Part shown: piece by piece, positions 1 through 64,000 of the stretch | Layout: the number at the start of each line of letters is the position of its first letter | Numbering within the stretch: the stretch's first letter is position 1 | IMG/VR virus record: IMGVR_UViG_3300002835_000006 | Length of the DNA: 64,000 nucleotides | DNA from: a virus | Lineage: Duplodnaviria; Caudoviricetes | Reading direction: 5' to 3' (one strand) | The notes under the pieces: generated by a model | The model's database searches: none | What the model was told of the DNA's origin: nothing | Seen by the model: the letters and a program-made list of their open reading frames with translations, nothing else | Made by a program: the position numbers and the translations under genes

Positions 1-975
1 CCTAAGGAAGAGGAAAATAACAATGACCCTGAACTAACGACTTTGAAAGATGCTTTGAAAGCCGCAAAGGCTAACCCTTTGAAAGAAATTGAAGTGAAAG
101 ATTGTGTTTCAGCAATAAAATTATTTTTTAAATATTCCAAAAATGCTCCACAAGCTGATTTAGGTCAATTCCATGAAGTCGTGAAAAATAGTGTGTCCAA
201 GTGTGCTAGACAGGAGAACATGAAAAAATTAAATAGGAAAAACAAACAAGAGATAAATACGATGTTACAAACGATAGCTAACTATGCTCAAAGAGATAAG
301 GATAAAGGAAAATACAAGATTGTGAATTTACCACTCATTGAAAATAGAAATTTGAATTCGTTGGTGAAGGAGGTTTTGAATGAAACTAAAGTATTAAAAG
401 AAAATAGACTTATCCTTGAAAAGATATGTGAAAGTAGATTGAAAATTGTCTCGGAAAACATGGATGATTTTGAAAATATGAGTAGAGTTAGAAAAATTAA
501 ATTTGGTTTTAGATTCTTGAAAGAATCCTCTGAGTTATTAGAGATTGGTCTTATAAAAGAAAATCTAACCGATATATTTCAAAATTTATACGGTAAGAGT
601 ATGGAAGATATGATTGGTGCAATATCTGAACCCCTTCTAATTTCATTATTGACAAAAATTGGTTTAGACGAAGATTTGAAGGGCAAAGTTCTGACGAATA
701 TTCAATCGAAAGGAACAGAAATTATACCATCTATGGGAGATTGTAAATCTCTGACAAATTTTATATCGGCAGCAATTTCAGAAGAACTTACCAAAAAAAT
801 GAACACTGAAAATATAATCCAAAGTGATGTGGTCAATACAAGTCTTATGGACACACTAAAAAATTCAAGTTTTTTAGAAAATCTGAATTCTAAATTAGAA
901 AGTTCGGTTTGTGAGTTATACGATAAATTCACAGAAAATGCAAAAAATTTGGTTGTCAGAATGTCAGCACTCTGA
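1..975 (+). CDS. hypothetical protein, 5'-partial (frame is open from window start)
   Basis: Frame +1 has no stop between 1 and 975; the ORF-track start at 43 is an internal TTG. No recognisable motif. Confidence 0.7.
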   Translation, partial: PKEEENNNDPELTTLKDALKAAKANPLKEIEVKDCVSAIKLFFKYSKNAPQADLGQFHEVVKNSVSKCARQENMKKLNRKNKQEINTMLQTIANYAQRDKDKGKYKIVNLPLIENRNLNSLVKEVLNETKVLKENRLILEKICESRLKIVSENMDDFENMSRVRKIKFGFRFLKESSELLEIGLIKENLTDIFQNLYGKSMEDMIGAISEPLLISLLTKIGLDEDLKGKVLTNIQSKGTEIIPSMGDCKSLTNFISAAISEELTKKMNTENIIQSDVVNTSLMDTLKNSSFLENLNSKLESSVCELYDKFTENAKNLVVRMSAL

Positions 976-1020
976 TGACCAGTATAAATGGTAGGAAAAC
1001 AAAAAGGGGGTGTTCCAAAT

Positions 1021-1053
1021 CAAAAAAAAGAAGGGTTTAACCCTTCTTTTTTG
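1021..1053. terminator. bidirectional intrinsic terminator
   Basis: caaaaaaaagaaggg-tttaa-cccttcttttttg hairpin with A/T tracts, between convergent genes. Confidence 0.75.
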
Positions 1054-1714
1054 TTTTCACTACTTCATCGATGATACCATATTCAACAGCTTCATCGGCC
1101 GACAGCCAAAAGTCACGTTGAGAGTCTTCAGTAACTTGCTCGGAAGTTTTTCCACAAAATTCTCCAAGTAGTTGGAATAAAATTTTGTTGGTTTTTTCCC
1201 ATTCTATAAAATTGATTCTTGCATCTTGAATATTACCACCAGCACCACCAGATGTTTGATGTAACATAGTTTTAGAAAAACGTAAAGATGCTCTTTTTCC
1301 TTTGGTTCCAGCACCTAAGAGGACTGAACCCATGGAAGCTGCCATTCCTGTGTTTACAGTTCTAATATCACAGGTAATGTACTGCATAACGTCAACCATA
1401 GATAAACCACTCTTTACTGAACCACCAGGCGAATCGATATGCATGGTAATATCAGTCTTATCTGAGTTATCCAAAAACATAAGTTGAGCTTGAACTATGG
1501 TGGACATTCGGTCATCTACGGGACCTGCAACCCAAATGATTCTATCTCTCATCAACCTCGAAAAAATATCAATTTGAGTTGCCCTCATTTCTCTTTCTTC
1601 AAGAATGTAAGGGGTCATAGAGGATTCAATTTGTTGACCAAAATAATGTAAATCCAAGGAACCCTTTCCTAAATGTTTTGTGTAATAATTTGTAAAATCG
1701 TTCGTCAAATTCAT
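1037..1714 (-). CDS. clpP: ATP-dependent Clp protease proteolytic subunit
   Basis: IDIFSRLMRDRII, SPGGSV, GMAASMG (catalytic Ser), MLHQ (His), RDFWL (Asp); Bacteroidota-like N-terminus TPYILEER. Confidence 0.97.
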   Translation of the reverse strand: MNLTNDFTNYYTKHLGKGSLDLHYFGQQIESSMTPYILEEREMRATQIDIFSRLMRDRIIWVAGPVDDRMSTIVQAQLMFLDNSDKTDITMHIDSPGGSVKSGLSMVDVMQYITCDIRTVNTGMAASMGSVLLGAGTKGKRASLRFSKTMLHQTSGGAGGNIQDARINFIEWEKTNKILFQLLGEFCGKTSEQVTEDSQRDFWLSADEAVEYGIIDEVVKTKKKG

Positions 1715-1750
1715 ATGTATTAAATTTGAAACAAAAATAACAAAAAAAAG

Positions 1751-2395
1751 TTACAACCCCAAAATGTCATCGACAATTTCTTGACTTGACAAAGTTTTCC
1801 AAGGTCTTGGGTGTTGATATGACCAAAAGGTTTTCCAATTTCCATACCAAATTACTCCCTCCATTCTATGGTCCAAAGTTCTAAAATCGGTTGAGGTTTT
1901 GGGAAACCTTCCTATGTTATAAGTTTTGTAAAAATCTATTCCGAAAGTGGAATAATAATCTCCGAACATTTTATTTATCTCGTCGAATTTAGAATTTAGG
2001 ACTATTTTACACCCATGTATTTTTTGATATACTTTTACTCTTTCCGTCCACAAAAATGCCTCTTCCTTATCTTCAGTGACTAAATTAAATAACACATGTT
2101 TACCATAGTCATTAAATCTGTGTACAAAAATTTTGGACATTCCATAATTTGGGACATACTTGGAAATTTGTATCTCAAAATCGTAATAGAATTCTATTGG
2201 ACAAGTGAAATCTACTCTCCATCTTGGGTATGAACCTGAAGATATTTTGTATCCCTCGATATAAAGAGATTGGTCCTCGTTCTTCTTATATTCTCTCAAT
2301 TCAACATAATATAATTTGTCAGGACCCGCGACTCTAACATGTACGCTAGGGTTTGTATTAAAAACAATTTGTTCACTATTCAGAGTAATATACAT
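1751..2395 (-). CDS. hypothetical protein
   Basis: 214-aa ORF overlapping the end of the carbamoyltransferase gene, same operon. Confidence 0.7.
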   Translation of the reverse strand: MYITLNSEQIVFNTNPSVHVRVAGPDKLYYVELREYKKNEDQSLYIEGYKISSGSYPRWRVDFTCPIEFYYDFEIQISKYVPNYGMSKIFVHRFNDYGKHVLFNLVTEDKEEAFLWTERVKVYQKIHGCKIVLNSKFDEINKMFGDYYSTFGIDFYKTYNIGRFPKTSTDFRTLDHRMEGVIWYGNWKTFWSYQHPRPWKTLSSQEIVDDILGL

Positions 2396-3971
2396 AATCT
2401 TCTAATATGAGTTCATCAATTATTTTTTTATATAAAGTTTCAAATGCTTGGCGAGGATGTTCAATAATTGGTTCATTGTGGGAGTTAAATGAAGTGTTCA
2501 GAAGTACAGGAATACCTGTTATCAAGTAATACTCGTTTAAAATCTCCCAAAATTTAGGATTTGATTCTTTTACAACAACTTGAGGTCTTGCGGTTTTATC
2601 TGACTTTTGAATTACTGCAGGAATTTTATCTATCCACTCCTCTTTTGTGGAATAACACATAGTCATAAATTGTGCAGTATATTTTGACTTAGAACAAGTG
2701 AAAATTTCATCAAAGTGTTCGGACATGACGATAGGTGCAAATGGCATAGTATCATATCTTTTAAGTCTCCCGTTCAAAATTTTATGTGTTTCTTTATCTG
2801 TGGGTTTTACTAAAATACTTCGAGCACCCAAAGCCCTTGGACCCAATTCAGACCCACCCTGAAACCATCCAACTATATTACCATCAGCAATTTTTCTTGC
2901 CATTTCTTTTACATCATACTCTCTTCTCTTAAAATTGAATGAAGTTGAAGCCCTTTGAATTTTTTCTTCAGAATACTTCGAACCGAGAAAAACATTTTTT
3001 AAACGTTTTGGTTTAGTCCATTCACCTAATTCTACAGATTTAAAAATTGCGGCACCGAGAGCTAATCCCTCGTCACCCATCGGAGGTAAAATGTAAACTT
3101 CCTCAACCCAAGGTAGTTCGTTTATGTGTTGATTTAGTTTAACGTTTGCAAAAAGACCTCCGGCGAAACATAGTTTTGTATATTCTGGATATAACTTGTG
3201 TAAATCATTTATAAATCTCAACATCAAATCATTTGTCAATTTTTGTAAATTGAAACAAAACATTTCTTTGTTTATTTGACTTTCGAAAAAACCATCTTCA
3301 AACATCATATCACAAATAAACTGTGTTTTTGGTGCGGTACCCGAGGGGAAAAATCTCAAATTTTCATAATTTACTAATGAATTCAAGATTTTATATATTT
3401 TTTCATCATAAAATCCATCGGGCGCCATTCCCATAAGTTTTCCCTCATCTTTACACATTTTCCATTTTCCCTCATTATGTTCATCATAACCTCTCATACT
3501 AGACGTACTAAAACCCCACAAATGGGATAAGCTGGCAAAACCAGCATATGGCATATTTTTCACTAAGGTCATTTTTCCATTTTCACAAAGGAAAATTTTC
3601 ATTACTGATTCTTGACCACCGCCATCATATGTTATGGTTATCGTTTTACCTTCAAATCCACTTGTAAAATATGCACCGTAAGCGTGGGCGGTGTGATGAC
3701 TTACCCTTTCATAAGGTTTACCTTTGGAAATTCTTCTCAAAAATTCGTCGGGTACAGGCTGAGCAATAACCCTATAATCCGCTTCATGAAATTTCACGTT
3801 GGTTTCAAGCTCTGCCCTGTTCAAACACATTTCGGCCTGAATGTCGTAATTATCACCCGCCTTTATTCTAGTCAAACGTTCTTCTTCTATAGAAAAAATT
3901 ATTTCTCCATCTTCCAAGTAAGCTATACACGGGCTGTGTGAGCCTGTGAACATACCATAAATTCTACTCAT
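2376..3971 (-). CDS. carbamoyltransferase (CmcH/NodU/TobZ family)
   Basis: EEERLTRIK, HHTAHA, FAGGLFANVKLN, GDEGLALG, ELGPRALGARSIL, MPFAP, TARPQ, LNTSFN. Confidence 0.93.
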   Translation of the reverse strand: MSRIYGMFTGSHSPCIAYLEDGEIIFSIEEERLTRIKAGDNYDIQAEMCLNRAELETNVKFHEADYRVIAQPVPDEFLRRISKGKPYERVSHHTAHAYGAYFTSGFEGKTITITYDGGGQESVMKIFLCENGKMTLVKNMPYAGFASLSHLWGFSTSSMRGYDEHNEGKWKMCKDEGKLMGMAPDGFYDEKIYKILNSLVNYENLRFFPSGTAPKTQFICDMMFEDGFFESQINKEMFCFNLQKLTNDLMLRFINDLHKLYPEYTKLCFAGGLFANVKLNQHINELPWVEEVYILPPMGDEGLALGAAIFKSVELGEWTKPKRLKNVFLGSKYSEEKIQRASTSFNFKRREYDVKEMARKIADGNIVGWFQGGSELGPRALGARSILVKPTDKETHKILNGRLKRYDTMPFAPIVMSEHFDEIFTCSKSKYTAQFMTMCYSTKEEWIDKIPAVIQKSDKTARPQVVVKESNPKFWEILNEYYLITGIPVLLNTSFNSHNEPIIEHPRQAFETLYKKIIDELILEDYVYYSE

Positions 3972-3972
3972 T

Positions 3973-5640
3973 TTAGTTTTTCCAAATTAAAAAATTATTG
4001 AGAACCAAATAATTTAAATTTCGGGTAATAAAAGTTTTGATTGCGTCTGTTGGGGTTTCGACAATTGGCTCACTCGGCCCGTTGAAACTTGTATTCAAAA
4101 GAACAGGAACCTGAGTTTTCTCATAAAAACTTTTAATAAGCGTATAAAATTTATAATTATTTTTTTCTGTTACAGATTGAATTCTAGCAGAATTATCAAT
4201 ATGAACTACAGATGGTATTCTTTCTCTCCAGGATTCTTTCACAGTTGTAGTCACTAACATGTGAGGAGAAAAATAATCCATATCGAATATTTCATTCTGA
4301 TATTCGTAAAGGACTGCGGGTGCGAAAGGGCGGTACCACTCTCTACCTTTAATATCTGCATTTATGTGACCACACATCCATTTGGTCATTGGGGATGCGA
4401 CAATTGACCTATTACCAAGCGCTCTAGGTCCGATTTCAGAACCGTCCTGAAACCACCCAATAACTCTGTTTTGTGTCAACCAATAGGTTACTTGCTCAAC
4501 TAATTCGTTGAAATCTTTATATTCTATGAAATCTAATTCAGGGTGTTCGTTCAGTGCTGATATAATCTCATTTTTATGGTATGGTCTCCCAAAATAAGGA
4601 GAAATTTTTGAAGTATTTTTGATTTCTGTAACTTTCTGAAGTGCATACCATGCGCACCCCAATGGGATACCACTGTCATCAGCAGGAGGTAAGAAAAAAC
4701 AATTTTCATACAAACCTGATTTCAGAATTAGTTCATTAGAATTACAATTCAAGAAAGAACCTCCAGCAACACAAATGTTTTTTGAATTGGTCATATTTTT
4801 TGCCATTTTCGCTAAAATTAGTGAAGCTCTTTCTTGTTCCCTTTGATATATTCCTGCAGCAACCGACCTTGAAAAGAAATCTGACGCCCAAGTAACTTTT
4901 GGGTAGATGCTGTTATTTAAAAGAGATATTTCCCCGTCAATTTCTTTCACAAACTCAGGTGCTTCAGAAACCAATTTTGGGTCACCGTATGATGCCAACC
5001 CCATCAGTTTTCCGGCGCTCCAAGTATGATTGGCGGGTTCGTATACCAATTGTAGAGTTCCCTCAGAATACATTGTTCCCAAGGAAGTTTCTTCATTAGT
5101 ATTCCAAGGAACCGGAAACTTTACCCATCTTTTATAGTGTTCTTCATAAGTGTCCTTTTTTAAATGAAGAATTGAAATTCCTTCAGCCCAATCAAAATCT
5201 GGATTCAAGTCCCACTTTTTGGGGTCATACCATTCGTGGGTTTTATTTTTATAAGTTATGATACTACCTGAAGCATCCGCAACAACAACAGCCGCTTCGT
5301 CAAATCCCGAACTGAAAAATGTTGAGTAAGCGTGTGCTAAATGATGTGGAATGAATTGTATCTTTTCTCGACTTATATGTGAAAATTTAGAAAAGAATTG
5401 GTCTTCTACATCATCAATATTTTCCGTAGTACTATATACAAAATAATCAATCTCCCTAATCGAACAACCTATCGCATTCAGACAATAGTTTATTGACTCA
5501 AAAGGGATTTTACCACCTTGATAAGCTCCATCGTGTTTGATTCTCGATAGTCTTTCTTGTGTTATACCCACAAGTATCCTTCCGTCTTCAATTATGACCG
5601 CTCCTTTGTCGTGGCCATTCGAAAAACCTAAAACTTTCAT
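3973..5640 (-). CDS. carbamoyltransferase (CmcH/NodU/TobZ family), second paralog
   Basis: GHD, QERLSRIKH, HHLAHA, GKLMGLASYG, AGGSFLNC, DDSGIPLG, EIGPRALGNRSI, RPFAP, LLNTSFN. Confidence 0.95.
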   Translation of the reverse strand: MKVLGFSNGHDKGAVIIEDGRILVGITQERLSRIKHDGAYQGGKIPFESINYCLNAIGCSIREIDYFVYSTTENIDDVEDQFFSKFSHISREKIQFIPHHLAHAYSTFFSSGFDEAAVVVADASGSIITYKNKTHEWYDPKKWDLNPDFDWAEGISILHLKKDTYEEHYKRWVKFPVPWNTNEETSLGTMYSEGTLQLVYEPANHTWSAGKLMGLASYGDPKLVSEAPEFVKEIDGEISLLNNSIYPKVTWASDFFSRSVAAGIYQREQERASLILAKMAKNMTNSKNICVAGGSFLNCNSNELILKSGLYENCFFLPPADDSGIPLGCAWYALQKVTEIKNTSKISPYFGRPYHKNEIISALNEHPELDFIEYKDFNELVEQVTYWLTQNRVIGWFQDGSEIGPRALGNRSIVASPMTKWMCGHINADIKGREWYRPFAPAVLYEYQNEIFDMDYFSPHMLVTTTVKESWRERIPSVVHIDNSARIQSVTEKNNYKFYTLIKSFYEKTQVPVLLNTSFNGPSEPIVETPTDAIKTFITRNLNYLVLNNFLIWKN

Positions 5641-5642
5641 AT

Positions 5643-5909
5643 TTAATTTTCCTCCTCTTGTTGTAAATGAACTGCGGTGCCTTCAGCAATGTCTTCGTCA
5701 CATTTGTAAATGTGAATTTTATCTGAAAACTTGAAAACAATTACTTTTTTCACTTCTTCGGAAAAGTTTACTTCATTATTAGTATCAACCACTATACCCT
5801 CACCATTTTTTAAAATAAAAGATAATGCTTTAGCAAATAAAAGTGATGGGTCTGTTGTCGGTTCTGAAGTTTGTTCTTCAGGAGTCTCATTTTTTAATTC
5901 TTGTTCCAT
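5643..5909 (-). CDS. hypothetical protein
   Basis: 88-aa acidic ORF in tight operon spacing. Confidence 0.7.
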   Translation of the reverse strand: MEQELKNETPEEQTSEPTTDPSLLFAKALSFILKNGEGIVVDTNNEVNFSEEVKKVIVFKFSDKIHIYKCDEDIAEGTAVHLQQEEEN

Positions 5910-5910
5910 T

Positions 5911-6186
5911 TTATTCTGTTTCGTCTGAGATTATGTCATTTAATTGTGACGTGGCATTCGGGTTTCTTTCTTCAAAAATTTCAACCGCTCTTTCGTATCT
6001 GAACAATTGTAGTTCTTTGACAAAAATTTCATTTTCTAAACTATCTATGTTTTTTTCCATAGAACTGATTTTGATTTTCAAGTTTTCGTTTTTTTTCGTA
6101 AGAGTTTGAACCCTCAGAAGAGAGAGTAGAAACCCTACACTTAAAACAAGAAACGCAATTGATAATTGTTTGAAGCTTAAATCCAT
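5911..6186 (-). CDS. membrane-anchored coiled-coil protein
   Basis: N-terminal hydrophobic helix followed by a heptad-rich region. Confidence 0.65.
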   Translation of the reverse strand: MDLSFKQLSIAFLVLSVGFLLSLLRVQTLTKKNENLKIKISSMEKNIDSLENEIFVKELQLFRYERAVEIFEERNPNATSQLNDIISDETE

Positions 6187-6208
6187 AGTATAAATCTATT
6201 ATAAAATT

Positions 6209-6697
6209 TTAATAAACAAATGATTTTTGGAAATCATTCCAAATTTTGGATAAAGTATGATTTTCATTTACAAGGGTTGGCGCAAATGGTTTTTGTCTCA
6301 TAACCATTCTTGCTTCTTCAGGGGTCTTATCTGCTTTCTTTAGATTACATTTTTGACATGAGGTAACCAAATTGGTCCATTCATTCTTTCCACCTCTTGA
6401 TTTAGGTATCACGTGGTCTAATGTCAAATTTCTCGAAGAACCACAATAAACACATTGATGGTTATCTCTTTTATAAATTCTGTTTCTATTTGCACGTAAA
6501 ACTCTAGTGAAATGTCTTATGTATTTTAATAAACGTATGATTACGGGTCTGACATAAGTTTTGTAGCCTGTCACAATAGGATTATCATCAGATTTTACAA
6601 TCTCAGCTTTACCCTTGTCAACTAAAACAAACCCCCGTTTGACGCTTGTTACATTCAAGGGAGTATAGTCATAATTCAAAACCAAGACGTGGCTCAT
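6209..6697 (-). CDS. HNH endonuclease (McrA/COG1403-like)
   Basis: VLVLNYDYTPL N-terminus; RDNHQCVYCG, TLDHVIPKSRGG, WTNLVTSCQKCNLKK. Likely start is MSHVL at 6697. Confidence 0.92.
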   Translation of the reverse strand: MSHVLVLNYDYTPLNVTSVKRGFVLVDKGKAEIVKSDDNPIVTGYKTYVRPVIIRLLKYIRHFTRVLRANRNRIYKRDNHQCVYCGSSRNLTLDHVIPKSRGGKNEWTNLVTSCQKCNLKKADKTPEEARMVMRQKPFAPTLVNENHTLSKIWNDFQKSFVY

Positions 6698-6740
6698 AAT
6701 AAAAATTTTAAACAAAAATAGTTTATTTTATTAAAAAAAC

Positions 6741-6767
6741 AAAGGGGTCATTTATGTTGACCCCTTC
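6741..6767. terminator. intrinsic terminator hairpin
   Basis: aaaggggtca-tttatgt-tgacccctt with a U-tract on the minus strand. Confidence 0.6.
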
Positions 6768-6925
6768 AGATATAGAATGATTTAATACTTGTTTATGGTT
6801 CGGAATTTAATTCGATTTCCAATCACCATGTTCTCATAAATGTTGTCGTTTTCCAAAAGACACATCGTTTAATTCATTTATATAAATAAATATCAAATTT
6901 TGTTATATTTATAAATAAATTTTTT

Positions 6926-7675
6926 ATGAGATTTCTAAATTATTTCCAAGATTATATCACAGAGGCAAGATACTATTCCGATGAGAAATTTAATTGGGTT
7001 GCATCTAATATGGGTAGTTGGATTTTGGATAGTACAATAGATAATCCTGTAAAAATTCAGTCATTACCAATGCTTCAGGAATTTCAAAGTTGGTTGTCGA
7101 CAAATACTACAAAGGCCACAAAATCAAGTGATGATTTAGTTTTAGCCACAGACTATATTGATAGTTTCTTGAATAGTTTGAGTCCAAGAGATGCTCAAAA
7201 TTTTATCAAAACTGCAATGGAAAGATTTCCTATTGTAAAAACCAAAATTGCAAATTATCTAAAAGATGAAATACAAGATAATATTGGTAAAAAAAGAGGT
7301 AGGCCACTAGGTTCAAAGAACAAGCCAAAAATTGACTTAAACGACCCGAGTATAAAGGTTATAAGAAGACTTAAACCCGCACCTCAGGAACCTGTACAAG
7401 ACATTAGTAAAGATTTACCACCCGTAACTCCTCCATCAGTGATTGACCAACCTGAAGTTGAAATCTCAACTCCAAGAAGAGGAAGACCTAAAGTTTTCTC
7501 AGATGAAACAAGCGCAATTGATAGAGCTCGTTTCAAACAAGAAGGTAAAGATTATTGGGAATATCTCGAAGCAAAGAAAAAAATTGTTGATAATAAAATC
7601 AAAGTATTCAACCAACAATTAGTAAAACTTCAATCAAATATTGACAAAAGAAAGAAGTTTTGGGAGATAGAGTAA
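6926..7675 (+). CDS. hypothetical protein with AT-hook motifs
   Basis: KKRGRPLGSKNKPK and PRRGRPK motifs; TATTTATA motif at 6906. Confidence 0.75.
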   Translation: MRFLNYFQDYITEARYYSDEKFNWVASNMGSWILDSTIDNPVKIQSLPMLQEFQSWLSTNTTKATKSSDDLVLATDYIDSFLNSLSPRDAQNFIKTAMERFPIVKTKIANYLKDEIQDNIGKKRGRPLGSKNKPKIDLNDPSIKVIRRLKPAPQEPVQDISKDLPPVTPPSVIDQPEVEISTPRRGRPKVFSDETSAIDRARFKQEGKDYWEYLEAKKKIVDNKIKVFNQQLVKLQSNIDKRKKFWEIE

Positions 7676-7717
7676 TCAAATTTTTCTGATAATTTTAATT
7701 TTTAATTTTTTTTATTA

Positions 7718-7725
7718 TAATTTTG
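7718..7725 (+). promoter_or_regulatory. Bacteroidota-type -7 promoter box (TAnnTTTG) for the first tRNA cluster
   Basis: TAATTTTG ending 8 nt before tRNA-Pro. Confidence 0.55.
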
Positions 7726-7733
7726 TGAGACTT

Positions 7734-7810
<77 letters not shown>

Positions 7811-7811
7811 C

Positions 7812-7883
7812 GTCTTCTTAGCTCAGTGGTAGAGCATCTCGCTGTTAACGAGAGGGTCCATGGTTCGAGACCATGAGAGGACG
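7812..7883 (+). tRNA. tRNA-Asn(GUU)
   Basis: GTCTTCT/AGAGGAC acceptor, loop CTGTTAA, G73; CCA not encoded. Confidence 0.95.
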
Positions 7884-7898
7884 CAAAGGGGATAAAAC

Positions 7899-7938
7899 GT
7901 GCAGTGGCCTCAGGGGTTCTAGACCCCACTGCACTCCA
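7899..7938 (+). ncRNA. tRNA minihelix-like element (acceptor stem + T-arm + U73-CCA, no D or anticodon arm)
   Basis: GTGCAGT-GGCCTCA-GGGG-TTCTAGA-CCCC-ACTGCAC-T-CCA, directly abutting tRNA-Gly. Confidence 0.6.
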
Positions 7939-8011
7939 GCGGAAGTAGCTCATTCGGTAGAGCACGACCTTGCCAAGGTCGGGGTGGCCAGTTCGAGCCT
8001 GGTCTTCCGCT
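7939..8011 (+). tRNA. tRNA-Gly(GCC)
   Basis: GCGGAAG/CTTCCGC acceptor, loop TTGCCAA, U73. Confidence 0.96.
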
Positions 8012-8017
8012 CAACAA

Positions 8018-8090
8018 GCCCGAGTAGCTCAGCAGGTAGAGCAACTGATTTGTAATCAGTAGGTCGCAGGTTCGATTCCTGTCTCTGGCT
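8018..8090 (+). tRNA. tRNA-Thr(UGU)
   Basis: GCCCGAG/CTCTGGC acceptor (one C-U mismatch), loop TTTGTAA, T-loop TTCGATT. Confidence 0.93.
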
Positions 8091-8104
8091 CAAAATTTCT
8101 TGAA

Positions 8105-8458
8105 ATGGCACATCCCAACTTACATGCCAAATCTTCCGCAAAAAAATTTGGTGGTAAACCCGAAGATTACATACATCTACACGAGTGGTTAGATGAAACA
8201 AAAGGTTGGTTTGGTGATTCTCTCCACAGAATGTTCAGACATCATTCTGAAGGAATTTTTGAGATGGAACAACGTTTCGGAACTGAATTCAAGAACAGTG
8301 ATGGTAAAACTGTGTATACAAGGTATGTCGGTGAACAACATGTGAAAGAAGATTGTAATAACTACATACCTTCAGCTAAAGAATGGGTGAATAATCTGAG
8401 TGAAAATAAAAGACCGATTTGGATGATGAAAACTGTAAAACTTGAATTTGAAGATTGA
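8105..8458 (+). CDS. conserved hypothetical protein (DUF6915-like)
   Basis: MAHPNLHAKSSAKKFGGKPEDY..HEWLD..K....HRMFRHH.EG...EQHVKED pattern recognised from memory. Confidence 0.7.
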   Translation: MAHPNLHAKSSAKKFGGKPEDYIHLHEWLDETKGWFGDSLHRMFRHHSEGIFEMEQRFGTEFKNSDGKTVYTRYVGEQHVKEDCNNYIPSAKEWVNNLSENKRPIWMMKTVKLEFED

Positions 8459-9033
8459 ATTATTCTCACAAAAATAAAATCTTATGGTTCACACCGATTC
8501 GTACTGCTTCACGAGCTTGTGTCCCAATTATGGAATATTTTAATTTTGATAGTACAAAATATCACGATGAAAATTTTCCAAAAGACTCGGATGACTATGT
8601 TTTAATAACCAACGTTCACAACCCATATAAAAGATTGGTGTCCATTTTTAAAATGTTTGAGGAACAAAAAAATTTATCAAACGTTTCCTTTCATGATTGG
8701 ATTCATACAAATTTGAAAAATTTAAATAAACACAATCAAAACCCACATCAATTATGGATTTCTAAATTTATCTTATCATTCAAAAAAAAACCTGATTATA
8801 TTGTAAGAGTAGAAAATATTGAAGAAGATTTATTGAAAATAAAATTTATTCAGGAAAATATGAGTAAGGAATTAAAAAAAATATTTTCTGAGAATATAAA
8901 AACAAATCAATACAGAGAAGATAATTTTGATTATTGGAAAAAAGAATACGATGAAAGTCTATCAAATTACATTTTTGATAATTTTAGAAATGATTTTGAA
9001 TTATTTGGATATGATAAGAATTCTTGGAAATAA
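8455..9033 (+). CDS. sulfotransferase family 2-like protein
   Basis: PIRTASR (PAPS loop-like), VHNPYKRLVS, DYIVRVENIEEDL, Y..DFELFGY C-terminus. Confidence 0.65.
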   Translation: MNYSHKNKILWFTPIRTASRACVPIMEYFNFDSTKYHDENFPKDSDDYVLITNVHNPYKRLVSIFKMFEEQKNLSNVSFHDWIHTNLKNLNKHNQNPHQLWISKFILSFKKKPDYIVRVENIEEDLLKIKFIQENMSKELKKIFSENIKTNQYREDNFDYWKKEYDESLSNYIFDNFRNDFELFGYDKNSWK

Positions 9034-9051
9034 TCCAACATATTTATTTTT

Positions 9052-9768
9052 ATGAAAATAGAACAATCTTTACCCACAGTACTATCTCCCGAAGAAAAAA
9101 AATATCTTCGAAGTTATACAAGATACTTGAAAGCCTCAGGTATGAGTGAAGGACTTCTTGAGATTGAATTTGATGATTATGTAATTGATGATATTCATTG
9201 GGAGGAGTTCACCTCTTTTTCTAATAACTACAGAGTAGATATTACTGAAGAGTTACAACAAATCTTTGAAAAAATTTTTGATTTTATACAATCCAAAAAT
9301 CTTATTGAAGAACCTTATGAGGAATTAAATTATAGAAGACTTGAGATTGAAATAGATTGTAGAAATTCAACGATTACTATATCTGATTTTTATACCTACT
9401 ATGAAACTTCAGAAACCGAAGGTGTTTCTTACGAAGATGATGAACAACTAGACGAACTCTTTGATTCTATTTCAAAGGTTTTTGATGATAATGGCGTCAA
9501 AGATAAAGAATTCACTCTTGATTACAATGGTAGTGGTGACAGTGGTTATATAGAGGATAATTTCAGTAATAATATTCGTGTTCCAGACAAGGTCGAAGAT
9601 TGGTGTTATCGTCAGTTAGAAAATCATTTTGGAGGTTGGGAAATAAATGAAGGTTCTCAGGGTCAGTTTATCTTTGATTCCGATACAAAAACTATAGAGT
9701 TACTTCACACCGCAAATGTTGAAGAGCAAATCAATAAAACAATTTTCGAAGAAAAATTTTCTGAATAA
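9052..9768 (+). CDS. conserved hypothetical protein (C-terminal DUF6878-like domain)
   Basis: YNGSGDSGYIE ... GGWEINEGSQG motif. Confidence 0.65.
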   Translation: MKIEQSLPTVLSPEEKKYLRSYTRYLKASGMSEGLLEIEFDDYVIDDIHWEEFTSFSNNYRVDITEELQQIFEKIFDFIQSKNLIEEPYEELNYRRLEIEIDCRNSTITISDFYTYYETSETEGVSYEDDEQLDELFDSISKVFDDNGVKDKEFTLDYNGSGDSGYIEDNFSNNIRVPDKVEDWCYRQLENHFGGWEINEGSQGQFIFDSDTKTIELLHTANVEEQINKTIFEEKFSE

Positions 9769-9793
9769 AATTTTTTTATTATTTTTGTCTAAT

Positions 9794-9879
9794 ACCTCGG
9801 TGTTGAAATAGGTAGACAAGAGAGACTTAAAATCTCTTGGACAGTAATGTCCGTGCCGGTTCGACTCCGGCCCGAGGTA
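9794..9879 (+). tRNA. tRNA-Leu(UAA)
   Basis: ACCTCGG/CCGAGGT acceptor, loop CTTAAAA, long variable arm, T-loop TTCGACT. Confidence 0.95.
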
Positions 9880-9919
9880 CACTTGACACTTTCAATATTT
9901 TGAATATATTTATAACTGA

Positions 9920-10006
9920 ATGAAAACAATGAACTTCCATATAGAGTTTAGTAGTCAACAAGAGATTTGTTGGAAAACTCCTATGCGTAGTTCGGTAAAC
10001 ATGTAA
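9920..10006 (+). CDS. putative leader peptide MKTMNFHIEFSSQQEICWKTPMRSSVNM
   Basis: ATG at 9920, TAA at 10004, just after TTGACA (9883 region) and TATTTATA (9907); followed by a terminator. Confidence 0.65.
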   Translation: MKTMNFHIEFSSQQEICWKTPMRSSVNM

Positions 10007-10068
10007 ACTCCTGAAGAGTTATATATACAACCTCGGACTACGTAAGTGGTTCGGGGTTTTTTGTTTTT
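9984..10068 (+). promoter_or_regulatory. attenuator: antiterminator (9984-9995 : 10033-10044) versus terminator (10029-10041 : 10046-10058 + U-tract)
   Basis: 12-bp and 13-bp alternative helices share the segment CUCGGACUAC; TTTTGTTTTT follows the terminator stem. Confidence 0.7.
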
Positions 10069-10078
10069 AGGAAGTTTA

Positions 10079-10110
10079 TTTGGTTCTTTGAAATATTGGT
10101 TGTAAATTTG
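10079..10110 (+). promoter_or_regulatory. Bacteroidota-type promoter TTTG-N20-TAAATTTG upstream of tRNA-Glu
   Basis: Matches the -33/-7 consensus TTTG-N19-21-TAnnTTTG. Confidence 0.55.
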
Positions 10111-10118
10111 TAGTTCTT

Positions 10119-10190
10119 GGCCCCGTCGTCTAATGGTTAGGACGCCACCCTTTCACGGTGGAGATTTCGGTTCGACTCCGTGCGGGGCTA
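10119..10190 (+). tRNA. tRNA-Glu(UUC)
   Basis: GGCCCCG/CGGGGCT acceptor, loop CTTTCAC; one U-U mismatch in the T-stem. Confidence 0.93.
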
Positions 10191-10217
10191 CAAAATCTTA
10201 AATTTTAGCAATAATTC

Positions 10218-10290
10218 GGTAATCAAGCTAACTTAGTAGAAGCGTAGGACTGAAAATCCTGAGGAGTTGGAGCGTAACCAACGATTACCA
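10218..10290 (+). tRNA. tRNA-Phe(GAA), atypical T-loop
   Basis: GGTAATC/GATTACC acceptor, loop CTGAAAA, T-arm GTTGG-AGCGTAA-CCAAC. Confidence 0.85.
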
Positions 10291-10306
10291 CAAAAAAACA
10301 AATATT

Positions 10307-11116
10307 ATGAAAAAAACATGTTTAGTGATTTATGTCGGAAATGGATATTCCGAATTTGAACTTTCTCATGATGGTGCATACACCTATTCCACGGATATGA
10401 AAGAAAACTATGAAAATCATCAGGAGAATATTTTCAATCCACTAAGAGAACAAGGTTATGATGTGGAGTTTGCATTATTGACTAACAAACACGATAAGTA
10501 TGCCGAATATTTTCGTTTCTACAATGCCATTTTCTTGGATTACGATGAGGTTAGTCTACATGATGAGGAGGTAATGAAGAATTATTATTTTTGGAGATAC
10601 AATGTTCCTCCAGGTAACTTTCGTAGTGGAGGGAGATTTAAGAAATTGAAAAATAAAATTCCCGAATATGATATCTATGCAATCATCAGAACTGACACCT
10701 TTTTCCTCAAGAGTCTCAATGACCTGACTGTAGACTATGATAAAATGAATTGGTTATGGCCTGAGACAGATTGGCAAATGTTTACTGAATTTAAGGAAGC
10801 ATACCTAAGTGATGGTAAGACAGAATTTTGGCCTTGGCAAAAACATAATCGTGTAAACGGTAATGTTTTCAACATCGTACCAAAAAAGTTTTTCCGTATG
10901 TTTACAAATTATATCTGGATGGAACATGCAGCACTCTACGCGATGTTGAATGAGTTATCACCATTGGTGACCTTAGATGATGTCAACATGATGTTAGGAA
11001 TGGACAAATGTTATTGCACAGATATCAGATATTGTCAAAACCCTGTATATACGTTCAACAAAAAAATCATCAAGAATAGGTCTGATGCAAAACTCGAACA
11101 TTTTGGTAAAAAATAA
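10307..11116 (+). CDS. hypothetical protein (possibly glycosyltransferase-like)
   Basis: 269-aa ORF; YDIYAIIRTD motif is only suggestive. Confidence 0.65.
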   Translation: MKKTCLVIYVGNGYSEFELSHDGAYTYSTDMKENYENHQENIFNPLREQGYDVEFALLTNKHDKYAEYFRFYNAIFLDYDEVSLHDEEVMKNYYFWRYNVPPGNFRSGGRFKKLKNKIPEYDIYAIIRTDTFFLKSLNDLTVDYDKMNWLWPETDWQMFTEFKEAYLSDGKTEFWPWQKHNRVNGNVFNIVPKKFFRMFTNYIWMEHAALYAMLNELSPLVTLDDVNMMLGMDKCYCTDIRYCQNPVYTFNKKIIKNRSDAKLEHFGKK

Positions 11117-11121
11117 AATAT

Positions 11122-11193
11122 GGTCGGTTGGCCGAGTGGCTTAGGTGGAAGTCTGCAAAACTTTCTACACAGGTTCGAATCCTGTACCGACCT
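11122..11193 (+). tRNA. tRNA-Cys(GCA)
   Basis: GGTCGGT/ACCGACC acceptor, loop CTGCAAA, U73. Confidence 0.95.
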
Positions 11194-11199
11194 CGAAAT

Positions 11200-11272
11200 T
11201 GGAATATAGCTCAGTTGGTAGAGTACTACTCTGATACGGTAGTTGTCGGCGGTTCGAGCCCGCCTATTCCAA
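11200..11272 (+). tRNA. tRNA-Ile(GAU)
   Basis: TGGAATA/TATTCCA acceptor, loop CTGATAC. Confidence 0.94.
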
Positions 11273-11285
11273 CAACAATTTTGTT

Positions 11286-11816
11286 ATGAGACGAAAAATC
11301 ATTTTTATTGATGTTGATGGACCCTTGGCTTGGGGAACGTGGGATTTAGGACCTCAAAATTTCAATATCGAATGTGCTAATTCTCGCAAATTCCAAATTC
11401 CTTATCCTTGGGTACGGGAAGATTGTGAGGCATTACAGGAAATTTGTGAGCGAACAAATGCCGATTTAGTCGTCAGTTCAGATTGGAAACAATTCTATTC
11501 TATACGACAACTTAAAGACATTTTTGTCTCATACGGTGTATATGCACCTGTAATCGACCTAACAACTCATCTAAATTTGACTAACAAAATGAGTCCTCAA
11601 CCAGAGAAAGAAAGAGCACTTCAAATTGCTCAATGGGTCAAAGTCAATAAAGTTTCAAATTGGATTGCAATTGACGATATGAATTTATCCAAAGAGTTCA
11701 AATACCTGAAACCAAGAATACCTATGTGGAGACACGTACAGGTCGATGGGGATTGGGGTCACGGTGGCAGACTAAGAGATAAAGTTGAAGAATGTATCAA
11801 AAAGTTGGAAAAATAA
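11286..11816 (+). CDS. HAD-domain protein (RNA-repair 'Swiss Army Knife' HAD-like)
   Basis: IIFIDVDGPL, LVVSSDW, WIAIDD motifs. Confidence 0.8.
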   Translation: MRRKIIFIDVDGPLAWGTWDLGPQNFNIECANSRKFQIPYPWVREDCEALQEICERTNADLVVSSDWKQFYSIRQLKDIFVSYGVYAPVIDLTTHLNLTNKMSPQPEKERALQIAQWVKVNKVSNWIAIDDMNLSKEFKYLKPRIPMWRHVQVDGDWGHGGRLRDKVEECIKKLEK

Positions 11817-11831
11817 TCATATCTTTGTTTT

Positions 11832-12380
11832 ATGAAAATCAATAGAGCGGATTTGTTATGGTTCTTGAGTAACATCCGTAGAAGACATGAAGGAAAAGAA
11901 TTGACTGATGAGAAGTTGGTTGATGAATTTGCCCACTACATGGAGGCGAACCCCCGTTGTATTGATGTGAATGGTGTTAGTAAAAGAGGGAGGTTCAGTT
12001 ATTCAACTGTTGGATACGGTGTATTCAGTTTGATGGGTGAAAAGTATAGAATGGGTAGAATTGAGGTTTTCGATAGAGAAGATGAAAGTGGGTATCAAGT
12101 TCATGAGGGAATCTACACTATGCCATTCGAAGTTGTAACTCAATTTGAGGATTTTATCGAATCGATTGAAACTGATTTACCAATCAACATTGAGATTGGT
12201 TCTCATAAATGGTGTGAAGAGGAGTGTGCAAAATCTTTAGGTTTTGAAAACTCCGAAGCAATGAGAGACCCTGAGAACGTGAAAAAGTATCAAAGGATGA
12301 AAAACGATGAATATGCACGTGAACAGGGTTATGAAGATTGGGAAGATTTGTTGAACAAAAGTAAATGGACTAAAAAATAG
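11832..12380 (+). CDS. hypothetical protein
   Basis: 182-aa ORF preceded by TATCTTTG (-7 box). Confidence 0.7.
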   Translation: MKINRADLLWFLSNIRRRHEGKELTDEKLVDEFAHYMEANPRCIDVNGVSKRGRFSYSTVGYGVFSLMGEKYRMGRIEVFDREDESGYQVHEGIYTMPFEVVTQFEDFIESIETDLPINIEIGSHKWCEEECAKSLGFENSEAMRDPENVKKYQRMKNDEYAREQGYEDWEDLLNKSKWTKK

Positions 12381-12384
12381 TCAC

Positions 12385-12457
12385 GCGTGCGTAGCTCAAT
12401 TGGTAGAGTACTAGTCTCCAAAACTAGGTGTTTCAGGTTCGAGTCCTGACGTGCGTG
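12385..12457 (+). tRNA. tRNA-Trp(CCA)
   Basis: GCGTGCG/CGTGCGT acceptor, loop CTCCAAA, G73. Confidence 0.93.
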
Positions 12458-12462
12458 CACAA

Positions 12463-12588
12463 ATAGGTTGATTGGGGAAGGAATATACGTTAACCTGATG
12501 ATGGAGGTGGTATATTCGGAGTTGGAATCATCATAGTAATGCCAATCGTAAAAGGAGTTGTCCACGCGACCATCTTCTCCTTTCCTAT
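12463..12588 (+). ncRNA. unidentified pseudoknotted structured RNA between tRNA-Trp and tRNA-CAU
   Basis: Five perfect helices, two of them crossing (see findings). Confidence 0.6.
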
Positions 12589-12590
12589 AC

Positions 12591-12665
12591 GGACCCTTAG
12601 CTCAGTTGGTTAGCAGCGGCGCGCTCATAACGCGAAGGTCGTAGGTTCAAGTCCTACAGGGTCCA
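12591..12665 (+). tRNA. tRNA with CAU anticodon, probably Ile2 (lysidine-modified, reads AUA)
   Basis: GGACCCT/AGGGTCC acceptor with C4-G69 and C5-G68, loop CTCATAA; overall similar to E. coli ileX; lacks initiator features. Confidence 0.85.
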
Positions 12666-12670
12666 CAAAC

Positions 12671-12741
12671 TGTCGTATGGTGTAACGGTAACACAACAGA
12701 TTTTGATTCTGTTTTTCAAGGTTCGAATCCTTGTGCGACAT
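12671..12741 (+). tRNA. tRNA-Gln(UUG)
   Basis: TGTCGTA/TGCGACA acceptor (U1-A72), loop TTTTGAT. Confidence 0.93.
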
Positions 12742-12746
12742 CACAC

Positions 12747-12820
12747 GGTGGACGTAGCTCAGTTGGAAGAGCCCTAGCTTGTGGCGCTAGTTGTCGTGGG
12801 TTCGAACCCCACCGTTCACA
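12747..12820 (+). tRNA. tRNA-His(GUG) with G-1 and A73
   Basis: G-GTGGACG/CGTTCAC-A, loop TTGTGGC. Confidence 0.92.
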
Positions 12821-12835
12821 CAAATATTTAATGTT

Positions 12836-13126
12836 ATGAATGAAATTGGATTGATAGGTAGTTTGTTATTAACATTCTGTGGTTTACCAGAACTCCTTAG
12901 AACCCTCAAGAATCGAAGATGTGACATTGGTTGGGGTTTTCTCCTTATGTGGTTTTTCGGGGAAATATTCTGTCTATTTTACGGTTTAGATTTGAATGAG
13001 GTTCCATTGTTGATAAATTATTCTTTCAATCTGATAATTGTAGGTACAATGTTATATTTCAAAGTCAGAGGAGAGTTGCCTGAGTGGTTAAAGGAGCAGT
13101 TTGCTAAACTGTGGTCGAGTAATTGA
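12836..13126 (+). CDS. PQ-loop/SemiSWEET-like small membrane protein
   Basis: Three hydrophobic helices, CGLPELLRTLK (PQ-like PE); ATG at 12836; 3' end runs into tRNA-Ser. Confidence 0.7.
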   Translation: MNEIGLIGSLLLTFCGLPELLRTLKNRRCDIGWGFLLMWFFGEIFCLFYGLDLNEVPLLINYSFNLIIVGTMLYFKVRGELPEWLKEQFAKLWSSN

Positions 13127-13154
13127 CCCATTGGTTCGAATCCAATACTCTCCG
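13070..13154 (+). tRNA. tRNA-Ser(GCU)
   Basis: GGAGAGT/ACTCTCC acceptor, loop TTGCTAA, long variable arm, G73. Confidence 0.96.
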
Positions 13155-13236
13155 CAATAACTTGACAGTTTCTAAAGACTTTCATATATTTATAATCTCA
13201 AACGTTATAATAAACATTAACTAAAAAAAAACAAAA

Positions 13237-13425
13237 ATGAAAAAAATTTTTGCAATTGTATCACTTGTGGTTTTGTCTGCATGTGGTGGAAACGGAGCAT
13301 CAACTGAAGTAACAACAACTGATTCTTCAACTGTTGTAGTAGATTCAACTAAAGTAGATTCTACAGCCGTTCCTGTGGAACCAACAAAAGTTGATGAAGC
13401 TCCAAAAGTAGAAGAAGTTAAATAA
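13237..13425 (+). CDS. small lipoprotein
   Basis: MKK + hydrophobic segment + LSAC lipobox; T/S/D/V-rich tail. Confidence 0.8.
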   Translation: MKKIFAIVSLVVLSACGGNGASTEVTTTDSSTVVVDSTKVDSTAVPVEPTKVDEAPKVEEVK

Positions 13426-13442
13426 TAAAATTTCTTCCAAAT

Positions 13443-13470
13443 AAAAAAACCCACGTTTGTGGGTTTTTTT
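13443..13470. terminator. bidirectional intrinsic terminator
   Basis: aaaaaaacccac-gttt-gtgggttttttt. Confidence 0.75.
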
Positions 13471-14146
13471 ATATCTTGTCCTTATATCCAAAGAAATCTT
13501 TAATCCAATTTCCTCCTTTAAAAAAATCTTTTAAGTCCTCAGGTATTCCTGAGTTGACATCAGGTGAATTAGTATTATTCTCTGCTTTTTTTGAAACATC
13601 AGATGACGCCATTACACCACTTGATGTTCCAGCTTCTACATCCCCATCATATGCTTCATCAGTCATATTAGACACGTGAACATGGTCATCATGACCCTCG
13701 AAACCAAATGTCAAAAAAGCTTTCGGGTTACTTTTACCCTCCGAGTTCTTTTTGTAACCCATGTTCAAAAGAGTATTTGTAAATTTCTCAACGACTTCTC
13801 TATTTTTCGGAGCAACAACTACTTTTTTACCATCAGGTAGAATTATAAAATCGATATCCACTGCACCTTGTCTCCAATGTCTACTGACATGACCACTTGC
13901 ACTGAGTTTACGATGTCCTGTTTTCGCCCAATCAATTGTGATTTTGAAATTATTTACTTCAGCTGCTTTTTGTAAATCATCTAAAAGGGCTTTAGGTAAC
14001 TTATCCTTTTTTGTTCTTCCGTGGAAAATTAAATTTGGGTATTTTGATTCACTAGATTCTACATCAATCAAAACCTCATTGATAAAATTTTTGTTGGATA
14101 AAATCTTATCGAAAGTTTGCGATATTTTATGTTCTACTATATTCAC
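13469..14146 (-). CDS. Zn peptidase of the M15/LAS type (putative peptidoglycan peptidase)
   Basis: SRHWRQGAVD (SxHxxGxAxD) and HDDHVH (HxH). Confidence 0.7.
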   Translation of the reverse strand: MNIVEHKISQTFDKILSNKNFINEVLIDVESSESKYPNLIFHGRTKKDKLPKALLDDLQKAAEVNNFKITIDWAKTGHRKLSASGHVSRHWRQGAVDIDFIILPDGKKVVVAPKNREVVEKFTNTLLNMGYKKNSEGKSNPKAFLTFGFEGHDDHVHVSNMTDEAYDGDVEAGTSSGVMASSDVSKKAENNTNSPDVNSGIPEDLKDFFKGGNWIKDFFGYKDKI

Positions 14147-14180
14147 AAATCATAAATATTTGAGAAATAAAAAAAACCTG

Positions 14181-14483
14181 TTAGACAGGTTTTTTATAAC
14201 TTAGAACTTTCTTCCCTTTAGTATCTGAAGGAGGTGGGACAATAGGTTTTTTTTCCTTTTTAGTAGGTGGATTCAATCCGAATTTAATCCATTTGTACCA
14301 AATTCTTTCATGAATATAATATTGGATTGGTTTATATATAAGCTCAACAACACCAAAAGCTGCACCAATTTTTATATCTCCCGAAACCCACCACATACCG
14401 AGAAAACCTATTGTTGTACTTAAAATTCTATAAGTAATTGTTTTAGCTAAATGCCTTTTGTAAGATACTTTAGTCTGACTCAT
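14181..14483 (-). CDS. DUF2061-like membrane protein
   Basis: KRHLAKTITYRILST ... YYIHERIWYK. Confidence 0.8.
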   Translation of the reverse strand: MSQTKVSYKRHLAKTITYRILSTTIGFLGMWWVSGDIKIGAAFGVVELIYKPIQYYIHERIWYKWIKFGLNPPTKKEKKPIVPPPSDTKGKKVLSYKKPV

Positions 14484-14865
14484 ATTTTTCTATTGTTGGC
14501 GGACCACCAATACTGGCAAAACCACCGTCTCTGATAAAATTTATCCCAATCGCCCTTTCAATTTGAGGTGCTTCTGGGTCTTTATCATTAAATATAACGC
14601 GAGTGCCTCTTCCGCAATCCATAACTAACTGATGGTATTTCAATCCGACTTTTTCAAGTTCTTGTTTTGTGAATAATTCATATGTGGACGGTCTCGCCGT
14701 TGTAACAATTATGACCGAACCTTTTTCATATTGGTTGTTCAAATAATCGATTACGTCCTGTATAGGCTCTAAAATTGATTCAGAAAGTTTACTGAATTTT
14801 CTATATTTGACAATTGTACCATCAATGTCAACAAAAAAGGTCGGATTTTTAATTATTTTATTCAT
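14470..14865 (-). CDS. small HAD-superfamily phosphatase
   Basis: FFVDIDGTI, VTTAR, LKYHQLVM, IFND. Confidence 0.8.
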   Translation of the reverse strand: MNKIIKNPTFFVDIDGTIVKYRKFSKLSESILEPIQDVIDYLNNQYEKGSVIIVTTARPSTYELFTKQELEKVGLKYHQLVMDCGRGTRVIFNDKDPEAPQIERAIGINFIRDGGFASIGGPPTIEKYESD

Positions 14866-14877
14866 ATGTAAAAATAA

Positions 14878-14955
14878 GTGGCCAGAGGTTGATGGGATTT
14901 TACCTCGGGGCTAGCACCCTTTCATTGCTGCAGCAATTACATCAACATAGCCACC
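14878..14955 (-). ncRNA. candidate structured RNA (long closing stem, multibranch loop)
   Basis: GC-rich intergenic island: GUGGCUA/UGGCCAC, GUUGAUG/CAUCAAC, AUUGC/GCAAU, GGG/CCC. Confidence 0.4.
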
Positions 14956-15024
14956 ATTAGTTAGAATGTAATGTTATCGTTGTACTGTTCCCATTCGGAA
15001 CCTCCAACAAAAATATTTTCACTA

Positions 15025-15243
15025 CTAACCGTTTTCTTTTTTTTCTTCAATTTCAGAAGATTTGAAATTTTTTTTATTAAGTTCATCAATCGATATTTCA
15101 TCATTTTTCCAGTTTTTCCAAATGTCAAAATCTTTCAAATCTTCAATTGTTTTTTCATGGATTAAAATGAAACCTTCAGGTGCACAACCTTGAAATTTCG
15201 TCTTTAATCCTTTTTCTTCAATAAGTTTTTTTAAATCAATCAT
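15025..15243 (-). CDS. hypothetical protein
   Basis: 72-aa ORF with phage-like composition. Confidence 0.6.
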   Translation of the reverse strand: MIDLKKLIEEKGLKTKFQGCAPEGFILIHEKTIEDLKDFDIWKNWKNDEISIDELNKKNFKSSEIEEKKENG

Positions 15244-15326
15244 TGTTCGAAGATAATCAAAATTAAACTATTTATTTCAGAAAACAAAGTCTTAGGACAT
15301 AAACTTTAAATAGTAATACATGGAAG

Positions 15327-15551
15327 ATGGTGAAAAAAATATCCACTTGGAGAAACACTCTCCAAGACAATTTATCTCAAGTGTTTCTAATGTTAGCACT
15401 TTTCTTCAATCCTTTTGGATTCGATGCCGTTCAGTATTCCCTGTTGTTACTGACAGGAAGTTTATGGAAAGCGAACTTCGTTTTGTATTGTATTGCGGCT
15501 TTCTTTTTTGGATTATATATCTATTTTCGAAAGTTATCTAAAGAGCTTTGA
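15327..15551 (+). CDS. small membrane protein
   Basis: Two hydrophobic helices, basic C-terminus. Confidence 0.6.
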   Translation: MVKKISTWRNTLQDNLSQVFLMLALFFNPFGFDAVQYSLLLLTGSLWKANFVLYCIAAFFFGLYIYFRKLSKEL

Positions 15552-17016
15552 GTTCTCCTGATTTGAATGCATCAAAGTTTGGTCCTTTTGTTAAAAAGAA
15601 TTCTCTACCGACTTTTCTATATCCCAATATACCTGCGTTTTTTGCTGCGGCAAAGAATGAAGCGTGTTGACCTCTCAAATCACGTGGCGTGTACAAATGT
15701 TGACCATTGTGTCTTCTAAACATAATTTTCCCATAGTTATTTATTTTGACAATATACCCGATGTCTGTCAAAAAATCTAGTTTCGTTCCTATTTTCCCTG
15801 AATCTAAATAATCGACAAGTTTCTTCACCCAACCTTTATTTTTACTAAATGTATACCCATAAGTTGATGTAAACACCTTTGCAGAACCAACAACTTTTTG
15901 TTGTAATTCTGCGTTAGCTTTGACATAATCTAAAACTTTACTTGCGATATGATTTCTGACTGAATCGGCAGTGGTTTGTGGAAATCCTTGAATCATATAT
16001 TTGGAATCAAAACCCCAACCTTCCAAACCTAAATCGATAAAATCTTCTGTATCAATAAAATCATCAGTTCCCATAAACCCGATACTGGCAGAAAATGTTT
16101 TCCTATCCTCCGATTTATATGTTATAAAAATTACATAGGAATCAATCAGTTTTTTATTGTGAGAAATTGAAATTTGTCCGTTTGCATGACCAGGACCTAA
16201 GTCATTTATAGTTTCGAATCCTTCAGCTGATACAGTCAGATTACCATCTTTTCTCAAATACTTTTCTATTGTTCTGAGAGAAGCTCCTGATGAGTTGAAA
16301 ACTTCGTTCAAAAATGTTTCTTGTGCGGAGCTCGCAATTTTTTTATAATCCTTTTCTATAACTTCAATCATTTCGGGAAATGCGTATTTGAAAACTTCAA
16401 CTTCTCTTTCATTCATGCCGTCATCCTGAGAGTCCCAATATCTTGGATTACCCATTCCGTCATAATGAATTGCAACTTTTGAGTAGTTTTTATTTGTGGA
16501 ATTTGTTTTATTGATTACATAATACAAAGCTTGGCCTCCCGATGTATATCTTTTGAAGTGGTCATCAGATTGAGATGTTGTACACCATTTAGTATTTGCA
16601 CCATATTTACAAGACGCTTGGTGTGTTTTTGGTTTCATCACAAGAAATTTATCGTCCTCGTAAATTTTTTCTACTTGTTTTTCTAAAATTTTTTCTTTCT
16701 CTCTGACTCTGACAGGGTAAAGGGCTTTTTCAAGCTCAAGATAGCTTCCATATTGATTTATATCTTTTTTTTCTAACTGAGATTGATATTTGTCAAAATC
16801 TTTGATTGCCCAGATTGTACTCTCAATATCATCTTCTAATGTCTCACTATCCTTAGGTAAAGTTCTCAATACAAAGTCAGTGTATTTGTGATTGAAATCT
16901 TTTAAATCAGAAATATTCAAAATAAATTCTAAATCTTGTTCATTAAATTTAGTAGAATATTTTTTCTTCAAATCTTCCTTTCGACCTTCTTTAATTAAAA
17001 TGGAAACCAACTTCAT
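15538..17016 (-). CDS. hypothetical protein with ASCKYG..TKWC motif
   Basis: Real start MKLVSILIKE at 17016, 5 nt after TATTTATA; the longer ORF-track start lies inside tRNA-Arg. Confidence 0.8.
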   Translation of the reverse strand: MKLVSILIKEGRKEDLKKKYSTKFNEQDLEFILNISDLKDFNHKYTDFVLRTLPKDSETLEDDIESTIWAIKDFDKYQSQLEKKDINQYGSYLELEKALYPVRVREKEKILEKQVEKIYEDDKFLVMKPKTHQASCKYGANTKWCTTSQSDDHFKRYTSGGQALYYVINKTNSTNKNYSKVAIHYDGMGNPRYWDSQDDGMNEREVEVFKYAFPEMIEVIEKDYKKIASSAQETFLNEVFNSSGASLRTIEKYLRKDGNLTVSAEGFETINDLGPGHANGQISISHNKKLIDSYVIFITYKSEDRKTFSASIGFMGTDDFIDTEDFIDLGLEGWGFDSKYMIQGFPQTTADSVRNHIASKVLDYVKANAELQQKVVGSAKVFTSTYGYTFSKNKGWVKKLVDYLDSGKIGTKLDFLTDIGYIVKINNYGKIMFRRHNGQHLYTPRDLRGQHASFFAAAKNAGILGYRKVGREFFLTKGPNFDAFKSGELKAL

Positions 17017-17061
17017 ATGGTATAAATATAAAGAAAGGGAGATTAAAATCTCCCTTTCAAA

Positions 17062-17136
17062 TGGTAGTCCCGCGTGGAATCGAACCACGAATAACTGCTT
17101 AGAAGGCAGTGGTTATATCCGTTTAACTACAGGACC
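17062..17136 (-). tRNA. tRNA-Arg(UCU)
   Basis: GGTCCTG/CGGGACT acceptor, loop CTTCTAA, encoded CCA. Confidence 0.95.
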
Positions 17137-17140
17137 ATTG

Positions 17141-17491
17141 TCATTTCCAAAATAGTTGTATCAAAAGTATAACAAAACTCAGACATAAACAAATTAAAGT
17201 TTTTGTTGTCATAGGTTCTTTTAATATCCACCAAGCCATAACGCTAAAAACTATAACTCCAATTGAAAAACCAATTATTCTGTTGGGCCAAGTTTCTCCA
17301 TTATACAAACTAACCATTTCTCTACTTGCTAAGATAACTAAATAACTAATCGGAATTCCAATTATTGTCATTAAAAATGGATTACGTTTAATCCAATTAT
17401 TCCACAGATGACCTTGCAATTGATAAAAAGTGAAAGCCTGAGAAAACAAATAAACTGAAAGAATAAATACTATTGATAAAACCTTGTTCAT
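17141..17491 (-). CDS. 4-TM small membrane protein (DMT/SMR-like)
   Basis: Four hydrophobic helices; KEPMTTKTLICLCL C-terminus. Confidence 0.65.
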   Translation of the reverse strand: MNKVLSIVFILSVYLFSQAFTFYQLQGHLWNNWIKRNPFLMTIIGIPISYLVILASREMVSLYNGETWPNRIIGFSIGVIVFSVMAWWILKEPMTTKTLICLCLSFVILLIQLFWK

Positions 17492-17553
17492 TGTAACAAA
17501 TATATTAAAAGTTTGTTACAAAAAAAACCCCTCGTTTAAGGGAGGGGTTTCTT

Positions 17554-17892
17554 TTAGAGTGTTCTGAGAACATAACCGATTACGGATAATAGTCCGAGAA
17601 TTAGTGGTACTTGTGTTTTTGCTCCACCCATAAGTGATAGGTGAAGAACAACAGCTGCACTCATAAATGAGGTAATCAACACCATTCCGTAGAGTGATGT
17701 CATTGGGATTGCAAGTAAGATTACTCCGAGAAGTTCTCCAACTCCTGTGAGCATTCTGTACTTTTCCAACTTCATGAATGCGAAGTTTCCGACCATTTCT
17801 TGTGTTCCGATGATTTTCTCAATTGCGCCTTTGCCGAGCATTGCTCCAACAACAGCGGTGAGAGCCCATCCAATCATTGCTAAAATTGTCAT
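17554..17892 (-). CDS. DoxX family membrane protein
   Basis: GAIEK..G..EM...F; TGVGELLGVILLAIP; GAVVLHL-like motif. Confidence 0.8.
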   Translation of the reverse strand: MTILAMIGWALTAVVGAMLGKGAIEKIIGTQEMVGNFAFMKLEKYRMLTGVGELLGVILLAIPMTSLYGMVLITSFMSAAVVLHLSLMGGAKTQVPLILGLLSVIGYVLRTL

Positions 17893-17994
17893 AAGTTTAA
17901 TTTTAAGATAAAAAAATAGATGAATAATTTGACAATGTCAAATAAAAAACCCCCACCACGAGGGTGAGGGTTAGTTACTGCGAATAATGAAATA

Positions 17995-20900
17995 TTATCT
18001 TCCGAAGATATATCTTAAACCGAGTTGACCTTGCCAAACGTCAAATACAGATGTATTCCACTGATAAGTGTCTCTGATGAGACCTACAGTAGTTGTACCA
18101 TTTGCGTTGAGGATTGGTTGAGTTGACAATCTGTAGACAGGTTCACCAGCTGTGTTAGTTGATGAATAGCTAAGGATTGCAGGGTTTGTAGCTCTTTGAG
18201 ATACACCCCAATCGTTGTTTAACATGTTACCAAAGTTCAAGATATCCAATCTGATTTGGAATGTGTTTCTGTGACCTTTGATATCGATGAAGAAATCTTG
18301 TTGAACAGACAAATCAAATCTGTGTAACATTGGAATAGCGAGAGCGTTTCTCTCAGCGTATTGACCTCTTCTTGTAGAAAGATATTTGTCTTGGTCGATG
18401 TAAGCGTCAAAAGCTGCTTGTTGTTGAGCTTCAGTGAAAGTTACACCGCCTGAAGTGAATTGAGCAAATTTGATGTCCGAACCTTTGTTTGGAACAAAGA
18501 TAAGTTCATTGTTATTCACTCTGTCACCGTTTAGGTCACCCGCTACGAAGTAGCTGAATGGGTTACCTTGTTGTCCTACATAACCTAAAGTTACAGTAGT
18601 TGCACCAGCACCTTTCTTAGCACCGTTCTCTAATCTATAACCAAGAAGACCAACAAATCTGTTAGGAATCCAGTTATCAGAGAAAGCTAAAGGAAGGTCG
18701 TTGTTTCCGTTGATTGCTCTTGCTGACTGCCAAGAACCAGAAGCAATTGAACCAGCACTCATGAAGTCTTTAGAAAGTGATGTAGTCCAAGCTGCAGAAC
18801 CCCAAAGACCTTTTTGGATTGGATATTTTAACTCGATAGTTGCTGATGTATTGTAAGCGCCATTTCTGTTTGTTAAAACCGCACCCATAGATACGTTGTC
18901 ATTTACTCTTACGCCAGCATCGTTTCTTGCGAAAACAGGTCTTTTGTCAGGACCTGCGAATACTCCTACAGGAACATCCAAGTTAGCGTTGTAGTAATGA
19001 ACAGCGTTCAAAAATCTATTGTACATAAGTTCCACAGTACCTACAAATCCGAATGGTAACTTCTTGTCTGCAGCAAGGTTAGTTTTCCATACTTGTGGGA
19101 ATTTGTAGTTGGGGTCAGTGAAAGCTAAATCAAAAGTAGAAGGAAGTGTTGGTGTAGAAGGAATGAAGTATTGGTTAGGGTTAGCTGTGAAACCGTAGTT
19201 AGCAGCTGCCGCACCTGATACATCGATAAATCCTGTAAGAACACCATTGTTTCCTACTTGGTTTGAAACGAATACATAAGGAGGTCTACCTGTGAATACA
19301 CCGGAACCACCTCTTACTTGTAAATCATTTTTACCTTTGTGATTATAGTTGAAACCAATTCTTGGTTCGAAGAGAACTTGTGTTTTTGGTAAAACACCTG
19401 TGTTGAATTTCTCACCACCAGCGAAAGTCATTGCAGTTACTGCAGGATTTTCTAATGCCGTGTTTTCGAAACCAATTACAGCCGCTCTCAAACCACCTGT
19501 GATTTTCAAATTAGCGTTGTACTGATACTCATCCTGAACATAGAGGTCAAGACGAGATGTTTTCAAAACTTGCATTGGTTCGATTCCACCAGGTAACGCT
19601 GAGTAACGAAGTTGGAATCTTGCAGGAGCAAGAGTTGAAGGTCTTCCACCGTTTGCTAATGATTGATTAGCTGCGGTGTAGAAATCAGTCAAAGAATTGA
19701 AGATATATACACCGTTTGAAGCGGGGAAGAATAAGTTGTTAGAACGATATTTCTCGAAGTTAACACCAGCCACAATTGTGTGCTTGTCCATAAATTTGGT
19801 CAAGTTGTTAGTGATGTGGAAAGTGTTATAGTCCAACTTGTTACCAGGAGTGAATGGGTCAAATCCTACAGAAGCGTAGGTTGCGGTACCATTCATGATA
19901 TCAATAGTTGGAAACATCTGTGAAAGATATCCTCTATTTTCAATCTGCTTGTCATAACCAACAATTAGGTTGTTGTGTAAGGTATTAGAAAATTTGCTGT
20001 TGAGTTCTAATACTGAAGAACGTGTGTTATCTTGAATGATGTATCCACTGTTCTTAAAACTCATTGCGTTGAACTGAGTAGTTCTGTTTCCTGCACCTGC
20101 AGATTGAGAGTTTGAAATGTTTATCTCAGCTTCTGAATTGTGCCAAACATAACGAGCAGTCAATTTGTGCTTGTCGTTGATGTTCCAGTCCATTCTCACC
20201 AAGAATTTCTCAGAAGTGTTTGAGTTGTTGTACCCTTCCCAAGGACCCGTCTCATAATTGAAATTTGTTCTCATGAAATCAGAAAGAGTTTTCATATCTG
20301 AATACAGAACTCTTGAGATTTGAGAACCAGCTAAAGGTGAACCTTGTGAAATCCAAGTCGTACCAGGTTCAGTTTTTGTAAGGTTTTCGTAGTTACCAAA
20401 AATGAATAATTTGTTTTTGATAATTGGAGCACCTAATCTGAAACCTCTTGTAGTTTCTTCGAATTTCGAAGCGGTTACAGTAGTTCCTTTAGCGTTGTTA
20501 CCAACATAACGTTGGTTGTCTCTGTTAAACTGATAATAAGAACCCTCTACTTTGTTGGAACCACTTCTTGTAACAGCGTTGATTCCAGCACCAACGAAAC
20601 CACTTTGACGAATGTCAAATGGAGCTACGTTGATTTGTAGTTGGTCAATCGCATCCAAAGAGATTGCAGTTGAACCAGTTCTACCACCAGCCTGAGCTGA
20701 AGAACCAAGACCGAAACCGTTGTTAAACTGAGAACCGTCAATTGTGAAGTTGTTCAATCTGCTATCAGCAGCTCCGAAAGAACGACCGTCACCCATTGGG
20801 TTGTACTTGGTGATTCCGTCAATAGTTCTTGCACCAGTAATGGGAACAGAAGTTAGTTCTCTCCTTCCAAATTGCTGAGACGCACCGGTTCTACCTGAGC

Positions 20901-21282
20901 TGAAAATGTTGTTTTTGTTTGAATTTACAACTACTTCAGTAAGGGTTTTAACTTCATTGACCAACACAATTTCCAAGGTAGTTGAAATACCAAGATTTGT
21001 ATTGATGTCTGTAAGCTCCTTCATTTTGTAACCCACATTAGAAACGTGAATTACATAAGGACCACCAGGACGCACAGCAGGAATGTTGAAAATACCAACT
21101 TTGTTTGTGATTGCACGATACTCAGAACCCGTAGGTTGGTGAACAGCATGAACCGACGCTCCCGCTAAAGCATCTCCTTTTTCATTTTTCACTACACCAG
21201 ACAGGGCAGAAGTTGTAATTTGCCCGAAAGATGCGAGAGTCACGAACAAGGATAAAAGTGACATCATGATTTGCTTTTTCAT
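17995..21282 (-). CDS. TonB-dependent outer-membrane receptor (Oar-like, N-terminal carboxypeptidase-regulatory-like domain)
   Basis: Signal peptide; GVVKNEKG..L.GA.V; plug motif GFVGAGINAVTRSGSN; EPRIGFNY; C-terminal GQLGLRYIF. Start MKKQ at 21282. Confidence 0.93.
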   Translation of the reverse strand: MKKQIMMSLLSLFVTLASFGQITTSALSGVVKNEKGDALAGASVHAVHQPTGSEYRAITNKVGIFNIPAVRPGGPYVIHVSNVGYKMKELTDINTNLGISTTLEIVLVNEVKTLTEVVVNSNKNNIFSSGRTGASQQFGRRELTSVPITGARTIDGITKYNPMGDGRSFGAADSRLNNFTIDGSQFNNGFGLGSSAQAGGRTGSTAISLDAIDQLQINVAPFDIRQSGFVGAGINAVTRSGSNKVEGSYYQFNRDNQRYVGNNAKGTTVTASKFEETTRGFRLGAPIIKNKLFIFGNYENLTKTEPGTTWISQGSPLAGSQISRVLYSDMKTLSDFMRTNFNYETGPWEGYNNSNTSEKFLVRMDWNINDKHKLTARYVWHNSEAEINISNSQSAGAGNRTTQFNAMSFKNSGYIIQDNTRSSVLELNSKFSNTLHNNLIVGYDKQIENRGYLSQMFPTIDIMNGTATYASVGFDPFTPGNKLDYNTFHITNNLTKFMDKHTIVAGVNFEKYRSNNLFFPASNGVYIFNSLTDFYTAANQSLANGGRPSTLAPARFQLRYSALPGGIEPMQVLKTSRLDLYVQDEYQYNANLKITGGLRAAVIGFENTALENPAVTAMTFAGGEKFNTGVLPKTQVLFEPRIGFNYNHKGKNDLQVRGGSGVFTGRPPYVFVSNQVGNNGVLTGFIDVSGAAAANYGFTANPNQYFIPSTPTLPSTFDLAFTDPNYKFPQVWKTNLAADKKLPFGFVGTVELMYNRFLNAVHYYNANLDVPVGVFAGPDKRPVFARNDAGVRVNDNVSMGAVLTNRNGAYNTSATIELKYPIQKGLWGSAAWTTSLSKDFMSAGSIASGSWQSARAINGNNDLPLAFSDNWIPNRFVGLLGYRLENGAKKGAGATTVTLGYVGQQGNPFSYFVAGDLNGDRVNNNELIFVPNKGSDIKFAQFTSGGVTFTEAQQQAAFDAYIDQDKYLSTRRGQYAERNALAIPMLHRFDLSVQQDFFIDIKGHRNTFQIRLDILNFGNMLNNDWGVSQRATNPAILSYSSTNTAGEPVYRLSTQPILNANGTTTVGLIRDTYQWNTSVFDVWQGQLGLRYIFGR

Positions 21283-21519
21283 GTTTGTTTTGTTTATTGG
21301 TTTATAAATAAAAAATCCCGAAGACATGCGCCAACGGGATTATTGTATTTTCAAAATTGTTAAAATAGTTCAGTCGATAAAAACTCATAAAATTTCTCCA
21401 CCCTTTCATAACTACCCTGTCGAAAACAAAAATCCCAATCGACAACACAAAGTTAATAATTTTTTAATTGAGAATCAATAGGCGAAAAAAAACCCCCGAT
21501 TTCTCGGGGGGTCTCTTGG

Positions 21520-21627
21520 TTACTTTTTAAGCTTACCAATAAGTTTTGTGATATGTGGTCCCACCACAACTCCGACAACGACACCTACTAAAAAGTGCCA
21601 ATGCCATAAAAATTCAAAATTTTCCAT
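21520..21627 (-). CDS. 35-aa single-pass membrane peptide (absent from ORF track)
   Basis: MENFEFLWHWHFLVGVVVGVVVGPHITKLIGKLKK; AT-rich upstream region, terminator downstream at 21486-21512. Confidence 0.6.
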   Translation of the reverse strand: MENFEFLWHWHFLVGVVVGVVVGPHITKLIGKLKK

Positions 21628-21654
21628 ACTCATTTTGGTTTAATTTTTAGACTT

Positions 21655-22101
21655 TTAAAGGTGATATTTTAATCCAAATCCTGTAAGACTTGAATGTTTA
21701 CCATCTTTAACAGTTCTTAGAATTGATTGTTCTAAGCACCATCTTTTGTTTATCCTATAACCAATGGAAGGAGCATAAGTAAATTGTCCTTTTTGTCCAT
21801 TGAAGAAGGTAACACCGCCATCAAGACCGATATGGAGTCCTTTTTTGAGGTGCTTACGGTATCCAACTAAAGCCGGCATTCTAACGAAACCTGCTTTATT
21901 CTGCATGAAACCAAAAGAGACGTTCCAATTTTTTTTGGAAAAATCTACTTTTTGACCCCAAGCTTTGGAATCCCAATCAACATTTTTTGCAATCGGTGCC
22001 ATAGCTGTTGCTCCAACGGAAATGTCCCATCCCCCTTTTTTCTGAGCAAATGTTGCTAATGAGAATACCATAGCAAAAAATAACAAAATGTGTTTTTTCA
22101 T
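21655..22101 (-). CDS. small outer-membrane beta-barrel protein
   Basis: Signal peptide, amphipathic strands, C-terminal GFGLKYHL; start MKKH at 22101. Confidence 0.75.
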   Translation of the reverse strand: MKKHILLFFAMVFSLATFAQKKGGWDISVGATAMAPIAKNVDWDSKAWGQKVDFSKKNWNVSFGFMQNKAGFVRMPALVGYRKHLKKGLHIGLDGGVTFFNGQKGQFTYAPSIGYRINKRWCLEQSILRTVKDGKHSSLTGFGLKYHL

Positions 22102-22193
22102 TTGTTTTTTGTTTATTGATTTATAAATAAAAATCCCATTCACAGACTCTTTCGAGTTGCGGATGGGACTGATATTTCTGTATTATAAATATT

Positions 22194-22601
22194 TCAATTT
22201 TCCGAAATATTCATTTTTTCAGTTTGTTCTCTGAGATAGTTACATTCAAATTCGGAGCAAGTTTGGGGTCTGATTTCATAAACCATACATGATTTGACCT
22301 GTGGATTGTAGAAAATACAAGGTAGTTTGGGATTAAAAAAATCTAATCTAAGAGCGGGAAAATTTTTGGGGTCTTGCCATGTTGATTTGTTAGGAAAAAG
22401 AGATTTACCTTCTTCATAGGTGATAAAAACTTCTTTGAACATGATTTCTCTGCCTAATTTGTTCGATAACCTATCAACGAAATCATATGCATCAAGGTGA
22501 GGACCTATGATGAAATCCCTTTCAGCTACTGTACAACATCCTCCGTGATTACCAGGAAAACCCATACATCTGTTACTACATATATTACAATCTGTACCCA
22601 T
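22194..22601 (-). CDS. YkgJ-family Cys-cluster (Fe-S/Zn) protein
   Basis: CxxCxxxC...GGCC; PCIFY...CMVYEIRPQTCSEFEC. Confidence 0.85.
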   Translation of the reverse strand: MGTDCNICSNRCMGFPGNHGGCCTVAERDFIIGPHLDAYDFVDRLSNKLGREIMFKEVFITYEEGKSLFPNKSTWQDPKNFPALRLDFFNPKLPCIFYNPQVKSCMVYEIRPQTCSEFECNYLREQTEKMNISEN

Positions 22602-22604
22602 AAA

Positions 22605-23261
22605 CTATTTTAATTTTGTTATTCCATATACCCAATTTAGGGGTAGAGGTTCTGTTTTTTTGATTTTTTTATTTTCATAACCATTTGTAATCCATTTTGT
22701 ACCAAATTGTGAATTTTTATTCCCTTTTTGGCTTATTGAATTTTTTTCACCTATTTTTTTCTTTGTTTCTTCGTTATGTTTTTTTCCGAGCCAGGAGTAA
22801 GAGTCTTGTATTGATTTTAATTTTCCATTTTTATGATTTTTTTCATTTGACGCAATACGGGATAGTGAAATTTTTTTTCTATAATTTGGGTCGGATTTCA
22901 ACATTTCTCTATGTTTTATACCCGCGGCTTTAGAACACTTGTATTGGTGAGTTGGATTATTAAACCCGCCAGTACCACCAGGTTTCAAATTATAACAATT
23001 CGGGTCATTTAGAAAATTCTCGTTTATAATTTCCTTTTCTCTTTTTATCAACTCTTCTCTATTGATACACCATTCGAGAATTTCGAATTTGAAATTATTC
23101 GGACCGTATTTTCTTATTGCAAATCTTAAATTAGTTCCACTCCCTATGTAACCATCGTTCAGGTTTGTTGTTGAATGCATTCCAACGTAAAATTTATTAT
23201 TGAGGAGGTTTGTTGTCTTGTATATAAAATGATATTTTTTTGACTTATTTGAGTTCGACAT
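22605..23261 (-). CDS. free-standing GIY-YIG homing endonuclease (Seg-like, NUMOD3 repeats)
   Basis: FIYKTTN...FYVGMH...YIGSG...R...KYG..NF..EIL; GKKHNEETKKKI. Confidence 0.9.
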   Translation of the reverse strand: MSNSNKSKKYHFIYKTTNLLNNKFYVGMHSTTNLNDGYIGSGTNLRFAIRKYGPNNFKFEILEWCINREELIKREKEIINENFLNDPNCYNLKPGGTGGFNNPTHQYKCSKAAGIKHREMLKSDPNYRKKISLSRIASNEKNHKNGKLKSIQDSYSWLGKKHNEETKKKIGEKNSISQKGNKNSQFGTKWITNGYENKKIKKTEPLPLNWVYGITKLK

Positions 23262-23296
23262 ACTAATAAATATGTCAAGAACTCAAAAAAGTCTGC

Positions 23297-23688
23297 GGTG
23301 GAGAAGACGGGAGTCGAACCCGTGTCTTGTTCGCGATAACTATAAGTGACTACACGTTTATTACAACATTGTTTCTCAATGTTCCGAAATATTAGGTTTG
23401 ATATATGTGAGAAACCTACCTACAAACAACTTGGTCTCAGAATTATTTTAAACGAGCTCTGACCTGTGACCCGTATAATGGACTTCTGTTCCTAGGTTAT
23501 ATGTCCTAACCGACCCGACGTTGTCAAAACTATCAAGCTTTAACAACAGCTTCCTCAGCGATAAGACCGAGAGCAGCCATTTTAGCAAAAGTATTGCCAG
23601 TTGTGTTTTAAATCAGTTTTTAAGGAGGTAATTTAGCTCCTACGTGCCACCTATACCTATACACGCCAATCGATGCCATTTCTTCCCC
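23297..23688 (-). ncRNA. ssrA: tmRNA
   Basis: 5' GGGGAAG pairs with 3' CTTCTCC-A-CC, giving G3-U70; T-arm CGGG-TTCGACT-CCCG; tag ORF 23598-23533 after ACAACT. Confidence 0.95.
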
Positions 23689-23754
23689 GTAATTTCAAAT
23701 AACTTTTACAAATATAAGAATAAATATTTTAATTCCAAACCTGTATTTATCAAT

Positions 23755-24798
23755 ATGGGAAAATTTGATTCTTTTGTTGCTTTAAAAAATTTTATTCAAG
23801 GTAAAATTGATTCTTCAGATTTGAAAAATCTCATACCACAAATTTATAAAGTGGATGTGAATTATGATGATTTGAGTAAAAGTTTGGTAACATATGAGTT
23901 TGAAAATGAATCAGATTTATTGAAAATGATTGATATTTCTGATGATGATATTTGGTTTTATAATAGTATCTCAAATCCATATACAGGTTATTACATATAC
24001 GGTCCTGATAACTCTGAAACCGATTTTGAAGAAGGTTATGGTTTATGGGATGAGTTGGATGGTGATAATTGGGAAAAATTTGAAACTATTTCAAGATTTG
24101 TTATGAAACAACCCTTTTCACAAGACATTGATTTTCTTAGTGTCTTCGCTCACACTTTGCAAAGACTTTTCCCAAAAAATGTTCGAGCGATGATAAATGA
24201 TTATTCACAAGAAAGGGATAATCAAATGAAAGATGCTGCACAAAATGTAATTCAAAGAGATTTGGATGATTATTTTTCGCAACTTGGTATGGAGTATAAA
24301 AACGGTTTTTTAAAATTTGAAATAGGTAAAGTATTTGAACAATATGTTTATAGTGGTCAATTGACACTGTCATTCGAAAAAATTTTGAAAAAATATCTAA
24401 AATCAGAATATACGCCTGAAGGTGGGTGGAGTGATAGTACTTGGGAATATCAATCGTCAGATGGTTTTGACAGTGAATACTTCAATAGGGAGGTCGAAAA
24501 AGAATTAGATTCCATAATTGAAAAAATTATGGAAAATGAAGAGGAGTCAAAAAACTTTATTTCCATGGTTGAAAGAATTGAAAGTAAATTCAAACAAGGT
24601 GTACTGTATGATTTGCCAAAGGATAGGTCTAATAAAGTTAAATTCTCCATCCAAGCCTACGATTATCCAAAACAGGAAGTTATTGTTAAATTGAGAAAAG
24701 ATTTGAAGGAAAAGACATTTTCCATGAAAGAACAGAATTTTTATAATTTATTATATCAACCTGAATTATTTAAAATTGGAGAATTGCACGATTTGTAG
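23755..24798 (+). CDS. hypothetical acidic protein
   Basis: Real start MGKFDS at 23755, after TATTTAT; the ORF-track start lies within tmRNA. Confidence 0.8.
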   Translation: MGKFDSFVALKNFIQGKIDSSDLKNLIPQIYKVDVNYDDLSKSLVTYEFENESDLLKMIDISDDDIWFYNSISNPYTGYYIYGPDNSETDFEEGYGLWDELDGDNWEKFETISRFVMKQPFSQDIDFLSVFAHTLQRLFPKNVRAMINDYSQERDNQMKDAAQNVIQRDLDDYFSQLGMEYKNGFLKFEIGKVFEQYVYSGQLTLSFEKILKKYLKSEYTPEGGWSDSTWEYQSSDGFDSEYFNREVEKELDSIIEKIMENEEESKNFISMVERIESKFKQGVLYDLPKDRSNKVKFSIQAYDYPKQEVIVKLRKDLKEKTFSMKEQNFYNLLYQPELFKIGELHDL

Positions 24799-24810
24799 TA
24801 CATTTGTGTA

Positions 24811-25641
24811 ATGCAAAACGATTTATTATTCCTGAAAGAAGTATTATCAGTTCCTACTGTAACTTATCAAGAAGAATTTATGATAAGATTCATACTCGAT
24901 TGGCTAGAAGAAAATAAAATTGAAAATTATGTTGATGAGCGTGGTAACATTTATGCGACCAAAAAAATTTCCGAAGTGGATAATGATTTTTATTATCCTT
25001 GTGTTGTATCTCATACTGATACTGTTCACTCCATTAGACATTTGATAATTCGAGAAGAGCAGTTACCAAATGCTCAAGGAGAGTTAAAACTATCCTTAAA
25101 GGCTTACGACGTAAACGGTTCTCCTACAGGTATCGGTGGAGATGATAAAGCCGGAGTTTTTGCATGTCTGAAATTATTATCAGAGTTACCCTATTTGAAA
25201 GCTGCTTTCTTCGTGTCAGAAGAAACTGGCTGTCACGGGTCAAGAAATTGTGATATTAAATTTTTCGACAACGTAGGATATGCAATTCAATTTGACGCAC
25301 CCGAGAATTGGATGGTTACTGAAACATGTTCTGGTCAAGTTATGTTTGACCGAAACTCAGAATTTTTCAAAAGTTGTGATGAAGTGTTGACAGAGAACAT
25401 GCATAAGGATTACATAGATTATATGGTTCACCCCTATACTGATGTTTATGCATTGAGAAGTAAATTTGATTTTTCTTGTATAAATTTTTCGATTGGATAT
25501 TACGACTATCATTCACCTGATGAATATGTCGTTGTTGAAGATGTTTTCAACGGAATAAAGATGGGAAAACTTATGATTGAGAAATTGGGATATAAATTAC
25601 ACTTCAAAAAAGCGAAAGACCACGGAAAATTCTATTTATAA
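24811..25641 (+). CDS. M28/M20-family di-zinc peptidase
   Basis: SHTDTV, GGDDKAG, EETGCHGS, QFD, YHSPDE. Confidence 0.88.
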   Translation: MQNDLLFLKEVLSVPTVTYQEEFMIRFILDWLEENKIENYVDERGNIYATKKISEVDNDFYYPCVVSHTDTVHSIRHLIIREEQLPNAQGELKLSLKAYDVNGSPTGIGGDDKAGVFACLKLLSELPYLKAAFFVSEETGCHGSRNCDIKFFDNVGYAIQFDAPENWMVTETCSGQVMFDRNSEFFKSCDEVLTENMHKDYIDYMVHPYTDVYALRSKFDFSCINFSIGYYDYHSPDEYVVVEDVFNGIKMGKLMIEKLGYKLHFKKAKDHGKFYL

Positions 25642-26292
25642 AAATTTTTCTAATTTTTCTATAAAGGGTTTCACCATAGGGTGGTCTTGTATATCTGAAT
25701 ATTCCATACCCTTTGATTTCATATGTTTTATGGTGTCAATAATTCTTTGTAAACTTGAACCCACAAATTTTGATGCTTGAGGATATTGTTGTATAAATTC
25801 CGACAATTTGAATATTTTTTTTGATTCTTCAATTGGCATTTTCAAACTGAAAACTAATCTTCCTAACATATTTTTCGCATATTGGTCCGCATCTAACTCC
25901 ATCTCCCAATATTGTTGATAAATTTTCTCGAAATCTTCCAAATCGTAATCTGTTAGAGGATTGGGCATTTTTATTTCTGAAATTTGTTGTTCGTGTCTTA
26001 TTTCATGAAATAAAGTATAAAGAAAATCCCCCAAGGTAGCCATTTGACTTGGAGCACAAATTATAACTTGGTCTCTTGTTCTCACTCCTGCATATGATGG
26101 ACAAGCATTTAAAAACTTCACATTGTAATTTGATTTTTCTATAAAATTTTTAACAAAACTTCTAATCATCGGTATCCTGTCTAAATAATTTTTTGGAAAA
26201 ATAGATTTGAAATTTTCCAAAACTTTGTCAAGATTTGAAGTGGGGTTTTCTGAGTCAGACTCTCTTAAAATTTTTCTTATCAATTCACGCAT
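25636..26292 (-). CDS. hypothetical protein with HExxH motif
   Basis: LFHEIRHEQQ...ELDA; start MRELIRKILRES at 26292 after TATTTATA. Confidence 0.7.
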   Translation of the reverse strand: MRELIRKILRESDSENPTSNLDKVLENFKSIFPKNYLDRIPMIRSFVKNFIEKSNYNVKFLNACPSYAGVRTRDQVIICAPSQMATLGDFLYTLFHEIRHEQQISEIKMPNPLTDYDLEDFEKIYQQYWEMELDADQYAKNMLGRLVFSLKMPIEESKKIFKLSEFIQQYPQASKFVGSSLQRIIDTIKHMKSKGMEYSDIQDHPMVKPFIEKLEKFL

Positions 26293-26317
26293 TTCATATA
26301 AATACAAAAAAAGGGAC

Positions 26318-28327
26318 TTATCGTCCCTTTTTTGTTATTTTTATTTCTTCTTTCTCAACTTTCAAATGATAGGTTTTCCCTTCGATGAATTTTCCTGTGA
26401 GAACTTCCTCAGAAATTAAATCTTCAACTTTGTCTTGAATTGCTCTTTTCAAGGGTCTTGCTCCATACAATTCGTCATATCCTATTTTTGAAAGGTATTC
26501 AATAAGACTATCATCGTATGTGACAGTATATTTTAATTCAGAAAGCCTGTTAGAAAGTTTTTTCAATTCAATCTCCGTGATTTTTTTAATATCGTCTTTT
26601 GATAAAGAATTGAAAACAATCGTATCATCAATCCTATTCAAGAACTCAGGAGAAAAGAAATTTTTCATTTCTTTCATGAGAACCTGTTTTCTGGCTTCCT
26701 CATTTGAATAGGAATTAGAGAAACCAATCCCTGTACCGAAATCTTGTAATTTTTTGACTCCTAAGTTTGTTGTCAAAATAATCAAAGTATTTTTAAAATT
26801 GATTTTTCTACCGAGAGAATCTGTCACGTGTCCTTCATCAAGAATTTGTAACAAGATTGTGAAAACGTCTTTATGTGCTTTTTCTACCTCGTCGAAAAGG
26901 ATAACTGAGTAAGGTTTGTTTTTAACCTTTTCAGTTAGTTGTCCCCCTTCATCGTATCCGACATAACCAGGAGGGGCACCTACTAATTTGGATACAGTGT
27001 GTTTTTCTTGGTATTCACTCATGTCAACTCTGATAAGAGCTTCTTCTGAACCAAACATCTCTTTCGCAAGTTGTTTTGCCAAGTGTGTTTTACCGACGCC
27101 AGTAGAACCGAGAAAAATAAATGAACCGATTGGCCTGTTGGGGTCTTTGATACCCAAGCGGTTTCTTTTAATTGATTTAACCACTTTGATTACGGCCGAA
27201 TCTTGTCCAATAACCTTACCTGTTAGCTCCTTATCCAAGTTTATCAGAGATTTTGTATCATCAACACTCATTTTGTTTACAGGAATTTTGGTCATATTTG
27301 AAACAACATCATAAACCATGTTCAACGTGATTTCTTGTTTTTGTTTCTCCATTTCCTCATCAAATTTCTTTTTCTCCGAATCTAATTTATCCAACAACTT
27401 TTTTTCTCTATCTCGTAATTGCGCCGCTTGTTCGTAATTCTGTTTTTTTACAACATCGATTTTTTGTTGTTTGATTTCCGCAGCCTTTTTTTTGAGTTCC
27501 TCAATAACCTCGGGAATTTTCACTTCTGTTTGCATACGTGCACCAACCTCATCTAAAATGTCAAATGCTTTGTCAGGAAATTCTCGGTCTGTAATATAAC
27601 GTTCAGCAAGTTTGACACAAACCTCAATGACCTCATCAGAGTACCTGACCTTGTGATAAGATTCATATTTGGGACGAATGTTCTTCAGAATTTCTATAGT
27701 TTCAGCAACAGATGAAGCCTCAACAATAATTTTTTGGAATCGTCTTTCAAGAGCACCATCCTTTTCAATGTTTTTTCTGAACTCATCTAAAGTTGTGGCC
27801 CCAATAATTTGAATCTCACCACGTGATAAAGCGGGTTTGAAAATATTGGAACCATCCATAGAACCGGCAGAATTACCCGAACCAACCAAAGTGTGCACCT
27901 CGTCAATAAAAACTATAATGTTTGGGTTTGTCTGTAATTCTTCAATAATAACTTTCATCCTCTCTTCAAATTGTCCTCTATATTTTGTTCCCGCCACAAC
28001 AGAGGTCAGGTCTAAGTTTACAATTCTTTTATCAATAAGATTTTTGGGACATTCACCGCTTACAATTTTCATTGCTAAACCCTCTACAATTGCGGTTTTA
28101 CCACATCCCGGTTCTCCTAAGATAATTGGATTGTTTTTCTTGCGTCTTGATAGGATTTGTGCAATCCTCAAAATTTCTCGGTCTCTACCAATTACAGGGT
28201 CTAATTTACCTTCGGACGCAAGTTTATTTAAATCTCTACTGAAGTTGTCCAAAACAGGAGTAGAACTGTCGGAAGTCTTTTGCTTCCTACTTGTTTTCAT
28301 GTCGTCATCATCCATTAGTTCATTCAT
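26318..28327 (-). CDS. clpC: ClpC-type AAA+ unfoldase lacking the N-terminal domain
   Basis: Walker A GEPGCGKT and GSTGVGKT; UVR coiled coil QNYEQAAQLRD; IGF loop GIGFS; GARPLKR. Confidence 0.93.
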   Translation of the reverse strand: MNELMDDDDMKTSRKQKTSDSSTPVLDNFSRDLNKLASEGKLDPVIGRDREILRIAQILSRRKKNNPIILGEPGCGKTAIVEGLAMKIVSGECPKNLIDKRIVNLDLTSVVAGTKYRGQFEERMKVIIEELQTNPNIIVFIDEVHTLVGSGNSAGSMDGSNIFKPALSRGEIQIIGATTLDEFRKNIEKDGALERRFQKIIVEASSVAETIEILKNIRPKYESYHKVRYSDEVIEVCVKLAERYITDREFPDKAFDILDEVGARMQTEVKIPEVIEELKKKAAEIKQQKIDVVKKQNYEQAAQLRDREKKLLDKLDSEKKKFDEEMEKQKQEITLNMVYDVVSNMTKIPVNKMSVDDTKSLINLDKELTGKVIGQDSAVIKVVKSIKRNRLGIKDPNRPIGSFIFLGSTGVGKTHLAKQLAKEMFGSEEALIRVDMSEYQEKHTVSKLVGAPPGYVGYDEGGQLTEKVKNKPYSVILFDEVEKAHKDVFTILLQILDEGHVTDSLGRKINFKNTLIILTTNLGVKKLQDFGTGIGFSNSYSNEEARKQVLMKEMKNFFSPEFLNRIDDTIVFNSLSKDDIKKITEIELKKLSNRLSELKYTVTYDDSLIEYLSKIGYDELYGARPLKRAIQDKVEDLISEEVLTGKFIEGKTYHLKVEKEEIKITKKGR

Positions 28328-28492
28328 GGTATATAATTTTTACAAAGATGTATCAAAAAATGTACACAAACAAATAATTTGTAATATTGTCATAATAAAT
28401 TTTTTTTTCATGACAATCTGTCATTTATTTAGTTTCGGCACACAACTTGACTCTAATTATATAAATAATAAACCTCAAAAACAAAAAAAACT

Positions 28493-28888
28493 ATGATTTT
28501 ATCTAACAACGAATTGAACAGAATTTTCGACGACATTTTCAATGGGACGTCCAAACCTTATTTCAAAACCTCAGTAATTTCAAAAAATCCTGATGAGGAG
28601 AATTATGAAATAAATCAAACAAAAGATGGTGCATATCTTTTCTTTGAGGTTCCTGGTTTTAATAAATCAAATCTCAAAGTAGAAATGGAAGACGGAATTC
28701 TAATCATTCAAGGAAAAAGAATTTATAAATTGAATGGTGAAGAAAAAACAAAATCTGTATCAAAAGAATTCAAAATTGGAAAGGAATATAATTCATCTGA
28801 GATTGAGGCAACAATAGAAGATGGTCTACTAACGGTATTCGTACCTAATTACAAAAAACAAGAAAAAAAGAGAATCAATCTCCTGTGA
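28493..28888 (+). CDS. small heat-shock protein Hsp20
   Basis: EVPGFNKSNL.V.....L.I.G; IEATIEDGLLTV.VP; C-terminal I-x-L. Confidence 0.9.
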   Translation: MILSNNELNRIFDDIFNGTSKPYFKTSVISKNPDEENYEINQTKDGAYLFFEVPGFNKSNLKVEMEDGILIIQGKRIYKLNGEEKTKSVSKEFKIGKEYNSSEIEATIEDGLLTVFVPNYKKQEKKRINLL

Positions 28889-28904
28889 TAAAAAAACCCT
28901 CAAC

Positions 28905-29456
28905 TTAGTTGGGGGTTTTTTCACACCAATCTATTATAAGATGAACTCTATCTTCATCACCATCATTCACCACAGAATGTGATAATTTATCATTATTCAT
29001 TTCCCAAATTTCACCGACTTTCATATTGATGGATTCTTCACCTACATTGAAAATACATTTTTCATTTGTAATTATTGGTATGTGTATCCTTTTAGAAAAT
29101 TTAAAAGTATTGTTTGCACTGTCAACGTGGGTTGGTATAATACTTTTTTTGTATAGTTTGACTAAAATAGCTCTGAGTAAATAACCTGAACCGCCGGTTT
29201 GTTTTTTTATAATTTCACAAATATTATTTAAATCCTCTTCGAAGAAGGTATAGTTTTTAGTAAACACTGGATTAAAGTTGGTAGAAAAAAAATCATTGTC
29301 ATAAACTATTTTAATTGTTTGTGTATTGACCATATCAGTACACGCTTTTTGTCTCAAGGTAAATTCGTTCCAATCTACTTTTTCACTATTTAATATCGTC
29401 AGAATATTCGATATGTCATAATGTCCATAATATTTGAAAGATTCATTTACATTCAT
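28905..29456 (-). CDS. 2OG-Fe(II) oxygenase (aspartyl/asparaginyl beta-hydroxylase-like)
   Basis: IPTHVD, RIHIPIITN, HSVVN.G...RVHLIID. Confidence 0.85.
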   Translation of the reverse strand: MNVNESFKYYGHYDISNILTILNSEKVDWNEFTLRQKACTDMVNTQTIKIVYDNDFFSTNFNPVFTKNYTFFEEDLNNICEIIKKQTGGSGYLLRAILVKLYKKSIIPTHVDSANNTFKFSKRIHIPIITNEKCIFNVGEESINMKVGEIWEMNNDKLSHSVVNDGDEDRVHLIIDWCEKTPN

Positions 29457-29494
29457 ACTTATAATTATAATTCTTTAGTTAAAATAAATTTATT

Positions 29495-29737
29495 ATGTCA
29501 GTGATTAGAGAAACTATAGAAGGTTCAAAAATTATAAATGAAATTAAATCATCGAATCTCAAGAGGACAGAATATGATGTTGAAACAAAAATGATGATTG
29601 TTGAATTCAACAATGGTTCTAAATACCAATATGAGGACGTACCCCATCAAATTTATACAAGATTCAGAATGTCGGAGTCACAAGGAAAATTTTTTTCAAC
29701 TGATATTTCAAAAAAATACAAATTCAAAAAACTATAA
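29495..29737 (+). CDS. KTSC domain protein
   Basis: SSNL....YD....M.VEF.NG..Y.Y.DVP...Y......S.GKFF. Confidence 0.88.
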   Translation: MSVIRETIEGSKIINEIKSSNLKRTEYDVETKMMIVEFNNGSKYQYEDVPHQIYTRFRMSESQGKFFSTDISKKYKFKKL

Positions 29738-29758
29738 TTTTCGTGGTATTTATTGTGA

Positions 29759-31732
29759 ATGAAGAAGTTTCAAAAAATTTTAGATAGTTTTTCTTTGCAA
29801 GAAAATTTGAATCCCAAGGTTTGGGATAACTACGAGGATATTGATAAGGCAACTCTAAAATCTGAAGTAAGAAAAAAATTACTTGAGATTGCTGAGGAAT
29901 TTTCTGATGATTTAGGGGACGATGTCTTTATCGAAGATATTGTCTTGATGGGTTCTTTAGCAAATTACAACTGGTCAGAATTTTCGGACTTCGATTTACA
30001 CTTGCTTGTTGATTTCGGAAAATATGGTGAAGATGAGGAATTGTATAGAGAAATTTTCGAGTTAAAAAAGAAAGAGTTTAATAATAAATATGATATCACC
30101 ATTTATGGTTACGATGTTGAGGTTTATGCACAAGGTGCGGATGATGAACATTCCAGCAGTGCTGTTTATTCCATAATGAATGATGAATGGATTCAAAAAC
30201 CAGTCAAGGAAAATGCGGAAATAGATTTTGATTTTTTAAAAAAGAAAGTGAAATCTTGGATTTCAAAAATTGATGATACAATAGAAACCGAGGATATCGA
30301 TAAGATGAAATCTCTCAAAGAAAAAATAAAAAAATATCGTAAATCGGGATTAGAAAAAGAAGGAGAGTTTTCCTATGAAAATTTAGTTTTCAAATTTTTG
30401 AGAAGGTCGGAAATGATTGGAAAACTTTTTGAGGCAATAACAAAGGCTAAAGATAAAAAACTTTCAATCGAATCAAAAATCACTGAACAAAGTGATAGAT
30501 TATTTGGTTCCGCAAGTGTTAAAATACCCGCAGATGGTGCTCATGCGGGTCAAAGTGGATGGGCTAGTGGTAACGCTTGGGATATTAAAGCACCTATCGG
30601 AGAACCGGTTTATGCAATTGCGGATGGAACTGTTAAAACCTTCAAAGACTACGGACCTAAGGTAAGGAAAACTCAAGGGAAAAAACTTTTTGGTATAGGA
30701 TTCACTGTGAAGAGTGATAATTCATTACCCGATGTATATTATACTCATCTACAGAATGCTCAAGTACAAAAGGGTTCCAAAGTAAAATGTGGACAATTGT
30801 TAGGATATGTGATGGATTTTCCTGGAAGTTCCTATGACCACCTGCACATTGGAGTTGAGTATGGACACAATATAAGAGAATTTTTGAATGACGATGGTAC
30901 TCTAAAATGTGCCAAAGGGGAAATTGAAGTTACCCCTAAATCAAAACAAAAAAAACAATCTAATAAAGACCAACAGATGGTTTGGAATACTTTATCAGAT
31001 TCTGTTTTCTTGAAAAAGATTATGTCCTACGTGAAGGACGGTTTGTATTTTGAATATACTCCAGGACAAAAGATACCATATGAACAACCCGTAGAAGTGA
31101 TACAATCAGGTTTACAATTTTTTGGGTTTTCTTTACCAAGATATGGTGTTGATGGTAAATTCGGACCTGAAACCCAAGGAGCTGTTAAAGATTTTCAATC
31201 AAGTGTTGGGTTACCACAAACAGGAATTTTTGGAGTAGAAGATTCCAAATACCTTTTGGCTATGTTGATACAGAAAGGTTTTACTGATTCTGATTTGAGA
31301 GGTCTTCAATATGATAGGGATTTCGGATTAGAGTCAAAAAATGACCAAGATTTTTATCAAACTTTACTTACCAAACTAGGTGCACCTGTAACAAATGAAA
31401 ATATGAAGTTTTTATTGGCTTGGAGACAAGCTGAGGGTAAGGCAGGTAATTTTAATCCATTCAATACAACTCACAAACTCGAAAACTCAACCGATTTTAA
31501 CTCTGCGGGGGTCCAAAATTATCAGACATTAGATGATGGTATGTACGCAACACTAAGAACCCTAACCAATGGGAGATATAATTGTATCGTAAACGGTTTA
31601 ATAAATGATATAGGTGCTGCTGAAATAGCTAAATGTGCTTCTCTAGAAACTTGGGGAACGGGAGACTTAGTTGGTAAAGTAATCAGTGGTTATGAGAATG
31701 GAGCATCAATTAAAAGCCCAAGTCTCAGATAA
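29759..31732 (+). CDS. multidomain protein: nucleotidyltransferase-like + M23 peptidase + peptidoglycan-binding + lysozyme-like
   Basis: GSLANYNW...SDFDLH; HAGQ..WDI, YYTHL, HLHIG; GVDGKFGPETQGAVKDFQ; AWRQAEG..NFNPFNT. Confidence 0.8.
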   Translation: MKKFQKILDSFSLQENLNPKVWDNYEDIDKATLKSEVRKKLLEIAEEFSDDLGDDVFIEDIVLMGSLANYNWSEFSDFDLHLLVDFGKYGEDEELYREIFELKKKEFNNKYDITIYGYDVEVYAQGADDEHSSSAVYSIMNDEWIQKPVKENAEIDFDFLKKKVKSWISKIDDTIETEDIDKMKSLKEKIKKYRKSGLEKEGEFSYENLVFKFLRRSEMIGKLFEAITKAKDKKLSIESKITEQSDRLFGSASVKIPADGAHAGQSGWASGNAWDIKAPIGEPVYAIADGTVKTFKDYGPKVRKTQGKKLFGIGFTVKSDNSLPDVYYTHLQNAQVQKGSKVKCGQLLGYVMDFPGSSYDHLHIGVEYGHNIREFLNDDGTLKCAKGEIEVTPKSKQKKQSNKDQQMVWNTLSDSVFLKKIMSYVKDGLYFEYTPGQKIPYEQPVEVIQSGLQFFGFSLPRYGVDGKFGPETQGAVKDFQSSVGLPQTGIFGVEDSKYLLAMLIQKGFTDSDLRGLQYDRDFGLESKNDQDFYQTLLTKLGAPVTNENMKFLLAWRQAEGKAGNFNPFNTTHKLENSTDFNSAGVQNYQTLDDGMYATLRTLTNGRYNCIVNGLINDIGAAEIAKCASLETWGTGDLVGKVISGYENGASIKSPSLR

Positions 31733-31776
31733 TTAGATTATTTCTCAAAACTACTATATTTATAAAGAAAAATTAG

Positions 31777-32616
31777 ATGGCTTTATTAACATACCAAATA
31801 GCACCTTGTTTTGGCGGAACAACAATATTAGTTGATTTTGATAGTAGTAATTTACCTGCTGTAAATGGTTGTTATTTTTTGAGGTTCACGGGTGCAACTC
31901 AAGAGGGATGTTATGAGATAATTGATTATGCAGAACCAGCCACAGGAACTGATACTGTAAACTTCATGTCTATCAATCATGTTGATTGTGGGACTTGTTT
32001 AGCCATTGTTACACCTACCCCGACCCCATCAGTGACACAGACTAAAACCCCAACACCAACACCTACTCAAACCGACACCCCAAATGTGACCTCAACACCT
32101 ACAGGGACTCCAAGTGTCACACCGACAACAACAAAAACTCCAACACCATCGGTGACAACAACGAATACTCCAACAAAAACTAATACACCTACACCTTCAA
32201 TTACAGCCAGTAATACACCCACACCTTCAATTACTGCTAGCAACACACCCACACCCACACAAACAGGTACACCTGCTGCTACTCCAACACAAACTGGAAC
32301 TTCAGCGGTTACTCCAACACCAACACCAACTGTAACCAAAACTAATACTCCAACGCCTACACAAACAGGTACCCCTCCAGCGACACCAACCCAAACACCA
32401 ACACCCACCCAAACTCCATTTTATAGTGGTATATCAGTAAACCAAAACTATGAATATACTGCGGAAATGCTTGGTTCATTTAGTGGGGGAACATTACCAC
32501 CTGGTACACTAGTACCACATCCAGGATATGCTGCGGATTTACCTAATGGTAACACAATTCAGGTAATACAGCTAAATGCCATAACATTAGGAGGATTTGA
32601 CGGACTCAACAATTAA
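31777..32616 (+). CDS. Thr/Pro-rich (PT-repeat) putative virion protein
   Basis: About 140 aa of TPTPT/PS repeats between two globular domains; TATTTATA at 31757. Confidence 0.8.
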
Positions 32617-32639
32617 AACTTTTAAAAAACAATATAAAA

Positions 32640-33923
32640 ATGGGAGACTTAAAACCAATAGGGAGTGAAAAACTCACAGGTCAAGACAAAATCAAAAGAA
32701 TTCTTGAAATTGCAAAGTACAACGAAACAATTCCAAGTTCCGTGAATGAAAATGCAAAATCAGTATATTCAATAAATTTAGCTGACGGTAATGACTATCA
32801 GATTGTAAAAGAAAAACAAGGATACATTATCAAGAAAGTAGTTTCTGAATCTCAGTTAGATTACATTGAGCCTATGAAAAACAGAAAATATTTTTCCTCA
32901 TATTCCCAAGCATTCAAAAGATTAAATCTATTGGCAGGTGAACTGAATAGATTAAATGAGAATGAGAATGGGGTTGAATTATATGGAGAACAAAAGAAAT
33001 TTGTTTTGAAAACTCCTAAACCTGAGCCTGAGGCAGTAGAACCTCCGGCACCACCTGCAGAACCACCAGCAGTTCCGCAACCAGAATTACCTGATTCACC
33101 TGTCGGAGGTGAAGAGGAGGTTGACATGAGTGCTGAGGAAATGCCTGATGGTGAAATTGATTTAGGTGCTAGTATGGATGATTTAGAATTGGATGGTGGT
33201 GAATCTGCTCCTGAGGGAGAACCTGAAATGGATGACGCTATGGGTGATGAATCGGCTGCGTCAGAAGAGATGGTGACATTTAAGACCATTCAAAAGTTGA
33301 CAGGTAAACTTACACAAAAAATTAGAGAGTTTGATGCTCAAGACGGAATGACTTCAGAAGATATCAAATATGTGATAAATATGGTTCTTTCTGCTTTGGA
33401 TTTGAAAAATCTATCTGAAGAAGATAAAGAAGATATCATGTCAAAATTTGAAGAAGCTGAGGAGAGACCTGAAGGAGATATGGATATGTCTGACAATGAA
33501 TTGTCAATGGATGATGAAGATATTAGTTCTGATTCAGAGGTTGAGGACATTCAAGCTGATATGGATGAACCAAAATCTGAAATGGGAGAAATGAATGTTG
33601 GAAATGGTTCAATACTTGACAGTATCTTCAAAGAATCAAAAGTAGATAAAGTTTTATCGAAATATTTTGAAATTACAAAGAAGGAAATCTTGGAATCAAG
33701 AGAAAAAAAAGAAAGAAAAAGTAAAATACAAGAAGTTACTTTAAGAAAAAAAATGACTGAAGTAGTGAAACTTTCTGAGTCTGTCAAACAAGAATTAGTT
33801 TCAGAAAAATTTTTGAGAGCAAACCCTTCTTTTAACGTTGTAGGTAAAACTAATAAAAAAAATATAGTTTTCGAGAATAACCAAAAACAAATTAAAATAT
33901 CCCCAGAGGGAGAAATTTTATGA
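32640..33923 (+). CDS. acidic late/head-assembly protein
   Basis: D/E-rich ORF in the head morphogenesis operon. Confidence 0.7.
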   Translation: MGDLKPIGSEKLTGQDKIKRILEIAKYNETIPSSVNENAKSVYSINLADGNDYQIVKEKQGYIIKKVVSESQLDYIEPMKNRKYFSSYSQAFKRLNLLAGELNRLNENENGVELYGEQKKFVLKTPKPEPEAVEPPAPPAEPPAVPQPELPDSPVGGEEEVDMSAEEMPDGEIDLGASMDDLELDGGESAPEGEPEMDDAMGDESAASEEMVTFKTIQKLTGKLTQKIREFDAQDGMTSEDIKYVINMVLSALDLKNLSEEDKEDIMSKFEEAEERPEGDMDMSDNELSMDDEDISSDSEVEDIQADMDEPKSEMGEMNVGNGSILDSIFKESKVDKVLSKYFEITKKEILESREKKERKSKIQEVTLRKKMTEVVKLSESVKQELVSEKFLRANPSFNVVGKTNKKNIVFENNQKQIKISPEGEIL

Positions 33924-34321
33924 GTAAATTGGTTTTCGTAAATGGTTTAGGACCCAATTATAAAGGGGATAACATTTACGAATTCATATTTTCGGACGAA
34001 AATTTGGAAGACGTTTGGGGAGAAAATTGGGAATCAAAACCAAGTAATGGTTATCCATTACCTCCCGAGTTGAAATATATAAAAAAGGTAGGAGTTTTGA
34101 GAAATACTGATGTTAAATTGGAATTGATTCAGAACTCCGATTTTTTTTGTATGATAGATGCCTTGGATGATGTAGTTGCGATGGCATGGGAACCTGAGGA
34201 AGTAAGAGGTCAGAAGAGAATGGTGTTCAGGTTTGGAGAGTCAGAGCAAGTTATAAAAGATAAATTATACGAAAGAGATTTGATTCTCGAATTTGAAAAG
34301 AAAGTTGTATATGAAAATTAA
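33920..34321 (+). CDS. hypothetical protein
   Basis: ATGA-coupled to the upstream gene. Confidence 0.75.
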   Translation: MSKLVFVNGLGPNYKGDNIYEFIFSDENLEDVWGENWESKPSNGYPLPPELKYIKKVGVLRNTDVKLELIQNSDFFCMIDALDDVVAMAWEPEEVRGQKRMVFRFGESEQVIKDKLYERDLILEFEKKVVYEN

Positions 34322-35147
34322 AATTAAAGCATTAGAACTAATCGAGAAAGGAATTCCTTCCAAAACCGTTCTAAAGTTGAGCGAATCGGAAATAAATTTG
34401 TTACACTCAAAGTTGTTGGGAGAACAAACCAAAGCCGCTATGGTGCAAATTAAAAGTACCACTCCGAACGCAATACAAACCGTGAAAAATTTGACAACAC
34501 AAGGTGTTCCTGTTCAGATGATAGAGAAGGAGTTAGAGGAGGAGGAAGAAGTTACGATGGACCCTAACCAAAAGAAACAAACTCAAGACCCTGAGCAAGA
34601 AGGACCTAGTTCTAATGATGGTTTTGGTCCTGACAAAACAGAAGACCCTTCTATGAATGATGATGGTATGTATAATTTCGAATCTATTGAAGAATCTAAA
34701 AAGAAAAAAGAAAAAAACCCGTGGGCGATATGCACTGCAAAAATGGGTGAAGAATTCGGAACTTCAGAAAGAAGTGAATGGACTAAGAAACAAAAAGCTA
34801 AATATGAAAGTTGTGTCATGGGAGTAAAAAAATCTTTGGAAGAGAGTAAAAAAAATGTATCTTTGTTTTTGGAAACTGAAATTCAAAAAATTGTAGAAAG
34901 ACATCTTTCTCCAAAAATAACAAAAAGAGAACTCATGAAATATTTGGGAGAGTCAGAACCTGCTGTAGCACCTACGAAACCGGCTACACCTACGAAACCG
35001 GCTACACCTACGAAACCAAAACCTAGACCAATGAGACCTGGACAAAATCCAAATCCGGGCGAAAAAGAGGCACCAATGGCCGTGGAACCTGAAAAGGCTA
35101 AAAAGAAAGTGATTTCTACAATAATGAAAATGTTGAGAAAAAAATGA
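34311..35147 (+). CDS. hypothetical late protein
   Basis: Start MKIKIK at 34311; contains PTKPAT repeat. Confidence 0.75.
   Translation: MKIKIKALELIEKGIPSKTVLKLSESEINLLHSKLLGEQTKAAMVQIKSTTPNAIQTVKNLTTQGVPVQMIEKELEEEEEVTMDPNQKKQTQDPEQEGPSSNDGFGPDKTEDPSMNDDGMYNFESIEESKKKKEKNPWAICTAKMGEEFGTSERSEWTKKQKAKYESCVMGVKKSLEESKKNVSLFLETEIQKIVERHLSPKITKRELMKYLGESEPAVAPTKPATPTKPATPTKPKPRPMRPGQNPNPGEKEAPMAVEPEKAKKKVISTIMKMLRKK
34971..35017 (+). repeat. 18-bp coding tandem repeat (about 2.6 copies)
   Basis: cctacgaaaccggctaca x2 plus cctacgaaacc. Confidence 0.9.
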
Positions 35148-36457
35148 GAAAAAGAACATCAGAAGCAATTGATTATGGTAACTATCCTGAAAGGATGGAC
35201 CCAAACTTAGAAAGAAAACTTTCAAGTCCTGAGGGTTTATATGCAAGTTCTCCGGCATTCCAAAAAGGTGCTGAAGATGTGGAAAGACTCGCAACAGAAA
35301 GATTTAAGAAAGTTGTTGACAAATTACGTCAAGTCAAAGGTATGGAAAGACTAACTCCTAATGTAATCCAAAGGATTTACATGGAGGAGATGAGTAAGGT
35401 TCCTATGATTTTGAGAATTGAGTCCCAACACAAAGAGGAACTTGAAAAGTTAGCTACAGATGTATCACTTGAAGAAACTGAGACTCCTGAAGGTTGGTAT
35501 CAAATTGAAGCAATGTTAAATAGAGAACCTATTGACGTAAATAATTTCAGATATGAACCAGAAGAACCTGAAGATGAGGAAGAAGAGGATGACGAGGAAA
35601 AAAAACAAACTTTAAGTTTCGACGACTTCGATATTGAAAATTTAACTCCACAAGAAGAACTCGAATTAGAAAAACATAAAAGAAATATTATAAACGCTGT
35701 TGTACAAGGTGCTGCAAAAAAAGGACATTATTTATTCCAAAAGCCTGAAGTTAAAAGAAAGTTGGATGCAATAGACTCAAGATTGTTTCCTGCTTACTTG
35801 GGTGTTATGGCAGTAAATGATTTATTGTATTTCACTATGGAACAGATGATTGAACAAATGTCTGCCACAGGAAATGGTGTTGCCGGTAAAGTATCATTAG
35901 AAGATGCAGACGACGAGGGAGGCGGAGAAGGAGAAGAAGAATCTCAAGAGAAACCCGATACAAAAATAGTAGCTGAAGGTTTATTCTTTCCGATTTTATG
36001 TCATGAGATTATTAAAGGAATTAAAAAAGCTAATGCTAGATTTGGTCTTCCGAAAGACCCTCAAATGCGTGAAAAGGTAAAAGGTGCCGTTGATGTTTTA
36101 TCTAACGAACCCATGCAGTTGAGATTAGGACCTGAAATTGTTGAAAAAATTAGATTTGCCTTACCTGACGAAATGTTCGATTCAGACAATAAAGGTTTAA
36201 TAAACTGGTTCGAAATTGAATTATACCAAATTCCAGCTCGCGAATTTCTTCAAATTATTGGTAACACCATTTCAAATGACAATGCCAAAGTTTCCAAAGC
36301 TAAAGAACGTTTTCAAGAGATTATGAAAAAGGCTATGGAGTTGAAAAAAGAATATGATGACTATTTGGAAGACCAGAACAAAGATGGTGATTCCGATGAT
36401 GACGATGATGATTTGGATGATTTCTTGAGTAATTTGGGTATAAGTCGACCCAAATGA
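35144..36457 (+). CDS. hypothetical acidic late protein
   Basis: 437-aa ORF immediately upstream of terminase. Confidence 0.75.
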   Translation: MRKRTSEAIDYGNYPERMDPNLERKLSSPEGLYASSPAFQKGAEDVERLATERFKKVVDKLRQVKGMERLTPNVIQRIYMEEMSKVPMILRIESQHKEELEKLATDVSLEETETPEGWYQIEAMLNREPIDVNNFRYEPEEPEDEEEEDDEEKKQTLSFDDFDIENLTPQEELELEKHKRNIINAVVQGAAKKGHYLFQKPEVKRKLDAIDSRLFPAYLGVMAVNDLLYFTMEQMIEQMSATGNGVAGKVSLEDADDEGGGEGEEESQEKPDTKIVAEGLFFPILCHEIIKGIKKANARFGLPKDPQMREKVKGAVDVLSNEPMQLRLGPEIVEKIRFALPDEMFDSDNKGLINWFEIELYQIPAREFLQIIGNTISNDNAKVSKAKERFQEIMKKAMELKKEYDDYLEDQNKDGDSDDDDDDLDDFLSNLGISRPK

Positions 36458-36463
36458 TTCTGA

Positions 36464-38227
36464 ATGACAAAAGAACAACTAATTATTGAATATACAAAGT
36501 GTATGAGGAATACTCCCTATGCACTCAAAGCATATTTACAAACTTACGATAACACCGTATCAAAATATGTCCCTTTAGATTTATTTCCTGACCAAGTAAG
36601 ATTGATTGAAGATTATGATTCGTACAACGAAAACATTGCTCTGAAATATAGACAGGCGGGTGTTTCTACTGTAACTGCCGCTTGGGCATCAAAAAAATTA
36701 GTTTTTGCAAAAAAACAAAAACCTGAAAAAATTCTAATTATTGCCAACAAACTTGACACTTCTGTCGAGATGGCTAACAAAATAAGGTCATTCACTGAAC
36801 AATGGCCAGAATGGGTTGGTATCGGTTTTTCTGCAGAAAAAAACTCCCAAAGACATTTCAAACTTTCGAATGATTGTGAGGTTAAAGCGGTTGCAACATC
36901 CAAGGACGCCTTACGTGGTTACACGCCAACAATATTGATTTTTGACGAAGCTGCGTTCATTGAAGCAGATAATGATTTCTGGTCTGCTTGTATGGCATCT
37001 CTATCAACAGGTGGTAAAGTGATAGTTGTTTCAACCCCTAACGGATATGACCCAATCTATTATGAAATTTATGACCAAGCATTGAGAGGAATGAATGAGT
37101 TTAAAATCTCGGAGATGTATTGGTATAGAGACCCAAGATATACCAAGGATTTGTTCATGGTCAAAACTAATGACCTCGTTCATTTTTTATTGAATAGAGA
37201 AGATTATCCCAAAGACGTTGTAGTTGACCTCTCAATAGATAATCCATATGAGAGAGACCATTCAATAACCACAGATTACATCAATAAGGGTTATAAACCA
37301 TGTTCTGCTTGGTTTGAGGGAATGGTCAAAAAATTGAAATTTGACAGAAGAAAAGTTGCACAAGAATTGGAGTGTAATTTCTTGGGGTCAGGGGACAATG
37401 TTTTTGAATCTGAGTTGATGCAAAATATTGCTAAGAATAGCCTTAGAGAACCTCAAGCTAAATTGATGGGAAGCTCATTGTGGATATTCAAAGAGCCTGA
37501 AAATAATCATAAGTACGTTATGGGGGTGGATGTTTCAAGAGGAGATTCAGAAGATTTCTCATGTATTGAGATTATTGATTTTGACACAAAAGAACAGGTT
37601 TTGGAATACGTCGGTAAAATCCCACCAGATGTACTTGCTGAAATTGCTTATAAGTGGGGTACTATGTATAGAGCCTTTTGTGTGATTGATATAACTGGTG
37701 GGATGGGAATTTCAACTGCCCGTAAAATGCAAGAATTGAATTATGAAGGTGGATTGTATGTTGACAACATAGACCCGAACAAGAAATGGAAGTGGGACCC
37801 TAAAGCAAATGAAAAAATACCTGGTATAAATTTTAATTCTAAAAGGGTTCAAATTATTGCATCGCTTGAGGAAGCGGTGCGACATGATTTCAAAATTTAT
37901 TCTAATCGATTATATAATGAAATGAATACTTTCATCTTCATAAATGGTAGACCTGACCATCAAAAGGGACACCACGATGATTGTATTATGGCTATATCCA
38001 TGGCAATTTATGTTGCAGAAAAATCATTCCAATCGATACAAAAAGTTGTCAATCATACCAAGGCAATGTTGAATTCTTGGACATCGACCGTGAATGAAAA
38101 TAAAAATACATCAGATTATTTCAACCCGATGGTTCCACAGTCTAATCGTAACTCAGGTATGTATCCTACAAATGGTCCAACTAAGGCCGATTATCAAAAA
38201 TATGGATGGTTATTTGGAGCTAAATAA
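36464..38227 (+). CDS. gp17: terminase large subunit (T4 gp17-like)
   Basis: KYRQAGVST (Walker A), LIFDEAAF (Walker B), VSTPNG, QELECNF, GVDVSRG.SEDFS, HDDCIMA. Confidence 0.96.
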   Translation: MTKEQLIIEYTKCMRNTPYALKAYLQTYDNTVSKYVPLDLFPDQVRLIEDYDSYNENIALKYRQAGVSTVTAAWASKKLVFAKKQKPEKILIIANKLDTSVEMANKIRSFTEQWPEWVGIGFSAEKNSQRHFKLSNDCEVKAVATSKDALRGYTPTILIFDEAAFIEADNDFWSACMASLSTGGKVIVVSTPNGYDPIYYEIYDQALRGMNEFKISEMYWYRDPRYTKDLFMVKTNDLVHFLLNREDYPKDVVVDLSIDNPYERDHSITTDYINKGYKPCSAWFEGMVKKLKFDRRKVAQELECNFLGSGDNVFESELMQNIAKNSLREPQAKLMGSSLWIFKEPENNHKYVMGVDVSRGDSEDFSCIEIIDFDTKEQVLEYVGKIPPDVLAEIAYKWGTMYRAFCVIDITGGMGISTARKMQELNYEGGLYVDNIDPNKKWKWDPKANEKIPGINFNSKRVQIIASLEEAVRHDFKIYSNRLYNEMNTFIFINGRPDHQKGHHDDCIMAISMAIYVAEKSFQSIQKVVNHTKAMLNSWTSTVNENKNTSDYFNPMVPQSNRNSGMYPTNGPTKADYQKYGWLFGAK

Positions 38228-38264
38228 CTATTTATATTATTGATTAGACAAGTAAAATTAAAAG

Positions 38265-40094
38265 ATGAGTGAACAGAATTTAACTATTTGGCAGAGGTTA
38301 TCCAAAACCTTTGGACCCAATTCTTTATTAGGTCAGGATTATCCTACATATAAGTTTGATAAAAAAGTATTACTACGTACCACCGACCGAGCTGAATACG
38401 AAAGGGAAAAATTACAAGCACAACAAAGTTTTTATTTAGCAAATCAATGGGCTAAAGTTGAAAACAATTTATATTCTCAAGCCATTTATTATGAACCATC
38501 AAGACTCTCCGCACAATATGATTATGAGTCTATGGAGTATACACCTGAAATTTCTGCGGCGTTGGACATTTATGCTGAGGAATCAACAACTACCAATGAG
38601 GATGGTTTCATATTACAGATTTATTCAGAATCAAAAAGAATCAAATCAGTTTTAGCCGACCTTTTCAACAATACATTGGATATCAACACCAATTTACCAA
38701 TGTGGACAAGAAATACATGTAAGTATGGTGATAACTTTGTTTACCTCAAACTCGACCCAGAAAAGGGAATTGTTGGTTGTCAACAACTACCTACAATCGA
38801 AATTGAGAGAAGAGAAGTTGGTACTTCACAAAAAATTACAGTAGAACCCGATAGACCTGAAGATAGAAAAGCACTTCACTTCGATTGGAAAAATAAAAAC
38901 ATGACTTTTCAGTCTTGGGAAATTGCTCACTTTAGACTGTTGGGTGATGATAGAAGGCTACCATACGGAACTTCAATGCTTGAAAAAGCCAGAAGAATTT
39001 GGAAACAATTATTGTTATCCGAAGATGCGATGTTGATTTATCGTACTTCGAGAGCTCCAGAAAGAAGGATATTCAAGGTATTTGTCGGAAACATGAATGA
39101 TGACGATGTTGAAGCGTATGTACAACGTGTGGCAAACAAATTCAAGAGAGAACAAATTGTTGACAGTAAGACAGGTCAAGTGGATATGAGATTCAATCAG
39201 ATGGCCGTTGACCAAGACTATTTTGTACCTGTACGTGACCCAGCAGCACCTAGTCCAATAGATACCTTGCCTGGTGCACAAAATCTATCAGAAATTGCGG
39301 ATATTGAATATATTCAGAAAAAACTGTTGACAGCTTTAAGAGTACCCAAAGCGTTTTTAGGGTTTGAAGAAGTTGTGGGTGACGGTAAGAATCTTTCTTT
39401 GCAGGATATTAGGTTCGCCAGAACAATAAACAGGATTCAAAAAAGTATGTTACAGGAACTGAATAAAATTGCAATTGTTCATCTGTTTCTTTTAGGTTTT
39501 GAAGATGAACTTGATAATTTTACTTTGGGTCTTACTAATCCATCCACTCAAGCTGATTTACTCAAAATTGATGTCTGGAAAGAAAAAGTTACACTTTATA
39601 AAGACATGGTATCTGACCCTGGAGGTGGAATTTCAGCAACCTCTACAACATGGGCTAAAAAACATATTTTTGGTTGGTCAGACGATGAAGTCAAATTAGA
39701 TTTACAACAACAGAGATTGGAGAGAGCGGTCGGTGAAGAATTGAAAGCCACTCCAACAGTTATTACCAAAACGGGAATATTTGATAATCTAGATAAATTA
39801 TACGGGTCAACAACGGGAGGAACACCAACTCAAACTGCAACCGAAACTGGAGGTGGATTTGAACCTTCAGGAATAGAACCAATGTCACCGCCATCACCAC
39901 CCACACCTGAAGAACCTGCTGGTGGGGAAGCACCACCCGAAGGAGGCGAAGTTACACCGGAATCTAAATCTAAAGAACTGAACATTTTAGTTGAAAATAA
40001 CTTTATTGAAGGTTCAACCAACATAGATTTGTCACATGGGCAAAATTCTTTGGGTGAAATTACCAAGCAGTTAGACAAGTTACTAAATTCCTAA
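38265..40094 (+). CDS. gp20: portal vertex protein (T4 gp20-like)
   Basis: PEISAALDIYAEE, EDAMLIYRTSRAPERRIF, EDYF-like DQDYFVP, IDTLPGAQNL, LRVPKAFL, FARTINRIQ. Confidence 0.95.
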   Translation: MSEQNLTIWQRLSKTFGPNSLLGQDYPTYKFDKKVLLRTTDRAEYEREKLQAQQSFYLANQWAKVENNLYSQAIYYEPSRLSAQYDYESMEYTPEISAALDIYAEESTTTNEDGFILQIYSESKRIKSVLADLFNNTLDINTNLPMWTRNTCKYGDNFVYLKLDPEKGIVGCQQLPTIEIERREVGTSQKITVEPDRPEDRKALHFDWKNKNMTFQSWEIAHFRLLGDDRRLPYGTSMLEKARRIWKQLLLSEDAMLIYRTSRAPERRIFKVFVGNMNDDDVEAYVQRVANKFKREQIVDSKTGQVDMRFNQMAVDQDYFVPVRDPAAPSPIDTLPGAQNLSEIADIEYIQKKLLTALRVPKAFLGFEEVVGDGKNLSLQDIRFARTINRIQKSMLQELNKIAIVHLFLLGFEDELDNFTLGLTNPSTQADLLKIDVWKEKVTLYKDMVSDPGGGISATSTTWAKKHIFGWSDDEVKLDLQQQRLERAVGEELKATPTVITKTGIFDNLDKLYGSTTGGTPTQTATETGGGFEPSGIEPMSPPSPPTPEEPAGGEAPPEGGEVTPESKSKELNILVENNFIEGSTNIDLSHGQNSLGEITKQLDKLLNS

Positions 40095-40117
40095 TATTTA
40101 TTTGTAAACCTACAGTA

Positions 40118-40816
40118 ATGACATTCGGACAGATAAAAACCGCCATAGAAAACCACTTGATTGAATCTTACAAAAGTGAAAAAGAATTCAAGAAAAGTAT
40201 CAATGAATTTAAGTCTAATATATTGAATAATAAATCAATATCCAAACTTTATTCTGTCTATGACCAGTTATCTACAAATCAAGGTTTGAACGAAGGTGAT
40301 GCTAAAGATTTTTTAGAAGAAGGATTATCTGTAATCAATAGAATTTTACCAACAGTAAAATTACCCAAACTTGCTAAAGAGACTACTAATAATAATTACA
40401 AAAATATTGACACACTAGTTTACACAAATAATTTAAATTTATCTGAACGCGTAAACGCTAAAAAGGAAATCATTCAAATTTTGAAATCTGAGAAAGAAAG
40501 TCTGAAGGAATCTATAAAGTTACCTGTTTCTAGTATGGTTAAAATTGCCAATCAGACATTAGAGAATTACATCACAAATATGGATGAAGATTCTAAAAAA
40601 GTTTTCATGAATGTGGTAAAAACAGATAGTAAAAACTTGAAGGAAGATTATCAAAACTTGAAAGAATCTACAATAGATAAATTAAAAACAATCCTCACAA
40701 ACGAATCAGAACAGGAATTAAAATCTAAAATACAAGAGACTATAGAGAAAATTCAAACTCAGGATTTTAATCAGATGAACTATGTAAAATTAGTGAGTTT
40801 GGAAAAAAACCTATAG
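40118..40816 (+). CDS. hypothetical late protein
   Basis: 232-aa ORF after TATTTAT. Confidence 0.75.
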   Translation: MTFGQIKTAIENHLIESYKSEKEFKKSINEFKSNILNNKSISKLYSVYDQLSTNQGLNEGDAKDFLEEGLSVINRILPTVKLPKLAKETTNNNYKNIDTLVYTNNLNLSERVNAKKEIIQILKSEKESLKESIKLPVSSMVKIANQTLENYITNMDEDSKKVFMNVVKTDSKNLKEDYQNLKESTIDKLKTILTNESEQELKSKIQETIEKIQTQDFNQMNYVKLVSLEKNL

Positions 40817-40999
40817 GTTCGTTTTCTTTCTTTGAGTATATTTTGCTTTTAGTAATGCTTTTCTTTTAGTAACAGACTTCTTTTCAAATTCTTTCTTTTC
40901 CAATAACTTTTGATTTTGTTTTGTCTTTATTACCTTAGATTTCAAAACTTTCAAAGCCTTCTCTAAATTTTCCGATTTGGTTATTTCGATAATCAACAT
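40811..40999 (-). CDS. rpsU: phage-encoded ribosomal protein bS21
   Basis: MLII.....ENLEKALK.LK.K...T.....L.....F.K.SV.KR...KAKY.Q matches the Bacteroidota bS21 pattern; position between portal and protease matches described bS21 phages. Confidence 0.88.
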   Translation of the reverse strand: MLIIEITKSENLEKALKVLKSKVIKTKQNQKLLEKKEFEKKSVTKRKALLKAKYTQRKKTNL

Positions 41000-41081
41000 A
41001 TTTTATATATATTGTGTTTTTGACAATAAATAACTTTATGGTTACTTTTGTATCAAAATAAACTATGAAATATGAAAATGA

Positions 41082-41510
41082 ATGAAAAAAGGAAAAAGTG
41101 TAAAACTAAATTTATTTACACCAATTAAATCAGTATACGGAACTGTGGATTCTAAAAATTTAAAGTCAATCTACATAAACATTCAATCTTGGGTTTGTCC
41201 GAAAATGGAGTATGATAATTGGAATAGAGTTGTTTGTAATTTGAATCGTGAAATAAAACACTCTGTATATAATTCGATAACTGAGGAAATTTTTTTAGAG
41301 AAAAATATCGTTGATTTAGATTTAAGAACGAGTGGTATAAACAAAGGAAAAAAATCTTTTTTTAATTTGGAAGTAAATTTATTCGTTTCTCAGGACTATG
41401 AATTCAAGTCACCAATTCTTAAAGAGGGTATCAAAAAAATTGTAAAAAATATCTATACTAATAATATTTCCAATAACAAATATTTTGATTTTTCGAAATC
41501 AAAAAATTAA
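41082..41510 (+). CDS. hypothetical protein
   Basis: Preceded by TTGACA and TACTTTTG host-type promoter boxes. Confidence 0.75.
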   Translation: MKKGKSVKLNLFTPIKSVYGTVDSKNLKSIYINIQSWVCPKMEYDNWNRVVCNLNREIKHSVYNSITEEIFLEKNIVDLDLRTSGINKGKKSFFNLEVNLFVSQDYEFKSPILKEGIKKIVKNIYTNNISNNKYFDFSKSKN

Positions 41511-41547
41511 ACAATACTAGCAATATATTTATCTTTTAAAAGGAAGA

Positions 41548-42261
41548 ATGAAACAACTCAGAATTTTAGAGGCACATGAAACAGGACATGGTATTTTAAT
41601 AGAGATGGACGCTGGTTATGTTTCCCCAAGAGATGAACATAATGCAAATATGTTAAAAGAAGCTAAAAATTTGGATTATAGAAATCCTTTTGAATTTTAT
41701 GCTGTACTTCAGAAGTATGACACCCCAAACAGAAATGGTAGGTTTTACCCAGAAAAAATTTTGAAGAGAGAATCCGATAGATATAAAAAAATAATTGAAA
41801 AAGGATTATCTACTTCTGAATTAAATCACCCTGAGTCTTCACTTATAGATTTAGATAGAGTATCACATCTTATCACTGATATATGGTGGGATAAAAATAT
41901 TCTAATGGGAAAATTAAAATTATTGACAACTCCAGGGTTTCACGAGAGGGGGATAGTATCCTCTAAAGGGGATGTTGCAGCTAACCTTATGAGACAAGGT
42001 GTCACTATGGGGGTTTCATCAAGAGGGGTAGGGTCTTTGAAAAAGGTCGGGGAAAGAAATGAAGTTCAAGATGATTTCGAATTGATTTGTTTTGATTTGG
42101 TATCTTCACCTTCAACACCAGGTGCTTATTTGTTTTCTGATGTAAATGACAGACACAAGTACGAAGAAAATTTGGAAGAAGAAAAAAAGGTTAAATCAGA
42201 CCCAACCACAAACAAATCACTTGATTTGATGAAAAAATTATCCGATTATTTAGGAAAATAA
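41548..42261 (+). CDS. gp21: prohead core protease (T4 gp21-like)
   Basis: PNRNGRFYP, ELNHP, RVSH, GVSSRGVGS, DLVSSPSTPGA. Confidence 0.95.
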   Translation: MKQLRILEAHETGHGILIEMDAGYVSPRDEHNANMLKEAKNLDYRNPFEFYAVLQKYDTPNRNGRFYPEKILKRESDRYKKIIEKGLSTSELNHPESSLIDLDRVSHLITDIWWDKNILMGKLKLLTTPGFHERGIVSSKGDVAANLMRQGVTMGVSSRGVGSLKKVGERNEVQDDFELICFDLVSSPSTPGAYLFSDVNDRHKYEENLEEEKKVKSDPTTNKSLDLMKKLSDYLGK

Positions 42262-42268
42262 TTTAACT

Positions 42269-42481
42269 ATGGACGAAAAGTATTTTGTAGCAAAAATTCA
42301 ATATGAATTACCCGACGAAACAACAGGGAAAATTAAAAAAATTAGAGAAGAAAAATTGGTGAAAGGTTTTTCAGTGACTGATGTTGAGGCCAAGGTTACA
42401 ACAAGGTATCAATCTTTTTCTTATGATTGGCGAATAACCTCAGTTTCAGAGAGTAAAATTGATGAAGTAATAGAAAAATAA
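42269..42481 (+). CDS. DUF4494-like protein
   Basis: YFVAKIQYE...KKIREEKLV..FSVTDVEAKV...I.SV.ES.I.EV. Confidence 0.65.
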   Translation: MDEKYFVAKIQYELPDETTGKIKKIREEKLVKGFSVTDVEAKVTTRYQSFSYDWRITSVSESKIDEVIEK

Positions 42482-42520
42482 AAGTGGTCAAACGACCACT
42501 TTTTTTTTTGGTGATATTTA

Positions 42521-42850
42521 TTGGTTATGGTAAAAAGAATAGTTGCATCAGGAAACATTGAAGGTGTGGATTATGATTATCTATATAATACCAATAGTTT
42601 CAACGACTACTTCAATTATCTTGATATATATAGGCCTTACGAATTGAGTTTTGCTAGTTTGTCTGAATTTCAAGATACAGGTTTAGAAACACAGGTGGTT
42701 TTTGATGTGACCTTTGTGGGTTTGGATAATATCACCAAAAGTTGTGTTGTTTTAGGTGTGGATTATAAAGACGTTTATAATTATATGTCACAGAATTTTG
42801 GTAAGGTAATAAAAATAAGTAAATCAAGTTTACAAATAACAAATATATAA
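42521..42850 (+). CDS. hypothetical protein
   Basis: First of four small ORFs after the terminator at 42479-42508. Confidence 0.65.
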   Translation: MVMVKRIVASGNIEGVDYDYLYNTNSFNDYFNYLDIYRPYELSFASLSEFQDTGLETQVVFDVTFVGLDNITKSCVVLGVDYKDVYNYMSQNFGKVIKISKSSLQITNI

Positions 42851-42853
42851 GCC

Positions 42854-43264
42854 ATGTTACCAATATACGAAGGACCTATAGCAGGAATAGACGGAGGAGG
42901 AGGTAAACAAGCCTTGGGTTATTGGAATGTTGTAGTTGATGATGGAACGACTCATGTATGGACAAATACTAACTCTGATTACAATAGTGCAAAACAAATT
43001 CGAAATATTGAGGCGTATTATAGTGCCAAAGGGACCTCTATAAGACAAATGAAATTCGTTGATGGGGGATATACAATTTGGGAAACCCCAAGAGAAGCAA
43101 AATTCTATCGTGTAAGAATATCTTCAAAGGACCCCAATAAATTCAAAAATAATTTGATAATTGCTGCAGAAAATTATGACGCAGCTTTAACCGCATCTTC
43201 CGCATTTGGAGTTACGAAAACCGTATCGGATAGTCCAATGATTTTTATGGGCTCAATAAAATAA
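42854..43264 (+). CDS. hypothetical protein (two-repeat)
   Basis: Tightly spaced ORF. Confidence 0.65.
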   Translation: MLPIYEGPIAGIDGGGGKQALGYWNVVVDDGTTHVWTNTNSDYNSAKQIRNIEAYYSAKGTSIRQMKFVDGGYTIWETPREAKFYRVRISSKDPNKFKNNLIIAAENYDAALTASSAFGVTKTVSDSPMIFMGSIK

Positions 43265-43269
43265 ATTTT

Positions 43270-43590
43270 ATGGCAATTTACTTAGTAACAAAATTAAATA
43301 ACGGGAAAAAAAACACTTATCTATGCAATGCCGCAAGTCCATCATCCACCCTATCGATTCCAGGAGAATATATACAAATAAGTTACGCAAATACTGACAA
43401 TGTATTCAATATGAACTCAGGTCTGTCAATTTATAATGCCATTTATTTTGATGGTGGTGGAACAAAACAAAACGTTTATATAGCAGAAAGTTCATTCGAC
43501 TCTGTGTTCGAATTTTTCAGAAGGAATTATGATATTACAGATTTTTTGTCCATAAACAAAACAGATTATGTTTGGTACGAACTGAGATAA
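43270..43590 (+). CDS. hypothetical protein (two-repeat)
   Basis: Tightly spaced ORF. Confidence 0.65.
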   Translation: MAIYLVTKLNNGKKNTYLCNAASPSSTLSIPGEYIQISYANTDNVFNMNSGLSIYNAIYFDGGGTKQNVYIAESSFDSVFEFFRRNYDITDFLSINKTDYVWYELR

Positions 43591-43594
43591 AATT

Positions 43595-43909
43595 ATGAAT
43601 AACTATATAGTAAATTGGAGTAATGGAATTTCACAAGAAAATTTTCTTGTAGTTGCAGATTCTTTTGGTTCATGTGCCGACATTGTCATGTCAAAAAAGT
43701 CGGAAGAGGGTTTTATATTGTCCATATATAATACAACTTTATCTATTGACAAAAATATGGGTTCTAATGTGTATTATATTGGTATGGGTGACGGAAGTGA
43801 ATTTTTTGTGACATCATCAAGTTGGCTCGAAACGAAAAATTGGGTCTACAGTGCTTTGGGTTCTAACGTCGATACCATCACGTATATGGGTATGCAATAC
43901 ATATCTTAA
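43595..43909 (+). CDS. hypothetical protein (two-repeat)
   Basis: Tightly spaced ORF. Confidence 0.65.
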   Translation: MNNYIVNWSNGISQENFLVVADSFGSCADIVMSKKSEEGFILSIYNTTLSIDKNMGSNVYYIGMGDGSEFFVTSSSWLETKNWVYSALGSNVDTITYMGMQYIS

Positions 43910-43983
43910 ATTTTTTTATTAGTTGAAAATCAACTTTTTTGGTATTTGGTAATATTTATAAGATAAAAATTAGATAATTTCTC

Positions 43984-45726
43984 ATGCAAGAAAATAAAAA
44001 TTTAGTAGAAGAGGCGCTCATTCAAATGAAAAATGTTGAAGAGGCTATCGCCGAGAATGCAAAAGGAATACTTGCTTCAACTATGAAGGAAGAAATCAAC
44101 CAATTAGTAAAAGAATCTCTTTCTGAACAAGATGAGATTGAAGACGACGAAGTTGAAATGTCTACAGACGTGGATGACACAGAAATGGACATGGATACTG
44201 ATAAAATGGATGATTTTTCAGACGAAATTGAAATCGACTTTGAAAATGAACCCGAAACTCAAGATTTAACCGGTTTACCCAACGACGAACTTTTCAAAAT
44301 CTTCAAACGTATGAATCCTGAGGATTCAATCACCGTAGTAAAAGATGGTAATAATTTACACATCACTGATGATGATTCTGATGTTGAGTATTTAGTCAAC
44401 ATGGGTGAGTCTAAAAACAAAAGACAAACTATGAAAGAAGAAATGGAAGAAGCAACAATCGATGACATTATGGCGACTTTATTCGATGAACCAGGAACTG
44501 AAATGGAAGTTGACGTAGATTCTATGGAAGATGATACTGAAACTGAAATGGACGTTGACGTCGATTCTGACGAAATGGAAATGGAAGATGAAGTCATGTA
44601 TGAAATCGAACTAGGAGAAGATGACGATGAAGCTGATGATGAAGCTGATGATGAAGCTGATGATGAGGCCGATGAAATGGCTGAGTCGGATGATTTAGAA
44701 GAAGCTGATGATTTAGAAGAGTCAGATGACCTAGAAGAATCAGACGATTTGGAAGAAGCTGATGATTTAGAAGAATCAGACGATTTAGAAGAAGCTGATG
44801 ATTTAGAAGAATCAGACGATTTAGAAGAATCTGATGATTTAGAAGAGGGTAATTGGGAAGAGTCTATTGAGGAGTCTTACAATCACAAGAAAGCGATAAA
44901 ACCTAAAGGTGTTGGAATTGGTAAAGGTCCAAAGTTCTCATACAAGACAACTGCAAAAGGTGGTTTCAAAGAGGACAAAAAAGAAGGTCCTAAAACTATG
45001 GGAACTGGTAAGGCTAAATTCGAATACAAGAAAGGTGCTAATATGGAAGGTAAATCCAAGAAAGTTGAAACCAAAGAAGGTCGTCAGGGATACAAAGATA
45101 AAGAAGATGAAAAATTGGGAATGAAGCATGGTAAAACAGCTATGAAGCATCTCAAAGGTTCACATTCTAAAAAAGAAAAGTCTCGTAGAGATGACGCGGG
45201 TTTCGAAAAAAGAGAAACTAAAGAAGCGGCAAGAACTTACGGTATGGGTTCTAAAGAAGGTAGAGGTCTAAGAAAAGGCATCACCAACAATAGAAACTTT
45301 GTGTATGGTTCTAATGGTGTGAAAGTAGAATCTCTTGAAGCAGAAGTTAGTATGTTGAGAGAAAAAAATGATGAGTATAGAAAAGCATTAAATGTGTTTA
45401 GAGAAAAATTGAACGAAGTTGCAATCTTCAATTCAAATCTTGCATACGCAACTAGACTTTTCACTGAACACTCAACAACTAAAAAAGAAAAAATAAACAT
45501 CCTCAGAAGATTTGACGGAGTTGAAACTTTGAAAGAATCTAAAAATCTTTATAAAGCAATCAAAGACGAATTATCAACTGAAGAAACTAAACCAATAACT
45601 GAAGCTGTTGAAACAAAATTAAATAAGAATGTTTCTTCAGGTTCAGCAGTGAATCTTATAGAGTCAAAAACCTACGAAAATCCTCAATTCTTGAGAATGA
45701 AAGATTTGATGAGTAAGATAAACTAA
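43984..45726 (+). CDS. prohead scaffolding protein (gp22-like)
   Basis: Very acidic, C-terminal coiled coil, directly upstream of the MCP gene; TATTTATA at 43953. Confidence 0.75.
   Translation: MQENKNLVEEALIQMKNVEEAIAENAKGILASTMKEEINQLVKESLSEQDEIEDDEVEMSTDVDDTEMDMDTDKMDDFSDEIEIDFENEPETQDLTGLPNDELFKIFKRMNPEDSITVVKDGNNLHITDDDSDVEYLVNMGESKNKRQTMKEEMEEATIDDIMATLFDEPGTEMEVDVDSMEDDTETEMDVDVDSDEMEMEDEVMYEIELGEDDDEADDEADDEADDEADEMAESDDLEEADDLEESDDLEESDDLEEADDLEESDDLEEADDLEESDDLEESDDLEEGNWEESIEESYNHKKAIKPKGVGIGKGPKFSYKTTAKGGFKEDKKEGPKTMGTGKAKFEYKKGANMEGKSKKVETKEGRQGYKDKEDEKLGMKHGKTAMKHLKGSHSKKEKSRRDDAGFEKRETKEAARTYGMGSKEGRGLRKGITNNRNFVYGSNGVKVESLEAEVSMLREKNDEYRKALNVFREKLNEVAIFNSNLAYATRLFTEHSTTKKEKINILRRFDGVETLKESKNLYKAIKDELSTEETKPITEAVETKLNKNVSSGSAVNLIESKTYENPQFLRMKDLMSKIN
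44683..44844 (+). repeat. 18-bp coding tandem repeat, 9 copies of E(S/A)DDLE
   Basis: gaa(gct/tca)ga(t/c)gatttagaa units; preceded by 12-bp ADDE repeats. Confidence 0.9.
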
Positions 45727-45757
45727 AAATAAATCAAAAAAATAAAATAATACTACA

Positions 45758-47599
45758 ATGGGAGCATTATTAGAATCAGGTCTTGTTGGTAACATCGGGT
45801 TAAAACACCTTAAAGTTATCAAAGAAGACACAATCGGAAAATGGGACAAATTAGGATTCTTAGAGGGTCTTAAAGGTCACATGAGAGAAAATATCGCGCA
45901 GCTTTATGAAAACCAAGCTAGCTATTTGATAAACGAAGCTTCAACGACATCTGACACAGGTGCGTTTGAAACTGTGGTTTTCCCTATCGTTAGAAGAGTA
46001 TTCTCTAAATTGTTAGCTAACGATATCGTATCTGTACAGGCTATGAACTTACCAATCGGTAAATTGTTCTATTTTGTACCTAACATTCAGAGCTATAGTG
46101 ATACTCCATCACTTCCAGGTCTTTCAGAGCACTACGCACCTTATGGAGCACCAGATGGTCCTGATTCACCAAATAAAGGTTATAACTATAACGATGGAAG
46201 AGACCTTTATGATAGATTTTATGAAGGTAACGAACCAGCATTAGACCCACCAGGTTTATTTGACTACTCAAAAGGTTCATTCTCAACAATTACATCGGCA
46301 GTTACATCAGTTGTTACAGCAGCTTGGGATAATACTACGTTGAATTTAGTACCAAGCAATTACAACACAACTACTCCGATTGTAGGTAACTCAGCAAGTA
46401 ACTTCAGAAAAGTTCTTGTAATCATGAGTGGATTCGCACAAGCAGCTGCTGGTAAATTGATTGGTCCTGATGGTAACCCAATTGACACAGAAGCATTCTT
46501 GTCTGATTTGACAATTTATGGTGTTTCTAGCAACACAACTACTGCGGGTGGTGGTCCTTATCTTTTCAGAGTAGTAACTCAAAGATATGGTAAGGGTATC
46601 GTAGAATACGGTGACAACAATGCTCGGTTAGACTTCCCGAATTCTTTAACTGATGGTGGTCAGTATGATAACATTTGTGATGTGAATGGCAACATTTACT
46701 TGGAAATCGACCTTCAAGTTCCAACATGTATTACTTGTGGACCATCTATGGACGGTTATACAGGTTCAACATTCTCATCTAACACTGATTCGAACAACGC
46801 ATTTACAGCAACTTATAGACTCTATAAGAACTTAGAATTCGAAGATAAGATTGGTGAGGTTTCATTCGACCTTATGTCAGTGACAGTTTCTGTAACTGAA
46901 AGAAAATTGAGAGCTCAATGGTCACCTGAAATGGCACAAGACGTCGCGGCATTCCACAACATTGACGCTGAAGCTGAATTGACAGCTTTATTGTCAGAGC
47001 AAGTTGCTGCTGAAATCGACAGAGAAATCTTGAGAGACCTCAGAAAAGGTGCGGCTTGGAACTTGAGATGGGATTACAACGGATGGAAGAGATTAGGTAA
47101 CGGTACTGGTGCTGTTTCTTATACTCAAAAAGACTGGAATCAAACTTTGATTACTGCAATCAACCAATTGTCGGCACAAATTCACAAATCTACTTTGAGA
47201 GGTGGTGCTAACTGGATTGTTGTGTCATCTGAGGTTTCTGCAATTTTTGATGATTTGGAATATTTCCACGTATCAAACGCGGCTCCTGAGCAGGACCAAT
47301 ATAACATGGGTATTGAAAGAGTAGGTACTCTCGCTGGTAGATATCAAGTTTACAGAGACCCTTACTTCCCACCAAACCAAGTGTTGATTGGACACAAAGG
47401 AACATCGCTTCTTGACACAGGTTACATCTACGCACCATATGTACCATTACAACTTACTCCAACAATGTATAATCCATTCAACTTCACACCAATCAAAGGT
47501 ATCATGACTAGATATGCTAAGAAAATGGTGAACAACAGATTCTATGGTAGAATCACAGTTGATGGTGTTAGAACATTCGATTTGAAAGAGTTGAGATAA
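45758..47599 (+). CDS. gp23: major capsid protein (T4 gp23-like)
   Basis: FPIVRRVF..L.ANDIVSVQAM..P.G; TERKLRAQWSPEMAQD..AFH.IDAEAEL; YAPYVPL; GIMTRYA. Confidence 0.97.
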   Translation: MGALLESGLVGNIGLKHLKVIKEDTIGKWDKLGFLEGLKGHMRENIAQLYENQASYLINEASTTSDTGAFETVVFPIVRRVFSKLLANDIVSVQAMNLPIGKLFYFVPNIQSYSDTPSLPGLSEHYAPYGAPDGPDSPNKGYNYNDGRDLYDRFYEGNEPALDPPGLFDYSKGSFSTITSAVTSVVTAAWDNTTLNLVPSNYNTTTPIVGNSASNFRKVLVIMSGFAQAAAGKLIGPDGNPIDTEAFLSDLTIYGVSSNTTTAGGGPYLFRVVTQRYGKGIVEYGDNNARLDFPNSLTDGGQYDNICDVNGNIYLEIDLQVPTCITCGPSMDGYTGSTFSSNTDSNNAFTATYRLYKNLEFEDKIGEVSFDLMSVTVSVTERKLRAQWSPEMAQDVAAFHNIDAEAELTALLSEQVAAEIDREILRDLRKGAAWNLRWDYNGWKRLGNGTGAVSYTQKDWNQTLITAINQLSAQIHKSTLRGGANWIVVSSEVSAIFDDLEYFHVSNAAPEQDQYNMGIERVGTLAGRYQVYRDPYFPPNQVLIGHKGTSLLDTGYIYAPYVPLQLTPTMYNPFNFTPIKGIMTRYAKKMVNNRFYGRITVDGVRTFDLKELR

Positions 47600-47619
47600 T
47601 ATGGTCTAACCAAAAATAT

Positions 47620-47646
47620 AAAAGGGTCCCTCGGGACCCTTTTTTT
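47620..47646. terminator. intrinsic terminator after MCP
   Basis: aaagggtccc-tc-gggaccctttttt. Confidence 0.75.
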
Positions 47647-47878
47647 ATTCTATTATTTTTTTTGAAATTTCAGAGTTTAAAACCGCTAAAGATTTAGATA
47701 TTAGTTCAGTTTCAATCATTGTGAAAGCACCTTTTTCATATGCGTATTCCAAGGATTTAGTGATAAAAATAATTGATTGTTCCAATGTTAAATCGTCTAT
47801 TAAATTTCTTAAATCTATAGGAGAATTGTATCCGATAGATTGAAACAAGTATCCAATTGGTTGATTATTAGTTTCCAT
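47645..47878 (-). CDS. hypothetical protein
   Basis: 77-aa ORF. Confidence 0.65.
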   Translation of the reverse strand: METNNQPIGYLFQSIGYNSPIDLRNLIDDLTLEQSIIFITKSLEYAYEKGAFTMIETELISKSLAVLNSEISKKIIE

Positions 47879-47918
47879 ATTTAAATTTTGAGATATTTAT
47901 AAATAATAATCGATTGGA

Positions 47919-48617
47919 ATGAGAAAAACAATAAAAGAGGCTACAACATCAGCTAGCTCGGGTAAATTCAAAGTACCTGTAGTGTTAGCACCTCAAATTT
48001 GGAAAGACAATCAATTGGGCCCCTTCACGGATAAAGTTTATCATTATGATAATGCAGAATTGGCTTATGAAGAAGCGGATGGTGATTATTTAGAGTCACC
48101 TGAAGAAAGAGAAGAAATCGAAAATAAAACTGATAAAATTTCTCAGGTGGACATGTATCTCAAACAATTTTACACAGGACAAAATGATGAAGAGGGGTCT
48201 GCTTTGAACCCCACAATGTCTGGTTTACCTCCTGAGGTGGCTGATTTGGTGAATCAAACTTTGGAGGAACAACTAATCAAAGAAGATTTAGCCGTGTGGT
48301 TCGGAACGAAAAAAAAACCCAAAGGAAGTAAACAACCTAAAGGTCCATGGGTGAATATATGTAGAAAGGAAAATGGTAAACATCCCCCTTGTGGTAGAAA
48401 AAATGCATCATCTAAGGCATATCCGAAATGTAGAGCCGTTCATGTTGCTTCAAAAATGAGTGATTCCCAAAAAAGAGCTGCCTGTCAGAAAAAGAGGAAT
48501 GCTGAAAAAAAGGAGCCTAAAGTTGGTAAAGGTAATAAACCGACGATGTCTTCATATATGCCAAGAAAGGAATCTTTGGAAAGATTGATTAGGAGAATAA
48601 TTAAAGAGAATTATTAG
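47919..48617 (+). CDS. hypothetical late protein with basic Cys-containing C-terminal module
   Basis: GPWVNICRK...PCGRK...YPKCR; TATTTATA at 47894. Confidence 0.7.
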   Translation: MRKTIKEATTSASSGKFKVPVVLAPQIWKDNQLGPFTDKVYHYDNAELAYEEADGDYLESPEEREEIENKTDKISQVDMYLKQFYTGQNDEEGSALNPTMSGLPPEVADLVNQTLEEQLIKEDLAVWFGTKKKPKGSKQPKGPWVNICRKENGKHPPCGRKNASSKAYPKCRAVHVASKMSDSQKRAACQKKRNAEKKEPKVGKGNKPTMSSYMPRKESLERLIRRIIKENY

Positions 48618-49023
48618 TCACCCTTTTAAGAATATCCTCTAAGGAATGTTGAATATTACTTCTCATTTCTTTTTCGAGAACTTCTCTTCTGTTTTCTAAT
48701 TCCGAGTCGAATAGTTCTATGAGTTCAGAATATAAATCTGAATTTTCAATGTATACGCTGTAACTATATACGTGATTGATAAGAAATAAAGTTCTTTGAT
48801 GTATCACAATGAACATTCCAAAATTATCATTTTTGATAAACCTTTTCAATGAACGTGGAGCAAATGTCAATCGAGATTCAGATTCTTTTATTAAATTCTT
48901 ACAAATCTCAACGGAGGTTTGTTCCTCGTAAGTCACTTCGGGATGTGGGTCAAATTTTTCTTGAAGATAGAGATAAACCTTGTAGAGTAATTTTGGTACG
49001 TAACCGACAATTTTCTTTTCCAT
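48601..49023 (-). CDS. hypothetical protein
   Basis: Preceded by TATTTTTG -7 box. Confidence 0.7.
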   Translation of the reverse strand: MEKKIVGYVPKLLYKVYLYLQEKFDPHPEVTYEEQTSVEICKNLIKESESRLTFAPRSLKRFIKNDNFGMFIVIHQRTLFLINHVYSYSVYIENSDLYSELIELFDSELENRREVLEKEMRSNIQHSLEDILKRVTNNSL

Positions 49024-49050
49024 GAAACAAAAATATGGGAAAATTTTAAA

Positions 49051-49509
49051 TTAACAATAAGAACCTGAACAATGTTTTTTACCATCCAATCCTGGCATTG
49101 AACCTTTACAAACCTGAACCGCATATCCATTTGCGTATGCACTTGGATAGACTTTGAATTTGGCCTTTGCCGCTGCTTTACCTCTTGCACAAAGTTTTGT
49201 TCCTGTTTTCTTCTCCCCCTCACTCAAATTGTCCTCAGGGTAATTAGATGTTTTAGTTTCATTCATCATAAAATCAAAAACCTGGTCCATGTTTTCCTTC
49301 GCAACAGTAATGTGGTCATCGGCCCAATCGTGTCCTGCCATCAAAATTTCGTCAACAGTATTGGGGTCTAATTGTAATAATAAGTCGGCTTGCCTTCTAA
49401 TTTGTTCTAAATTACTAAAAAACATATAATTAGGTGACTGTTGTTCTTTCATCACTTTTTTCACCAACTTGGTGATATCTTTTTCTGTTATTTTAATTAT
49501 ACGTTTCAT
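49051..49509 (-). CDS. hypothetical late protein
   Basis: C-terminal LCARGKAAAKAKFKVYPSAYANGYAVQVCKG module. Confidence 0.7.
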   Translation of the reverse strand: MKRIIKITEKDITKLVKKVMKEQQSPNYMFFSNLEQIRRQADLLLQLDPNTVDEILMAGHDWADDHITVAKENMDQVFDFMMNETKTSNYPEDNLSEGEKKTGTKLCARGKAAAKAKFKVYPSAYANGYAVQVCKGSMPGLDGKKHCSGSYC

Positions 49510-51014
49510 TTTACATTTACTATATTAAAAGTTAATTGTTTCTTATAAGTATCCTTCTCACCTGAAGTGTTCACTTGGATATCAACATAATATTGATTTG
49601 GTATTTTGTCTCTCATATCAAATATGAAATAATACTCGTTGGGGGTTCTATTTATCGGAGTCCAATCTTGAACTTGGACTTCTGTGGTGCCCTCTTTTAC
49701 GTAAACCCTATAAAATGCTGAGATATTTTCTAACAGCACTTGCCCTGTGTATGCCTTTTTAATTGTCACCCCTACCTTTCTGATATCAGTATTTAAAATT
49801 TGTTCATTTTGGAGGATACCATAAAAATCAAATCCATATATTGAAGGTTCTTTTGATTGTGAACCTATTTGTATACCAGCACTGTATTGTTGAAGTATAA
49901 ACTGATTTGTAACATTTGGTAAAGGTTGTCCGTTTATAGTTAGACCGGACCAAACGTCAAAGTATTCACATGGAGTTGCTCCTGTGAATCCATCAGGAAT
50001 AATTACCTCATATACCCCTTTTGTTCTCAAACAAGTTGTTAGAGAACCCATACCACTTACAGCAACTCCAAGTCTATCTTCAATCCTAACGAACGGAAGC
50101 GTGTCTAAATTCGACAAATCTCCGTTTTGGTATACATAGAGATACAATTTATTTTGTTGGTTTTTTAGGAAGATATTTCTATCGTCCTTGATGTAATCGT
50201 CGTAGTTGGTAAGAAGATAAGGTTGGTAGAACGTTTGAGTATGTCTTGAGAAAAAGGCAACCGAATAACTGTCTGTCAAACCTGTTATATTTTCAACTTG
50301 TGGAAAATATGCAATACCCCATCCTGTAACACCTGTAATTGTTCCATCTAAAATTCCATTTATTTCAGATGTCATGTCCATGTTTATATCCTCATTACCG
50401 AACTCGAAATGTTGTTGGTCTATGATTGTTAGGGCTGAAAAATTTACAACACCCAAATTTTTGTTGTTATAAACTCCTGGCTCAGACCAATTGTCCACAG
50501 TCGAAGTTTGGTACCAATTTGAAGGTCTTGTAGAGAAAGCTCTTGGGTCAACGTATGTCAAAGGATTCGCACCACCTTGAGCACTATTTTGGTTGATATT
50601 GAAATCATTATAATCATATCCTACACCCTCGTCCCAAGGTTGTGTTGAACCTGTGTTTCCACTGAAAAGTGGGATTCTAAACAAAAATAAATCAAATGAA
50701 GTTGCTCTTCTTCTTTCGTTTGACATGAATGTATTCAATAATTCATTATCAAATGATGAGGTATTTGTCATTTTCAAAGTGTGAGTCAAACCACTTATAC
50801 CAGGCGTACAACCCGTAGATATTACTCCACTTTGTATATTTGAAATTAAAAGAGATAAATCTAAATCAAATAAAAATCTTGTAAATCCGTAGTTGGGTAT
50901 TACAAAATCAGAAGCACCAAAGTTCAATTCGATTACAGGATTTCTTCCTGTATTTACGTAAGAATTTGAAATAATGGTATTATTTTTATCAATATAGGAC
51001 CTTAAAATTGACAT
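49506..51014 (-). CDS. putative virion structural protein
   Basis: Beta-rich T/S/N/G composition; TATTTATA upstream at 51025-51032. Confidence 0.65.
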   Translation of the reverse strand: MSILRSYIDKNNTIISNSYVNTGRNPVIELNFGASDFVIPNYGFTRFLFDLDLSLLISNIQSGVISTGCTPGISGLTHTLKMTNTSSFDNELLNTFMSNERRRATSFDLFLFRIPLFSGNTGSTQPWDEGVGYDYNDFNINQNSAQGGANPLTYVDPRAFSTRPSNWYQTSTVDNWSEPGVYNNKNLGVVNFSALTIIDQQHFEFGNEDINMDMTSEINGILDGTITGVTGWGIAYFPQVENITGLTDSYSVAFFSRHTQTFYQPYLLTNYDDYIKDDRNIFLKNQQNKLYLYVYQNGDLSNLDTLPFVRIEDRLGVAVSGMGSLTTCLRTKGVYEVIIPDGFTGATPCEYFDVWSGLTINGQPLPNVTNQFILQQYSAGIQIGSQSKEPSIYGFDFYGILQNEQILNTDIRKVGVTIKKAYTGQVLLENISAFYRVYVKEGTTEVQVQDWTPINRTPNEYYFIFDMRDKIPNQYYVDIQVNTSGEKDTYKKQLTFNIVNVK

Positions 51015-51032
51015 TACTTTTCTTTATAAATA

Positions 51033-52547
51033 TCAATTCAATCGAATATTTGAGTTCAATATTTTTCTTCTTGCACTTTGCATCATTCGGTCCAAATCTT
51101 CTACTTGGATTCCTGATTGAGTTTTTGATACAGGTGCTAAACCAGGATATGCGTGGGTATGGGAAACTAAGAAGTTATAAATCAAGTTGATTAGTTCGAG
51201 TAATTCTTCACCTCGAACCATACTTGATGTATTGGATTGTATAGTTTCTGTGAATGCAGACTCGGCGATTCCGTAAACTGAATTTGCAAAATTTATTTTT
51301 TGTTTTCCTTCAATATCAGAGTCTTGCGATAATAGGTAAATTTTTTGACCACCCAAAGCTGCCAAAGTATTAGGTTGGTATTTAAAATTACTAGTTTTTA
51401 CTTCTTGAATTTGAACCTTGGAAGGTAATCCAACTGTATCTTTTTTCCAAATCAATCCATAACCACCCGGGTCTGCGGTATTCAGTTTTGTACCGTTGTA
51501 TACTATTTTCAGATTTCTTTTCGAATTTACATTTATGTTTGATATACCAGAAGATGGATTTATTATGTTATACATCTCAACGGTTGGTCGGAAAAAAATC
51601 GGAAATTTATTTGTTGACTCAGAAAATAATTGAGCTCCCGTTCTACTCACATTACTTTGATTACACGTTGATATATATGAATTTATAAACCCTATTGTGT
51701 CTATCATCGATAATTGAGTGAAATTTTCCGTATCAATTAAAAATTTATCGGCAACAGAAACCTCTGTGGTCACTGTAAAATTATCTGTATTGTATTTAAC
51801 TGATGGTTTCAGTGAGTATAGATATACAGAACCATTAAATCTATTTGCATTATTTTCAGGATTGTTGATAACCCATTCTATTAAATAATTTACTAACAAG
51901 GTAATAGGTGTGGTAGAAATAATTTTCTGAGTTTCTTCACCCGACTTTGTTCTGTCAAAATTAGAAAGTTGTAAGAAAGCTCGGTTCGGATTAGAAACCG
52001 CAACAGTATTTGATTGAGGTGGTTCTGAAAATTTACCCGCCCGTAAAATCAATTCATTCTTTTTTACAATCACATCCGCACTTCCTCTACCCAAAAGTGC
52101 ATTGTCAAGTGGTTCAGGATAAATTCCGGCCTCAGTCGGGTCATCCCAATTTCCGTCTTTTTTCTTGAGGTTCCTTGGGGGTTTAACTTGAAAACCTGTT
52201 CCTGTATTGTACGAACCTGAAGCATTGTACGTGAAGAAAGATGAGCTTGGAGAGAAAAAATTACTTTGTATGTAAAATTGATTTTGAAATTTAAAATCAA
52301 AATTCATAAACATAATCTGAATTAGTTCTCCAACCTCAGGTACTTGATACAAAAAATAGGGTATTAAAGGAGTAAAAATCAGTGGGTCTTTTTCAGTCCA
52401 AGCATCGGCAGAATTACTCCAATCCTCCACACTTTTCAGTGTATCAGGTAAATTTATAATATTGATTTTAGCCCTGATTCTACCAAGCATGAGTGGGTCC
52501 TTATTGTCTAAAACAGTTCCCTGATATAATATAGATTGACTAGACAT
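51033..52547 (-). CDS. baseplate hub/spike protein (gp5/VgrG-like)
   Basis: N-terminal OB-fold GTVLDNKDPLMLGRIRAK; C-terminal VRGEEL...HTH. Confidence 0.7.
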   Translation of the reverse strand: MSSQSILYQGTVLDNKDPLMLGRIRAKINIINLPDTLKSVEDWSNSADAWTEKDPLIFTPLIPYFLYQVPEVGELIQIMFMNFDFKFQNQFYIQSNFFSPSSSFFTYNASGSYNTGTGFQVKPPRNLKKKDGNWDDPTEAGIYPEPLDNALLGRGSADVIVKKNELILRAGKFSEPPQSNTVAVSNPNRAFLQLSNFDRTKSGEETQKIISTTPITLLVNYLIEWVINNPENNANRFNGSVYLYSLKPSVKYNTDNFTVTTEVSVADKFLIDTENFTQLSMIDTIGFINSYISTCNQSNVSRTGAQLFSESTNKFPIFFRPTVEMYNIINPSSGISNINVNSKRNLKIVYNGTKLNTADPGGYGLIWKKDTVGLPSKVQIQEVKTSNFKYQPNTLAALGGQKIYLLSQDSDIEGKQKINFANSVYGIAESAFTETIQSNTSSMVRGEELLELINLIYNFLVSHTHAYPGLAPVSKTQSGIQVEDLDRMMQSARRKILNSNIRLN

Positions 52548-52752
52548 TTCCTCTTGATTGGTATTCTTTTAGAAATTTATTGTACAAACCTTCAACTGAG
52601 TCTAACTGATATGTTAGTGTAAGGATTTCATTTTTTATTTTTTCAAATTCAATTGATAAACTATCTAAACGTTCAATCAAATTAGCATTAGACAGTTCCT
52701 TCAGACGTAAGGCGTCATTTGTAATATCTTCTTTAACTTGTTCCATAGTCAT
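52540..52752 (-). CDS. small coiled-coil protein
   Basis: ATGA-coupled start at 52752. Confidence 0.65.
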   Translation of the reverse strand: MTMEQVKEDITNDALRLKELSNANLIERLDSLSIEFEKIKNEILTLTYQLDSVEGLYNKFLKEYQSRGNV

Positions 52753-54815
52753 CTCGGGACACTCCAGCAAAAACCGTTAAAACAGTAGGTGTCGTTTACG
52801 CCCTGTTGAATTTGATTTTGTCTTCTACCTCTGTGTGTTGCATAGTTGTAAAGTAGCATCAAATTTGGTGTACCGTCGGGTAATGCATCTGTAGGTAATC
52901 CTATTTTTTGTAGGTAACCTATCGTATTTATGAAAGCACCTTCCGCAGATTCACCAGGTAAAAAATCTGACAAAATTGCTAGTGGTAAAGGTATTTTACG
53001 TCTTTTTCCTGGTAATTTTCTAATAATGTTTATTATGTTTTTTATTTCATCAACAAGCGACTTACATTTTTTATAATCAAAAATTCCTTGTGTTATCTGA
53101 GCGGCAATATCAATTCCTGCTTGGACCAAAGCTTTTGTTTGTGCGGTTGAATCTTTTAATTTGTTTGCAACAATTTCATTTACAACAATTTTTATTAGAT
53201 TTACCAACTCTCTTTTCAAGGTTTCAAATAAAACCTTGATAAAGATTCCACCAATCCTAGATACAACTTTTATTACAAAACTTGTGAATTTTTTTATGAA
53301 ATCTACGGAATCTGTAACAATATTTGTTCCTGCGGTGTTCACCTGATTTATCGGAGTGACTGCTTGATTGTACGATAAATTTTTTTCACTTTCGACAACA
53401 CTCAATAAAATAAAAATTGGTAAGAGAACCTTAGGACTAAGTGCAGCACATGCGACAGCAATTGCCATGTTTTTTATGATTCCCTCTGAGATTGTTGCTT
53501 CGGCGTTAAAACTCGCAGGCAAGTATATTTTCCAATCAGGATTTTCAGACAAACTGTCTATAATATTTTCCATGGTTGCAATCTGTTCTTCAAATGTCTG
53601 ACCTGATACGGTATTTTTAAAATCTAAACATTGATTGGTGAGATTATTGAAATCTACAGGTAATTTTACATTTTCACAATCTGCAAATTCCACCACCCCA
53701 TTCTGAACATTATTTACTTCGTTTTCTATTTGCCTTAAATCCTGCTCAGTAAATTCAAAAAATTCATCATCAACCCCATCAAGTTCTGCAACTTTGGAAA
53801 GACCACTTACATCAATCTCTTCTTTGGAATCAAAGCACAGACCTAAAATTCTCGATAATAATGTATAAAATTTAGATTGGCTATCGATTGGGCCAGATGA
53901 TGCCGGAATTTTCATATTCATAAATTGTGATATGAAATTCAGTACTTGTGGTACAAGTTCCGTTGTATCAAAAAGTTTTATTGTAGAGTAATAGTCTTCC
54001 AAAAATGTTCCTACTTTGTTTACTTCTGAGGCAATTCCTTCTCTGTCAACAAGTGCAACTCTATAATAATTTCCTGTAACACCAAATTCGTTTGTTGTTG
54101 TATATTGTATATTGAACAATTTTTGTCCACTGCTTCCTTGGTAGAATTTTCCATTCTCTTCAAAGAAACTTCTGTTGTTATTATTCATTAAACCACTCAA
54201 GGTTCTATTAAAAGGGAAAGGTACAACACCACCATAGGGTCTCATTATATTGTCCGCAACTGTTGGTGGATAACTCTCGTATAAAATTTTTCCGATAGGT
54301 TGGTCGATGTTTTGTTTTAACATACCGTTTGCCAAGGTAATTGCATCCAAAGACTGAACTGGTATGAAAATTGTTGAATTAGCGGGTAATAAATCTATAT
54401 TTTGGGCACTTATTGGAGTATTTGCTTTGTAAATTTGTTCTTGAGAACAACCTAACGATTTAAGTGCTTCTTCCGCTATGATTTTTTTTACTTCAGATTC
54501 AGATTGAACTGCTGACCTAAGTATTAAATTTCTAATGGCCTTTTTACTTGGACCTCCGGTACCCCTTGTCAACCCTATCAAATCATTCAAAGCACTCATA
54601 GAAGTTGGGACCTTTCTCAGGAACCTCTTCTGTTGTTTGTTGATTTTATTTAGTTGGGTAGTAGTCTGATTTAACGATTGGGTTATCGGGTTTGTTTGAC
54701 TTTTTTCTAAATCTTTGTTTGCACGTAAACTTTGGATAAACGCATTTACTGCACTTATCTCTTCACCAGCCTCTTTTGTGGAATTTGAAAGGTCTAAATT
54801 TCCTAATTCTGCCAT
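52749..54815 (-). CDS. hypothetical (probable tail/baseplate) protein
   Basis: 688-aa ORF in the baseplate operon. Confidence 0.7.
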   Translation of the reverse strand: MAELGNLDLSNSTKEAGEEISAVNAFIQSLRANKDLEKSQTNPITQSLNQTTTQLNKINKQQKRFLRKVPTSMSALNDLIGLTRGTGGPSKKAIRNLILRSAVQSESEVKKIIAEEALKSLGCSQEQIYKANTPISAQNIDLLPANSTIFIPVQSLDAITLANGMLKQNIDQPIGKILYESYPPTVADNIMRPYGGVVPFPFNRTLSGLMNNNNRSFFEENGKFYQGSSGQKLFNIQYTTTNEFGVTGNYYRVALVDREGIASEVNKVGTFLEDYYSTIKLFDTTELVPQVLNFISQFMNMKIPASSGPIDSQSKFYTLLSRILGLCFDSKEEIDVSGLSKVAELDGVDDEFFEFTEQDLRQIENEVNNVQNGVVEFADCENVKLPVDFNNLTNQCLDFKNTVSGQTFEEQIATMENIIDSLSENPDWKIYLPASFNAEATISEGIIKNMAIAVACAALSPKVLLPIFILLSVVESEKNLSYNQAVTPINQVNTAGTNIVTDSVDFIKKFTSFVIKVVSRIGGIFIKVLFETLKRELVNLIKIVVNEIVANKLKDSTAQTKALVQAGIDIAAQITQGIFDYKKCKSLVDEIKNIINIIRKLPGKRRKIPLPLAILSDFLPGESAEGAFINTIGYLQKIGLPTDALPDGTPNLMLLYNYATHRGRRQNQIQQGVNDTYCFNGFCWSVPR

Positions 54816-54820
54816 CCGAT

Positions 54821-55189
54821 TTACATTTTATAAATGCCATCATCACTGGAAACATCTTTTTCGATTAAATTTTGTATCATTTCATCATCCAAATCTAAAT
54901 CAGTCAATTTGAATGATTCGTTAGATGTGTTCGATTTTTCCCAAATGGTAGATTGAAGTTTAGAAAGACTCAATTTTTTCTCAACACAATCATTCACAAT
55001 CTTCTGTTGTTTTTCGATTACGGGTCCTATTGTGGTCATGTCTTCGGGGTCCTTTAACATCGTCAACATTTTATTCTGAATTCTTATTGCAGTGTTTCTC
55101 TGTTCCACAAGTTCATTGTAGATTTCTTGCATTAAAGCTAAAATTGAATCTTTAGTAAAATTTATTTCTTTTTTTTGCGGCCTTGGCAT
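54821..55189 (-). CDS. hypothetical coiled-coil protein
   Basis: TATTTAT upstream at 55194-55200. Confidence 0.7.
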   Translation of the reverse strand: MPRPQKKEINFTKDSILALMQEIYNELVEQRNTAIRIQNKMLTMLKDPEDMTTIGPVIEKQQKIVNDCVEKKLSLSKLQSTIWEKSNTSNESFKLTDLDLDDEMIQNLIEKDVSSDDGIYKM

Positions 55190-55204
55190 AATAATAAATA
55201 CTTT

Positions 55205-55954
55205 TTAATCGTTTTTCATTTTAGTTTGAATGGAGATATATAATTTTTTGAATTTTTTAATTGAGCCCCTTATTTCTTTTGTACTAAGGTTAGTCATTTC
55301 CCTGAGAGAGAGTAAAATAATATTTTTATTAAATTTGTTATTTTCTCTTCCTGTGAAAATTGTCTCGTAATTATAAAATAAGTCAATCAGGGCATATCCT
55401 AATTTTTTTTCATTGTCCGACAAAACCTCACAATCAACATATTCTTTTAATTTTTCCAAATAAGTCGATATAACAAGGTTTGTGTCCAAATGGTCTTCAT
55501 CTATTCTGTAAATCATATCAGGACGTTCTTCTATTGTTGAAGATATGTCCTCATAAGATATTTTTCTATTTGTTTCTTTTTGGTCTTTTATTATTTGACC
55601 CATCAAATAGTTCTTACAAATAGTACCAAAATACGAGTAAGCTTTTTTATTTTTTGAAGGTTTGAATTTATCAACCTTCGTCATCAAAAAAGAATGAGTA
55701 TCAACATGGATTTCTTCAAAATCCATATCTTTTCGATAAAGTTTATATCTTCTAATAATAGAAGAAATCATCTTATCTAAAGGAGCTCTTAGAAATTCAT
55801 TATAAATTTTATTTTTTTCTTCGGAGGATTCTGCAATCAAAAATTTTCTAACTGCGGTTTCTTCTCGAACATCAAAATAATTTTCCTTTACTGCTTTTCT
55901 ACCTCTTCTTTTTAACGAAACATCCTCTGTCTTACCTGAAATGGTTTCGGACAT
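55205..55954 (-). CDS. phage sigma factor (gp55-like late sigma candidate)
   Basis: Sigma region-2-like KFKPSKNKKAYSYFGTICKNYL. Confidence 0.6.
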   Translation of the reverse strand: MSETISGKTEDVSLKRRGRKAVKENYFDVREETAVRKFLIAESSEEKNKIYNEFLRAPLDKMISSIIRRYKLYRKDMDFEEIHVDTHSFLMTKVDKFKPSKNKKAYSYFGTICKNYLMGQIIKDQKETNRKISYEDISSTIEERPDMIYRIDEDHLDTNLVISTYLEKLKEYVDCEVLSDNEKKLGYALIDLFYNYETIFTGRENNKFNKNIILLSLREMTNLSTKEIRGSIKKFKKLYISIQTKMKND

Positions 55955-56760
55955 TATTCACTTGTTGGTTGATATTTTATGGCTCTATCATCAACAAAAA
56001 AATACTCTTGTTTAGCCGTTTTTATCCAAAATCTTACCTCGTCTTCTAACATTTTATCTTCACCAAATTTGTAATTCCAAAACAAAGAACCCTCCCTCAA
56101 GTTTGTATGTTTGTAACCCAATCTAGGTACAGTCATTATCACTGCTGAGTTATAGGTTAGTCTTAGTAGAAATTCGTAGACGAATGTCAGTTTCATAGAC
56201 GGTTTCATATAACCAAAGTCTTCTAAAATTTGTTTTTTAATAACACCACCTGAGGTTTGGAAGTTTTGATATTCTTGTAGAGTATCGTTAGTTAGAAATC
56301 CGATTTCTTGAGTGAAATTGGCGGCAAAAGTTGCCTCATTTGTAAAACCTGCGAAAACACCTTTTTCGTCAGTTTCAACCACTACAGGTAAAAATACTTG
56401 CACTTCAGGGAACGAATCAATATATTTTCTTACGTTATCAAACCAAATATTTGAATACTCATCATCAAATTCGAAAATAGAAATCCATTTACCACTACTG
56501 TTCTTTATACCGTGATTTAATTGTGAAGCAAAATTTGGTGTTTCCTCCCAAAGTAAAAGTTTAACATTTAAATTTCCAAAATCGTAGGATTTAAGTAATG
56601 TGACTAATTGTTCTTCAGCTGTGTGAACAATTACTAATTCTTCGATTTCAGTTTTTTGATTTTTGAGTGATGTTATTGCTTTACCAAAATATTCGTCAAA
56701 ATCTTTAGCTTTGGCTGATTTGATTGGTAAAATTACAGATACAGATATTTTGTTGCTCAT
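55954..56760 (-). CDS. GT2-family glycosyltransferase
   Basis: ISVILPI, NHGIKNSSGKWISIFEFDD, YEFLLRL. Confidence 0.8.
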   Translation of the reverse strand: MSNKISVSVILPIKSAKAKDFDEYFGKAITSLKNQKTEIEELVIVHTAEEQLVTLLKSYDFGNLNVKLLLWEETPNFASQLNHGIKNSSGKWISIFEFDDEYSNIWFDNVRKYIDSFPEVQVFLPVVVETDEKGVFAGFTNEATFAANFTQEIGFLTNDTLQEYQNFQTSGGVIKKQILEDFGYMKPSMKLTFVYEFLLRLTYNSAVIMTVPRLGYKHTNLREGSLFWNYKFGEDKMLEDEVRFWIKTAKQEYFFVDDRAIKYQPTSE

Positions 56761-56763
56761 ATA

Positions 56764-57810
56764 TTAAAGTTTTGAAATTTGTTCTTCTAATTGATTTGCC
56801 CTTGTGGTCAAGTAACTTTCAAAAAGGTTTATTACGTCAGTTGTAAATTTTTGTTTGCTTTTGAATTGTTCAACAGTTTTATCCATGTTTTCGTAAAGCT
56901 CAGGTTTGATGTTGTCTTCTAACCAATTCTGAACGAAGTCTGCAATAAAATCAGTTATCAATGTCAAATCCGTAATCCAAACCCCGTTTTCTTGAGTCAT
57001 CCAAGAAGGTTGTAAATCAGGTATTTTACCTAATACAGGTACACCACAAGCCATACTTTCTAATGGAAAAGTACCAAAACCACTTTTAGTATCGACCCAC
57101 ACACTAAGAAAACAATCTTTTAGTGTTTTCGCAAATTCTTTTTCACTCAAACCTCTTAGGTCTCTGAATGTGAACCATCTGTATTGAGGAAATCTTAAAT
57201 AAAAAGTTTTGATGATAGAAATAGCATCCTCTTGTTCACGAGTATGTACACCAATAATTGGCATCGGGGGAATCCCTTTTTTTGTGAATGACTCAGATAT
57301 TACAGGTTCTAAAATATCTACTGATGCCTGTCTCATAACTTTTTCAATATACTCTTTTTGAGTCTGACAGGTTGTTATACATTTGTAAACACCGTGTTGA
57401 GCCCAAGATTGTCCAGGTTGTAATGTTTCAAGCATATACGCATATGATTGAGTAAGAACAATTTTAGCACAAGGTAGATTTTTTACTTGTTCCATCACAA
57501 ATCCGAAGAGTTCAGGAATCACCAAAAAATCCTCAGGTGCGATTTGAAGGTTTTGATTTTCAATTGATTGATGTGGGATTGTCATAAATTCAGACTCTAA
57601 CCACTTATCAACACCCATGTAATCATTTTTTTCGTGTAAAATTACAGGGTTGAAATTCGAATTTTTTAATTCCATTGCAATCTGATAGATATATCTAACA
57701 GATGCTCTTGCATTTCCTTTTGTATCTTGTACAAAGAAATAAATTTTTGATTTTTTTTCTCTAAGATTTGTTATCGAGGCTAAAACCTTGTCTTTAGAAA
57801 TATTTTCCAT
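56764..57810 (-). CDS. GT-B (GT4-like) glycosyltransferase
   Basis: LVIPE, FGTFPLESMACGVPVLG. Confidence 0.75.
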   Translation of the reverse strand: MENISKDKVLASITNLREKKSKIYFFVQDTKGNARASVRYIYQIAMELKNSNFNPVILHEKNDYMGVDKWLESEFMTIPHQSIENQNLQIAPEDFLVIPELFGFVMEQVKNLPCAKIVLTQSYAYMLETLQPGQSWAQHGVYKCITTCQTQKEYIEKVMRQASVDILEPVISESFTKKGIPPMPIIGVHTREQEDAISIIKTFYLRFPQYRWFTFRDLRGLSEKEFAKTLKDCFLSVWVDTKSGFGTFPLESMACGVPVLGKIPDLQPSWMTQENGVWITDLTLITDFIADFVQNWLEDNIKPELYENMDKTVEQFKSKQKFTTDVINLFESYLTTRANQLEEQISKL

Positions 57811-57811
57811 A

Positions 57812-58090
57812 TTAGTAATGATTGATTAACTTTTTATTTAATAGACTGTTAAAGGCTAACTTAAAAGGAACACTAAGGTTGTTTGTACTTTTCAAACCTA
57901 ATTTATCGTCCATCTCTTCGTTTTCTGACAAAACCACTTCCATCAGCATTTTGACAATTTCAAATTTTACGATGTTGACTTTCATTTCTGTGAATCCACT
58001 AGATGATTCTGAACTAACTTCTGAGATGTCCAAATATTTTTCTAACTCATCTAAGTCAACAAAGTAATTCTCGTTTAGTACTTTTAACAT
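57812..58090 (-). CDS. hypothetical protein
   Basis: 92-aa ORF in operon. Confidence 0.7.
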   Translation of the reverse strand: MLKVLNENYFVDLDELEKYLDISEVSSESSSGFTEMKVNIVKFEIVKMLMEVVLSENEEMDDKLGLKSTNNLSVPFKLAFNSLLNKKLINHY

Positions 58091-58674
58091 ATTTCTTGTA
58101 ATTTATTTTTTAGGTCTTTTATAGATTTTATTTGATGAATTATCTGTGTATCTGAATTATAAGAAGTTTCATATTTTATTAAAGTTTTGTTTTGAGGATG
58201 ATTCAACAATAATTTAGGATTAGCTGTTACAAGTATGTCTACGTTTGACCATAAATTATCCATCGTGATTTCACTATAAAACAACACGTGTTCAATTAAA
58301 CTTCCAAATTTAGATATAAAAAAAAGAGATGCGGGTTTTGATTTACCAATCTCGTCTGAAACAATAATAAATTCGTGTTTATCCCGTAAGTCTAAATATA
58401 TACTATTTAAGTCCAAAAGTCCATTTGGTTCTACTGAACCTGCATGACCAAAAATTTCCATGGTGTGTTCTTGATATAAAAAATTATAAAGTTCATCGTT
58501 GTCCTTAAAGGCAAGATGTTCCAAAATATTCAAGGTTGTTATATCTGATTTCACTTTATACTCGAACTCCGATTCCTCCTTAAAAGGGTTGTCAATATAC
58601 CACTTCTCGTATTCTTGTTGGATTTTTCCAAGAGTATTTCGCAAAACACCATTTATTTCGATTCCAATTTTCAT
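58084..58674 (-). CDS. 5'(3')-deoxyribonucleotidase-like HAD fold, degenerate active site
   Basis: MKIGIEINGVL where DxDGVL is expected. Confidence 0.6.
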   Translation of the reverse strand: MKIGIEINGVLRNTLGKIQQEYEKWYIDNPFKEESEFEYKVKSDITTLNILEHLAFKDNDELYNFLYQEHTMEIFGHAGSVEPNGLLDLNSIYLDLRDKHEFIIVSDEIGKSKPASLFFISKFGSLIEHVLFYSEITMDNLWSNVDILVTANPKLLLNHPQNKTLIKYETSYNSDTQIIHQIKSIKDLKNKLQEIC

Positions 58675-59402
58675 TCTTCGTATCTTTTCAATATTTGTGT
58701 TATCAAAGGATTTCTTACAACATCAGTATCCTTGAATTCATGAATTCCGACATCATTGAAATCTCTGAATTTTTTCATAGCATCCCATAACCCTGTCTGA
58801 GTTTTATCTTTATGTCTGTCAAATTGTTCCAAATCTCCTGATATGAAAAATTTAGAATTAAAGCCAATTCGAGTTAAAAGAAGTTTCATTTGACTTGGGG
58901 TCGAGTTTTGAGATTCTTCAAAAATTAAAATTGAATTGTCAATATTCATACCTCTCATGTAGGCAAGAGCAAAAACTTCAATTGCTTCAATCTCTTTTAA
59001 TTTTTCACGTATGTCTTTTCCGATGATTTTATTTAAAAGATAATATGATGGGAATATATAGGGGTCAAGTTTTTCTTCTACACCACCTGGAAGACTACCT
59101 AATTTTTCTTCCGCCTCAACCGCTGGTCTTACAATTATAATCTTCTCAAAAGGGGTTTCAGGGTCAAATAATAAGTCTACCGCACATTTCATTGCAATAT
59201 AACTCTTACCAACACCAGCTGGTCCTGAACAAATTGTAATCTGGTTATTGGATAATTTTTCGTAGTATTCTTTTTGACTTTCGGATAAAAATTTTTGTTT
59301 TGTTTTCTTTTTTAGAATTGACGTTATAAGTTCTTTTTTTGTTTTGAAATTTGAATTTTCTAAAGTTGGGGTAGGAGCTGGATTTTTTTTTGTTCTACTC
59401 AT
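58671..59402 (-). CDS. phoH: PhoH family ATPase
   Basis: GPAGVGKS, RPAVEA.E.LG.LPG, AYMRG, EESQN, GDLEQ.D, DVVRNPL. Confidence 0.93.
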   Translation of the reverse strand: MSRTKKNPAPTPTLENSNFKTKKELITSILKKKTKQKFLSESQKEYYEKLSNNQITICSGPAGVGKSYIAMKCAVDLLFDPETPFEKIIIVRPAVEAEEKLGSLPGGVEEKLDPYIFPSYYLLNKIIGKDIREKLKEIEAIEVFALAYMRGMNIDNSILIFEESQNSTPSQMKLLLTRIGFNSKFFISGDLEQFDRHKDKTQTGLWDAMKKFRDFNDVGIHEFKDTDVVRNPLITQILKRYEE

Positions 59403-60499
59403 TTAACTTTGATTTTTTTTGTTTTAGAGGGTTCTCGTTTATAGACCGTTTTTCCACCATCGGGACTTTCATAAATCCATGGAGTTTCTTTTTCTTTTGT
59501 GTCAATTTGTGATTTTATCCAATTGAAGGTTTTTCTTAGACCTAATGATAGAGGTTGACTGACCTCCCATCCAATTTTTTCTCTAAAGAGTTTATTATCT
59601 GAGTTTCTACCTTTAACACCTAAAGGACATTTGAAACCATACTTTTTGAAGAATTCTTCACCTTCTATATTTTTTATTTTAATATTTTTTCCTGAAAATT
59701 CAATAGCCATTTGTGCTAATTGATTGATTGTCACCATTTCTTCACTACCTATGTTTACAGGTCCTGTAAATTTCGAATACATTAGTCTGAGAACGGCTTC
59801 AATACATTCATCAACATAGAGGAATGACCTTGTCTGTTGTCCGTTACCCCAAACTTCTAATTCGCCACCATCGGGCAATTCTGCTGCTTTTCTACACATA
59901 GCCGCTGGTGATTTTTCACGTCCCCCCTGCCAAGTTCCTTGGGGTCCAAATATATTATGGAATCGGGCAATACGTACATCCAATCCATAGTTTCTATGGT
60001 AGGCCAAATAAATTCTTTCTGAAAATAGTTTTTCCCACCCATATTCAGAATCGGGATTTGCTGGATAAGCCGAACTTTCTTCACAGTTTGGGTTACTTGC
60101 ATCCAATTGGTTATGTTCAGGATACATACAAGCTGACGAGGAATAAAAAACTTTTTTTACTTTCTTTTTTACACATTCACTAGCAACATTCAAATTTATC
60201 AAAGATGAATTATGCATCAAATTTGCATCGTTCTCACCTGTAAAAATGTATAGTGCACCGCCCATATCTGCGGCTAATTGATATAATTCATCAACTCCCT
60301 CTTCTATAACGAGGTCAACAACCTTAGGGTCTGTTAAATCCCCTAAGATAAATTCATGACAAATTTCGTTTTGGAAGAAATATTCATGTTTTTTGATATC
60401 ACAGATTCTTACATGTGCTCCTTCGTTTTTTAATCGTTTGGCCAAATGACCACCGATAAATCCACCACCTCCTAACACTACTACTTTTTTTTGTTTCAT
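59399..60499 (-). CDS. GDP-mannose 3,5-epimerase-like NAD-dependent epimerase
   Basis: GGGGFIG, QLAADMGG, YSSSACMYPEHNQ, PDSEYGWEKLFSER, RFHNIFGP.GTW.GGREK, GVKGRNSDN. Confidence 0.88.
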   Translation of the reverse strand: MKQKKVVVLGGGGFIGGHLAKRLKNEGAHVRICDIKKHEYFFQNEICHEFILGDLTDPKVVDLVIEEGVDELYQLAADMGGALYIFTGENDANLMHNSSLINLNVASECVKKKVKKVFYSSSACMYPEHNQLDASNPNCEESSAYPANPDSEYGWEKLFSERIYLAYHRNYGLDVRIARFHNIFGPQGTWQGGREKSPAAMCRKAAELPDGGELEVWGNGQQTRSFLYVDECIEAVLRLMYSKFTGPVNIGSEEMVTINQLAQMAIEFSGKNIKIKNIEGEEFFKKYGFKCPLGVKGRNSDNKLFREKIGWEVSQPLSLGLRKTFNWIKSQIDTKEKETPWIYESPDGGKTVYKREPSKTKKIKVK

Positions 60500-60502
60500 A
60501 AA

Positions 60503-61141
60503 TTAGATTTTATTGTATAATGTATCAGATTCGAATCTTTGATAAATCTTGTACCCTAATTGTTCCATCAACATATCAAATTCTTTGAGATTCAATTTAT
60601 TTTCATAGCTTTTTACATCTAAATGTGCTGTTTCTGCGTAAATAAAGTAGGGTTTGAATCTTCCCATAGAAGATAAAACTTTATCCTCAGCACCTTCGAC
60701 ATCTATATGAATATAATCAATTTTTGGTATATTATTTTTCATACAGAAAGTGTCAAGTCTGATAGTTTCTACCTCATATCCGTTTATATCATATGTCACA
60801 GTATGATTGAGAGCTTCATTTGTGTTTTCTTTTAATAGTGGTTTTACGATTGAACCAGCATATCTCCAATCAATATTTTTTTTAGTTTCAAAAATACTTG
60901 GGTAGAATGTTGCGGTTCCGTTTTCATCTGAAAATGCGACATTGAATGTTTTTACCCCAAACTTATTTGCAACGCGATAATGTCTTTCGTAGTTTATTTT
61001 GTCAGCTTCGATTGAATAAACATCTGAATTTGGAAAAGTTCTCTTGAAACCTATTCCTTCGCTGAAATCACAAGCACCTATGTCGAACAAAACTAAGTTC
61101 GAAATTTCTGAGAGTTTCTGTCTTACAATATTATGTAACAT
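60503..61141 (-). CDS. FkbM-family methyltransferase
   Basis: FDIGA, IEAD, RLDTF, IHIDVEGAE. Confidence 0.88.
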   Translation of the reverse strand: MLHNIVRQKLSEISNLVLFDIGACDFSEGIGFKRTFPNSDVYSIEADKINYERHYRVANKFGVKTFNVAFSDENGTATFYPSIFETKKNIDWRYAGSIVKPLLKENTNEALNHTVTYDINGYEVETIRLDTFCMKNNIPKIDYIHIDVEGAEDKVLSSMGRFKPYFIYAETAHLDVKSYENKLNLKEFDMLMEQLGYKIYQRFESDTLYNKI

Positions 61142-61951
61142 TTACATTTCATTTATAATTTTTTTTATACCCTCTCTGAGACTAATTTTTGGGTTCCAAA
61201 AATTTAATATATAAGGGTCGGGTTCATTTCTTTTGTCTAACTGAACAGTATCGATTTCGTTAGATGGTGAGACATTACAAGGGATGTATTCTGATATAAT
61301 TTCAGCAACTTCCAAAATTGAATTCCACTCAAAATTTGTAATGTGTAAATTCTGAGTTCTGTCAATTTCATTATATTTTTGAGAAAGGATATACAAAGCA
61401 TTTGAACAATCTTCAGCATGTAGAAATTGTCGTTGTTCCGTTCCATTAGTCATCATAGTAATGTTTCCTTGCTTGGCTTTGATGATAAAATCAGTAATTA
61501 CGTGTGACTTTTCCAAATCATGTTCAGGACCATACACGTTCCAAAATTTGACAGTTAAACCACCGAGAATTTTTGCAAATGTTTCACCGAGAGACTTTGT
61601 AATTCCATAAGGGGAATATGACATATTGGCCATCTGTGAAGATGCAAAGATGAATGGCTTGTTATATTTTTTCAAAGTTTGAAATGTGTATAGAGTTAGT
61701 TTTGTATTATTTTCAATAAACTCATAAGTGTGTTGGTATTTTTTGAGGTATCTAGAACCTCCGACGTCAAATGCTAAGAACATAACAAAATCGACTTTGG
61801 GGATTATAGAATCCAACACATCAGGAATTCGTAAATCTTCTTCTGTGGAGTTCACAATATCGAATTCTATTACTTCATTTCCATTATTTTTCAAGAATTT
61901 ACAAAGTTCTGCACCTATTTGGCCCGCAGAACCCAATACCAAATATTTCAT
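61142..61951 (-). CDS. NAD-dependent epimerase/dehydratase
   Basis: VLGSAGQIG, ASS, YGITK, WNVYGP, RQFLHAED. Confidence 0.88.
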   Translation of the reverse strand: MKYLVLGSAGQIGAELCKFLKNNGNEVIEFDIVNSTEEDLRIPDVLDSIIPKVDFVMFLAFDVGGSRYLKKYQHTYEFIENNTKLTLYTFQTLKKYNKPFIFASSQMANMSYSPYGITKSLGETFAKILGGLTVKFWNVYGPEHDLEKSHVITDFIIKAKQGNITMMTNGTEQRQFLHAEDCSNALYILSQKYNEIDRTQNLHITNFEWNSILEVAEIISEYIPCNVSPSNEIDTVQLDKRNEPDPYILNFWNPKISLREGIKKIINEM

Positions 61952-61952
61952 A

Positions 61953-62786
61953 TTAGAATAAATTTTTTAGATAATTTTCCCACATATAATCTTCCGCAAC
62001 TGGAAGTTCATTAGCTTTTCTGAAATTTCTTTCAATTGCCGGCATCATAGATTGATATTTTTCTGTGGTCAAGCTTGATAAGTCTGGGTCGTCTTCCAAA
62101 AAGATTACACCAGTTGGGTCAAAATATTTGTCAACAACTTTCCTTGAACCATAATAAACTGGAATAGTACCCATCGCAAAACAATCAGTAAGTTTTTCAG
62201 TAAAATACGTGTCGGAGTTATCATTTTCAATAGCAACCGAGAACATATAATCTTTCAATCCGTCTTCTTTATCTTTGAGTTGGTTTGGTCTACCCGTACC
62301 GAACAAGTCAACTTTATCTTTAAGTCTTTCAACCCATTGTAATCTATTTTGATGACCTCTCAACCATCCTTTGTTAGATGCAATCATAGAGACCAATTTT
62401 GTTTTGGGGTGGATTGCTCTATTTTGTGGATATATCCAAGGAGCGGCATTCGAAATGTTATAAACAAACGGTGCACCTAGTTCCAACAAACTATCCATAC
62501 AAGTGAAAATCCATTTGTAATGTTCCCGAGTCTTCTCCAAATCATTTACGAGGACTTTGATGGTATGTTCATTCATTTGAGGTGACTCGAGTAACCATCC
62601 AATTTTTTCCCGTGATGGGTCATTAAAACCCCAATCCTTTATGTAATTGTCTACATATACACTGACCGTGTATGGGTCTTGTGTCTCTCTTGATAGCCAA
62701 CGTAAATATTTTGGCATGTTGCGGTTTGATGAACAATCGTATTCACCCCACCAGTCTGATACCTTTCTAATTGTTACTTTTTCCAT
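61953..62786 (-). CDS. GT10 (alpha-1,3-fucosyltransferase-like) glycosyltransferase
   Basis: YMFSVAIEN....YFTEKL.DCF..GTIPVYYG. Confidence 0.82.
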   Translation of the reverse strand: MEKVTIRKVSDWWGEYDCSSNRNMPKYLRWLSRETQDPYTVSVYVDNYIKDWGFNDPSREKIGWLLESPQMNEHTIKVLVNDLEKTREHYKWIFTCMDSLLELGAPFVYNISNAAPWIYPQNRAIHPKTKLVSMIASNKGWLRGHQNRLQWVERLKDKVDLFGTGRPNQLKDKEDGLKDYMFSVAIENDNSDTYFTEKLTDCFAMGTIPVYYGSRKVVDKYFDPTGVIFLEDDPDLSSLTTEKYQSMMPAIERNFRKANELPVAEDYMWENYLKNLF

Positions 62787-62789
62787 ATA

Positions 62790-63407
62790 TTATCTTTTTA
62801 TAATTACACCTCCATATACACCACCATGAACAACTTCGTGGTGGTATTTGTATTTTGTAATCCACTCAGTGAAAGCTAATCTTTCATGGTGATTATATTC
62901 TTCTTCCCCTCCGTGCCAATCATCAAATCTTATGAAGATTTCGGACCATTTGCATTTTGTCAAGAATTCTAATGAAGAAACTGTTGGTTCATATATGTCA
63001 ACATCAACATTACAAATAGCAATTTCATTTATATTATAATCTTTAGGTTCAGTAAGTTTGTGTATATCTGAAAGAACCAACTTTATATTTGATTTTACAG
63101 ATAACTTTTGTTTGGCCTCTTCGATTGTTTTGGGAAATACTATATGTTTTGCGTTCCAAGCACCTAAAGCAAAAGAACCTTCTCTCCAATCACTTGTGCG
63201 AGGAAGTGGTTTTTTAGATTTTTCTAGTCCTTCAAAATGGTCAACAGTAAAAATTGTTTTATCAGGGAATAAATTTGCAAGCTCAATGGCACTTTGACAA
63301 GTACATGTTCCAAATTCTAATACATCACCAACTAAATTATATTTTTTATTCATCTCCAACAATGTGGGTATGGTACAAGAATTAAAATTGGGGTTTGTGT
63401 TTACCAT
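62790..63407 (-). CDS. TylF/MycF-like class I O-methyltransferase
   Basis: LEFGT..C.S, VDHFEGL, NVDVDIYEPT...LEF, IRFDDW. Confidence 0.8.
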   Translation of the reverse strand: MVNTNPNFNSCTIPTLLEMNKKYNLVGDVLEFGTCTCQSAIELANLFPDKTIFTVDHFEGLEKSKKPLPRTSDWREGSFALGAWNAKHIVFPKTIEEAKQKLSVKSNIKLVLSDIHKLTEPKDYNINEIAICNVDVDIYEPTVSSLEFLTKCKWSEIFIRFDDWHGGEEEYNHHERLAFTEWITKYKYHHEVVHGGVYGGVIIKR

Positions 63408-63410
63408 ATC

Positions 63411-64000
63411 TTATCTTTTTACGAAAACCCCACCACACAATCCACCGTGAGTGATTTCAAATTTATAATTATTTTTTTCAACCCATTCTCTGAAGGCTAA
63501 TCTTTCATGGTTGTCAAAGTATGATTCCCCGCCATGCCAATCATCAAATCTAATAAAAATTTCATCCCATATACATTTGCTCAAAAAATCTAAGGACGAT
63601 ACAGTCGGTTCATAAATGTCCACGTCAATATTACAAACTGCTACTTTTGAAATACCATAGAAGGATGGTTCGTTTAATTTGTGAACATCTTCTATAATCA
63701 TTTGAATATTTGGGTATGGTACAAATCTTTGTTGTAATTCTTCGATTGATTTGGGTACATTCGGAATATCTTTATAAAGAGGGTTGTAAATTGAAAATGC
63801 CCCTTTTACCCAATCGCTTGTTTGGGGTATACCTTTTTTAGTTTCCTCCAACCCCATAAAATGGTCTATCGTGAAAACTTTTTTATCAGGAAATGAACTT
63901 GCAAGTTCTTTGGTACTTCCTCCGGTGAATGTTCCAAATTCCAAAACGTCGCCAACTAAGTTGTATTTTTTTGAAGTTATGAAACTTTTGATTCCTTGAA
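63411..64000 (-). CDS. TylF/MycF-like O-methyltransferase paralog, 5'-partial
   Basis: Frame is open to the window edge (...KKYNLVGDVLEFGT); shares long identical blocks with the neighbouring gene. Confidence 0.8.
   Translation of the reverse strand, partial: QGIKSFITSKKYNLVGDVLEFGTFTGGSTKELASSFPDKKVFTIDHFMGLEETKKGIPQTSDWVKGAFSIYNPLYKDIPNVPKSIEELQQRFVPYPNIQMIIEDVHKLNEPSFYGISKVAVCNIDVDIYEPTVSSLDFLSKCIWDEIFIRFDDWHGGESYFDNHERLAFREWVEKNNYKFEITHGGLCGGVFVKR

What the first reader, a model, noticed from the sequence alone, without database searches (positions are those of the whole stretch)
7899..7938. 40-nt tRNA minihelix with intact CCA end inside the tRNA cluster
Seen: a perfect 7-bp acceptor stem (GUGCAGU/ACUGCAC), a 7-nt linker replacing the D and anticodon arms, a T-arm GGGG-UUCUAGA-CCCC, U73 and an encoded CCA. 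tRNA-Gly starts at the next base, so RNase P cleavage would release the 3' end precisely. Most neighbouring real tRNAs lack encoded CCA. Known: minihelices can be aminoacylated, and U73 is a Cys/Gly determinant. Inference: an anticodon-less RNA that anticodon nucleases could not cut; it may be a decoy, an aminoacyl carrier or a processing spacer rather than debris.
Basis: partly seen in the sequence, partly recalled or inferred. Interest (0 to 1): 0.6.

Follow-up and report, generated by a model that had tools for sequence, protein, structure and literature searches.

The report
Conserved phage tRNA-top-half mimic RNA
The 40-base "minihelix" is real, but it is the core of a conserved, single-copy RNA gene of about 56 bases in the tRNA clusters of large freshwater phages; it folds like the top half of a tRNA locked by a small pseudoknot, ends in a self-pairing loop that probably joins two copies, and has no known job.

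Summary
The sequence is exactly as described at 7899-7938. It is not debris and not a decayed tRNA. I found 83 sequence variants of the same element in uncultured phage and metagenome contigs, nearly all freshwater. Only one turned up in 185,579 prokaryote genomes.

Compensatory changes support three helices:
- the 7-bp "acceptor" stem;
- the 4-bp hairpin;

So the conserved unit is about 56 nt (7885-7938), not 40.

The hairpin loop is not a T-loop. Only this copy reads TTCNA. In 82 of 83 variants the loop carries a perfect 6-nt palindrome, of nine different kinds, which points to kissing-loop dimers.

The encoded CCA is not a family trait (17 of 83). U73, C74, G1:C72 and an A-Y dinucleotide before G1 are invariant or nearly so, as at this phage's real tRNA ends.

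The element is single-copy in complete 270-320 kb genomes and absent from some relatives, so it behaves as an accessory RNA gene.

No Rfam family matches, and it fails the topology tests for theta/HDV-like and pistol ribozymes. Function is untested.

This scan has noted other anticodon-less phage tRNA mimics, but none with this sequence.

The parts
7812..7884 (+). Upstream tRNA-Asn(GTT). It ends G73-C74 with no encoded CCA. The element's leader starts at the next base.
   Evidence: ARAGORN; Rfam tRNA 65.8 bits; 3' end read. In 42 of 51 variants with a detected upstream tRNA the element starts 0 nt after the tRNA end.
7885..7887 (+). Conserved AAA that opens the element.
   Evidence: A6 and A7 were invariant and A5 at least 90% in alignment A1, whose search pattern did not constrain the leader.
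7888..7891 (+). Pseudoknot 5' strand, GGGG (family consensus GNGG).
   Evidence: Pairs with 7908-7911. The central pair shows CG 17, UA 17, AU 4, GC 4, GU 1 in A1. 82 of 83 variants are complementary. This copy has one G.U.
7892..7898 (+). A-rich connector L1, ATAAAAC. Position -1 is a pyrimidine; -2 and -4 are A.
   Evidence: Position -1 is C in 43 and T in 40 variants; -2 is A in 83 of 83; -4 is A in 83 of 83.
7899..7905 (+). Stem 1, 5' strand, GTGCAGT (acceptor-like, G1).
   Evidence: Pairs with 7928-7934. Covariation GC/AU at position 3 and CG/UA/UG at position 4.
7906..7907 (+). Two-nt connector, GG here; AA or AG in 80 of 83 variants. It occupies the place of tRNA positions 8-9.
7908..7911 (+). 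Pseudoknot 3' strand, CCTC (family consensus CCNC).
7912..7912 (+). Single A that joins the pseudoknot strand to the hairpin.
   Evidence: Present in every variant, but this position was fixed as part of 'CAG' in both search patterns, so its constancy is not independent evidence. Read.
7913..7927 (+). Hairpin: 4-bp stem GGGG/CCCC with the 7-nt loop TTCTAGA. The loop's last six bases (7918-7923, TCTAGA) are a palindrome.
   Evidence: Stem: 3 of 4 pairs change on both sides. Loop: 9 of 10 distinct hexamers are perfect palindromes, with centres TA, AT, CG and GC, in 82 of 83 variants.
7928..7934 (+). Stem 1, 3' strand, ACTGCAC. It is contiguous with the hairpin's 3' strand, giving an 11-bp coaxial stack.
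7935..7938 (+). Tail TCCA. T is the N73 equivalent and is invariant; C is the C74 equivalent, present in 80 of 83; the following CA is not conserved.
   Evidence: An IMG/VR scan for any base other than T at this position found 0 hits. Tail statistics.
7939..8012 (+). Downstream tRNA-Gly(GCC). Cleavage at its 5' end would create the element's 3' end.
   Evidence: ARAGORN. 67 of 83 variants have a tRNA starting 2-9 nt after the T (2-7 nt in 66 of the 67). That RNase P makes this cut is inferred.

Best explanation
Window 7885-7938 is one copy of a conserved, single-copy accessory RNA gene of large T4-like freshwater phages. It is not a broken tRNA. The RNA is made on the tRNA strand as part of the tRNA-array transcript.

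Fold. A 7-bp acceptor-like stem stacks on a 4-bp hairpin. A 4-bp pseudoknot between the 5' leader (GNGG) and the segment between the two stems (CCNC) locks the junction, in the place a D-stem would occupy. The result resembles the top half of a tRNA with no anticodon arm.

Biogenesis (inferred). The ends are made by the enzymes that mature the neighbouring tRNAs: 3' processing of the upstream tRNA, or the transcription start in promoter-proximal copies, gives the 5' end, and RNase P cutting at the downstream tRNA gives the 3' end. RNase P may also cut at the conserved A-Y/G junction before the stem. U73-C74 could be completed to CCA by the CCA-adding enzyme.

Dimer (inferred). The 7-nt loop carries a self-complementary hexamer that most likely pairs with the same loop of a second molecule, giving a kissing-loop homodimer.

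Function (least certain). It probably acts in trans by occupying a factor that reads tRNA acceptor arms, such as a processing enzyme, a synthetase or a host defence enzyme. The T-loop look and the encoded CCA of this particular copy are coincidental.
For: Shown by tools:
- 83 distinct variants in 176 loci.
- Covariation in all three helices: 99.9% of cells paired, 10 of 18 pairs with changes on both sides, 0 of 500 shuffles as good, and slid controls give at most 3 such pairs.
- The pseudoknot's central pair takes all four Watson-Crick forms.
- 24 G.U against 1 A.C cells, which fixes the RNA to the tRNA strand.
- Nine different perfect palindromes in the loop, including changes of the central dinucleotide (TA, AT, CG, GC). 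Those two adjacent bases cannot pair within one hairpin.
- The element is present with a full tRNA-Asp upstream, so it is not a decayed tRNA.
- It is single-copy in the 64-kb window (71.8 bits, next hit 13 bits) and in three complete or near-complete 195-317 kb records. It is absent from two complete relatives.
- The closest relative lacks both the element and tRNA-Gly.
- tRNA-like end signature: T at N73 with no exception in IMG/VR, C74 in 80 of 83, pyrimidine at -1 and A at -2 in 83 of 83. The window's own tRNAs end N73-C and 8 of 15 have A-Y at -2/-1.
- Copies placed 3-4 nt after a Bacteroidota-type -7 box keep the full leader, and that promoter motif is enriched in the window. This argues that the leader and pseudoknot belong to the gene.

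From the literature: six-nt palindromic loops drive kissing homodimers, as in the HIV-1 DIS and the oskar 3'UTR (PMC7357161).
Against:
- Dimerisation is inferred from sequence only.
- If RNase P cuts at Y/G, the pseudoknot strand is severed, so it is unclear whether the mature RNA is about 56 nt or about 40 nt.
- Both search patterns fixed most of stem 1, so its near-invariance is partly by construction. The covariance model did find no intermediate-scoring variants in 341 kb of relatives chosen without regard to the element.
- The hairpin stem has 4 bp and the loop has no T-loop consensus, so enzymes that read the tRNA elbow may not accept it.
- Some copies are followed by T-runs or lie between protein genes. 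That also fits a cis-acting role.
- No candidate partner was identified.
Confidence: 0.55

Rival explanations
1. It is a cis-acting processing, boundary or stability signal, like the t-elements of plant mitochondria. A tRNA-like stub tells RNase P or RNase Z where to cut a long transcript, or acts as a protective or terminator hairpin, and the excised piece itself has no function.
For: The element abuts tRNA ends: 0 nt after the upstream tRNA in 42 of 51 cases, and 2-9 nt before the downstream tRNA. Some copies lie between two same-strand protein genes (L103) or after a gene in a 462-kb phage (L260). Some are followed by T-runs, like intrinsic terminators. The -1, -2 and N73-C74 signature fits recognition by tRNA-processing enzymes.
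Against: There is one copy per 270-320 kb genome and none in two complete relatives; a general punctuation device should recur. Inside tRNA arrays it is redundant, because neighbouring tRNAs 3-6 nt apart are processed without it. This role does not explain the covarying palindromic loop or the pseudoknot.
Confidence: 0.17
2. It is a new class of small self-cleaving ribozyme that trims the 3' end of the upstream tRNA, or its own leader. That would be the role shown for HDV-like theta ribozymes next to phage tRNAs.
For: It is a pseudoknotted RNA of about 55 nt that starts exactly at phage tRNA 3' ends, as theta ribozymes do (PMC10879173). It has invariant unpaired adenines: AAA before the pseudoknot, A at -2 and -4, A before the hairpin. 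Its helix order resembles a pistol ribozyme without P1 (own knowledge of the pistol fold).
Against: No ribozyme family of Rfam 15 matches at E up to 10, in the window or in four other members. The helix order is leader strand, stem 5' strand, pseudoknot partner, hairpin, stem 3' strand. This cannot be mapped on the HDV fold: there is no P3/L3 between P2 and P1', and no unpaired J4/2 cytosine. The hairpin and stem strands are contiguous, so there is no internal loop for a pistol-type G-U cleavage site. Copies without an upstream tRNA exist. The palindromic loop is not explained.
Confidence: 0.1
3. The mature product is the 40-nt CCA-ended minihelix, which is aminoacylated (Gly or Cys, through U73) or serves as an acceptor-end decoy. 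The leader is only a precursor segment removed by RNase P.
For: U73 is invariant. G1:C72 is present in every variant, though both patterns fixed it. The A-Y/G junction resembles the window's tRNA 5' ends. C74 is conserved, so CCA could be completed after transcription. 47 of 67 downstream tRNAs are tRNA-Gly, which shares U73, G1:C72 and G3:C70. That minihelices can be charged is established knowledge.
Against: CCA is encoded in only 17 of 83 variants. The second pair is U2:A71, not the C2:G71 of bacterial tRNA-Gly identity (own knowledge). There is no T-loop (1 of 83). The leader pseudoknot covaries and is retained in promoter-proximal copies, so it is selected. The link with tRNA-Gly may simply be inherited gene order.
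Confidence: 0.1
4. It is a neutral remnant or a DNA-level feature: a decayed tRNA, a quasi-palindrome kept by template-switch repair, or a protein-binding inverted repeat.
For: At the DNA level the hairpin plus loop is a near-perfect palindrome. Homing-endonuclease genes flank the RNA island: HNH at 6209-6715 and GIY-YIG at 22605-23261.
Against: 24 G.U against 1 A.C cells shows selection on one RNA strand. The pseudoknot is not an inverted repeat of the hairpin type, yet it covaries. The unpaired first loop base persists in 82 of 83 variants, where template-switch repair would remove it. A sequence-specific protein site would not change among nine different palindromes.
Confidence: 0.03

Closest known systems
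tRNA acceptor-TpsiC minihelix / canonical tRNA (Rfam RF00005)
   Same: A 7-bp stem opening with G1:C72. The 3' strand runs straight into a hairpin with a 7-nt loop, giving a coaxial stack. Two nt follow the 5' strand, as at tRNA positions 8-9. A 4-bp helix sits where the D-stem lies. An unpaired U73-C74 follows the stem. It is embedded in a tRNA array with tRNA-like flanks.
   Different: The hairpin stem has 4 bp, not 5. The loop lacks the T-loop consensus in 82 of 83 variants. There is no D-loop, anticodon arm or variable region. The partner strand of the D-stem-like helix comes from the 5' leader, a permuted arrangement. RF00005 gives no hit at E up to 10.
HDV-like theta ribozymes next to phage tRNAs (Kienbeck et al. 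2024, PMC10879173)
   Same: A small pseudoknotted RNA of about 50-60 nt that begins at the 3' end of phage tRNA genes.
   Different: The helix order is incompatible with P1-P2-P3-P1'-P4-P2'. There is no P3/L3 and no J4/2 catalytic cytosine. No Rfam HDV-type hit. Theta ribozymes are mostly from gut phages; this family is from freshwater phages. Cleavage is untested.
t-elements of plant mitochondria and mascRNA-type tRNA-like processing signals
   Same: A partial tRNA mimic inside a longer transcript whose ends coincide with sites that RNase P or RNase Z would cut. Some copies lie between protein genes.
   Different: Single copy per genome, an extra leader pseudoknot, a self-complementary loop. 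Processing has not been shown here.
Kissing-loop dimerisation hairpins (HIV-1 DIS, oskar 3'UTR; review PMC7357161)
   Same: A six-nt self-complementary sequence displayed in a hairpin loop with an unpaired flanking base. The palindrome is kept while its sequence changes.
   Different: Those hairpins sit in long viral or messenger RNAs and serve packaging or localisation. Here the hairpin caps a roughly 56-nt tRNA-like RNA in a DNA phage, and dimerisation is only inferred.
Small stable RNAs in T-even and T5 tRNA clusters (T4 species 1 and 2, rnaC/rnaD; T5 stable RNAs). Own knowledge, not tested here.
   Same: Non-tRNA structured RNAs encoded inside the tRNA cluster of T4-type phages, co-processed with tRNAs, and of unknown function after decades.
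   Different: Those RNAs are two to three times longer. No sequence similarity was found to any cultured phage in 50,697 records.
Pistol self-cleaving ribozyme (own knowledge of its fold)
   Same: The order pseudoknot strand, A-rich linker, stem 5' strand, pseudoknot partner, hairpin, stem 3' strand is the same as pistol without its P1 stem.
   Different: No P1 hairpin. No internal loop with the G-U cleavage site, because the hairpin and stem strands are contiguous. No Rfam pistol hit at E up to 10.

Membership tests
tRNA / acceptor-TpsiC minihelix | 7-bp acceptor stem followed by an unpaired discriminator base | tested here: met
   The 7 bp are perfect here and in 83 of 83 variants. T at the discriminator position has no exception in IMG/VR.
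tRNA / acceptor-TpsiC minihelix | 5-bp T-stem with a 7-nt T-loop (T54-psi55-C56 ... A58) | tested here: not met
   The stem has 4 bp. Only the window's own copy reads TTCNA (1 of 83). The first loop base is T in 52, A in 26 and C in 4 variants.
tRNA / acceptor-TpsiC minihelix | 3'-terminal CCA, encoded or added | tested here: inconclusive
   Encoded in 17 of 83 variants. C74 is present in 80 of 83, as in the window's tRNAs, which end N73-C-A. Post-transcriptional addition cannot be tested here.
tRNA / acceptor-TpsiC minihelix | Match to the tRNA covariance model | tested here: not met
   No RF00005 hit over the element at E up to 10, in the window or in four other members. ARAGORN does not call it.
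HDV-like / theta ribozyme | Nested double pseudoknot in the order P1-P2-P3/L3-P1'-(P4)-P2' | tested here: not met
   The covarying helices come in the order leader strand, stem 5' strand, pseudoknot partner, hairpin, stem 3' strand. Only 2 nt lie where P3/L3 should be.
HDV-like / theta ribozyme | Catalytic cytosine at the first position of J4/2 | tested here: not met
   The hairpin 3' strand runs directly into the stem 3' strand, so there is no unpaired J4/2. Feature as defined in PMC10879173.
HDV-like / theta ribozyme | Site-specific self-cleavage at its 5' end | not testable with these tools
   Needs in vitro transcription and a cleavage assay.
Pistol ribozyme | P1 hairpin whose loop forms the pseudoknot, and an internal loop carrying the G-U cleavage site between P3 and P2 | tested here: not met
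   No P1 stem upstream of GNGG. No unpaired bases between the hairpin and the stem 3' strand. No Rfam hit.
t-element-like processing signal | tRNA-like stub whose borders coincide with mapped RNA ends made by RNase P or RNase Z | not testable with these tools
t-element-like processing signal | Recurrent use at several transcript boundaries of one genome | tested here: not met
   One copy per complete genome, none in two complete relatives, and one copy in the 64-kb window.
Kissing-loop dimerisation hairpin | Self-complementary loop sequence kept through sequence change | tested here: met
   Nine different perfect 6-nt palindromes in 82 of 83 variants. The three palindrome pairs all change on both sides, including the central dinucleotide.
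Kissing-loop dimerisation hairpin | Physical dimer formation | not testable with these tools
   Needs native gels, SEC-MALS or similar, with loop mutants.

The most novel reading that the evidence does not exclude
The element is a new class of trans-acting phage RNA: a homodimer of two tRNA-top-half mimics joined head to head through their loops, each presenting a U73-CCA acceptor end after CCA completion. It would work as a bivalent decoy or inhibitor for a host enzyme that reads tRNA acceptor ends, for example a defence toxin that modifies or cleaves the CCA end, or the processing machinery. Alternatively it is a new small ribozyme.
Probability: 0.15. Interest if true: 0.85.

Novelty: new variant of a known kind. 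Interest (0 to 1): 0.6.

Why it matters
Phage tRNA clusters are now seen as counter-measures against host tRNA-targeting defences. The non-tRNA RNAs that sit among those tRNAs have stayed unexplained since the T4 and T5 "stable RNAs" were described.

This family is small (about 56 nt) and sharply defined by covariation. It has two unusual, testable features: a D-stem-like pseudoknot supplied by its own leader, and a loop under selection to be self-complementary. Natural RNAs selected to form homodimers are rare.

The family is a compact model for asking how phages use the tRNA-processing machinery to make other RNAs, and what a tRNA acceptor-arm mimic without an anticodon does during infection.

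Tried and rejected
- **Close phage relatives.** None of 50,697 phage records holds the region beyond its tRNAs. The element alone matches only one uncultured 462-kb phage, LR756500.
- **Exact 40-mer in IMG/VR.** No hit.
- **Whole genome for the window.** None is held.
- **Rfam 15 at E up to 10.** Nothing lies over the element, in the window or in four other members.
- **Decayed tRNA-Asp.** Rejected. 34 variants have an intact tRNA-Asp immediately upstream of the element.
- **Theta/HDV-like, pistol and hammerhead folds.** Rejected on helix order and missing core elements.
- **Alternative helix between the leader (GNGGA) and the 3' tail (TCCAC).** At least 5 bp is possible in only 17 of 83 variants. 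TCCA tails are not enriched with the matching leader, so there is no covariation (and my tally of it).
- **T-loop reading of the loop.** 1 of 83.
- **Pairing of L1 with the loop.** Possible only in the minority with UAUA-type L1, so not conserved (reading).
- **Shine-Dalgarno reading of AAAGNGG.** The variable base takes all four values and pairs with the linker, so this was rejected. The weak covariance-model hits at 33958 and 44964 are leader-like A/G-rich strings without the stems.
- **Bacterial origin.** Only 1 hit in 185,579 species genomes, on a 6-kb contig of a metagenome-assembled genome.
- **More divergent members with other stem-1 sequences.** I could not search for them, because a pattern without stem 1 is too unspecific for the collection scans.

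Full report
**The observation**

Window 7899-7938 reads GTGCAGT-GGCCTCA-GGGG-TTCTAGA-CCCC-ACTGCAC-T-CCA. ARAGORN finds tRNA-Asn at 7812-7884 and tRNA-Gly at 7939-8012, within a one-strand island of 14 tRNAs at 7.7-13.2 kb. A tRNA-Arg and a tmRNA lie on the other strand. The coordinates, the perfect 7-bp stem, the 4-bp hairpin with a 7-nt loop, the T and the CCA are all as described. Of the 15 tRNAs, only Pro and Arg encode CCA; the other 13 end N73-C-A. Folded alone, the 40-mer is only modestly better than shuffles (z = -2.2), and no Rfam family, tRNA included, matches it at E up to 10. The sequence alone therefore could not settle whether it is chance, debris or a gene.

**What the window is**

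The window encodes a T4-type portal, major capsid protein and large terminase. Relatives in IMG/VR are 270-326 kb. A Bacteroidota-type promoter motif (TTTG, 17-23 nt, TAnnTTTG; consensus from my own knowledge) is enriched, with 16 sites against 6.2 expected. Sites sit just upstream of tRNA-Glu, tRNA-Arg and the tmRNA. The window is a piece of a large T4-like freshwater phage, probably infecting Bacteroidota. No cultured phage among 50,697 records shares the region beyond its tRNAs.

**Relatives show a conserved element, not a decayed tRNA**

I fetched 85 loci through the two flanking protein genes and read every inter-tRNA spacer. A spacer of 54-60 nt with the same architecture lies just upstream of tRNA-Gly in many relatives. 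In most of them an intact tRNA-Asp stands immediately before it.

Pattern scans of IMG/VR and of public metagenomes raised the set to 83 distinct variants in 176 loci. The same pattern hit only one small metagenome-assembled contig among 185,579 prokaryote species genomes. A covariance model built from 43 members gives a bimodal picture. True copies score 64-79 bits, and nothing scores between 16 and 64 bits in 341 kb of relatives chosen without regard to the element.

**Structure**

On the 43-sequence alignment A1 I counted pairs for a structure with a pseudoknot.
- Overall, 99.9% of cells pair and 10 of 18 pairs change on both sides.
- No shuffle out of 500 reaches this, and sliding the partners gives at most 3 such pairs.
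- Stem 1 (7 bp) varies at two pairs: GC/AU and CG/UA/UG.
- The hairpin stem (4 bp) varies at three pairs.
- The new result is a third helix. The central pair takes all four Watson-Crick forms (CG 17, UA 17, AU 4, GC 4, GU 1). In the full set, 82 of 83 variants are complementary.

The search pattern placed no constraint on the leader or on the two variable bases of the linker core, so this covariation is not an artefact of how the sequences were collected.

Across the three helices there are 24 G.U and 1 A.C cells. The selected molecule is therefore RNA of the tRNA strand.

The unit is about 56 nt, window 7885-7938: AAA, GGGG, ATAAAAC, stem 5' strand, GG, CCTC, A, hairpin, stem 3' strand, TCCA. 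Seen against a tRNA, it keeps the acceptor stem, two nucleotides in the place of positions 8-9, and a 4-bp helix in the place of the D-stem whose second strand is supplied by the leader. One nucleotide follows, then a T-arm-like hairpin. The comparison with the tRNA core is my inference.

**The loop**

The T-loop resemblance (TTCTAGA) is peculiar to this copy: 1 of 83 variants reads TTCNA. What is conserved is that the last six loop bases are a perfect palindrome. The forms are GATATC, GGTACC, CCTAGG, GCTAGC, GCATGC, CTTAAG, TCTAGA, GACGTC and CTGCAG. That is nine of ten distinct hexamers, covering 82 of 83 variants.

The central dinucleotide is TA, AT, CG or GC, the four self-complementary ones. 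Two adjacent bases cannot pair within one hairpin, so the constraint is best explained by pairing between two molecules. Six-nt palindromic loops are the classic kissing-dimer device, as in the HIV-1 DIS and the oskar 3'UTR (PMC7357161).

A fixed protein site would not change among nine sequences. Template-switch repair of a DNA quasi-palindrome would remove the unpaired first loop base, which persists in 82 of 83. Dimerisation remains an inference.

**The ends**

The encoded CCA is not a family trait. Tails read TCTT (26), TCCA (17), TCTA (12), TCAT (10) and others. Other end features are strongly conserved.
- The T after the stem is invariant. An IMG/VR scan for any other base there found nothing.
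- The next base is C in 80 of 83 variants.
- The base before the stem is always a pyrimidine, and positions -2 and -4 are always A.
- The window's real tRNAs end N73-C, and 8 of 15 have A-Y at -2/-1.

The element thus carries the same end signature as this phage's tRNAs. This suggests, as an inference, that the same enzymes process it and that CCA could be completed after transcription.

In 42 of 51 variants with a detected upstream tRNA, the leader starts 0 nt after that tRNA. In 67 of 83, a tRNA starts 2-9 nt after the T, and 66 of those 67 start within 2-7 nt. The downstream tRNA is Gly in 47, and otherwise Met, Cys, Glu, Thr, Leu, Arg, Ser or Gln.

Other contexts exist.
- Some copies sit 3-4 nt after a Bacteroidota-type -7 box and keep the full leader (L186, L190, L249, L110).
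- One copy lies between two same-strand small ORFs (L103).
- One copy lies in a 462-kb uncultured phage with no tRNA nearby (LR756500).
- Some copies are followed by T-runs.

**Copy number**

The window has a single copy: 71.8 bits against 13 bits for the next hit, with filters off. Of five long records, three hold exactly one copy. Two of those are complete (317 and 274 kb) and the third (195 kb) is estimated 65% complete. The other two, both complete (321 kb with terminal repeats, and 326 kb), hold none. The closest relative by flanking genes has Pro-Asn-Thr, lacking both the element and tRNA-Gly.

This is how an accessory gene behaves. It is not how a general punctuation signal or a spreading repeat behaves.

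**Comparison with known systems**

- *Theta (HDV-like) ribozymes* also start at phage tRNA 3' ends (PMC10879173). The helix order here leaves no room for P3/L3 and has no unpaired J4/2 cytosine.
- *Pistol ribozymes* share the helix order if P1 is removed. Here the hairpin and stem strands are contiguous, so the G-U cleavage loop is missing.
- *Rfam* gives nothing.
- *t-elements* and other tRNA-like processing signals fit the positions but not the single copy, the pseudoknot or the palindromic loop.
- *Closest in spirit* are the unexplained small stable RNAs in the tRNA clusters of T4 and T5 (own knowledge), and the other anticodon-less tRNA mimics this scan has noted in other phages. None of those shares sequence with this family.

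**Verdict**

It is wrong on three specifics: the passive linker, the T-arm and the intact CCA.

The best-supported account is a single-copy accessory RNA gene that makes a tRNA-top-half mimic locked by a pseudoknot. The RNA is cut out by the tRNA-processing machinery and is probably dimeric. The helices, strand, distribution and copy number are shown. The processing route, the dimer and any trans-acting role are inferred. Whether the mature RNA is about 56 nt or about 40 nt is open. A new ribozyme class is not excluded (about 10%).

Noticed in passing
Relatives, e.g. L005:2631-2677, L011 (Gly-Thr spacer), L078 (Cys-Lys spacer), L059 (Asp-Thr spacer): A second family of 47-55-nt inter-tRNA spacers has the same helix order: strand A, strand B, A', a hairpin, then B'. 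An example reads GGGTT-GTGGG-AACCC-hairpin-CCCAC. The hairpin loop is a conserved GATGA and is not palindromic. A third type (L072 Asn-Gly, L053 Gly-Thr) starts AAAGGG and ends TCCAT or TCATT.
   Followed up: partly
window 12459-12590 (Trp-Met spacer) and 9881-10118 (Leu-Glu spacer): These two long spacers inside the tRNA island are conserved in relatives: 55 and 77 BLAST hits, with 86-98% identity among the top hits listed. They fold into extended structures (-30.6 and -59.2 kcal/mol). They are probably further unannotated structured RNAs, and no Rfam family reaches its threshold there.
   Followed up: partly
Relatives L039-L047, L056, L008 (Asp-Gly spacer, 104-118 nt): In phages that lack the element, the same slot between tRNA-Asp and tRNA-Gly holds a different structured RNA of 104-118 nt, or just 5 nt. 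The slot seems to be a site where RNA cassettes are exchanged.
   Followed up: no
window 17995-21327 (-): A 1110-aa phage ORF has a CarboxypepD_reg domain plus an outer-membrane beta-barrel (PF25183, 1e-47-level hit). This is a SusC/TonB-dependent-receptor-like protein, unusual cargo for a phage and a pointer to a Bacteroidota host.
   Followed up: no
window, 16 sites, e.g. 10079-10110 (+), 17162-17193 (-), 23709-23739 (-): The Bacteroidota-type promoter motif TTTG-N17-23-TAnnTTTG is enriched: 16 sites against 6.2 expected, with 0 of 100 shuffles reaching 16. Sites lie directly upstream of tRNA-Glu, tRNA-Arg and the tmRNA.
   Followed up: partly
window 23297-23688 (-): The phage encodes a tmRNA with the tag GNTFAKMAALGLIAEEAVVKA. 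Several relatives also carry a tmRNA next to their tRNA arrays (L251, L145).
   Followed up: no
window tRNA 3' ends (7884, 8012, 8091 and others): 13 of 15 tRNA genes end N73-C-A(A/C). The first C of CCA is encoded, but not the full CCA. Only Pro and Arg encode CCA. This hints at a particular 3'-processing or CCA-repair route in this phage-host pair.
   Followed up: partly
window 6209-6715 (-) and 22605-23261 (-): HNH and GIY-YIG homing-endonuclease-like genes flank the RNA island. A HAD domain of the 'Swiss Army Knife' RNA-repair type (11286-11816) sits between tRNAs.
   Followed up: no
L233, L100, L098, L111 (about 90 nt upstream of their element copies): A conserved, GC-rich, apparently structured RNA of about 90 nt ends ...GGGGATATAACGGGAC and directly precedes the element in one sub-lineage. 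ARAGORN does not call it a tRNA, and it matches no Rfam family at gathering score.
   Followed up: no

Follow-up and report, generated by a model that had tools for sequence, protein, structure and literature searches.

Leader-peptide attenuators of enterobacteria (ilvGMEDA, Ile/Leu/Val; thr, Thr/Ile; trpL, hisL, leuL and pheL; pheM of pheST) are the closest known systems to the locus described here. T-box riboswitches of Firmicutes likewise let tRNA status decide between a terminator and an antiterminator ahead of translation-apparatus genes, and their contact with uncharged tRNA is direct, made by a specifier loop and the T-box sequence, with no need for translation. In Bacteroidota, the presumed host phylum, the Bacteroid-trp leader motif of Rfam is a predicted Trp leader-peptide attenuator, a single-amino-acid sensor of a biosynthetic operon, which indicates that leader-peptide attenuation occurs in this phylum without Shine-Dalgarno-led initiation. 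The tRNAs encoded by phages replace or supplement those of the host, including targets of anticodon nucleases, retrons and PARIS (PMC10264068, PMC11555353 and PMC12409363). Our literature searches, which did not cover these three papers in full, found no publication in which transcription of phage tRNAs is under a sensor or attenuator, nor any published case of leader-peptide attenuation of tRNA genes.

Here we analyze a 64,000-nt stretch of DNA (the window) from an uncultured lake-water phage, in which nine of the phage's tRNA genes appear to lie behind a transcription attenuator of the trp-operon type, where a ribosome on the leader would report how fast the codons of these tRNAs are decoded; we give this reading a probability of about 0.7. 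It rests on the anatomy of the cassette, the conservation of its ORF, two competing, covarying helices, and a codon-to-array match in two paralogous cassette families. Like the enterobacterial attenuators, the cassette has a promoter, a short leader ORF with regulatory codons, mutually exclusive 1:2, 2:3 and 3:4 helices and an intrinsic terminator, and its stop codon is placed so that a finishing ribosome would block the antiterminator. As in the multivalent ilvGMEDA and thr leaders, more than one amino acid would be sensed, and as in trpL, about 11 nt separate the sensor codons from region 2. Unlike those systems, its targets would be phage tRNA genes, with some small ORFs among them, and not genes for biosynthetic enzymes or a synthetase; it would sense up to nine tRNA species, mostly by single codons, and its product would have a direct effect on what is sensed, decoding speed; its mRNA also lacks a Shine-Dalgarno sequence, and a second promoter follows the terminator. 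Rfam gave no match in the window to the enterobacterial leader families, whose leaders share no sequence similarity with this one, to T-boxes or to the Bacteroid-trp motif. Where a T-box would bind tRNA, the phage cassette has a conserved ORF, and sensing would go through the ribosome. As in phage tRNA clusters for codon compensation or counter-defence, the tRNAs are phage-encoded, and attenuator control of their transcription would be the difference.

Results

The cassette begins 3 nt past tRNA-Leu(TAA) (9794–9880; ARAGORN and Rfam), the last gene ahead of it; all coordinates refer to the plus strand unless stated otherwise. Promoter P1 (9883–9912; 11/12 in a promoter scan) consists of TTGACA (9883–9888), a 16-nt spacer and TATATT/TATATTTA (9905–9912), where TATATTTA is a variant of the Bacteroidota -7 box TAnnTTTG; the scan found the P1 motif again at 13162. 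The 28-codon leader ORF (9920–10006) encodes MKTMNFHIEFSSQQEICWKTPMRSSVNM. With only 7 nt between the TATATTTA box and the ATG of this ORF, the mRNA has almost no untranslated 5' leader. Leaderless translation would therefore be required, which is unverified for the presumed host and counts against an attenuator.

Region 2 (9984–9995), within the 3' end of the ORF, can form a 12-pair antiterminator (-13.1 kcal/mol alone) with region 3 (10033–10044), which is also part of the intrinsic terminator (10029–10068; -19.5 kcal/mol). The latter has a 13-pair stem with a GUAA loop (10029–10058) followed by a U-tract, and because several of its pairs are G-U, the hairpin is specific to the plus strand. 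The initial annotation, made from the sequence of the window alone, had proposed this promoter, ORF, terminator and antiterminator, and all of them were found exactly where it had placed them. Three further structures were seen. A region 1:2 stem (9931–9949 with 9975–9993), present in minimum-energy folds only and paired differently among clades, would hold region 2 while the leader carries no ribosome. A hairpin within the sensor run described below (9956–9972; CAACAAG, loop AGA, UUUGUUG) was predicted by RNAalifold in 18/18 sequences; it overlaps the Gln-Gln and Cys-Trp codons, its loop varies, whereas G-U and G-C changes leave the stem intact, and we infer that it may be a pause hairpin. 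Between regions 2 and 3 lies a small conserved hairpin (10001–10026; AACUC, loop CUGAA, GAGUU, plus a UAUAUAUAC tract), whose UCCUGA is invariant across variants.

Past the terminator, the host-type (Bacteroidota) promoter P2 (10079–10110; TTTG at 10079–10082, 20 nt, TAAATTTG at 10103–10110) ends 8 nt ahead of tRNA-Glu. The initial annotation had raised it as a caveat, and its TA..TTTG is kept, with variable middle bases, in all variants of the cassette except L021. A P2-type promoter alone precedes tRNA-Pro (7734) and tRNA-Leu (9794) in the window. The array is therefore not dependent on read-through, and the quantitative weight of P1 read-through for its expression is not shown.

The putatively regulated block (10119–13155) contains, by ARAGORN and Rfam, exactly the nine tRNAs originally listed: tRNA-Glu (10119), tRNA-Phe (10218), tRNA-Cys (11122), tRNA-Ile(GAT) (11200), tRNA-Trp (12385), an Ile2-like tRNA(CAT) (12591), tRNA-Gln (12671), tRNA-His (12748) and tRNA-Ser(GCT) (13070). 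ORFs are interspersed at 10307–11116, 11286–11816 (HAD_SAK_2), 11832–12380 and 12836–13126. Aligned from end to end, the CAT tRNA shares about 81% identity with E. coli genes annotated as tRNA-Ile, at a median of two places per genome, the number expected for ileX and ileY. Its similarity to these genes makes Ile2, an ATA decoder, a reasonable reading.

We confirmed that thirteen consecutive leader codons (9935–9973; F H I E F S S Q Q E I C W) are each read by one of these nine tRNAs and that all nine are used. Of the 17,745 codons that make up the long ORFs of the window, 28.7% belong to the 16 read by the nine tRNAs, and the longest run within this set is 7. Under this codon usage, the probability that 13 specified codons are all members of the set is 9e-8, and that they cover all nine tRNAs as well is 5e-10, or 8e-9 across 15 possible start positions. 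The match, at about 1e-9, is thus far beyond chance. One correction concerns the flanks: the initial annotation had pointed to the absence of Leu and Gly codons, whose tRNAs lie upstream, and Thr, Asn and Pro codons, whose tRNAs also sit in the upstream array, do flank the sensor run.

Related uncultured phages (IMG/VR contigs of 14.8–321 kb) yielded no fewer than 18 distinct variants of the cassette. An ATG-started ORF of 26–32 codons is kept in all 18, answering the question of whether the leader is conserved, and its distance from the P1 box (a fixed 7–17 nt) is also conserved in all variants. Between the leader ORFs of variants L019 and L021 there are four synonymous and no non-synonymous differences. 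Across variants, the conserved GTAGT(T/C) of region 2 is translated in either of two frames, giving the ORF a tail with ..VV.. or ..SS.., and the stop codon follows region 2 in every variant, as expected of RNA that a ribosome must cover. Covariation of the helices, also predicted initially, was borne out. The terminator is paired in 100% of cells across the 18 variants, and the antiterminator in 86% versus 27–40% in slid controls; five antiterminator pairs are changed on both sides, some in columns within the terminator loop, and its covariation score was reached by 0/500 shuffles.

Codon content was likewise predicted to co-vary with the downstream array, and this held in part. Leaders have 157 matches to their own arrays versus 145 ± 3.2 in shuffled pairings (P = 0.0005, uncorrected for relatedness), with exceptions: L001 has lost tRNA-Phe, tRNA-Gln and tRNA-Ser and keeps their codons in the leader, L010 has three Gln codons without a tRNA-Gln, and L029 has Asp codons without a tRNA-Asp. 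Four close relatives carry a Tyr codon without a tRNA-Tyr.

Most relatives outside the window's clade have a second, paralogous cassette ahead of a Pro-Asn-(Asp)-Gly-Thr-(Ala) array. The leader peptide there has PTTPNGD(A/G)G (e.g. ..RPTTPNGDGGN..), the ORF is conserved in 11 variants, and the cassette has its own covarying antiterminator. Leaders of the two families favour their own array's codons family-wide (168:36 vs 36:215) and within single genomes (Fisher p from 1e-7 to 9e-3), and the 17 distinct sensors ahead of window-type arrays contain no Leu, Gly, Asp or Pro whatsoever. Judged from sequence, the second cassette lends independent support to a codon-matched attenuator. The window has one cassette only, and its Pro-Asn-Gly-Thr array stands behind a P2-type promoter alone; the window's clade lost, or never had, the cassette there. 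Since QQ..CW is invariant and coincides with the sensor-run hairpin, and PTTPNGD is strongly conserved in the second family, peptide- or RNA-specific constraints may contribute.

Ribosome stalling was modeled by folding with a simple masked footprint. A stall at CAA gave the antiterminator and a ribosome at the stop codon gave the terminator. With the ribosome halted at TGG, the final sensor codon, the start of region 2 was masked and the terminator stayed favoured, which speaks against an attenuator. A 175-nt lake metatranscriptome contig exactly matches 9961–10135, crossing the terminator and P2 into tRNA-Glu; it is a weak RNA hint of read-through, and contaminating DNA could be its source. 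There are otherwise no experimental or strand- or end-resolved RNA data for the attenuator reading.

Discussion

Every comparative test that the initial annotation had proposed could be run and came out favourable, and its interpretation of an attenuator before the tRNA array is supported. A chance origin, in which a spurious ORF merely happens to separate an ordinary terminator from a promoter-like site, could appeal to the abundance of short ORFs and promoter-like hexamers in AT-rich DNA and to our scan of the window, which yielded no more promoter sites than shuffled sequence. It is effectively refuted by the comparative data: besides the improbable codon run, there are an ORF preserved in 18 + 11 variants, covarying helices and a second cassette matched to its array. 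It is also possible, though we think it unlikely, that P1, the mini-ORF and the terminator form an independent small gene for a 26–32 residue peptide or a small RNA of ~145 nt, with the terminator as an insulator and the array transcribed from P2 only. The conservation of P2 directly past the terminator fits this, as do the strongly conserved peptide motifs (QQEICW and PTTPNGD.G), and small stable RNAs are indeed encoded within the tRNA cluster of T4. A similar unit of promoter, mini-ORF, terminator and promoter precedes a protein gene at 6735–6890 on the minus strand, but without a comparable antiterminator (best duplex -7.9 vs -16.9 kcal/mol). A small gene would leave unexplained why each of two paralogous peptides is encoded with the codons of the array downstream of it, why a covarying helix competes with the terminator, and why the ORF tail changes frame with the stop fixed just past region 2. 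Where the peptides vary, moreover, the exchanged residues are chemically dissimilar (E/S/V/I; S/E/Q/H/K) but all belong to the set of the array.

That last point also bears on a real attenuator with another signal, which we regard as improbable. Here the conserved nascent peptide would arrest the ribosome via a small molecule or factor, as in TnaC, SecM or Erm, or the leader would respond to amino-acid starvation or to translation capacity at large, and not to the supply of these tRNA species. For a leader that counts codons, the peptide core is conserved to an unusual degree, and leaders keep codons of tRNAs lost from the array. Most sensor codons are present only 1–2 times, unlike the runs of hisL or leuL, so sensitivity to any single tRNA may be low. 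However, an arrest peptide does not predict that two unrelated peptides match the amino acids of their own arrays, or that variable positions wander only within the array's set. In addition, in 15/17 distinct leaders the serine at the conserved sensor position is encoded by AGU, which the array's Ser-GCU tRNA reads.

We therefore return to an attenuator that senses decoding of the array's own codons. Leader translation, read-through on slow decoding and the physiological trigger are all inferred in what follows, without experiment. Transcripts from P1 would be translated from near their 5' end. With codons 6–18 decoded fast, the ribosome would pass region 2 and reach the stop codon (10004–10006); region 2 being covered, region 3 would pair with region 4, and RNA polymerase would terminate at 10058–10068. 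A ribosome lingering at any sensor codon (Phe, His, Ile-AUA, Glu, Ser-AGU, Gln, Ile-AUU, Cys or Trp) would instead leave region 2 free to pair with region 3, no terminator would form, and transcription from P1 would extend through P2 to tRNA-Glu and the genes after it, adding to a basal level supplied by P2.

Candidates for the trigger, all of them inferred, are scarcity of these tRNAs in the host, host shut-off, and defences that cleave tRNAs. Because the leader is written almost entirely in the codons of the downstream tRNAs and is followed by a switchable transcription stop, the phage probably boosts tRNA production when these codons are decoded slowly. The product of the array would relieve the signal, so that the circuit would feed back negatively on the supply of precisely the tRNAs it senses.

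A leader ORF spelled in the codons of the tRNAs that follow it

The nine-tRNA block running from tRNA-Glu to tRNA-Ser (array-2) is preceded by a compact cassette, which lies between tRNA-Leu (9794-9880) and tRNA-Glu, the first tRNA 3' of it, at 10119. Promoter P1 (TTGACA at 9883, TATATTTA at 9905-9912; 11/12 in a promoter scan) is followed by a leader ORF at 9920-10006 that encodes MKTMNFHIEFSSQQEICWKTPMRSSVNM*, then by a small hairpin, a terminator with a 13-pair stem and a U-tract (10029-10068), and a second promoter, P2 (TTTG at 10079, TAAATTTG at 10103-10110), of which GTTCTTTGAAA (10084-10094) reads as the spacer. Every coordinate given in the initial annotation was confirmed. The promoters of the window fit what we take to be the Bacteroidota pattern, TTTG / TAnnTTTG. 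The start codon of the leader lies 7 nt past the -7 box in the window and its clade and 16-17 nt past it in other clades, so translation would be nearly leaderless.

The codons at 9935-9973 specify F H I E F S S Q Q E I C W, and every one of them has its decoder among the nine downstream tRNAs, none of which goes unused (Glu-TTC, Phe-GAA, Cys-GCA, Ile-GAT, Trp-CCA, CAT, Gln-TTG, His-GTG and Ser-GCT). The CAT tRNA shares ~81% identity along its entire length with two E. coli genes annotated as tRNA-Ile, and on that resemblance it is reasonable to read it as a putative ATA decoder. Together the nine tRNAs read 16 codons. In the long ORFs of the window these account for 28.7% of 17,745 codons, and the longest run of them is 7. 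By an exact inclusion-exclusion calculation, the chance of 13 in-set codons in a row is 9e-8, falling to 5e-10 when all nine tRNAs must also be covered (8e-9 over 15 start positions). The match that the initial annotation had noticed, a 13-codon run covering nine tRNAs whose chance it had left to be computed, therefore stands.

The cassette matched no family in Rfam. A T-box riboswitch has a stem I with a specifier loop and, in the antiterminator bulge, a conserved T-box sequence; Rfam searches gave no T-box match here, either at E-values up to 1 within 7000-14000 or at the gathering score across the window. The Rfam Trp, His, Leu, Thr and Phe leaders and Bacteroid-trp gave no match overlapping 9883-10118. 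The only Leu_leader match, elsewhere at 13406-13470, was rejected: its 25.5 bits fall short of the gathering score of 50, and it coincides with an unrelated terminator. Across 185,579 representative prokaryote genomes the motif CAACAAGARATTTGTTGG matches exactly at 45 sites; because a terminator follows in none of them (0/45), we regard these as chance, and the genomes yield no host or prophage lead for the cassette. A full-text literature search yielded no report of tRNA genes, phage-borne or other, being controlled by leader-peptide attenuation. Leader-peptide attenuation as a class of mechanism is textbook matter; the regulated target and the logic are new.

The leader and its competing helices are conserved in related phages

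Relatives were retrieved from IMG/VR with three DNA patterns taken from the element, on contigs of 14.8 to 321 kb, and provided 18 distinct variants of the cassette. An ATG-started ORF of 26-32 codons is kept in 18/18, the conservation that the initial annotation had expected, and the variants share the pattern M-x-T-x-x-x-H-I-x-[FYI]-S-x-Q-Q-E-[ITN]-C-W. Past the Trp codon the frame depends on the clade, with the conserved nucleotides GTAGT(T/C) read as Val-Val in 10 variants and as Ser-Ser in 8, and in every variant the stop codon lies just 3' of region 2, the 5' arm of the antiterminator (0-30 nt across the 18, 8 nt in the window). Judged from the sequences alone, this two-frame tail with its stop position is the signature of an RNA element covered by ribosomes, namely region 2, and not of a conserved protein tail. 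The variable leader positions carry chemically unrelated swaps (E/S/V/I; S/E/Q/H/K/T; F/Y/Q/R/H), all inside the set of the array, and the four differences between the ORFs of two relatives, L019 and L021, are all synonymous (4/4). A conserved hairpin, CAACAAG/UUUGUUG, coincides with the invariant QQ..CW codons, so some of the conservation of the peptide may reflect constraint at the RNA level.

In the terminator every cell (100%) is paired in the alignment of the 18 variants, and its changes are one-sided only (G-U to G-C or A-U). The initial annotation had also proposed an antiterminator in which region 2 (9984-9995) pairs with 10033-10044, and this helix covaries: pairing holds in 86% of cells over the corresponding alignment columns (70-81 with 134-145) and in 27-40% if the partner is shifted by 1-3 columns, and five pairs have changed on both sides (e.g. 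G-C to A-U, C-G to U-A). Two of these five use columns of the terminator loop, so the terminator cannot account for them, and none of 500 shuffles reached the observed covariation score.

In the window the terminator hairpin has a computed energy of -19.5 kcal/mol and the antiterminator helix one of -13.1. We modelled ribosome states by folding the RNA with the ribosome footprint masked. When the A site is placed at CAA (9956-9958), the antiterminator is part of the minimum-energy fold, and when the ribosome is at the stop codon the terminator alone forms. If the ribosome stalls at TGG, the final sensor codon, its footprint covers the start of region 2 and the terminator is favoured. In the minimum-energy fold of ribosome-free window RNA, region 2 forms an extended hairpin together with a 5' segment of the ORF; this partner segment varies between clades, and the pairing was not recovered by RNAalifold.

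A paralogous cassette precedes a second tRNA array

A search with the terminator arm uncovered a paralogous cassette in most relatives outside the window's clade, 5' of a different group of tRNAs, Pro-Asn-(Asp)-Gly-(Gly)-Thr-(Ala) (array-1). It lies before a Pro-Asn-Asp-Gly-Thr-Ala array at, among others, L013:182-339, L015:3493-3640, L019:177-326 and L023:1480-1632. The eleven distinct array-1 leaders, among them MKQLFVNTNLVFRPTTPNGDGGNLCLDSDTDVG and MKTLNLNTLRPTTPNGGTGRLCLGSEASGW, have a core, P-T-T-P-N-G-D-(A/G)-G, that is spelled in the amino acids of array-1. Their antiterminator joins GGUUCAG or GAUUCAG to CUGAACC or CUGAAUC. It reaches 94% pairing, and A-U has been exchanged for G-C and G-C for U-A; the stop codon lies ~17 nt past region 2. 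The window's clade (the window, L001, L004 and L010) is without this cassette and has only a TAnnTTTG promoter 5' of tRNA-Pro. No third cassette was found before the Leu-Arg-Leu group, which has a P2-type promoter only.

Leader codons sort by array within each of the four single genomes that carry both cassettes (Fisher p 1e-7 to 9e-3). Over all distinct leaders, the regulatory codons of array-1 leaders comprise 168 array-1 codons and 36 array-2 codons, and those of array-2 leaders 36 and 215, respectively; Leu, Gly, Asp and Pro codons are absent from all 17 distinct array-2 sensors. The expectation of the initial annotation that codon content would co-vary with tRNA content was borne out only in part. 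Array-2 leaders match their own array 157 times, compared with 145 +/- 3.2 after shuffling (P = 0.0005, uncorrected for relatedness), and there are exceptions: L001 is without tRNA-Phe, Gln and Ser and its leader retains their codons, L010 carries three Gln codons in the absence of a tRNA-Gln, and in four close relatives a Tyr codon occurs with no tRNA-Tyr. A clean co-variation for Asp was rejected, since L029 is without tRNA-Asp yet has three Asp codons; L015 lacks both the tRNA and the codon, and L027 has tRNA-Asp with no Asp in the leader core.

A separate unit in the window, at 6735-6890 (-) before a protein gene, consists of a TATTTATA box, a 27-codon ORF, a 10-pair terminator and then a TAnnTTTG promoter. 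We rejected it as a similar attenuator for want of a convincing antiterminator, its best duplex reaching -7.9 kcal/mol against -16.9 for the tRNA leader.

Promoter P2 and evidence from RNA

The initial annotation had cautioned that a host-type promoter 3' of the terminator could give basal expression, a caveat that stands: P2 is present between terminator and tRNA-Glu in all variants but one (L021), at a fixed 8-9 nt 5' of the first tRNA, with TA..TTTG kept and the two middle bases variable. Since P2 is conserved, and since a P2-type promoter alone precedes the Leu-Arg-Leu group and, in the window, the Pro array, read-through from P1 can only add to a basal level. In L021 (2400-2570) the sequence past the terminator diverges inside P2, tRNA-Glu is absent, and tRNA-Cys and tRNA-Ile come next. 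The junction looks like a recombination or deletion endpoint, and the leader there would feed the array without P2.

The sole evidence from RNA is an exact 175-nt contig from a lake metatranscriptome (run X16). It covers 9961-10135, from the 3' half of the leader through the terminator and P2 to the first part of tRNA-Glu. Almost no other part of a 5.7-kb stretch is covered at full identity in this run. These data are assembled contigs, from which ends, strand and level cannot be read and in which uncovered parts are uninformative. The contig is compatible with read-through, and contaminating DNA is not excluded.

Gene content of the phage

The window derives from an uncultured tailed phage and carries the genes for a terminase large subunit (36464-38227), a portal (38265-40094) and a major head protein (45758-47599), and its DNA is present in many lake and other freshwater metagenomes. 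No close relative was found among cultured phages: DNA matches were confined to tRNAs, and the terminase was no more than 26-29% identical to theirs, the best named match being Flavobacterium phage immuto at 26.5%. There are 15 tRNA genes and one tmRNA (23296-23688, -; Rfam RF00023, 91 bits), whose ARAGORN-predicted tag, GNTFAKMAALGLIAEEAVVKA, is unusually long. tRNA-Phe (10218-10291, +) scores 44.7 bits, compared with 57-70 for neighbouring tRNAs.

A DUF6915 protein (8105-8458) and a sulfotransferase-like protein (8455-9033) are encoded between the tRNA arrays. The gene directly 5' of the Leu(-Arg-Leu) tRNAs is, always in this phage group, that of a DUF6878 protein (9052-9768, + in the window); the Pfam match is that of the window protein, and in relatives only the same conserved C-terminal coding sequence was seen at this locus. 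Searched in single-protein mode, the window protein had no relatives among viral contigs. Inside the array lies a gene for a 176-aa HAD_SAK_2 protein (11286-11816, +; Pfam E 3.8e-19), a family that Pfam names 'HAD domain in Swiss Army Knife RNA repair proteins', which suggests a link of the array to tRNA or RNA repair. A 96-aa hydrophobic ORF (12836-13126, +) without a Pfam match overlaps tRNA-Ser(GCT) (13070-13155), its last 18 codons and stop lying inside the tRNA gene. Directly 3' of tRNA-Ser, within 13158-13475 (+), a near-copy of promoter P1 (ACTTGACA..ATATATTTATAA) precedes a 62-aa ORF that has a lipoprotein-like signal (MKKIFAIVSLVVLSACGG..), with a strong terminator further on, near 13445-13470.

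Discussion

We interpret the cassette, with a probability of about 0.7, as a trp-type attenuator: its leader samples the codons that the downstream tRNAs serve, and slow decoding would lead to read-through from P1. Fast decoding of the sensor codons would result in termination. Slow decoding at any of them would leave region 2 free and the terminator blocked, so that P1 transcripts would enter the array, and the supply of more of the limiting tRNAs would constitute negative feedback. Both the translation of the leader and the response of read-through to decoding speed are inferred, the signs for them being indirect only: the synonymous differences between L019 and L021 and the metatranscriptome contig that bridges the terminator.

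We retain an independent small peptide or RNA gene as an unlikely explanation; it would have to accommodate the two-frame tail and a leader vocabulary that changes with the array. An attenuator that is real and answers to another signal, as an arrest peptide or a gauge of general translation status, would be at ease with leaders that keep codons for absent tRNAs. We consider it quite unlikely in view of the sorting of codons between the two arrays. Chance is left scarcely credible by the codon-run calculation and the comparative data.

Beyond trp-type attenuation itself, we raise only tentatively the possibility that the cassette serves as a multiplexed sensor of damage in the conflict between phage and host over tRNAs, with the counter-defence trigger that the initial annotation had proposed. 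A host anticodon nuclease or other tRNA-targeting defence that depleted any of the nine species would then stall ribosomes at the leader, and stalling would switch on a surge of substitute tRNAs, along with the HAD protein of RNA-repair type whose gene lies within the array; separate cassettes would report on separate subsets of the tRNA pool. Such a trigger would fit the HAD_SAK_2 protein in the array and recent work on phage tRNAs and tRNA-cleaving immunity (PMC10264068, PMC11555353, PMC12409363).

As a compact and portable part, the cassette could report decoding speed for a chosen codon set in Bacteroidota, for which few regulatory parts are, to our knowledge, available. The purpose and timing of phage tRNA genes have been debated for decades, with codon compensation, host shut-off and escape from tRNA-cleaving defences as candidate answers. 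A leader written in the codons of the tRNAs that follow it implies that the phage measures their decoding and adjusts tRNA synthesis. If so, textbook attenuation is extended from amino-acid supply to tRNA supply, and the question of why phages carry tRNAs becomes testable, as the leader defines the codons that the phage treats as limiting.

What the first reader, a model, noticed from the sequence alone, without database searches (positions are those of the whole stretch)
12463..12588. 126-nt pseudoknotted RNA embedded between tRNA-Trp and tRNA-Ile2
Seen: P1 AUAGG(12463)/CCUAU(12584); P2 GAUUGG(12470)/CCAAUC(12542); P3 GAAUAUAC(12481)/GUAUAUUC(12510) crossing P4 UGAUGAU(12496)/AUCAUCA(12527), an H-type pseudoknot nested in P2; and P5 AAGGAG(12552)/CUCCUU(12577). 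It fills the intergenic gap almost exactly, so processing of the flanking tRNAs would release it. It is not a tRNA, and I cannot assign it to a family. Inference: a co-expressed functional ncRNA (ribozyme, tRNA or tmRNA mimic, or protein decoy), under the same attenuator as the tRNAs.
Basis: partly seen in the sequence, partly recalled or inferred. Interest (0 to 1): 0.65.

Follow-up and report, generated by a model that had tools for sequence, protein, structure and literature searches.

The report
New double-knotted phage tRNA-cluster RNA
The gap between two tRNA genes of a giant lake-water phage holds a small, doubly knotted non-coding RNA of an uncatalogued family, found in 188 distinct versions in related phages, whose job is untested but whose fixed 73-base core looks built to bind or cut something.

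Summary
All five stems are at the stated coordinates. I recovered 188 distinct homologs (73-159 nt) from large Bacteroidetes-type phages (many carry bS21); the stems covary strongly. The constant part is a 73-nt core: a three-way junction (P1, P2, P5), an AGNAANG bulge, a UCCAC...CAUC loop, and a second, missed pseudoknot (12521-12524 with 12567-12570) with about ten independent compensatory changes. It matches no Rfam family, not T4 RNA C/D or T5 stable RNAs, and fails HDV/theta, hammerhead, tRNA-mimic and Y-RNA tests. 132/188 abut a tRNA at tRNA-like spacing, but neighbours vary, it is inserted or lost as a unit, and some copies are tandem or follow a promoter-like motif. Best reading (50%): a stable RNA released by tRNA processing that binds a conserved host translation or defence factor; rival: new self-cleaving ribozyme class (22%). 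Expression and function are unshown. First readers of this scan noted family members in other genomes, without follow-up.

The parts
12465..12586 (+). The ncRNA (conserved bounds; 12463-12588 if the two extra pairs of this phage are counted). + strand, shown by U-G/U-A and G-C/G-U interchanges that only pair on this strand.
12465..12467 (+). P1 5' strand (pairs with 12584-12586); closes the molecule, no linker to P5
12469..12475 (+). P2 5' strand (pairs with 12542-12548), preceded by invariant U12468
12476..12479 (+). GGAA strand; with AGUA at 12535-12538 it fits a loop-E / bulged-G motif in 140/188 members (motif assignment inferred)
12481..12517 (+). P3 (12481-12488/12510-12517) with inner stem P3b (12493-12495/12506-12508); part of the replaceable peripheral domain
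12496..12533 (+). P4, first pseudoknot (12496-12502/12527-12533); 43 different sequence pairs among 105 members of this class
12521..12524 (+). 5' strand of the second pseudoknot PK2 (GUUG), pairing with CGAC at 12567-12570
12535..12541 (+). Conserved bulge AGNAANG (A, G, A, A, G at least 97% conserved)
12549..12550 (+). Invariant UA junction between P2 and P5
12551..12583 (+). P5 (12551-12557/12577-12583, strongest covariation) capped by the conserved loop 12558-12576: GUCCAC, PK2 3' strand 12567-12570, CAUCUU
12385..12458 (+). Upstream tRNA-Trp(CCA)
12591..12666 (+). Downstream CAU tRNA; Ile2 is plausible (C4-G69, C5-G68 pairs seen in the sequence; an ATA codon in the leader), ARAGORN calls it Met
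9883..10058 (+). Probable promoter (9883-9910), 28-codon leader ORF (9920-10006) and terminator (10029-10058) heading the tRNA operon that contains the RNA

Best explanation
A stand-alone small stable RNA gene of large freshwater Bacteroidetes-type phages. (1, shown) It folds into a three-way junction whose two arms, P2 and P5, are tied together by a long-range pseudoknot; a variable module (second pseudoknot, two hairpins, one hairpin or almost nothing) is plugged into the P2 arm. (2, inferred from context) It is transcribed in the tRNA operon and freed passively when the flanking tRNAs are processed (RNase P cut at the next tRNA's 5' end, trimming up to the terminal stem). (3, inferred) The invariant unpaired residues, brought together by the pseudoknot, form one binding surface for a conserved host macromolecule, most likely a factor acting on tRNA or the ribosome (for example an anti-phage tRNase that it occupies as a decoy, or a translation factor), so that it supports phage translation as the co-expressed tRNAs do.
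For: Covariation of core and both pseudoknots. 36 of 63 core positions are at least 97% conserved, about half unpaired, across phages whose capsid proteins range from 92% to about 40% identity. 132/188 lie within 15 nt of a tRNA and 159/188 within 500 nt; spacing to the next tRNA (4-7 nt) equals tRNA-tRNA spacing in these arrays (mostly 4-6 nt). It behaves as a gene: at least 12 different upstream and 10 different downstream tRNA types, absent as a clean unit in close relative L003, tandem pairs of different structural classes in 7 loci, 9 members directly behind a promoter-like motif, no fixed neighbouring protein (best family 43/182 loci). Precedent: T4 RNA C/D and T5 RNAs are stable RNAs of unknown role from tRNA clusters (T4 RNA C seen on Northern blot, PMC9697503).
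Against: No partner is identified; the translation/defence link rests only on operon context. No direct evidence of a discrete transcript. The same anatomy (73-nt core, junction plus pseudoknot, many invariant unpaired bases) also fits a ribozyme or a small-molecule aptamer. Conservation figures are partly biased by pattern-based collection, although four overlapping patterns freed each segment in turn and model scores fall from 83 to 24 bits with nothing between.
Confidence: 0.5

Rival explanations
1. A new class of small self-cleaving ribozyme that helps cut the polycistronic tRNA/ncRNA transcript, in the way theta ribozymes trim tRNA 3' trailers.
For: Minimal members are 73-75 nt with a multi-stem junction, a pseudoknot and many invariant unpaired residues, the criteria used to pick ribozyme candidates (PMC10085705). 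91/188 start within 15 nt of a tRNA end, mostly 2-5 nt. Theta ribozymes are a precedent (PMC10879173). Peripheral domains are freely exchanged, as in known ribozymes (own knowledge).
Against: No known ribozyme core: HDV-like descriptor 0/188, CUGANGA 18/188 and there paired in P4; no Rfam ribozyme hit at E<10 even for minimal members. About half have no tRNA directly upstream; 9 begin right behind a promoter-like motif, leaving nothing to cut off; flanks are not conserved; relatives process the same tRNA pair without it (L003). Ten motifs chosen by these criteria in PMC10085705 did not cleave.
Confidence: 0.22
2. A free-standing aptamer that sponges a small molecule (for example an immune signalling nucleotide or alarmone).
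For: Three-way junction with two arms locked by loop-loop pairing is the architecture of purine-type aptamers (own knowledge); invariant unpaired residues cluster in two loops.
Against: No Rfam riboswitch match; conserved residues lie in the distal loops rather than the junction; no natural RNA sponge of this type is known to me.
Confidence: 0.12
3. A tRNA or tmRNA shape mimic (aminoacylated or ribosome-entering).
For: Minimal size equals a tRNA (73-75 nt); P1 and P5 stack without a linker like acceptor and T stems (structure).
Against: T-arm consensus 1/188, CCA after P1 1/188; P1 is only 3 bp; ARAGORN and Rfam see no tRNA or tmRNA there, and the phage has a normal tmRNA at 23297-23688.
Confidence: 0.06
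4. A cis-acting regulator (riboswitch or attenuator) of downstream genes.
For: About 15 members lie 14-23 nt before an ORF, mostly one 91-97 aa family.
Against: Most are followed by tRNAs or other stem-closed units; no terminator or expression platform; no constant downstream gene.
Confidence: 0.04
5. A mobile, selfish or near-neutral structured passenger of tRNA arrays with no benefit to the phage.
For: Patchy presence, shifting position, tandem copies, a truncated remnant in L010 and an internally deleted form in L336/L441.
Against: Usually one copy per genome, no mobility gene or target duplication beside it, and strict conservation of unpaired bases across distant phages.
Confidence: 0.06

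Closest known systems
T4 species 1 and 2 RNAs (rnaC, rnaD) and T5 RNA I, III, IV, 1, 2, 2H, 3
   Same: 100-170 nt stable non-tRNA RNAs inside phage tRNA clusters, function unknown.
   Different: No sequence or structure match: model R1 scores at most 12 bits in both clusters with filters off and none on an annotated RNA C/D; several T4/T5 RNAs end in a T-arm or CCA, this one does not. T5 RNA III has a hairpin superficially like P2 but lacks the rest.
Theta (HDV-like) ribozymes of gut phages (PMC10879173)
   Same: Compact double-pseudoknotted RNA directly after phage tRNAs; loop UCCAC recalls the HDV-like L3.
   Different: Topology differs (three-way junction, ends paired); no P1+P3+L3 arrangement in any of 188; no J4/2 with catalytic C.
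SRP Alu domain and purine riboswitch aptamer (architecture only, from own knowledge)
   Same: Three-way junction with two arms joined by loop-loop pairing.
   Different: No Rfam match; no SRP S domain; UGUA at the junction in only 10/188; no expression platform.
Bacterial Y RNAs (YrlA) with Ro60
   Same: tRNA-sized RNAs often encoded among tRNAs.
   Different: No Ro60/TROVE gene in 17 carrier contigs, 8 near-complete; Ro60-binding GUCCGA in 2/188; no T-arm.
GOLLD and ROOL RNAs (PMC12286853)
   Same: Pseudoknotted ncRNAs near tRNAs in phages, function unknown.
   Different: Several times larger; both are Rfam families and give no match.

Membership tests
Any Rfam 15 family | Covariance model score at or near gathering threshold | tested here: not met
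   No hit on 12463-12588 at gathering or at E<10; minimal members give only chance hits on the opposite strand
HDV-like / theta ribozymes | Nested P1, P2, P3, 7-8 nt L3 order with P1 beginning at a G | tested here: not met
   Approximate descriptor written from memory: 0/188; a 3-bp P3 around the UCCAC loop possible in only 32/188
HDV-like / theta ribozymes | Catalytic C as first base of J4/2 | tested here: not met
   No P4 or J4/2 equivalent in the covariation-supported fold; definition
HDV-like / theta ribozymes | Located at a tRNA 3' end | tested here: inconclusive
   91/188 within 15 nt of an upstream tRNA, the rest not
HDV-like / theta ribozymes | Mg2+-dependent self-cleavage | not testable with these tools
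   Needs in vitro assay
Hammerhead ribozymes | Conserved CUGANGA and GAAA core | tested here: not met
   CUGAUGA occurs in the window (12495-12501) but in 18/188 only, with GAAA in 7/188, and those bases form covarying P4
tRNA / tRNA mimic | T-arm consensus and 3' CCA | tested here: not met
   1/188 each; not called by ARAGORN or RF00005
tmRNA | tRNA-like domain plus tag ORF | tested here: not met
   73-nt members leave no room; separate tmRNA at 23297-23688
Bacterial Y RNA (YrlA) | Ro60/TROVE gene in the same genome or locus | tested here: not met
   0/17 carrier contigs, control rings in 2 genomes
Bacterial Y RNA (YrlA) | Ro60-binding helix with bulged C and tRNA-like domain | tested here: not met
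   GUCCGA 2/188; the bases that would pair are in covarying P2
T4 rnaC/rnaD and T5 stable RNAs (homology) | Sequence or structure homology | tested here: not met
Stable non-tRNA RNAs of phage tRNA clusters (loose functional class) | Encoded in a tRNA cluster, same strand, tRNA-like spacing | tested here: met
Stable non-tRNA RNAs of phage tRNA clusters (loose functional class) | Accumulates as a discrete processed RNA | tested here: inconclusive
   Only contigs of RNA runs were available; they cover it but cannot show ends or level
SRP Alu domain | Loop-loop pseudoknot on a three-way junction | tested here: met
   PK2; architecture only
SRP Alu domain | UGU junction motif and attached S domain | tested here: not met
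   UGUA 10/188; no SRP model hit
Anonymous IMG/VR candidate RNAs of Fremin et al. 2023 (PMC10690425) | Listed among the 8,495 candidates | not testable with these tools
   Supplement not held; five signature strings found in no paper text

The most novel reading that the evidence does not exclude
The 73-nt double-arm, pseudoknot-locked core is a catalytic RNA of a new structural class (self-cleaving or RNA-processing) that large lake phages use inside their tRNA operons, with interchangeable peripheral domains.
Probability: 0.22. Interest if true: 0.9.

Novelty: new variant of a known kind. Interest (0 to 1): 0.66.

Why it matters
Phage tRNA clusters have been known since T4 and T5 to carry stable non-tRNA RNAs whose function nobody has found. 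This family gives an unusually testable case: a well-bounded fold with 188 natural variants, a natural 73-nt minimal form, covariation-defined pairs for compensatory mutagenesis and a short list of invariant bases. One afternoon's cleavage assay separates a new ribozyme class from a binding RNA; either result adds a new RNA fold and a new handle on how abundant freshwater giant phages take over Bacteroidetes translation.

Tried and rejected
Nested MFE folding: uninformative (z 0.19) and gives a wrong fold. blastn against 50,697 GenBank phages with the window or a minimal member: only tRNA hits or short chance hits, so no cultured carrier found. Cellular origin: 3 pattern hits in GTDB, all on 0.6-2.8 kb contigs of Bacteroidota MAGs, probably binned phage DNA; model search of 150 other genomes of that phylum found none (not found in those searched). 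RNA runs: contigs from four metatranscriptomes cover the element, but also the upstream ORF, come from relatives and cannot show strand, ends or level; not used as evidence. One contig (X8) joins 12587 back to 12462 through three letters; tandem genes exist in DNA, so a circular RNA cannot be claimed. Alternative loop register proposed by earlier readers (UCCACUC with GAGGGGA): not supported, because 12566 is G in about half of the members while its proposed partner A is fixed, whereas 12524/12567 change together. Short resemblances noted by eye to hairpin-ribozyme loop B, 16S h42/h43, the anti-SD tail and T5 RNA III were rejected because the matching bases vary or pair elsewhere. Adjacent protein partner: none constant. 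Literature searches found no description. No G000 genome was held.

Full report
Observation. From one sequence the case is modest: 2% of dinucleotide shuffles give as many base pairs in stems of 5 bp or more, 0.12% for 6 bp or more, and nested folding is unremarkable. Rfam gives no hit on the element at gathering score or at E<10.

Host genome. The window carries a T4-like major capsid, portal, terminase and a bS21 gene, 15 tRNAs and a tmRNA. This matches the roughly 300-kb freshwater bS21 phages predicted to infect Bacteroidetes (PMC9723584); that paper does not mention non-coding RNAs. Close relatives are 317-321 kb contigs.

Family. The patterns fixed different segments in turn, and a covariance model shows a clean gap from 83 to 24 bits. 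Sixteen large carrier contigs have one copy each; 11 of the 17 contigs searched have bS21; capsid identity among carriers spans 92% to about 40%, and two have no detectable match. Three GTDB hits lie on tiny contigs of Bacteroidota MAGs and none was found in 150 other genomes of the phylum, so the family appears phage-borne.

Structure, shown by covariation. Core: P1 (3 bp), U, P2 (7 bp), UA, P5 (7 bp) joined directly to P1; 98.1% of cells paired, 11 of 20 pairs with double changes, 0/500 shuffles and far above slid controls; the true pairs top the MI ranking. Inside the P2 arm lies a variable domain in three classes: the P3/P4 H-type pseudoknot of the window (105), two hairpins (38), or a single hairpin down to a 10-nt loop (45). 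P3/P4 covary strongly (72 and 43 different sequence pairs). A second pseudoknot was missed: GUUG 12521-12524 pairs with CGAC 12567-12570. Anchoring the 5' strand without looking at the loop, position 1 is G-C in 188/188, position 2 is U-A in 104 and G-C in 75, position 3 U-A or U-G in 154, position 4 G-C or U-G in 134; 468 paired cells against a maximum of 439 in 2000 within-class shuffles. On a tree built with these columns masked, 12524 and 12567 change 11 and 12 times but only 14 times jointly, about ten simultaneous changes, against 25 of 26 and 34 of 38 for unrelated columns; the tool count agrees. PK2 is 4 bp in the window's class, 3 bp in the minimal class and weaker (2-4 bp) in the two-hairpin class. 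Thirty-six of 63 core positions are at least 97% conserved, including unpaired U12468, AGNAANG, UA, GUCCAC and CAUCUU. G-U interchanges fix the + strand.

Context. 132/188 members lie within 15 nt of a tRNA, 159 within 500 nt. Distance to the next tRNA is 4-7 nt, as between tRNAs in the same arrays. Neighbours vary widely (Trp and Tyr commonest), the unit is cleanly absent in L003 and truncated in L010, seven loci carry tandem pairs of two different classes, nine follow a promoter-like TATATTT motif directly, and no protein gene is a constant neighbour.

Mechanism. Shown: fold, modularity, context. Inferred: co-transcription and passive release by tRNA-processing nucleases (established pathway, own knowledge); binding of a conserved host factor by the invariant loop surfaces; a role in sustaining translation. 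I give this 50%. A new ribozyme class (22%) fits the size, junction, pseudoknot and invariant bases (criteria in PMC10085705) and the theta precedent (PMC10879173), but variable flanks, promoter-proximal copies and dispensability argue against a processing role. Small-molecule sponge 12%, tRNA mimic 6%, passenger 6%, cis regulator 4%.

Comparison with known RNAs. It works like the T4 RNA C/D and T5 stable RNAs in context but is not homologous. It fails tests for HDV/theta, hammerhead, tRNA or tmRNA mimic, Y RNA and SRP Alu beyond overall architecture; minimal members also have no Rfam match. No paper found describes it; it could be among the anonymous candidates of PMC10690425, whose supplement I could not read. 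Expression could not be shown. First readers of this scan flagged members in other genomes; these are not independent support, and I derived PK2 before seeing them.

Verdict. A real, uncatalogued, double-pseudoknotted phage ncRNA family: a new fold within the known loose kind of tRNA-cluster stable RNAs. Interest 0.66; 0.9 if it proves catalytic.

Noticed in passing
L001:4059-4131 (+); also L002, L010:3649, L020: A second stem-closed, roughly 73-nt non-tRNA unit (CUUCAG...CUGAAG) directly upstream of this RNA in some relatives; apparent internal covarying stems; no Rfam hit at gathering.
   Followed up: partly
L001:4506-4580 and L001:4369-4425 (+); L003, L004-L008, L040: Two more tRNA-sized stem-closed units between tRNAs (GACAGAC...GUCUGUC; AUGAUUG...CAAUCAU), not in Rfam.
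   Followed up: partly
L009:3725-3797, L012:3705-3775 (+): A roughly 70-nt structured unit after tRNA-Lys with three short hairpins that vary compensatorily between L009 and L012.
   Followed up: no
L319:5853-6010 and L313:4901-5059; L067:12185 (+): A separate motif (CAGCAGGG...GCUGA) stands alone downstream of the RNA in L067/L247 but is inserted inside its variable arm in L319/L313, suggesting module exchange between array RNAs.
   Followed up: partly
L336 near 9709-9760 (-) and L441 near 2385-2445 (+): A form with almost the whole P2 arm deleted, leaving the P5 domain; probably derived from the L466 type.
   Followed up: no
window 12587 joined to 12462, run X8: An RNA-run contig joins the 3' end to the 5' start through three letters: a tandem pair in a relative or a circular RNA; unresolved.
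   Followed up: partly
L018:3690-3870 (+): GC-richer non-coding stretch beginning GAGAGGAAACUCAGG, reminiscent of RNase P RNA conserved region I, without an Rfam hit at gathering.
   Followed up: partly
window 7897-7935 (+): Strong hairpin (GUGCAGUGG...CCACUGCAC) filling the gap between tRNA-Asn and tRNA-Gly.
   Followed up: no
window 12385-12457 (+): tRNA-Trp acceptor stem has three G-U pairs including 1-72, kept in relatives.
   Followed up: no
window 9883-10058 (+): Leader peptide whose codons (Phe, His, Ile-AUA, Glu, Ser, Gln, Ile, Cys, Trp) match the downstream tRNA set, before a terminator: likely tRNA-sensing attenuator.
   Followed up: partly
window 40811-40999 (-) and 17995-21327 (-): Phage-encoded ribosomal protein bS21, and a SusC/TonB-receptor-like outer-membrane barrel protein typical of Bacteroidetes.
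   Followed up: no
window 11286-11816 (+): HAD domain of the 'Swiss Army Knife' RNA-repair type inside the tRNA operon; in 16/182 carrier loci.
   Followed up: partly
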